From: an uncultured virus (IMG/VR IMGVR_UViG_3300042861_002315)
Taxonomy: Duplodnaviria > Heunggongvirae > Uroviricota > Caudoviricetes
DNA length: 20,000 nt
IMG/VR virus record: IMGVR_UViG_3300042861_002315
Reading direction: 5' to 3' (one strand)
Under the pieces are notes generated by a model. It worked only from the letters and a program-made list of their open reading frames with translations. It ran no database searches and was not told the DNA's origin. Made by a program: the position numbers and the translations under genes. This document shows positions 1 to 20,000 of this stretch, in pieces (within the stretch, counting starts at the first letter, position 1; each line of letters opens with the position of its first letter).

Positions 1-182
1 GGACATGGAAACAAACCTATGTAGACGGTGCAGAAATTTGTGCCAAAGTTGATGCAAGTTGGTTTGACAAAAAAGCGTTTTTCTCATTCATTGATTCTAC
101 TGATAATGATTGGAAACTACAGCCACTAGTGCATCAACTCTACAGCCTAATACAGTACTATGGTGTAGACAATATCTTGTAG
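1..182 (+). CDS. 3' end of a hypothetical protein (partial, runs off window)
   Basis: Frame 3 is open from base 3 (TWKQTYVDGAEICAKV...YGVDNIL) to TAG at 180-182. Confidence 0.7.
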   Translation, partial: TWKQTYVDGAEICAKVDASWFDKKAFFSFIDSTDNDWKLQPLVHQLYSLIQYYGVDNIL

Positions 183-283
183 TGATTATTCCTAGCTGTA
201 GCGTGACAGTACAGCTAAGAGTATTCACTCTAACAGTGTATATCTCTACTAACCTCTAAACTTGCCTATAGGGTAAGGAACCA
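181..283 (+). repeat. Structured intergenic element, copy 1
   Basis: TTCCTA 189-194, stem TAGCTGTA/TACAGCTA, TAAGAG 216-221, CTCT 244-247, hairpin CTTGCC-TATAG-GGTAAG 261-277, AGGAA, then ATG 284. Confidence 0.8.
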
Positions 284-820
284 ATGAACAAACGTGAGAT
301 TATAGCCGAAGGGCTACAACGTGGCTACAGCATCGCAAAGTCGATAGACCTTGTAGGTATCGGTGGCTATGGTGACGGTCAATTTTTAGATGAACGTGGG
401 AAAGTTAGAATTACTTCTCAAAATTGGCTAGAGTTCCATACTAACTATGCTTATGAGTGCGAAAGTCAAGATAGACAGTTTTCCCCTTTTGAGTTCTTGG
501 CTAACGACATTAACGCGACTGAAGATAATCCTAGAGTCAAATTTGAGCCTTGGTTTGAATTTGACGAAGCAATCTCTAGAGGTATCCGCAAAGCGCTGAA
601 AGAGCGATGGAAGTCTATTCGTATGACTAAGGAAGATTACTGGAAAACCTTTGATGGCAGTCGCGATTTGTTTGATACAGTATGGCGCAAATTACGAAGC
701 TATGCCAAGTCTTCTATTGATTTAGATTGGAACGATAACAATGCAGTTGAAGATTGGCTAGATACCTTATCTAGTGAACTTGTAAACGACTCTAGCAGTA
801 GGTTTTACATCTATGGGTAA
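284..820 (+). CDS. Hypothetical phage protein, 178 aa
   Basis: ORF with AAGGA RBS; no family recognised. Confidence 0.8.
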   Translation: MNKREIIAEGLQRGYSIAKSIDLVGIGGYGDGQFLDERGKVRITSQNWLEFHTNYAYECESQDRQFSPFEFLANDINATEDNPRVKFEPWFEFDEAISRGIRKALKERWKSIRMTKEDYWKTFDGSRDLFDTVWRKLRSYAKSSIDLDWNDNNAVEDWLDTLSSELVNDSSSRFYIYG

Positions 821-1019
821 ATCAAAATGTAAACAAAAAGGATATCAGCGCAAAACTAGAGATTTGTACGATATCCTACAGCGAACTGTCTACGGTGTAG
901 AAGTTGTATGTACTGAAACATCATGGGCAGATTGCAAAACTAATTTGAAGCTTTACCGTGAAGCAGACCCAAGAGGGCAGTATTTGTATAGAAAATATAG
1001 AGAGAGAATTGCATCATGA
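813..1019 (+). CDS. Small basic hypothetical protein
   Basis: Overlaps the upstream stop; ATGA coupling to the next ORF. Confidence 0.7.
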   Translation: MGKSKCKQKGYQRKTRDLYDILQRTVYGVEVVCTETSWADCKTNLKLYREADPRGQYLYRKYRERIAS

Positions 1020-1216
1020 CACTAACACAAGCAATTGACTGGCTACAAAATCTACCTTGTATCGAAGAAAATCAAACTGATGAGACACTAGACCATGAAC
1101 AGTGGCTTCAATTAGAATCTAAATCTAGGCAAGCTATCGATATTGTGGAGGACTTTCTAAGTAACTCTAAAATGAACTTGATAAAAATTGAACAAAATCT
1201 TTGGTGGGAAAAATAG
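1016..1216 (+). CDS. Small hypothetical protein
   Basis: ATGA overlap with the upstream ORF. Confidence 0.7.
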   Translation: MTLTQAIDWLQNLPCIEENQTDETLDHEQWLQLESKSRQAIDIVEDFLSNSKMNLIKIEQNLWWEK

Positions 1217-1225
1217 AATAATCGC

Positions 1226-1254
1226 TTGACATTTTTCCTAACTGTCTGTAGGCT
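1226..1254 (+). promoter_or_regulatory. Sigma70-like promoter embedded in element copy 2
   Basis: TTGACA 1226-1231, 17-bp spacer, TAGGCT 1249-1254. Confidence 0.55.
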
Positions 1255-1344
1255 TTAAATTTACAGACAGTCAAGAGCAATGTAGCTATCGCTTATAGCG
1301 CTCTTTTCACTCACGCTCAAACTAACTACAGGTTAGGAATTATA
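1226..1344 (+). repeat. Structured intergenic element, copy 2
   Basis: TTCCTA 1235-1240, stem ACTGTCTGTA/TACAGACAGT, CAAGAG 1272-1277, AAGAGC/GCTCTT stem, hairpin CTAAC-TACAG-GTTAG 1322-1336, AGGAA, ATG 1345. Confidence 0.8.
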
Positions 1345-1866
1345 ATGAAACCAACAACAGAAAATATTATTACTCGCAGTACTGAAACTGATAATGTAAT
1401 TGGCATCTATGAAGTGTTTATCTCGCATCAGCGCAATCCTGATATAGATAGAAATAAAAAATCTAAAAACTTTCAAGATGATAGTGACGCTTGGCTTGTA
1501 GTCATCAATGGTCAACGCTTTGATTACTATACAGGCGTAGGGCATCGTCATATCGATAGAATGACTGTGCTTGGTACTAAGTGGGATTATGACTACATTA
1601 AAAAGAATCGTCATAAATTGTATATGGATGTTCTGGTACAAGTCTCGAAACCCGTAACCCCAAAATTCGATAGTATATTGGCTTGTCTAGTACAAGATGC
1701 TGTGGGTAGCGCCCAAACGTTTGATAATTGGTGTAGCGACTATGGCTACGATACAGACTCTCGCAAAGCTCTCGACACATATATGGCTTGTCAAGAAACA
1801 GCTAAAAAGTTGAGACTCGCTAGAGTGCCTGTAACAGCAGAAGCAGAACGTCTACAGGATTACTAG
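1345..1866 (+). CDS. Hypothetical phage protein, 173 aa
   Basis: ORF with RBS; C-terminal FDNWCSDYGYDTDSRKA motif resembles uncharacterised phage/plasmid proteins. Confidence 0.8.
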   Translation: MKPTTENIITRSTETDNVIGIYEVFISHQRNPDIDRNKKSKNFQDDSDAWLVVINGQRFDYYTGVGHRHIDRMTVLGTKWDYDYIKKNRHKLYMDVLVQVSKPVTPKFDSILACLVQDAVGSAQTFDNWCSDYGYDTDSRKALDTYMACQETAKKLRLARVPVTAEAERLQDY

Positions 1867-1967
1867 AACTTTCCTAGCAGTACTCATATTTCGTTTGGGT
1901 ATTGCTAAGAGCGCTCTAAGCGACTCTACCTAACCAATCTAAAACTAGCTATAGGCTAGGAACTATC
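1864..1967 (+). repeat. Structured intergenic element, copy 3
   Basis: TTCCTA 1871-1876, stem TAGCAGTACTCA/TGGGTATTGCTA, TAAGAG 1906-1911, CTCT 1924-1927, hairpin CTAGC-TATAG-GCTAG 1945-1959, AGGAA, ATG 1968. Confidence 0.8.
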
Positions 1968-2930
1968 ATGGCACGTATCAAACGAGTTTTCCAGAACGCT
2001 AGAGAAACAATTCACGTTTTCGCTCAACAGTCTCAAGATGAGGGTAGAAGCAGCAATGTATCTTTCAAACCCTCTAGCACCTCATTAGAGATTGGTGATG
2101 CACTTTACAGCTATAACACTTGCATCGCTGCATTTCGTGAAACTCCTAACGGTGCGAAAGTATTGTTTCTTGACTACTACTCTCATTCATCTTGCACTTC
2201 CAAGCATCAAAGCGCGGTACATTACAGCGTTACGCAACCGATTTACAGCTATGACTATATTCCTCACTGGGTTAGGGACGATGTGAACTACCTTAGCGGT
2301 AGACGTGGTTCTAGACGTGACAATTCCCCTCATACTGTCAAACCTGAATCTATTTGGCAACAATACAAAGAAATTTTTGATGCTCTTGTTGCTACAGTTA
2401 GACAAAAGCGCTTTGCTCGGACTGCTTGCGAACGTCTGAATATGGCTAGAGAGTATGAAGCTAAAGCCAATAGAATCAAGCGTTCTTTCAATCTCGACAG
2501 TCTTCCAGATATTGAGCTTGTCATCACCCCGCAAATGCAAGAGTATGTAGAACTTGCAGAACAGAAGAAAGTAGAAAAAGAAAAGCGTGAGAAGGAAAAG
2601 ATTCAGCGTGACATTGAACGTACTGCAATTGACCGTGAGAAGTGGCTTACAGGACATTGTAATTACTTTCCTCATGCGTATCAATTCCCTATCGTGCTAC
2701 GCTTATCTCCTAGCGATTCTAGCCGTGTTGAAACCTCTAGAGGTGCATTTGTACCCGTCAAGGTGTGTGAGCGTCTCTATCGTGCATTCCAAGCGAAGCT
2801 AATGCCTGAAGATGTGCGTGTAGGAAACTACACTCTCAACAGTGTCAGTGAGCAAGGTATTACAATCGGTTGTCATCAAATCAGCGCTGATGAACTTGAG
2901 CGCTTTGCTAAGGTAATCGGTATCGCGTAA
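1968..2930 (+). CDS. Hypothetical phage protein, 320 aa, with central charged coiled-coil
   Basis: Long ORF with RBS; EQKKVEKEKREKEK segment; C-terminal VETSRGAFVP...IGCHQI motif resembles uncharacterised phage proteins. Confidence 0.85.
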   Translation: MARIKRVFQNARETIHVFAQQSQDEGRSSNVSFKPSSTSLEIGDALYSYNTCIAAFRETPNGAKVLFLDYYSHSSCTSKHQSAVHYSVTQPIYSYDYIPHWVRDDVNYLSGRRGSRRDNSPHTVKPESIWQQYKEIFDALVATVRQKRFARTACERLNMAREYEAKANRIKRSFNLDSLPDIELVITPQMQEYVELAEQKKVEKEKREKEKIQRDIERTAIDREKWLTGHCNYFPHAYQFPIVLRLSPSDSSRVETSRGAFVPVKVCERLYRAFQAKLMPEDVRVGNYTLNSVSEQGITIGCHQISADELERFAKVIGIA

Positions 2931-3007
2931 CTTTCTTTTCTGACTATGCCTTGTAGTGTCTTGCAAGGCTTGCTAGCCCTAATATAACTATGGATGGATG
3001 AATGGTA

Positions 3008-3281
3008 ATGTCTATAACAACTCGTCTTTGGAATGATGCAGACTTAGAACGCCTTGCAACTGATGATAACCTCTTGACCGTAAATCTGCGACAAAGTAGT
3101 TATCGAACTATACGCTAAAGAGATTGCTAGACCTATTATTGATGTCTTACTACAAGTCAACATGAAAAAAGACAGCTTTGAGCTATTTAAAGAGCTTTTC
3201 AACAAAGACTACATCGTGAGAGAGGCTATCTACTTCTTTAAAAATCAAACACTAGATTTTGAGGCTAAAATTCATGATTGA
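3008..3281 (+). pseudogene. Probable ~90-aa gene split by a +1 frameshift near 3082-3084
   Basis: ATG 3008 frame (MSITTRLWNDADLERLATDDNLLTV) stops at 3118. The +1 frame is open 3084-3281 (ICDKVVIELYAKEIARP...EAKIHD) and its TGA overlaps the next start. Confidence 0.55.
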
Positions 3282-3468
3282 AGCTGCTATCTTTGGATTT
3301 GTATCTGGTTGTCTGGTATCTGGTTTGTGCTGCTTTAGAATAGGCTACCAACAACGTATTTGGGATACACTAGAAATTACAGCCGCTAAAAATGCCAAGA
3401 TTGAAGCTTATGAGTCCATACTTGGCACAATGAAACTTAAAAAAGAGATTGGACATACCCACGAATAA
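3274..3468 (+). CDS. Small protein with N-terminal hydrophobic/TM segment
   Basis: ATG 3274 preceded by GAGG; MIEAAIFGFVSGCLVSGLCCF. Confidence 0.65.
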   Translation: MIEAAIFGFVSGCLVSGLCCFRIGYQQRIWDTLEITAAKNAKIEAYESILGTMKLKKEIGHTHE

Positions 3469-3506
3469 TCTATTCTTTTTGACTACACAAAAAACTAGCT
3501 AACGCA

Positions 3507-3589
3507 GTTGACTTTTCCTATCTGTCTGGTATAAGCTACTGGACAGATAAGAGTAATCAATGTTCACCATTACTCTATCACAAAACAAA
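3507..3589 (+). repeat. Structured intergenic element, copy 4 (lacks the UAYAG hairpin), with possible promoter
   Basis: TTGACT 3508-3513, TTCCTA 3515-3520, stem TATCTGTCTGGT/ACTGGACAGATA, TAAGAG 3548-3553, stem AGAGTAAT 3550-3557/ATTACTCT 3569-3576. Confidence 0.75.
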
Positions 3590-3811
3590 ATGACAGATAC
3601 ATTATTTTCAAGACGCACATCAAACCGTAACAACACTGAAATGCTACCACTACCAACATTTGCCGCACCTACTCAAATCAGCTATTCTCTTGTCAACAAC
3701 AATGCAGACTGGGAAAATTTACGCTTAAAGCTTATTGAACTAAGCACAGCATCTATTCCTTTCACTCTCGAAAAAGAGGATGGTATAAAGCGTATTCGAT
3801 TGACCTACTAA
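3590..3811 (+). CDS. Small hypothetical protein (start 3590 preferred over 3560)
   Basis: ATG 3560 lies inside the second stem-loop of element copy 4; ATG 3590 follows it. Confidence 0.6.
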   Translation: MTDTLFSRRTSNRNNTEMLPLPTFAAPTQISYSLVNNNADWENLRLKLIELSTASIPFTLEKEDGIKRIRLTY

Positions 3812-3818
3812 CATCCCT

Positions 3819-3853
3819 AAAGAGAGGGGCTACCCTTAATTCCCCTCCCTTTT
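3819..3853 (+). terminator. Possible weak intrinsic terminator or hairpin
   Basis: GAGGGG 3824-3829 / CCCCTC 3842-3847 followed by CCTTTT. Confidence 0.4.
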
Positions 3854-3879
3854 CTGCCCAACTGTTTTGGAGAAAAATT

Positions 3880-4422
3880 ATGACTACTTATGACACTTCA
3901 GTTAAATTTGCCAAGCTCGGTTTTGATGATTATGTACAATTTGAAAATCGCAAAGTTCAGCTAACTCACTACGACACTGACCACAAAACCCCTCTTTTTC
4001 TGCAATTCGTAGGTGATATCGCGCAACCTGCTTACTGTATCGGTTTTAAGAATGCTATCGACTGGCTGAAAACTGGTGTTCTCGAAAACCCTAAAATCAA
4101 GGTCAAGACCAGCAAAGCCAAACTTGACGGTAAGCACTTGATTGTAAAGACTTGGAAAGCTGCTAATGATGGCACAGTCTTCTCTCTGAACTATGACGGT
4201 AAAGATTTGGAAGTATGGGAGTTTGAGAAAGTAATATTTCCTGACCTCTCAGACTTATCACGAAGCAGCCTTAATCTGTTTTCTCCTTGGTTCTTAAATG
4301 TCTTCACGCCGTCAAAGAATAAATTCCGCTCTACTTTCAATGTAGAACACTGGAATGTCGCAAAACACATTGTAGAACGTATCGCAATCGTGCGTGAGGT
4401 ATTGAAAAATGAATCTCGCTAA
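3880..4422 (+). CDS. Hypothetical protein, 180 aa
   Basis: GGAG RBS upstream. Confidence 0.8.
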   Translation: MTTYDTSVKFAKLGFDDYVQFENRKVQLTHYDTDHKTPLFLQFVGDIAQPAYCIGFKNAIDWLKTGVLENPKIKVKTSKAKLDGKHLIVKTWKAANDGTVFSLNYDGKDLEVWEFEKVIFPDLSDLSRSSLNLFSPWFLNVFTPSKNKFRSTFNVEHWNVAKHIVERIAIVREVLKNESR

Positions 4423-4609
4423 ACTCACCCATAGCTACCACATCTCATTGGCAGAAAAACAAGCTACCAAGACACGCAATCAAGCCAACCTCACTCGTAT
4501 AGCTTCAGCACTTCAACAACACTCTAATCGTCAAATCTTGCAATCTATAGGAGAATATTTAAATGTCTGCCAAAAAACAAACTTGGGTGAAACGTCACCA
4601 TACTTGTAA
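4409..4609 (+). CDS. Small hypothetical protein
   Basis: GAGG RBS; overlaps both neighbours. Confidence 0.55.
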   Translation: MNLAKLTHSYHISLAEKQATKTRNQANLTRIASALQQHSNRQILQSIGEYLNVCQKTNLGETSPYL

Positions 4610-4790
4610 AGGACACAGCACCACAGATATTATCAGATATTCTAATCCTGACAAGCTTCTAACCCAACTGTTCGACGGTGATGTACCTGACGGCTTTGTT
4701 GTCTCACTAAACACGCCAGAACGCATTGAACTTACTTTTAATGGTCAGCCAACTTTTTATTTTGAACCTATAGGGAGAATTAGACGATGA
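4563..4790 (+). CDS. Small hypothetical protein
   Basis: AGGAG RBS; ATGA coupling to the next ORF. Confidence 0.7.
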   Translation: MSAKKQTWVKRHHTCKGHSTTDIIRYSNPDKLLTQLFDGDVPDGFVVSLNTPERIELTFNGQPTFYFEPIGRIRR

Positions 4791-5149
4791 AAGCAATTCA
4801 AGTTTCCTACTCTAATACCACTGGCAAGTATCGCGCCAAAGCTGAGGGTGTTCCTGCTATCATCCGCAGCAAAGAAGAAAACGGTGGTTATACTGCATCT
4901 AAAATCGCCCACGAATTAGCCAATAAATACAATTGGCTGCAATTTAACGGTGAGACTAAATACCGTCTTGTGGAAGGTTTTTTACCTAATGGTAATGATG
5001 TATTCGTGTTTGTTAAAGATGTTCAACCACTCCTAGATGAAGTTGAGTACATTCTTTCAATTGACTACGACTCTCAGAATCGTAACTTGGAACTTTGCAA
5101 AGATACCGTTGACACACTTCGAGAGGTTTATAAAAAATATGCAAACTAA
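4787..5149 (+). CDS. Hypothetical protein, 120 aa
   Basis: GGAG RBS, ATGA overlap. Confidence 0.75.
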   Translation: MKAIQVSYSNTTGKYRAKAEGVPAIIRSKEENGGYTASKIAHELANKYNWLQFNGETKYRLVEGFLPNGNDVFVFVKDVQPLLDEVEYILSIDYDSQNRNLELCKDTVDTLREVYKKYAN

Positions 5150-5729
5150 AAATCTTTCTCGCGAACAACTACTCACTTCTTTTCTGCACAGAGCTTGCGA
5201 CCTCTCTTCTAGTGGTTTACAAATCGACTCTGAAGGCTATCTCTACGCCTCTGGTGAAATGATAGCCGCTTGGCGAGGTTATGGTCTTGGTGGTACATTA
5301 TTCATTGATTGCGGCTCATCTAAGGTGTGCAACCGTAGGGCAGCTAACGACCTCAAAGAGTTGGCAGAAAAAGAAGGAGTAGCTTATTTGTGTTACAACA
5401 CACACTCGTACATTATCTCTCCTGAATTTCAGTTCGCTGAACGTCTAGTCTCCTATGCAATCTGGGCTACTCCTAAAGTAGTGAATCCTGAAAATATCTT
5501 TGCTCAAAGCAAAAAACTGCTTGACAAGGCTATAGAAAAAGATATAAGCTTTGAAAGTATTCAATCATTACTTGATTCAACTCAACACATTGCAACGTTA
5601 TTTGGTTTCACGTTCGATAAAACGTCTTACGACGTTAAGAGACAACAACACATCGAAACAGCAAGCGCAGTAAAAGCGGAGCGCATTGCATACCACAAAA
5701 AAGAGCTAGAGAGGTTACTTGCATCATGA
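5139..5729 (+). CDS. Hypothetical protein (~196 aa); possible distant paralog of 1968..2930
   Basis: ATG 5139 with GAGG RBS; shares an LY-x4-IAA-x-R-x6/7-LF-x-D pattern with ORF 1968. Confidence 0.75.
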   Translation: MQTKNLSREQLLTSFLHRACDLSSSGLQIDSEGYLYASGEMIAAWRGYGLGGTLFIDCGSSKVCNRRAANDLKELAEKEGVAYLCYNTHSYIISPEFQFAERLVSYAIWATPKVVNPENIFAQSKKLLDKAIEKDISFESIQSLLDSTQHIATLFGFTFDKTSYDVKRQQHIETASAVKAERIAYHKKELERLLAS

Positions 5730-5998
5730 AATTAATTCAAATTGGAAAAGAAACCTTCATTCCTTCCGACGCTAAAATTGTAAAGGTCAAGTTAGACCCA
5801 GACCATCCTAAAGGAGTTGGTACTCTCACTATTGTGTATGATGTTCCTCATAACATTCGCGAACAACATGAAGTACTTCATTTGACTGACCCTGAAGATA
5901 AGGCAATGGCACTTCGGGTTTTTAGAAAAATGGCTGCTCAGGTTGTCAACACTACGCCCGAAATTGATTTTTGGGTAAACGTAGTCAATCGTAAATAG
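5726..5998 (+). CDS. Hypothetical protein, 90 aa
   Basis: GAGG RBS, ATGA overlap. Confidence 0.75.
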   Translation: MKLIQIGKETFIPSDAKIVKVKLDPDHPKGVGTLTIVYDVPHNIREQHEVLHLTDPEDKAMALRVFRKMAAQVVNTTPEIDFWVNVVNRK

Positions 5999-6081
5999 AT
6001 TCTCTCTCGCTAGGCAATCTTGTACTACCTAGCCAAAGTATTACCCCAACTCACAAGTTAATTACTTTTCAGGAGATTACA

Positions 6082-6642
6082 ATGACTCTCGCCATGATTA
6101 AAAACATTCAAGACTTCGCCGCACATTTTAGTGCAAATTCACCTATAGAGCTTGAGCGTAGGCTTTCTTCTTTGGATAGCTATGTTTCTTCAGCTACATT
6201 CACAACTGCCTCTGGCGAAAAGATTCAAACTGACTTTGATTTTCTTTGTCGAGAGGATTTTCCTCAAGGAGTTGTTTCAGTGGTTTTCAATGCAACTAAA
6301 GAAGGTAGCGACTATGAGCCAAGCATGACTCCTCTAGTATTCCCCTTTGAAGATTTCGAGATTCAAGAGGCGATTACTTATCTCGATGGTGAACTTTACG
6401 GTAGCCAGTCTGACAGCCAGCACCAACCCGATAAACTTATTGAAACAATTGCAGACGCTCAGGAATTTGTTGCCTCTAAATACCAACAACATTCCACTGA
6501 TACTGTTTTCAAGCCTTACACTAAAAAATCTAAGCTAAATGCTGTTAGTTTTGAAGACTCTGAAGGGTTTGAGACAATTGTTGAGATTCCTTGTACACCT
6601 AACTCTCTAGAACTTGCTTTGCTACTAGCTTGGGGCGAATGA
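6082..6642 (+). CDS. Acidic hypothetical protein, 186 aa
   Basis: AGGAG RBS; rich in D/E. Confidence 0.8.
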   Translation: MTLAMIKNIQDFAAHFSANSPIELERRLSSLDSYVSSATFTTASGEKIQTDFDFLCREDFPQGVVSVVFNATKEGSDYEPSMTPLVFPFEDFEIQEAITYLDGELYGSQSDSQHQPDKLIETIADAQEFVASKYQQHSTDTVFKPYTKKSKLNAVSFEDSEGFETIVEIPCTPNSLELALLLAWGE

Positions 6643-6797
6643 TGACAATCCAACTGACTATTTCAGGTAAAGACCTTAATCAGACATTCCGCAAAGCTCT
6701 AGCGACTGTAACCTACTTTAACGTGCTTACTAAAGTAGGTTACAAGATTTTATTACAAGCTCCTGACGGAGAACTCAAGGAGGCAATCTTAAAATGA
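6642..6797 (+). CDS. 51-aa protein missing from the ORF track
   Basis: MTIQLTISGKDLNQTFRKALATVTYFNVLTKVGYKILLQAPDGELKEAILK; start/stop overlaps on both sides and fills the gap exactly. Confidence 0.7.
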   Translation: MTIQLTISGKDLNQTFRKALATVTYFNVLTKVGYKILLQAPDGELKEAILK

Positions 6798-7285
6798 CCA
6801 CCACTACATCACTACACCATCGCCAGACCGCACCTAAACGTTTCCGCGACCCCTATATCATCGCGCAACAGCTCTCACTGCTCACCCACGCACAGAAAGA
6901 ACTCATTATTTCTAATCATGCCAGAAACAAATGGAAAAGTTACCCTTGGCATTGTACTGGCTACTATGTTACCAAAGGTAGAGGCTCATTCAGCATCTCT
7001 TGTAACGATTATGCTGGCATCAAAGACTACACCCTCTTTTCTGCCATATTAGCGTCAGCGTCTCATGAGAACATCTTTGAGATTGTTTTGAATGCAGACT
7101 ACGAGGTGGTAAAGTTAGCCCTTCGGATAGATTTACCAACTAGTTCTGAGACTGATATCATACTGGTATTAGCTGGTGAACTGGAGCCTGAGCGACTCGA
7201 ATACCAAGATGTGAGATTGGTCACTTGGTACTTAAACGACAAAAATGATAACCACAAAACATTGCGGAAAGAGAGATACAGCTAA
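6794..7285 (+). CDS. Hypothetical protein, possibly DUF4258/BECR-like nuclease fold
   Basis: AGGAGG RBS; N-terminal SNHAR and C-terminal LVTWYLNDKNDNHKTL motifs; the fold call is tentative. Confidence 0.6.
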   Translation: MTTTTSLHHRQTAPKRFRDPYIIAQQLSLLTHAQKELIISNHARNKWKSYPWHCTGYYVTKGRGSFSISCNDYAGIKDYTLFSAILASASHENIFEIVLNADYEVVKLALRIDLPTSSETDIILVLAGELEPERLEYQDVRLVTWYLNDKNDNHKTLRKERYS

Positions 7286-7287
7286 TC

Positions 7288-7473
7288 ATGACATCTAACT
7301 CACTAGCCAGACCTCCTCCGCCTTACGACCGATGACTCCAACTATACTCCTTTCTCTCTAACAATTTCTACTTGGTGCAACTAATGTTTTTTCCTTGGAC
7401 TGGTTTCTGTTTGACTGTTTGGGCTATCTCTGTAACTATCGCACTCATCACCCCCCCAAATGAAGATAAGTAA
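7288..7473 (+). pseudogene. Small membrane-protein ORF with an in-frame TGA at 7333-7335 (or a 29-aa ORF from 7384)
   Basis: MTSNSLARPPPPYDR*LQLYSFLSNNFYLVQLMFFPWTGFCLTVWAISVTIALITPPNEDK*; one frame fills the gap between the neighbours. Confidence 0.45.
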
Positions 7474-8577
7474 ATGACAACTGCCACTATCGACAATACA
7501 CCTAAGTCACTTCACGTCAGCACTACTGGTGCGTTCGGACAACTCGAAACATCTAAAGTAGTCCCCAAGATTACTCCTGACGACATCATCGAGCAAGCCC
7601 AGTTGGAAACATGGCAAGCTTTTATGTATCCCAACATGAATGAAGACAATTTACCTGTAGACGAGCGTAAGTCTAATTACATTCGTCAAGAGTTCCTTAA
7701 GGAAGAGTCTATCAGTAAACCTCCTTTTGCTCTTGAGCAAGAAGACATTGACCATCATGGTCGCAATTTTGCCTTGAAGGTTCCTTCCTCTTACCGTATC
7801 ATCCAGTATCAACAGGGATTGCGCTGGTTAGAGAACTACACTGATGAAGGCTTGATTGAGATTCAAGATTGGCTTTTGCTTGATTCTGGAGCTATTCTTG
7901 CAGTTAATAACCTCATTCCCGATGAAGTACTAACGATTCAAGGCGAAGCCGATAAAATCACTCCATACATGATTTTCTGCTTGTCTCACGATGGGACTAC
8001 ACCTCGCGCAGTCTTCTTCTCTTCGTTCCGAGCTATCTGCAAGAACACTCTACTGATGGCGTTAGCGTCAGCCAAGGGTACTGAGAAATTTTTCGGCTTT
8101 GACCCCAAAAAGGGTAGTCACAAGTCGCCACAAGAGCTAATGGCGATGGCTAAGAAGAATATTGACTTGGCTAAAACTAAGTTCCATGACGAAACTGCAC
8201 CTCACCTCGAAGCCTTGCGTGATTTGCAACTCGATGAACGTGTGGTCGATAACCTTACTCGCGACCTCTTTTCTATTCGCCGCACACAAGAAATTCCGAC
8301 TTTTCTTGATGAAGACGAGACTTATCCTGCCTCAATCAAAAATTACCACAAGTTCAGGGACATTTATCAAAGCTTGGCAGATATAGATATCTTTGACTCT
8401 AATCAGCACACTGGATATCGTTATGCTAATGCGGCTACGGCTTTCGTCAAGACTGTAGGCAAAGACGGAGGATTTGACCCTACTTCAGGCTTTAAGGGTA
8501 ACATGTTTAACAAGGTTCGCAGGAATGCGTTTGATTACCTAGACGAGCTATTACCTGCTAAGCACATCGGCAGTTAG
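7474..8577 (+). CDS. DUF932 / phage-plasmid-like protein (TIGR03299 family)
   Basis: SHDGTT...FRAICKNTL matches the family SHDG...RxxCxNTL motif; YRIIQY and terminal AFDYL also fit; 367 aa. Confidence 0.8.
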   Translation: MTTATIDNTPKSLHVSTTGAFGQLETSKVVPKITPDDIIEQAQLETWQAFMYPNMNEDNLPVDERKSNYIRQEFLKEESISKPPFALEQEDIDHHGRNFALKVPSSYRIIQYQQGLRWLENYTDEGLIEIQDWLLLDSGAILAVNNLIPDEVLTIQGEADKITPYMIFCLSHDGTTPRAVFFSSFRAICKNTLLMALASAKGTEKFFGFDPKKGSHKSPQELMAMAKKNIDLAKTKFHDETAPHLEALRDLQLDERVVDNLTRDLFSIRRTQEIPTFLDEDETYPASIKNYHKFRDIYQSLADIDIFDSNQHTGYRYANAATAFVKTVGKDGGFDPTSGFKGNMFNKVRRNAFDYLDELLPAKHIGS

Positions 8578-8591
8578 TTAAACCTTTCTTT

Positions 8592-8618
8592 TGAGGGAGT
8601 GACAACAAAACTCCCTCA
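8592..8618 (+). other. Perfect 9-bp intergenic hairpin
   Basis: TGAGGGAGT 8592-8600 / ACTCCCTCA 8610-8618; no immediate U tract. Confidence 0.6.
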
Positions 8619-8654
8619 CTCTACAATTTTTGTTACTAACTAAGGAAATTAATC

Positions 8655-8903
8655 ATGTCAGAAAAAGAAATTGAGTTTGAACGTAGTGTGTATCGTAATA
8701 CTGCATCTGTGGTCTTGGCTCTAGCTGTCTATGTAACTACATTAGGTATCGCGCATCCTCTTCTCGTTTACGGTGTAGGCATTGTAGTTCAATCTTTTGT
8801 GGTTGGTGGTATCCGAAGCTTTCGCAGTGCAATCAAAGAAAACAGAAAGTTGCCAGAAGGTTTCACTCGTGACCCCATAACTGGAAAAACGCACCCTTTC
8901 TAA
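8655..8903 (+). CDS. Small two-TM membrane protein
   Basis: AAGGA RBS; hydrophobic VVLALAVYVTTLGIA and LLVYGVGIVVQSFVVGGI. Confidence 0.75.
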   Translation: MSEKEIEFERSVYRNTASVVLALAVYVTTLGIAHPLLVYGVGIVVQSFVVGGIRSFRSAIKENRKLPEGFTRDPITGKTHPF

Positions 8904-9047
8904 CAACTCTAGGCAATGTCAATAAGTCCTAATCACAGAACCCGAAAAAGATGACTTGCGCTAAGCAAGAGTCGCAGCTACCCGTATCCAGCAAAGAACG
9001 GTTGACGACTGCTATAGGTTCTTTCTTCTAATAATTACAGGTTAAAT
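8904..9047 (+). ncRNA. Candidate structured RNA / 5' leader
   Basis: Nested stems AGAACC/GGTTCT, CTTGC/GCAAG, AGTCG/CGACT and CCGT/ACGG, plus TAAT-TACAG-GTTA hairpin before the ATG. Confidence 0.45.
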
Positions 9048-9416
9048 ATGTCACTCATAACACTTTCAGGTTCACCCAAATCTGGTAAATCCGACTTAGC
9101 CTATATGCTGGCTCTCAAGGCTTCAGAAGAGAGGGGTAAAGTGCTTATCTTTAATGAAGATGCTAAACGAGATATTACATCTAAACTCAAAAAATTTAAT
9201 GTCGTCTTCCCAAAGAATATCCATTTCATCACTTTGTTTGACATCGGAGTTCTGCCTCAAATGATTGCAGAGTACCAACCGAGCTTAGTCATTGTTGACT
9301 GTTACTTAGGTGTCGCTGAAGACGAAGCGACCACTTACCAAAAGCTTTCAGATATAGCTGACCAAACCGACACACAAATCCTTTTAGTACGCAACATCGC
9401 TAAAACTACACGCTAA
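9048..9416 (+). CDS. Minimal RecA/DnaB-like P-loop NTPase domain protein
   Basis: Walker A GSPKSGKS, Walker B LVIVD, plus KVLIFNED and QILLV strands in RecA-fold order. Confidence 0.7.
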   Translation: MSLITLSGSPKSGKSDLAYMLALKASEERGKVLIFNEDAKRDITSKLKKFNVVFPKNIHFITLFDIGVLPQMIAEYQPSLVIVDCYLGVAEDEATTYQKLSDIADQTDTQILLVRNIAKTTR

Positions 9417-9471
9417 TCACTCTCGCGGTATTTGCCTCCTAAGTACCGCTTCATTTACTGTAGGAGCTATT

Positions 9472-9651
9472 ATGTTTGATGTAATAGAAGTTTCAATTGA
9501 TTCTGGCAAAGTTGTCTCGTTCATGGCAGAAAATAAAACCAAACGAAATGCTGAAACTGTAAGCGATATGGCTGTATGCCGCAGAGACGTAGATGATAGT
9601 TTCTATGTTGTTGCCAAAACTGGTAAATATAAAATCGGAGATACATACTAA
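9472..9651 (+). CDS. 59-aa protein missing from the ORF track
   Basis: AGGAG RBS; MFDVIEVSIDSGKVV...KYKIGDTY; TAATG overlap with the next ORF. Confidence 0.75.
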   Translation: MFDVIEVSIDSGKVVSFMAENKTKRNAETVSDMAVCRRDVDDSFYVVAKTGKYKIGDTY

Positions 9652-9917
9652 TGACTACTGAATCACAACCAACAATCAAACTCGAACTCACCGATAAGCA
9701 GCTTGAAGTTCTTGGCACTGCAATCGGAAAAGAAATTGTTAGAGGCTTTAGTGCTAAACAAGAGTACTGGTATGGCACTACTGGTTGGCTTGCTAAAGTA
9801 GTGGAAAAATTTGCAGACTTCATTGTGAATAATGTCTCAGGTAAATTGGAATACAGACCTCAAGACTACACAAAACTTATTACCCTAATTCACGATATTT
9901 GGGGGGCGAAGAAGTAA
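9651..9917 (+). CDS. Hypothetical protein, 88 aa
   Basis: GGAG RBS; TAATG overlaps on both sides. Confidence 0.75.
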   Translation: MTTESQPTIKLELTDKQLEVLGTAIGKEIVRGFSAKQEYWYGTTGWLAKVVEKFADFIVNNVSGKLEYRPQDYTKLITLIHDIWGAKK

Positions 9918-10597
9918 TGACTTATAGACTTAATGTTTGTTTGCTTTCACCTGTTTTTGAGAGGAGTTTCGGACTAGCTGATTTTGCAATCGATTATTAC
10001 GATTTGATTGTCGGACTTAATAACTCGTTTAACTTCCTCAATAGGGAAAAACCTGAATACATGACAGAAGCCAATGAGAGTGTATTTAGGAATGACGACT
10101 ACAGACTTTTTTGCAAGTTGTCTCATTTCTTCGATGATTTCAACTTCTTTATTAACCTGCAACTTTCACCTAAGAATACACAAGAGCGCTACTCAAAATT
10201 TAGTAGTGTAGATGAAGGTTTTCAAGCTTTTATTCGGCGCGTTGAGAGCATGAAGATTCCGCAACAGATTAAGGATACTATTGCGGGTTTCTTGAAGATG
10301 CAGAGAGCAAAAGTGCCGCTTGCTGCTACAAGAAAAAATTCGTGGCTAGTACCAAACTTGTTACAAAGTAAGAGTCTGCACATGATTAACGGTAAGCCTA
10401 AAAATATCTTAACGGATACCCGACTCTCATCTGAACGCTACAATTTGCTACACCAACTAGCAGTCACTTCTAGAAAATTTCCTGAACTAAGATTAGGGCA
10501 ATTACTTTCAAATTCTCTTCCTGAAGGTACTGACATTTTCTATGTGACCGATGCTAAATTGATTCAACTACTCAAAGACTTCGAGGCACACCATTGA
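9917..10597 (+). CDS. Hypothetical protein with C-terminal PELRLGQLL...DIFYVTD module
   Basis: ATG 9917 via TAATG overlap; the C-terminal motif resembles small stand-alone phage proteins. Confidence 0.75.
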   Translation: MTYRLNVCLLSPVFERSFGLADFAIDYYDLIVGLNNSFNFLNREKPEYMTEANESVFRNDDYRLFCKLSHFFDDFNFFINLQLSPKNTQERYSKFSSVDEGFQAFIRRVESMKIPQQIKDTIAGFLKMQRAKVPLAATRKNSWLVPNLLQSKSLHMINGKPKNILTDTRLSSERYNLLHQLAVTSRKFPELRLGQLLSNSLPEGTDIFYVTDAKLIQLLKDFEAHH

Positions 10598-10770
10598 AAC
10601 TCTACATATTCTTTTCTACCCTAGCTGCACTGGCTTTGAAGTTAGCACACGATGTTCTTCCTGAAGTTCGCTTCGAGTTCCAAATTGATTGGTTTTGGTT
10701 TTGGGCGTTACTTATTGTTGACGCTTGGATTATCTACTCAGTTGTCTTTTTTCTACCTCAAGGGCAATGA
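10594..10770 (+). CDS. 58-aa Trp-rich two-TM protein missing from the ORF track
   Basis: TTG start overlapping the upstream TGA, GAGG RBS; MKLYIFFSTLAALAL...DWFWFWALLIVDAWIIYSVVFFL; ATGA overlap downstream. Confidence 0.7.
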   Translation: MKLYIFFSTLAALALKLAHDVLPEVRFEFQIDWFWFWALLIVDAWIIYSVVFFLPQGQ

Positions 10771-11114
10771 CTAACTCACTACTGCCCCATTACATTTTAA
10801 CAACAATAAGCGACCCCCAAGGGCGCGGTAACGCCAGTCTCCTCCTCGACCACACCAACAAGAAAATCATCTTAGAGGAAATCGAGGTAGAGGCGCAATT
10901 TCGAGGCATGAAGCTCGGCAGTCGGTTGTTGAGCCAAGTGTGTTGGTTAGCTGATTCACTTGGCTTCACAGTTGTATTAGTCCCTGTTTCGCTAGTATCT
11001 ACTAAGTGTCTAACAATCTGGCAACTTGAGGATTGGTATGGGAGATATGGCTTCCACTTGCGCGATGATTATAAAGATGGATACCCTTATGCGAGAGAAC
11101 CTAGAATAATATGA
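10767..11114 (+). CDS. GNAT-family N-acetyltransferase
   Basis: IEVEAQFRGMKLGSRLL (acetyl-CoA motif A) and WYGRYGF (motif B); start at ATGA overlap 10767. Confidence 0.8.
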   Translation: MTNSLLPHYILTTISDPQGRGNASLLLDHTNKKIILEEIEVEAQFRGMKLGSRLLSQVCWLADSLGFTVVLVPVSLVSTKCLTIWQLEDWYGRYGFHLRDDYKDGYPYAREPRII

Positions 11115-11572
11115 ATATCTTCGTACTTCACGAAAATCCAATCGAAGCTGCGCGTCTTGTCCCAGTCAGAGTAGCTAGTAAGATGGCTCTTGAGGCTGCA
11201 CAAATGCTTGCAGTCGCTTGCGCTCGCCACGGTCTTGCACTGCCACACAAAAAAGATGGTAACGAGTATTCACCAAAATCACACGTTAATCATCCCTGCA
11301 CCAAATGGGCTTGTCAATCTAAGGCTAATATGAAGTGGCTTGTTATTCACGGTATAGAACTTTGCCACTTCCATCGCATTAATTACGGTAAATTACCTGC
11401 ACATTGGAACGCACTGCAAGAGATTACAAATCAATTGCTTGAAGATTATCAAGACCACACACCATTTGTTTCTGCCATGCCTGATGAGTTCAAGACTGAT
11501 GATGTGGTTGAGAGTTATCGAGCGTATATCAAAACGAAACCATATTATGTAGAAGGAGAAGCGCAGCTATGA
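11111..11572 (+). CDS. Pyrimidine-dimer DNA glycosylase / endonuclease V-like protein
   Basis: MNIFVLHENP...KMALEAAQML...NHPCTKW...AMPDEFK...ESYRAY pattern of the phage DenV-like family. Confidence 0.8.
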   Translation: MNIFVLHENPIEAARLVPVRVASKMALEAAQMLAVACARHGLALPHKKDGNEYSPKSHVNHPCTKWACQSKANMKWLVIHGIELCHFHRINYGKLPAHWNALQEITNQLLEDYQDHTPFVSAMPDEFKTDDVVESYRAYIKTKPYYVEGEAQL

Positions 11573-11727
11573 GCGAAGCTAAATGTGATTACACTTACTT
11601 GACCGCAATACAAAACTGCGGTTGGTGGTTCGTTATTGCTGTGCATCCTAGCGGCGAGAACGAGCATCTGGCTACATTCGATAATTATGAAGACGCGGAA
11701 TGGTACGGGAGTACGCAAGCATTATGA
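11569..11727 (+). CDS. 52-aa protein missing from the ORF track
   Basis: AAGGAG RBS; ATGA overlaps at both ends. Confidence 0.7.
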   Translation: MSEAKCDYTYLTAIQNCGWWFVIAVHPSGENEHLATFDNYEDAEWYGSTQAL

Positions 11728-11966
11728 ACAAAGATGAAGTTTGGAAATGCAAAGACGGACGAGAAATTCTTGTCAAGGATATGGGCGATACTCACATGAG
11801 AAACTGCTTGAGACATTTGGGTAGACGAGGCTATGATGTGCCGAAAGAGATATTGTCACTAACTCTTTTTGAGCTTCAAGAAGCAATGAGAAAGCAGATA
11901 CGTGTTCTCAGAAAGGAGCAGGAGCTATTTGATGGCTGTGACGCTACCGAAGCCGACATATACTAA
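11724..11966 (+). CDS. Small conserved-type phage protein
   Basis: ATG 11724 via ATGA overlap; WKCKDGREILVKDMGDTHMRN motif. Confidence 0.7.
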   Translation: MNKDEVWKCKDGREILVKDMGDTHMRNCLRHLGRRGYDVPKEILSLTLFELQEAMRKQIRVLRKEQELFDGCDATEADIY

Positions 11967-11976
11967 TAATTTACAG

Positions 11977-12009
11977 AGGAGGCTAATCACCTCCTTTTTT
12001 TTTTTTTTT
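11977..12009 (+). terminator. Rho-independent terminator
   Basis: AGGAGG 11977-11982 / CCTCCT 11990-11995 followed by a T run extending to 12009. Confidence 0.85.
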
Positions 12010-12034
12010 CTGCACACGAACGAAGTGAGATTTT

Positions 12035-12166
12035 ATGGATAACAAAGAAATGTTGAGGCAGTATGAGGACAAAGAAGTGCAAAGCGTGTATGTGGTTTGT
12101 AAGAAGCTGTTGCGCGAACATGAGAGGAATAAGGAAGCTAAGTCTAGCTCATTGGCGCGTGCCTAG
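12035..12166 (+). CDS. Possible 43-aa protein
   Basis: MDNKEMLRQYEDKEVQSVYVVCKKLLREHERNKEAKSSSLARA; weak RBS. Confidence 0.4.
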   Translation: MDNKEMLRQYEDKEVQSVYVVCKKLLREHERNKEAKSSSLARA

Positions 12167-12361
12167 TCTCAAGCGCCGACGGCTTATCCCTGAATAAAAA
12201 TAATACACGTAGAAATGTATACACGACCAAGTTATATCAAGGCTTTTAGCGTCATACTTTTTTATTGTTTTTGTTAAAGTATTACGGATTGTGCCACTTT
12301 TTCAGTTTTATTTCTAATTGCCGTATGACCAATTGTGTTATCTTGGGTGTTGTTAGAAGTA

Positions 12362-12370
12362 TGGTATACT
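12362..12370 (+). promoter_or_regulatory. Extended -10 promoter element
   Basis: TGGTATACT (TGn-TATACT) upstream of ORF 12403. Confidence 0.5.
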
Positions 12371-12402
12371 AAAAATAATACAAATTGATTGACACATTAT
12401 GC

Positions 12403-13062
12403 ATGAATAAATTACAATCTCTACTGACAAAGAAACCTCCCGAACTAATGAAAGCCGCAAACCTCCTAGTTCAGTCACACTCTGTATCAACGGAAACTGC
12501 CCTAGACATAATCCGAAATGATTTTATGCCTCTCCTTGATGCTGTATATACAAAACTAGACGATTTACAAAAAGAGTTCTCAAATTCTGGTAAGGTCAGC
12601 GAAAATAAACTTGCCACTTACTTTCTAAATAATCCTGTTTCGTTAGAGGGGTTTGAAGTAGTGAAGGATGACGAGACTTTAGTTTATAAGGTTCTGTATT
12701 TAGGTAAAGACGACAAAATATCTATCACTGACGGATACAACAAGTTGATGAAGCAGTTGATAAAAACATTCGGCTTCAAAGACCTAAGTTTCCAAACACT
12801 TTCTAACGCCATCATCAGAGCTTATTGCTGGTTTCAAGATGATAATAATCCCAGTGAAGTACTTCAACTTACTAGTGAATCTTGCATCATGGAAGTTGTG
12901 TTGAGTTTCTCTAAGCAGTTCACTATCCCAGATATCAAGCAAAAGTTGCCAGACCTAGATTTGACCACAAAACAAATCGAGAGGATATTACTTTTGAAGG
13001 GGTACAGCTACAAGCAATACGGAAGCGCAAGAAAAAAATACTTTTACTTAGCAGGTAATTAA
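12403..13062 (+). CDS. Hypothetical protein with possible C-terminal winged-helix DNA-binding domain
   Basis: FTIPDIKQKL...KQIERILLLKGY...GSARKKYFY has a wHTH-like pattern. Confidence 0.7.
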   Translation: MNKLQSLLTKKPPELMKAANLLVQSHSVSTETALDIIRNDFMPLLDAVYTKLDDLQKEFSNSGKVSENKLATYFLNNPVSLEGFEVVKDDETLVYKVLYLGKDDKISITDGYNKLMKQLIKTFGFKDLSFQTLSNAIIRAYCWFQDDNNPSEVLQLTSESCIMEVVLSFSKQFTIPDIKQKLPDLDLTTKQIERILLLKGYSYKQYGSARKKYFYLAGN

Positions 13063-13063
13063 C

Positions 13064-13297
13064 ATGAGCCAACCCAACCGCATCAATTCCTCTTCTGCAC
13101 ATATCACCGCAGATAGCCTAGATTGGCTCCGCAAGACACACGAAGACAACATAATGTGGATTCCTATGTTCGCTGACTATTATTTCGCCTACAGAGCCGT
13201 AGAGCAGCAGTGGTGGTATGTTGACCAAGAGAAAAAATTCAAAGTAGATGCAGCACCAGACATCGAAGCCATATATCAGGAGATGAAAAAGATATGA
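13064..13297 (+). CDS. Hypothetical protein, 77 aa
   Basis: AGGT RBS; ATGA coupling downstream. Confidence 0.7.
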   Translation: MSQPNRINSSSAHITADSLDWLRKTHEDNIMWIPMFADYYFAYRAVEQQWWYVDQEKKFKVDAAPDIEAIYQEMKKI

Positions 13298-13491
13298 GTC
13301 AACCCCAGTATCGCCTCATATCTCGCGGTCAGTCGTTCAAGGGCGAAGAAGTAATCGAGCTTCACGTTTATAATCCTTCGAGGGGCATATGGACGAAGAT
13401 GCCGATGAAAGTTACTATTGTTCCACAGTGTTGTTTGACACTAGCAGAAATTGAGGCACAAAATGCGACCTACCAACTACGACCAGCTTGA
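13294..13491 (+). CDS. Hypothetical protein, 65 aa
   Basis: AGGAG RBS; ATGA overlap. Confidence 0.7.
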   Translation: MSQPQYRLISRGQSFKGEEVIELHVYNPSRGIWTKMPMKVTIVPQCCLTLAEIEAQNATYQLRPA

Positions 13492-13792
13492 GTTTTGTCA
13501 AGTCGAACAAGTACCAATCACTACACTCAAGAAAATTCACATCATCCGTTCCGAGCAACAACGTGCATTCAAGGTTGTACTTAGCCCCAGAGATGCAGCT
13601 AAAATCGTTTCTGAGCTTCAGAAGGGCAATCCAAGTACTTTGACCTGCTACATGAGCTTTGGAGGTACTAACGACACAAAGTGGACTATTCTTGACGATT
13701 GTAAGCAATACTCTCTACATGGGGATTGGCTTGAAGATAACGAAGCTGTTCGGGAATACTTAAACTCGCAACTTAATATACTGGTGAACTAA
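13463..13792 (+). CDS. Hypothetical protein (~109 aa)
   Basis: ATG 13463 with GAGG RBS. Confidence 0.7.
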   Translation: MRPTNYDQLEFCQVEQVPITTLKKIHIIRSEQQRAFKVVLSPRDAAKIVSELQKGNPSTLTCYMSFGGTNDTKWTILDDCKQYSLHGDWLEDNEAVREYLNSQLNILVN

Positions 13793-13793
13793 C

Positions 13794-13961
13794 ATGAAAA
13801 TTCTAGCCTTGTCCGATTTACACCTCGAATTTTCGGCGCTACACATACCTAACACTGCCAAAGCTGATGTTACTTTGCTACTTGGCGACATTCACAAAGG
13901 CATTCGTGGAGTCCAGTGGGCTGCAAATACTATTGAATCAAAGCACATTATTTACATCTAA
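13794..13961 (+). pseudogene. Truncated calcineurin-like metallophosphoesterase (N-terminal 55 aa only)
   Basis: MKILALSDLHLEF (DxH motif I) and LLLGDIH (GD motif II), then HIIYI-stop where the GNH motif should follow. Confidence 0.85.
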
Positions 13962-14003
13962 AGATAGATGTGTATTAAATTTAGATATAGTAAATTAAAA
14001 TAA

Positions 14004-14195
14004 ATCATGAGTACTGCCATTACTTTGTATAATTGCGAAGTTTGATATACCAATATATTAATGCAAAAATGGTTAGGTCGTTGAGATTCTACTTGGCACA
14101 AACGTACAGATGCTTCTCCAGTCTGTACCTCTTTAAATTTAATTGGTTAAATCACATCTTAGTAGAATTGACCGAGGAGACTTACAACTAACAAT
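14004..14195 (+). ncRNA. omegaRNA (HEARO-like) scaffold of the IsrB system; 5' boundary uncertain
   Basis: Directly upstream of isrB. Stems GGTC 14076-79/GACC 14170-73, ATTCTACT 14086-93/AGTAGAAT 14161-68, GTACAGA 14104-10/TCTGTAC 14122-28; loop TCTCC 14115-19 complementary to GGAGA 14176-80 (pseudoknot). Confidence 0.75.
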
Positions 14196-14209
14196 AGGAT
14201 TATCTCTAA

Positions 14210-15304
14210 ATGCAAAATCAAACACAAATCAGAGTCCCAGTTTTAGATGTAAATGGTCAGCCTATTATGCCCACAAAGGCTTCTAGGGCTAGACGTTGGC
14301 TCAGAGATGGTAAAGCTAAAGTTGTCCATAACGACTTAGGTGTGTTTCAAATCCAGCTATTACAAGAAACTTCTGGCACTGAGCAACAAGATGTTGTTGT
14401 TGGAATTGACCAAGGTAAGCTATTCACAGGTATGGCTGTACAGAGTAGTAAAGCTACCTTGCTGATGCTTCATCTTGAGTTACCATTCCTTATTGTAAAG
14501 AAGCGTATGGAGCAACGTAGGATAGCCCGAAGGAATCGTAAAAGCAGAAAAATCAATCGTAAAATTGCTTTTAGATTCCGTAATCACAGACAGTCGCGAA
14601 TTAATAATCGTAGAAGTAAAGGGAATCTGCCTCCTTCCATAAACGCTAATAAACAATTAGAGAGAAGGGTTATCAGTGAACTAATAAAGATATTTCCTGT
14701 TACTAATTTTGTTTTTGAAACAATTAAAACTAAAAAAGGAAAAGATTTTAGTGTGGTTATGACGGGTCAGACACAACAAATTACTTGGTTAGTATCCTTA
14801 TTACCTACCGAAGTTATCCAAGGATGGAAAACATCAATACTTCGGGACAAACTAGGTCTAGTTAAAAATAAAACTAACAAATCAATCCAAGAACCTGCTA
14901 CACACGCAATTGATGGAATTGCCCTCGCTTGTCACCATTTTATTAAGTACGTGGAAGATAAAGTTAATCAATGTGCAGATTGGTTTGGAGATGTCTCAGT
15001 TACTAAATCTCAATTTGTGGTTTTAGGTAGACCTAAGTACTCTCGTAGACAACTTCACCTATTTCAAACCAAAAAAGACGGTATTAGACTAAGGTACGGA
15101 GGCTCTAATACACTTAAAAATTTTAGAAGAGGGGACTTACTACTATACAAATCAAGATGTAAAACTATAAAAGGCTATTGCTCTGGTTTTACTGGTAAAG
15201 AATTAGCGATTAGTGATGTTAATTGGAAAAGGTTAGGTAGATTTTCCATAAATAATTGTAATATATTGTCTAAAAATAGTGGGTTGGTAGTCTATGTTTC
15301 TTAA
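14210..15304 (+). CDS. isrB: IsrB-type RNA-guided RuvC nickase (RRXRR/PLMP domain, no HNH), IS200/IS605 superfamily
   Basis: PIMP (PLMP) motif, RuvC-I VGIDQG (D67), Arg-rich bridge helix RRIARRNRKSR, RuvC-II FVFE, RuvC-III THAIDG; 364 aa with no HNH/CxxC insert. Confidence 0.85.
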   Translation: MQNQTQIRVPVLDVNGQPIMPTKASRARRWLRDGKAKVVHNDLGVFQIQLLQETSGTEQQDVVVGIDQGKLFTGMAVQSSKATLLMLHLELPFLIVKKRMEQRRIARRNRKSRKINRKIAFRFRNHRQSRINNRRSKGNLPPSINANKQLERRVISELIKIFPVTNFVFETIKTKKGKDFSVVMTGQTQQITWLVSLLPTEVIQGWKTSILRDKLGLVKNKTNKSIQEPATHAIDGIALACHHFIKYVEDKVNQCADWFGDVSVTKSQFVVLGRPKYSRRQLHLFQTKKDGIRLRYGGSNTLKNFRRGDLLLYKSRCKTIKGYCSGFTGKELAISDVNWKRLGRFSINNCNILSKNSGLVVYVS

Positions 15305-15431
15305 AGATAATGCGCCTCTAGAGTTATTAACATTTGACCACAAAAAGATTATCATTGAATACAGTTCAGAAACAAAGCAGCTAGTTGTTAAAGCTGGTGC
15401 TAATACATTGAAATCGAGGTTGATTAATTGA
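15294..15431 (+). CDS. 45-aa ORF or 3' remnant of an interrupted gene
   Basis: MFLKDNAPLELLTFDHKKIIIEYSSETKQLVVKAGANTLKSRLIN; stop abuts the next ATG. Confidence 0.45.
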   Translation: MFLKDNAPLELLTFDHKKIIIEYSSETKQLVVKAGANTLKSRLIN

Positions 15432-15432
15432 T

Positions 15433-15855
15433 ATGACCAAAGCACATCTATTAAAAGTACTAGTAATTGACCACGACCATTTAGGGGTAGACGAAGTTGA
15501 GCGCGTCCTTGAAGATGCAAACTACCCTAACGATTGTATTGCTCCTACAGTAATTAAGTCTCAGAGCGTGAGCATAGGTGATTGGAATGACGATAACCCG
15601 ATGAACCACAGTGATACTCAAGCTGCGGAAATTGACCGATTGTTTAAAGAAACTCTTAGACCGATGGAAGATGCTCCAATAGATACTTGTCAATATATTT
15701 TACTGTTTGCCGAGTCTGGTTATATCGGCACTCCTTGGCGAGTTGAGGTTTGTCGTTTTTATCATAACTATGGTTGGCTTAATCATGCTGGCGACCGTTT
15801 TACTGATAGCGGTGGTGAACCTGTTGGTTGGCTACCTCTACCTTCGGCTAGATGA
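15433..15855 (+). CDS. Two-domain phage protein with C-terminal DUF551-like domain
   Basis: RPMEDAP...ILLF...PVGWLPLPS is typical of DUF551/Eaa-like C-termini. Confidence 0.7.
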   Translation: MTKAHLLKVLVIDHDHLGVDEVERVLEDANYPNDCIAPTVIKSQSVSIGDWNDDNPMNHSDTQAAEIDRLFKETLRPMEDAPIDTCQYILLFAESGYIGTPWRVEVCRFYHNYGWLNHAGDRFTDSGGEPVGWLPLPSAR

Positions 15856-15909
15856 TGCTTTAAGTAAAACCACTTATTATCTAAAAATAACTACCCACCG
15901 TACACTTAT

Positions 15910-16125
15910 ATGCTTAGCGGTTTAATTAATTGGTTGTTTCGGCGCAACAGTGTTTCTCGATATTTACATAGAATAGAAAAACTGATTGCAGAAAAAAAGT
16001 ATTGCGAAGCAGATGCGTGTGCATTTCTTGCGCTTCAAAATTTTCCTAATCACCCCGAACTTCTTGCTCTCAAAATCGAGGCGGAAAAAGGATTCTCTTC
16101 ATACCTCTACTCACAGGAGTTTTAG
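15910..16125 (+). CDS. Small helical protein (TPR-like hairpin)
   Basis: KLIAEKKYCEA...ALQNFPNHPELLAL pattern. Confidence 0.6.
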   Translation: MLSGLINWLFRRNSVSRYLHRIEKLIAEKKYCEADACAFLALQNFPNHPELLALKIEAEKGFSSYLYSQEF

Positions 16126-16130
16126 TTAGC

Positions 16131-16730
16131 ATGACACATTTTGAAATCTGGTACGCACTTCAGGATGAAAAAGAAAAGTATGTTTCTTTCTCTAAAAATC
16201 CATCTACCTTTTTATGCTATGAACCTTATTACACTTTAGTTGAACTAGCAGTATTTATTAATGACTCTGAAGGCAATTTTGTAGGTGTATCAAATGATTA
16301 CATTGCACTAATTGAGAATGGCGCAATTTCTGCGATTATGGACTTTGCTCTTGCAAACCATTTGTATGAAGACCAATCAAGTCTTCGTAAGGTGCTACTT
16401 ACTCCAATAATCCGTTGTGAAAAATGTCGCATCATGTACATCGATGGCGTATTCTATTGGGACTATGTTTCAGAGGGGAAGGGCAGACAGGCAGCTACAC
16501 CTGAACAAGTTTTAGCAAGAGTATGCATTCCAACTACAAGCAAGGGTGACAGAACCCATTTAACTTGCTTCGCAAAACTATTATACGAATCTGAGTTAGG
16601 ATTACTAAAAAAGTCTCCCTCAGAGTTACAGGATTTTGTTCGAGCTAACAACAATCAGGTCGAAATGGATTTGCCTGATGAAGAGTACTATTTAGATATG
16701 GCTAGGGAGATTCTCGATGAGCAAAACTAA
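16131..16730 (+). CDS. Hypothetical protein, 199 aa, with CxxC
   Basis: AGGAG RBS; CEKC plus two later Cys. Confidence 0.8.
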   Translation: MTHFEIWYALQDEKEKYVSFSKNPSTFLCYEPYYTLVELAVFINDSEGNFVGVSNDYIALIENGAISAIMDFALANHLYEDQSSLRKVLLTPIIRCEKCRIMYIDGVFYWDYVSEGKGRQAATPEQVLARVCIPTTSKGDRTHLTCFAKLLYESELGLLKKSPSELQDFVRANNNQVEMDLPDEEYYLDMAREILDEQN

Positions 16731-16911
16731 CTTCAAATTCAAAGTCGGTCAGCTTGTCCGATTTGGTGCTACAAACCAAGACTGGGAAGTTTTTTCCCGC
16801 CATTTCCCTGAACACGCAGAAGAGCCTCAATATTATTTGCAGAGTCAGACTACGCCTAGTTATCAGCAATGGGTTTTAGAAAGCGATTTACGTGAGGTTA
16901 GCGATGTTTAA
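16717..16911 (+). CDS. Small SH3-like beta-barrel protein
   Basis: FKFKVGQLV...YYL...WVLESDL pattern; GGAG RBS. Confidence 0.7.
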   Translation: MSKTNFKFKVGQLVRFGATNQDWEVFSRHFPEHAEEPQYYLQSQTTPSYQQWVLESDLREVSDV

Positions 16912-17206
16912 AATTGATGAACGTGTGTATTTTCTGAAAGACAACCGCATACAAAGCGGTCTTGTTCTAGGTTGGCAGCAGAGTGTAGTAAAAACAAAAG
17001 ATACCCAAATCACCTACTTAATCGGTGAAGAAATTGGTGGGAATATTCCCGCTAGTGGGTATTTTCGCCATTCAGATAATCTAGACTATATTTTTATGCC
17101 TTCACACTTGGTTTTCGCGCATATTCATGATTTAACTCGGTTTTATACAGATAACTACAACCAAAGCAAAGGTATACAAAAACTAATCCACATGATTAAT
17201 ACTTGA
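16904..17206 (+). CDS. Small protein with FKIDERVYFL SH3-like start
   Basis: ATG 16904 with GAGG RBS. Confidence 0.7.
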   Translation: MFKIDERVYFLKDNRIQSGLVLGWQQSVVKTKDTQITYLIGEEIGGNIPASGYFRHSDNLDYIFMPSHLVFAHIHDLTRFYTDNYNQSKGIQKLIHMINT

Positions 17207-17690
17207 TTTGGTCTTTTTTACTAATTGGTTTAGCTTTACCATTTTCGCGCTTGTCGTTGGCAAACCCGTCCCTCGAAGCTGATGATTTACTCTCATCCAT
17301 CACTGGCTTACCCTTATTCTCTTTTCTGACCTTATTCACGAAGTCTTGAGTCTTGTCAGTGCCTGCGCCAGCTACGGCTCTAGGCTTGCGAGGCTCAACA
17401 TACTTCAATGTAGTGTCCTTAGCAGTTTTCTCTCTTTCTGCTGCTTTGTTAGCCTCATTTTTGTCCTTTAGAGCTTTGTTGGCACGACCTTTGGCTTCAG
17501 ATGCACCTTTACCTAAATCAGTGTAGCTAGCATTTTTCTTAGGGTCTTTCCACGCTGCTTTGCTTGCGATATCTTTCACAGCTCCTACAGTTGTTTTGAT
17601 ATCTGCCTTAGCGCGAGTTAGTAGGCGGTCAAGATTGCCAATAGCGAAGTCTGCTTCGAGTGGCGAGTTCATATGTTTGAAGTCTGTCAT
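17196..17690 (-). CDS. Lys/Ala-rich basic low-complexity protein (only credible minus-strand gene)
   Basis: 164-aa ORF filling a gap in plus-strand coding; has its own candidate promoter. Confidence 0.8.
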   Translation of the reverse strand: MTDFKHMNSPLEADFAIGNLDRLLTRAKADIKTTVGAVKDIASKAAWKDPKKNASYTDLGKGASEAKGRANKALKDKNEANKAAEREKTAKDTTLKYVEPRKPRAVAGAGTDKTQDFVNKVRKENKGKPVMDESKSSASRDGFANDKRENGKAKPISKKDQIKY

Positions 17691-17713
17691 TTGATAGATG
17701 TTGTTTTATTATT

Positions 17714-17742
17714 TTTATACTATTGTATCAGGACGTTGGCAA
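17714..17742 (-). promoter_or_regulatory. Candidate promoter for the minus-strand gene
   Basis: Minus strand TTGCCA (17742-17737), 17-bp spacer, TATAAA (17719-17714). Confidence 0.45.
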
Positions 17743-17751
17743 GAGGTATTT

Positions 17752-18126
17752 ATGGAAGAGTTATTTAGAAATCTACAAGACCGCATCTATGAAGAGCCAA
17801 TTAATCGACAAACAACTTTAGAAGCATTTTACGATTTGCGTAATGCTTATGATAAATTACCCACTAATCCCACTTTTAAGTTTGCCGTTGGGCAAGAATT
17901 TTGGTTACTCAAGAACAATAAAGTTCAAAAGGGAAAAGTACGTGTTCGCCAGATTACTGAAAGTAGTGAAAAACTTGATTCAGAAAAAGATTATTTTCGT
18001 AGAAATACTCCAGAAAAGCTATTAATTCTTTATTCTCCTCATCAATTTAATGATGTGGATGGAAATTGGCAACTTGAAGAGTCTCAATTATTTGCAAGTA
18101 AGCAAGAGCTTTTGGAGTCATTGTAA
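17752..18126 (+). CDS. Hypothetical protein with FKFAVGQEFWLL SH3-like module
   Basis: ATG 17752 with GAGG RBS; TAATG overlap downstream. Confidence 0.75.
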   Translation: MEELFRNLQDRIYEEPINRQTTLEAFYDLRNAYDKLPTNPTFKFAVGQEFWLLKNNKVQKGKVRVRQITESSEKLDSEKDYFRRNTPEKLLILYSPHQFNDVDGNWQLEESQLFASKQELLESL

Positions 18127-18539
18127 TGTTAGTTGTAGGTCATCTTAAACAACGTCATCTCGAATCGGATATTCGTTGTGACCGCGCATCTGTGCTGGGC
18201 AATCCCTTCGAGTTAATTAATGAAGAGAGCCGTCCTGCGGTATTAGCTGCACATAAAGCTTATTTAAAACTTGTCATCAAGCACAAAAATTCTGGTTTTG
18301 GACATCTAGTTGTTGAACCTTCTCAAGTTGGGGTTATAGATATTCCGACATCAGAAAAATGGAAGCGACCTACTGTAGATGAGATTATTTCTGCACTTGA
18401 AAACCTTGTGCCTAAATACAAATCTGAAAGAGTCTACAGGCTCATGTGTTGGTGCAGAAGAGATGACGCAGAGAACAATTTACCTGCTTGTCATTGTGAT
18501 TCGGTAATTGCTTGTATTAAAAAGTGGAGTGACAAATGA
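18126..18539 (+). CDS. DUF4326 domain protein
   Basis: RASVLGNPF...LMCWC...PACHCD signature. Confidence 0.8.
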   Translation: MLVVGHLKQRHLESDIRCDRASVLGNPFELINEESRPAVLAAHKAYLKLVIKHKNSGFGHLVVEPSQVGVIDIPTSEKWKRPTVDEIISALENLVPKYKSERVYRLMCWCRRDDAENNLPACHCDSVIACIKKWSDK

Positions 18540-18985
18540 AAAATAATAATTATCGTCGTCTTCGCACTTCCATGTATGCTATGTGTCAACATCAGCGACC
18601 CGAAGGAAAACGTGGCGCTCACAAATTGAAACGATTAGCTTGGCGCGAAGAAATTACTATGTTAGTTGAAGAGAATCGACTCGAAAAAATTAATAGCATT
18701 GAAGACTTAGTACTTGTGCTGGTAAAAGCTGGATACAAGGTAAGCAAAGGTAAGAAGGATTTCCACTATAGGTTCGAGAACGACATTATTTTTGGATTGT
18801 TTGGTGGTGAAGGTGATTACCCGATGTCCCCTTATACAGCAAATAAGATTTGTGCAGCAATTCGTTGCACTTTTAACAAGTGGTCACAAGCTGAACTTCT
18901 CGATTTGGAGTTTTTAGGTAAAGATGCCGAAGAAATTTTGTTAACATTGAAAGACCTCGAACACGGAGATTGGATAAATCCATGA
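18536..18985 (+). CDS. Hypothetical protein, 149 aa
   Basis: GGAG RBS; ATGA overlaps. Confidence 0.75.
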   Translation: MKNNNYRRLRTSMYAMCQHQRPEGKRGAHKLKRLAWREEITMLVEENRLEKINSIEDLVLVLVKAGYKVSKGKKDFHYRFENDIIFGLFGGEGDYPMSPYTANKICAAIRCTFNKWSQAELLDLEFLGKDAEEILLTLKDLEHGDWINP

Positions 18986-19269
18986 TTAATTTACGAGAAG
19001 TATTTGAAAAGTATTCTTCCGAGTCACATACATTTCCACAAATCCAAAACCCTTTTCATCCAAAAAGACCTGATATTGCAGCTTTTTTGCTTTTGGATAA
19101 GTTAGTACCTAACGATGGCTATAACATTATTGGAGGTGCTGGTCATGATGTAGTTTGGTTAGACACTAATATAGAATTACTTGCAGAAGTTGCTACAGAA
19201 GAAGATATTTTGTATTTAATTCGTTGTGGTGTACGCTTGGGTGACGACACTTTGGAGATGTTTGCTTAA
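18982..19269 (+). CDS. Hypothetical phage protein (~95 aa)
   Basis: ATG 18982 via ATGA overlap; RPDIAAFLLLDKL...GAGHD...LIRCGV. Confidence 0.75.
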   Translation: MINLREVFEKYSSESHTFPQIQNPFHPKRPDIAAFLLLDKLVPNDGYNIIGGAGHDVVWLDTNIELLAEVATEEDILYLIRCGVRLGDDTLEMFA

Positions 19270-19655
19270 TGGCTAAACCTAAATTTCTAGAGGTAAATGA
19301 AAAAGACCAGTGGTGGGATGGCACTACTTGGAGAAATGAAGGTGAAGTGGGTTCGGAAGAGCTTACACGAACTAATTTACGCAAGGCTTCTATACTGGAA
19401 AACAATTCCCTTTACAATACACATCCCGATGGTGTCATAAAATGCCCTCGGTGCTATAAAATGCACTTTGTACCTGACAACTACGACAATTTGTGCGATG
19501 GATGCTGCACTATTTTACTTTCCCACCCCAAAGCGACAGAAAAAATGATTACGGGTATTAAATATTGGCGCTCAATTGCAGGTAAGCTTGATAACCCTGA
19601 AGTAAAAGCTCGTTACGATGAACGGGATAGACTGGTAGCAGCACAGAATGAGTAG
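19269..19655 (+). CDS. Zinc-finger protein (CPRC...CDGC)
   Basis: KCPRCYK-x11-CDGC resembles the FPG/IleRS-type C4 finger; GGAG RBS. Confidence 0.7.
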   Translation: MAKPKFLEVNEKDQWWDGTTWRNEGEVGSEELTRTNLRKASILENNSLYNTHPDGVIKCPRCYKMHFVPDNYDNLCDGCCTILLSHPKATEKMITGIKYWRSIAGKLDNPEVKARYDERDRLVAAQNE

Positions 19656-20000
19656 TACTGAACGTTCAAAGACCTTCGCAAAAGGCAAATTCGGTGAAAA
19701 AGTCGTAAAAGAGTTCTTCCTTAGCAAAAACTACGAAGTAATTCCAGCCACATTAGACCAACAAATCGACGAAAGCTGGGATTTTCGTGTGATTGGCAAA
19801 AAAGACTTGCTAATTGAGGTAAAAACCGACTATGCAGCCGCTAAAACGGGAAATATTTTCCTTGAAACTGAAGTTGGCGATGGTCTAGGCTTTATTCGCA
19901 AGATAAAACCTGACTCAAAAATTATTTTTGCCTTTGTTTTGCCTCAATCTCAAGAAATTGGGTTTATCGATGCTCAGATGTTGCTGCATATTGAACTAGA
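19648..20000 (+). CDS. PD-(D/E)XK nuclease-family protein (partial, runs off window)
   Basis: MSSTERSKTFAKGKFGEKVV...WDFRV...IEVKTD...TGNIFLE shows the E...D...ExK catalytic pattern. Confidence 0.75.
   Translation, partial: MSSTERSKTFAKGKFGEKVVKEFFLSKNYEVIPATLDQQIDESWDFRVIGKKDLLIEVKTDYAAAKTGNIFLETEVGDGLGFIRKIKPDSKIIFAFVLPQSQEIGFIDAQMLLHIEL

Follow-up and report, generated by a model that had tools for sequence, protein, structure and literature searches.

Hairpin cassettes in the early gene array

The window, a 20,000-nt stretch of DNA, comes from a cyanophage related to the Pseudanabaena phages PA-SR01 and Pam2. Four of its spacers between + strand ORFs host a cassette built around two fixed boxes, TTCCTA and YAAGAG (Table 1). 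A pattern search of the whole window for TTCCTA-N20-45-YAAGAG returns only these four sites, all on the + strand, against a shuffle mean of 0.25, and 0 of 200 shuffles reach four; spacer folding compared with shuffles gives z-scores of -3.2 to -3.4 for each of the four. The boxes pair in the order U.G, U-A, C-G, CxA mismatch, U-A, A-U across a variable gap of 21 to 34 nt, and in all four copies the hairpin extends beyond them to form an imperfect helix of ~20-25 bp with a span of about 55-63 nt. For instance, the RNA fold of positions 175-235 around cassette 1 has an energy of -22.1 kcal/mol. The letters of the stems vary among the window copies, pairing being maintained, and a covariance model run with its filters off recovers just these four sites at 61-69 bits, the next unrelated match scoring 11 bits. 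The cassettes have no U-tract, whereas ordinary hairpin-plus-U-tract terminators are present elsewhere in the window (one, read by eye, at 3823-3855), and they are therefore not terminators. The first-pass annotation had described four intergenic TTCCTA-stem-YAAGAG hairpins of ~20-25 bp with a shared C-A mismatch; pattern count, spacer position, fold z-scores and RNA folds all agree with it, as does an Rfam search with its view that the motif is apparently undescribed (no hits at the gathering score and none at E<=5).

Table 1. Coordinates of the cassettes and associated elements in the window
Feature	Position	Strand	Sequence elements	Model score (bits)
Cassette 1 long hairpin	177..233	+	match 189-221; spacer 183-283; boxes TTCCTA 189-194, TAAGAG 216-221; inner stem AGCTGTA/TACAGCT; outer stem AGTGA.TTA/TA.TTCACT	61.4
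Alternative hairpin 2, cassette 1	218..231	+	AGAGT attc ACTCT	
Hairpin 3, cassette 1	261..277	+	CTTGCC-TATA-GGGTAAG	
Cassette 2 long hairpin	1224..1286	+	match 1235-1277; spacer 1217-1344; boxes TTCCTA 1235-1240, CAAGAG 1272-1277; inner stem ACTGTCTGTAGG/TTTACAGACAGT, including G-U pairs; outer stem ACATT/AATGT	61.3
Promoter-like motif in cassette 2	1226..1254	+	TTGACA 1226-1231, 17 nt, TAGGCT 1249-1254	
Hairpin 2 equivalent	1274-1304		AGAGC...GCTCT	
Hairpin 3 equivalent	1322-1336			
Cassette 3 long hairpin	1864..1918	+	match 1871-1911; spacer 1867-1967; boxes TTCCTA 1871-1876, TAAGAG 1906-1911; inner stem TAGCAGTACTCA/TGGGTATTGCTA, including two G-U pairs; outer stem TAGAAC/GCTCTA	69.4
Hairpin 2 equivalent	1908-1927		AGAG...CTCT	
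Hairpin 3 equivalent	1945-1959			
Cassette 4 long hairpin	3504..3563	+	match 3515-3553; spacer 3469-3559; boxes TTCCTA 3515-3520, TAAGAG 3548-3553; inner stem TCTGTCTGGT/ACTGGACAGA, adjacent U.G and G.U pairs; outer stem TTGA/TCAA	65.2
Promoter-like motif in cassette 4	3508..3537	+	TTGACT, 18 nt, TAAGCT	
Hairpin 2 equivalent	3550-3576		AGAGTAAT...ATTACTCT	
Promoter-like motif outside hairpins	5521..5550	+	TTGACA-18-TAAGCT, in 3' part of ORF 5037-5729	

The same hairpin family is found in at least 11 related genomes. These include the published phages PA-SR01 and Pam2, an observation that goes beyond the first-pass annotation. Whole-genome model searches (G002, PA-SR01, Pam2, G007-G011) detected 2-4 strong copies in each genome. 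Without exception these lie on the gene strand, in the first ~5 kb of a single early gene array. The same searches found no copies in two distant relatives, G005 and G006.

That the stems differ yet stay paired, as the annotation had also claimed, holds in two separate alignments. In a training set of 15 copies from five genomes, 91.0% of cells are paired, compared with 32-47% for slid partners, both sides have changed in 14 of 21 pairs and none of 500 shuffles matches the covariation score. In a held-out set of 15 further hairpins from six other genomes, aligned by fitting to the model, 89.8% are paired, the slid controls giving 30-48%, and both sides have changed in 10 of the 21 pairs; both sets of counts take in closely related sequences, so that cells are not independent events. 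Columns 7, 8 and 12 of the outer stem pair poorly in both alignments. Compensatory changes are seen in five orthologues of cassette 1 in the training alignment and in others, those of PA-SR01 and Pam2 among them, in the held-out set; in G002 an outer-stem A-U pair of cassette 2 has become U-A (TTGACA>TTGACT together with AATGT>AAAGT) and the cassette 3 orthologue lacks the TATATT portion of the loop. The inner stems of 22 hairpins contain 38 G-U cells and 4 A-C cells, or 19 versus 4 when scored as distinct subfamily/position events (binomial p=0.0026), an excess which supports selection on the hairpin structure as sense-strand RNA. A 175-nt metatranscriptome contig begins at the end of the gene before cassette 1, spans the cassette and finishes in the following ORF, although this is weak evidence, as such libraries can contain DNA.

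Promoter-like motifs and leaders

Copies 2 and 4 also overlap a promoter-like motif, a feature beyond the first-pass annotation. The pattern TTGnnn-N16-18-TAnnnT overlaps 15 of 32 distinct hairpins, compared with 2.2 expected from shuffles, and TTGACT-18-GAAGCT is present in four more. In cassette 2 the candidate -10 is located on the 5' side of the loop, and TTGACA/T-17-TAAGCT is retained in all six distinct copies. Five complete genomes contain 20 matches to TTGACW-N16-18-DAAGCT on the array strand and a single one on the opposite strand (reversed-pattern control, 0 and 2); 14 of the 20 fall in the early array, seven of these outside hairpins, and one match lies in the large non-coding region 5' of the array. 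The window itself has two matches, against 0.15 expected, and the motif at 5521..5550 has conserved copies in G002, G010, PA-SR01 and Pam2. By contrast, subfamilies 1 and 3 (13 of the 32 hairpins) have no convincing -35/-10 pair, and so a promoter is not a defining part of the cassettes. No promoter-like motif was found in cassette 3, and in cassette 1 no conserved -10 lies at a suitable distance from a conserved -35; TTGTAG-16-TAGCGT, the lone promoter candidate in the window's cassette 1, is not retained among orthologues. The candidate -10 word AAGCT is identical across four subfamilies, more conservation than a TAnnnT element needs, and may therefore serve another role.

These distributions bear on whether the cassettes could be RNase III-type sites alone, which would only cut and stabilise polycistronic early RNA, the TTGACW...AAGCT words being non-promoter by-products of pairing or common descent. 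In T7 early genes and SP82/SPO1 early RNA, RNase III processing sites are repeated imperfect intercistronic hairpins with an internal mismatch or loop and conserved sequence around the presumed cut site. The helices described here share that repetition, position and imperfection, with a fixed internal mismatch, and are confined to the sense strand and rich in G-U pairs; the hairpin is retained in subfamilies 1 and 3 without a promoter motif, and the TTGA of the -35 hexamer has a pairing partner in a TCAA further downstream, the hexamer's final base covarying with the base opposite. In the sister subfamily c0, moreover, two arms enclose a whole ORF, resembling the stems that flank rRNAs. Nevertheless, TTGACA-N17/18-nAAGCT recurs seven times in the arrays outside hairpins with a 20:1 strand bias, and subfamilies 2, 4 and 4b all keep TTGACW unchanged though neighbouring stem positions vary, making a role limited to RNase III unlikely. 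The host here is also a cyanobacterium, and many copies overlap the promoter-like motif, unlike the T7 and SP82/SPO1 sites.

Downstream of the long hairpins, the 3' strand has an alternative partner. An AGAG...CTCT pairing of 4-8 bp is present in 4/4 window copies, and in cassette 1 this hairpin 2 and the long hairpin share a strand, 5' in the former and 3' in the latter. Of the 28 distinct flanks downstream, the pairing reaches at least 4 bp in 21 and at least 5 bp in 14 (mean 5.8 and maximum 12 in 300 shuffles); it is thus enriched without being universal, seven of the flanks having none or one shorter than 4 bp. The three-strand topology recurs in the c0 subfamily with other letters (CTAGTC / GACTAG / CTAGC...GCTAG). 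Hairpin 3, whose 3' arm in cassette 1 enters the ribosome-binding site TAAGGAA upstream of the ATG at 284, is kept by RNAalifold on eight orthologous leaders with compensatory changes of U-A to C-G and U-A to A-U. In copies 1-3, TTCCTA is complementary to TAAGGAA/TAGGAA ribosome-binding sites, being the exact complement of TAGGAA in 2 and 3. Both this complementarity and the alternative pairing had been noticed at first reading, and both are present as described. Together with hairpin 3, they could suggest a cis-acting translational switch, in which the AGAG... strand would pair with box 1 or with the downstream CUCU, a free box 1 (UUCCUA, anti-Shine-Dalgarno-like) then masking UAGGAA. However, cassette 4 and several relatives retain box 1 upstream of GGAG, GAGG or no ribosome-binding site at all, the RNAalifold consensus of the eight leaders does not recover hairpin 2, and such a switch has no known ligand or protein partner; we regard it as improbable.

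Gene exchange at the hairpins

Homology between the window and its relatives breaks at the hairpins. BLAST blocks start at 175, 180, 1226 (twice), 3505 and 3508 and end at 3560 and 3571, all hairpin edges, and contigs from other samples diverge at 183, 264, 1226, 1313, 1927, 3508 and 3575. Cassette 4 is an island of homology amid unrelated genes in G003 (3508-3560) and PA-SR01 (3505-3571). Gene-order maps of 11 arrays show the same hairpin type preceding different genes; G009 and G008 lack both gene F04 and hairpin 3, and have a chimeric leader joined within a shared CTCTTTTC(A/G)CTCA. The ORFs enclosed by c0 arms fall into seven unrelated groups across ten slots, with AAGCT repeated at either end of the insert. 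These junctions support the view that the hairpins mark sites where related phages have swapped small ORFan genes, in keeping with the annotation's suggestion that the intervening genes could be shuffled.

The annotation had also raised a DNA hairpin recombination site, which fares less well: the bias of G-T over A-C disfavours a symmetric cruciform, and a search for tyrosine recombinases (PF00589) found none in five of five complete genomes, all control genomes being positive. Integron attC sites, with a core of GTTRRRY/RYYYAAC, rely on one folded strand that the recombinase recognises in inserting or excising gene cassettes. A site of this type would account for imperfect inverted repeats whose short outer boxes are conserved while the centre varies and covaries, for the arrays of small same-strand ORFs and for the c0 inserts, and the strand asymmetry is also compatible with a single folded DNA strand. 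It is nonetheless a still less probable explanation, given the missing integrase, boxes that differ from the attC core, an open form with the ORF in the loop observed only for c0, and breakpoints that are spread over the leaders as well as the two edges of the hairpins, a pattern expected of homologous exchange; the hairpins also lie upstream of leaders with ribosome-binding sites, often with promoter-like motifs. Least probable of all are operators for a DNA-binding repressor silencing early promoters, as with the inverted repeats over anti-CRISPR promoters: the inverted repeats do cover -35 to +10 of the promoter-like motifs in subfamilies 2 and 4, but the arms vary and covary among copies with no single kept sequence, the spacing of the fixed boxes is variable, G-U pairs are mismatches irrelevant to duplex DNA, and copies 1 and 3 are without promoters.

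Proposed composite cassettes and their precedents

The reading we favour, with a probability of about one half, is that these are composite cassettes similar to the promoter-early stem-loops (PeSLs; Arbiol et al. 2010, PMC2839356; Comeau et al. 2014, PMC4122927). Each would combine a leader and, in many cases, an early promoter with a hairpin serving as an RNA boundary or processing element, and the cassettes would delimit exchangeable ORFan modules. PeSLs had been named as a precedent in the first-pass annotation and, judged by their published architecture, fit best: in T4-like phages, a stem-loop between -35 and -10 or over -10 is followed by an SD and ATG, beside ORFans (PMC2839356). As far as these accounts describe them, both are short intergenic cassettes within a hyperplastic early region, joining a sigma-70-like promoter (here a sequence motif) to a stem-loop so placed, with SD and ATG at the 3' end and ORFans alongside, and insertions, deletions and replacements are put down to recombination between copies, as is proposed here. 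On the same accounts they differ in that the present cassettes belong to an unrelated phage lineage and host (a siphovirus-type cyanophage of about 140 kb), with much longer helices (20-25 bp), invariant mismatched boxes and clear RNA-level covariation, no G/C run or U-tract, nAAGCT rather than TATAAT as the -10 word, no promoter in ~40% of copies, just 2-4 copies per genome, and one subfamily holding a whole ORF in the loop. Similarly, the SAS/ESAS of Cluster K mycobacteriophages (Pope et al. 2011, PMC3203893) are intergenic repeats tied to the translation starts of some genes; in the parts of that paper describing them, however, they number 11-19 copies genome-wide, motif and host are unlike those here, and ESAS arms follow a sequence consensus, without covariation.

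In such a composite cassette, every copy would form its long imperfect hairpin in sense-strand RNA from transcription begun further upstream, the core being the invariant box helix 5'-UUCCUA / YAAGAG-3' with its CxA mismatch, between covarying inner and outer stems. On these read-through early transcripts the hairpin may act as a boundary element, through cleavage or insulation, most likely as a double-strand-specific (RNase III-type) processing or stabilising site dividing cistrons; after cleavage, the 3' strand (AGAG...) could re-pair with the downstream CUCU, leaving a hairpin at the new 5' end. In ~60% of copies (subfamilies 2, 4, 4b and 1b) the hairpin appears superimposed on a putative sigma-70-type early promoter, with the -35 (TTGACW) in the outer stem, box 1 and the 5' arm as spacer and the -10 ((A/G/T)AAGCT) on the 5' side of the loop. 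Transcription would start anew within these cassettes and, as the resulting transcripts would lack the 5' arm, hairpin and promoter could not act on the same RNA. As conserved repeats adjoining fast-changing ORFans, the cassettes would also provide sites of crossover at which co-circulating phages could replace, lose or gain genes.

Intergenic hairpins in the early gene array

The window contains a run of small plus-strand ORFs, mostly without annotation; only five of the 24 tested have a Pfam family (DUF932, a weak P-loop, a weak GNAT, RRXRR and DUF4326). A scan for the pattern TTCCTA-N20-45-YAAGAG found four matches, cassettes 1-4, all on the plus strand and all intergenic, in spacers between ORFs (see table). 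The average number expected by chance is 0.25, and four were reached in none of 200 shuffles. Each of the four spacers folds 3.2-3.4 standard deviations below its own shuffles. Within the predicted RNA fold, box 1 (TTCCTA) and box 2 (YAAGAG) pair as U.G, U-A, C-G, CxA, U-A and A-U, enclosing an inner stem of 8-12 bp that is different in every copy. An outer stem of 5-7 bp more carries the helix imperfectly past the boxes, to a span of approximately 55-63 nt per cassette comprising 18-25 pairs, interrupted by the fixed CxA and further mismatches. The family covariance model recovers exactly these four sites, at 61-69 bits on the plus strand; the same places score 20-30 bits when read on the minus strand, and no other site in the window exceeds 11.4 bits. 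As pattern, spacer position, fold and covariance model agree, the family of covarying hairpins described in the first-pass annotation is correct in its essentials.

Coordinates of cassettes and associated features in the window and in relatives
Feature	Sequence	Position	Strand	Description or basis
Cassette 1	window	boxes 189-221; long helix 177-233	+	pattern, fold, covariance model
Cassette 2	window	boxes 1235-1277; long helix 1224-1286	+	pattern, fold, covariance model
Cassette 3	window	boxes 1871-1911; long helix 1864-1918	+	pattern, fold, covariance model
Cassette 4	window	boxes 3515-3553; long helix 3504-3563	+	pattern, fold, covariance model
Promoter-like motif, cassette 2	window	1226-1254	+	TTGACA-17-TAGGCT
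Promoter-like motif, cassette 4	window	3508-3537	+	TTGACT-18-TAAGCT
Closed c0 hairpin	Pam2 L024	134-200		empty
Closed c0 hairpin	PA-SR01 L030	181-260	reverse	empty
Open c0 slots	G002 L004; L006; L008	7371-7806, 8069-8452; 1672-2090; 6950-7270		
Open c0 slots, further contigs	L043, L049, L055, L056, L058, L064			
Direct repeat	G002 L004	7131-7395, 7826-8087		between successive c0 units (3' arm/5' arm)
Second box variant	PA-SR01 L023; Pam2 L024	952-1010, 4590-4650; 1732-1790, 3336-3405		CTTTCCYTACG-stem-CGTGWGGAGTGAT
Hairpin/promoter composite	window; PA-SR01 L023; Pam2 L024	8593-8627; 5065-, 8202-; 10063-		GAGGGAGT-gacaacaaa-ACTCCCTC
Conserved hairpin	window; PA-SR01 L023; Pam2 L024	5999-6045; 4103-; 5908-		CTCTCGCTAGG...CCTAGCCAAAG
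Orphan cassette-4 3' half	Pam2 L024	2911-3054		GAACAGATAAGAG + leader
Cut metallophosphoesterase gene and apparent insertion	window	13794-15304		
DUF932 protein	window	7474-8577		

The covariation itself was confirmed in two sets of hairpins. Among the 15 training copies, from five genomes, 91.0% of cells are paired, against 32-47% in controls with the partners shifted by 1-3 columns; both sides change in 14 of 21 pairs, and the covariation score was reached by none of 500 shuffles. For 15 held-out hairpins, from six genomes outside model building, the corresponding values are 89.8% and 30-48%, with both sides changing in 10 of 21 pairs, the cells not being independent because the sequences share ancestry and were aligned by fitting them to the model. 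The outer stem covaries too, reading TTGACA/AATGT in the window and TTGACT/AAAGT in the related genome G002, and the otherwise 'invariant' U.G of the boxes is replaced by G-C (GTCCTA...TAAGAC) in a sister subfamily, c0. The inner stems of 22 hairpins hold 38 G-U cells versus four A-C cells, or 19 versus four when counted as distinct events (binomial p=0.0026). Since a decaying duplex or cruciform should yield both equally, this bias argues that pairing matters on the plus strand. These comparisons point to selection on the hairpins as structure, and specifically as sense-strand RNA. A 175-nt metatranscriptome contig (run X4) covers the end of the preceding gene, cassette 1 and the beginning of the following ORF; it fits read-through RNA across the cassette, weakly, because such libraries can contain DNA. 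The RNA libraries were assembled Logan contigs holding shares of 0.08-0.20 of words, and their coverage is patchy, such that uncovered parts are uninformative.

The DUF932 protein has 50% identity to proteins of the Pseudanabaena phages PA-SR01 (137 kb) and Pam2 (143 kb), while megablast of positions 1-8000 against phages gave only a 245-bp match to PA-SR01 at the nucleotide level. Closer relatives came from IMG/VR, namely contigs G001-G004 and G007-G011 (completeness rated 100% for G002, G007 and G010 and 98% for G009; sizes 142-148 kb). Cassettes are present in all of these, as well as in PA-SR01 and Pam2, and zero copies were found by whole-genome covariance model search of the distant relatives G005 and G006. 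Genome-wide copy counts were taken from the relatives, many of which are closely related to one another: G002 has four strong model hits, Pam2 and G007 three each plus one weak, G009 three, PA-SR01 and G010 two each plus one weak, and G008 and G011 two each. Further homologues are thus found in related phages, at 2-4 strong copies per genome in eight genomes. Scanning viral contigs with 18-mers of cassettes 4 and 2 gave one previously unseen related contig, L173. In every genome carrying them the copies lie on the gene strand and cluster within a few kb towards the beginning of a single array, which opens at a divergent non-coding region of 1.2-1.4 kb; the family is small and local, not a genome-wide repeat.

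Other hairpins were also observed in these phages. One, in PA-SR01 and Pam2 and absent from the window, uses the second box variant CTTTCCYTACG and is shaped alike, its long helix having a pyrimidine mismatch next to UUCC. Another, at window positions 8593-8627, has GTGACA in its loop and TACAAT 17 nt later (10/12 promoter matches), so that the early array has a hairpin/promoter composite of another kind as well. A third is the conserved hairpin at 5999-6045, whose counterparts in PA-SR01 and Pam2 have loops reading TTGACA/GTGACA.

Promoter-like motifs and alternative pairings

A feature that the first-pass annotation did not include is a promoter-like motif over cassettes 2 and 4, in which TTGACA or TTGACT lies within the outer stem, the 5' arm serves as spacer and the -10 word stands at the 5' side of the loop. 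Across 32 distinct hairpins from 11 arrays, TTGnnn-N16-18-TAnnnT occurs in 15, against 2.2 from shuffles, and TTGACT-18-GAAGCT in four more; the 13 hairpins of subfamilies 1 and 3, named after the corresponding cassettes, have no convincing -35/-10 pair. Five complete genomes contain TTGACW-N16-18-(A/G/T)AAGCT 20 times on the array strand versus once on the other, the reversed-pattern control giving 0 and 2. Fourteen of the 20 fall in the early array, seven of these outside hairpins. One motif outside hairpins lies ahead of the array in non-coding sequence, with an A-tract before it, and a conserved one corresponds to window positions 5521-5550. We infer that the early promoters of these phages are probably of this type. 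A generic sigma-70 scan of the window found no enrichment (56 versus 46.6 expected) and did not list the cassette promoters, because their -10 is weak. Transcription from the embedded promoter would begin a few bases ahead of box 2 and leave the 5' arm out of the RNA, so that the long hairpin could form only on transcripts arriving from upstream.

In all four window copies the AGAG strand closing the long helix can instead pair with a downstream CUCU, as had been noted from the sequence; this alternative, hairpin 2, would lie near the 5' end of an embedded-promoter transcript. Among 28 distinct flanks, AGAG/CUCU reaches at least 4 bp in 21 and at least 5 bp in 14, the shuffle control having a mean of 5.8 and a maximum of 12. 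Hairpin 3, a covarying stem with CUAUAGG at its top, extends into the ribosome-binding site in cassettes 1-3, and the complementarity of box 1 to this site, also remarked on earlier, is visible in the sequence. Together, these three pairings would allow a putative processing-induced or kinetic refolding. The gene that follows cassette 4 could start at either 3560 or 3590, the ATG at 3560 falling within hairpin 2; this ORF is 83 aa in the window, with a shorter 73-aa form in G001 and G008.

Gene exchange at cassettes and ORFs within loops

Comparison of window positions 1-6200 with six relatives by BLAST gave homology blocks starting at 175, 180, 1226 (twice), 3505 and 3508 and ending at 3560 and 3571, and the points at which other samples' contigs part from the window are 183, 264, 1226, 1313, 1927, 3508 and 3575. 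Cassette 4 is an island of homology amid unrelated genes in G003 and PA-SR01; similarly, a cassette-1-type hairpin precedes a different gene in Pam2. The gene-family map of 11 arrays likewise places one hairpin type before differing downstream genes, with cassette 4 standing before family F07, F27 or F67, depending on the array. Both G009 and G008 are missing gene F04 and the third cassette, and the leader of the second hairpin continues into the other leader at a point inside the shared CTCTTTTC(A/G)CTCA, as would be expected of exchange between two cassettes. These homology breaks and gene swaps argue that the cassettes are module boundaries in the early array. The earlier suggestion of a DNA hairpin recombination site that makes the genes shufflable survives as regards gene exchange at the hairpins; the DNA recombination site itself is opposed by the sense-strand bias and by the lack of a PF00589 tyrosine recombinase in all five complete genomes, a search whose control was positive in 14 of 14 genomes. 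The same absence counts against an integron attC site, the partner of which is the tyrosine recombinase IntI. The core sites of attC are RYYYAAC ... GTTRRRY, and the boxes here are instead TTCCTA and YAAGAG in all copies.

Two rearrangements were seen elsewhere. In Pam2, the orphan 3' half of a cassette 4 directly follows a transposase-annotated gene, the 5' half being missing. At 13794-15304 of the window, a metallophosphoesterase gene breaks off after residue 55, its alignment with the intact Pam2 homologue covering residues 1-55 only, at 93% identity. Next come 248 nt of non-coding sequence and then a protein of 364 aa with an RRXRR domain (PF14239, 1e-44), which looks like an inserted mobile nuclease-type gene.

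The c0 subfamily is located, in relatives, upstream of the part that the window covers, and has the arms AGTCCTA-ACTGTGCTGT and ACAGCACAGC-TAAGACT. It is a closed hairpin in Pam2 and PA-SR01 and open in 10 slots on nine contigs, with the arms 259-440 nt apart around one ORF of 54-112 aa. The leader, AAGCTTATCAC...ATAGGAGATAAGnnnATG, is conserved as far as the start codon, the trailer, TAA-N-TAAGCT-GACAGC, from the stop codon on, and AAGCT is repeated at each end of the insert. The ORFs form seven groups without detectable mutual similarity (BLASTP E<1e-3; one pair checked separately), and a Pfam search of seven c0-slot ORFs found no family. Scans of viral contigs with 14- and 15-mers supplied seven further related contigs; matches were mostly chance and were dropped after a check for the closing arm. 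No ORF-containing hairpins of subfamilies 1-4 were found in the 11 arrays or in exact-match contig scans. Between successive c0 units in G002 lies a direct repeat, non-coding and some 260 nt long.

The unrelated ORFs, the constant leader and trailer, the terminal AAGCT and the closed form in PA-SR01 and Pam2 lead to a speculative and rather improbable reading of the hairpin as a docking frame for gene cassettes, amounting to integron-like gene capture in a lytic cyanophage that operates without a tyrosine recombinase. A small circular ORF cassette would integrate at the loop word AAGCT, leaving the pattern observed. If this were true, the bracketing stem might also excise or protect the mRNA of the captured ORF.

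Proposed role and relation to known elements

Most likely, the universal RNA helix acts on read-through early transcripts, and the mechanism we favour is the cutting or end-protection of this RNA by a double-strand-specific RNase. Early intercistronic sites of phage T7 are processed by an enzyme of this kind. An RNase III site is intercistronic, transcribed and about two turns of dsRNA, frequently interrupted by an internal loop, properties with which the folds, the sense-strand bias and the weak cassette-1 contig are in keeping; both the promoter and the cleavage roles of the cassettes are putative. Attenuation by the hairpin is a weaker alternative, as ordinary U-tract terminators exist in the window. 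Intrinsic termination was rejected, the four sites being absent from the terminator scan and followed by AAGAG and mixed sequence with no U-tract. CRISPR-repeat mimics, nut/put antitermination sites and single-strand (Frpo-type) promoters were dropped on three joint grounds: the arms vary, many genes are preceded, and the bias is towards the sense and not the template strand.

The motif had been called apparently undescribed, and this held: Rfam gave no match at the gathering score over the whole window or at E<=5 over positions 1-4000, a term search of the main text of the PA-SR01 paper and the five-Pseudanabaena-phage paper found no mention of the cassettes, and a full-text literature search found no earlier description of such cyanophage hairpins. 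A tRNA scan of the sequence found no tRNA gene. Promoter-early stem-loop (PeSL) cassettes of T4-like phages are intergenic and combine a promoter of sigma-70-like type with a stem-loop, placed either in the -35/-10 spacer or across the -10, and with an SD and ATG after it; they adjoin ORFans in hyperplastic regions, and inter-element recombination explains indels (PMC2839356, PMC4122927). PeSL stem-loops also serve as terminators or attenuators, and mini-circles arise when two elements recombine. The cyanophage elements are alike in the placement of the stem-loop relative to -35 and -10, in the SD and ATG 60-90 nt downstream, and in lying beside ORFans, the cassette-neighbouring window ORFs having no Pfam family, with indels or replacements between relatives at the elements. 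The putative promoter, expected in every PeSL element, is present as a motif in 15 + 4 of the 32 hairpins, the other 13 having nothing convincing. The carrier also differs, PA-SR01 and Pam2 being the nearest named relatives, with no T4-like genes in the window. The cyanophage helices are long, with invariant mismatched boxes and clear RNA-level covariation, lack a U-tract and have an unusual -10 word, and the family includes promoter-less members and an ORF-in-loop form. Because the architecture matches but these differences exist, the family appears PeSL-like, yet is not counted as a PeSL member.

The hairpins provide concrete, testable regulatory and exchange signals for an early region that has no other annotation, in a cyanophage lineage with PA-SR01 and Pam2 as cultured members. 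They extend the PeSL idea, of promoter/stem-loop cassettes driving and shuffling ORFans, from T4-like coliphages to unrelated freshwater cyanophages, and add to the original PeSL description direct comparative evidence of a stem selected as RNA. The ORF-in-loop slots amount to a ready-made inventory of early genes that can replace one another, perhaps for host takeover or anti-defence, and may hint at how phages acquire them.
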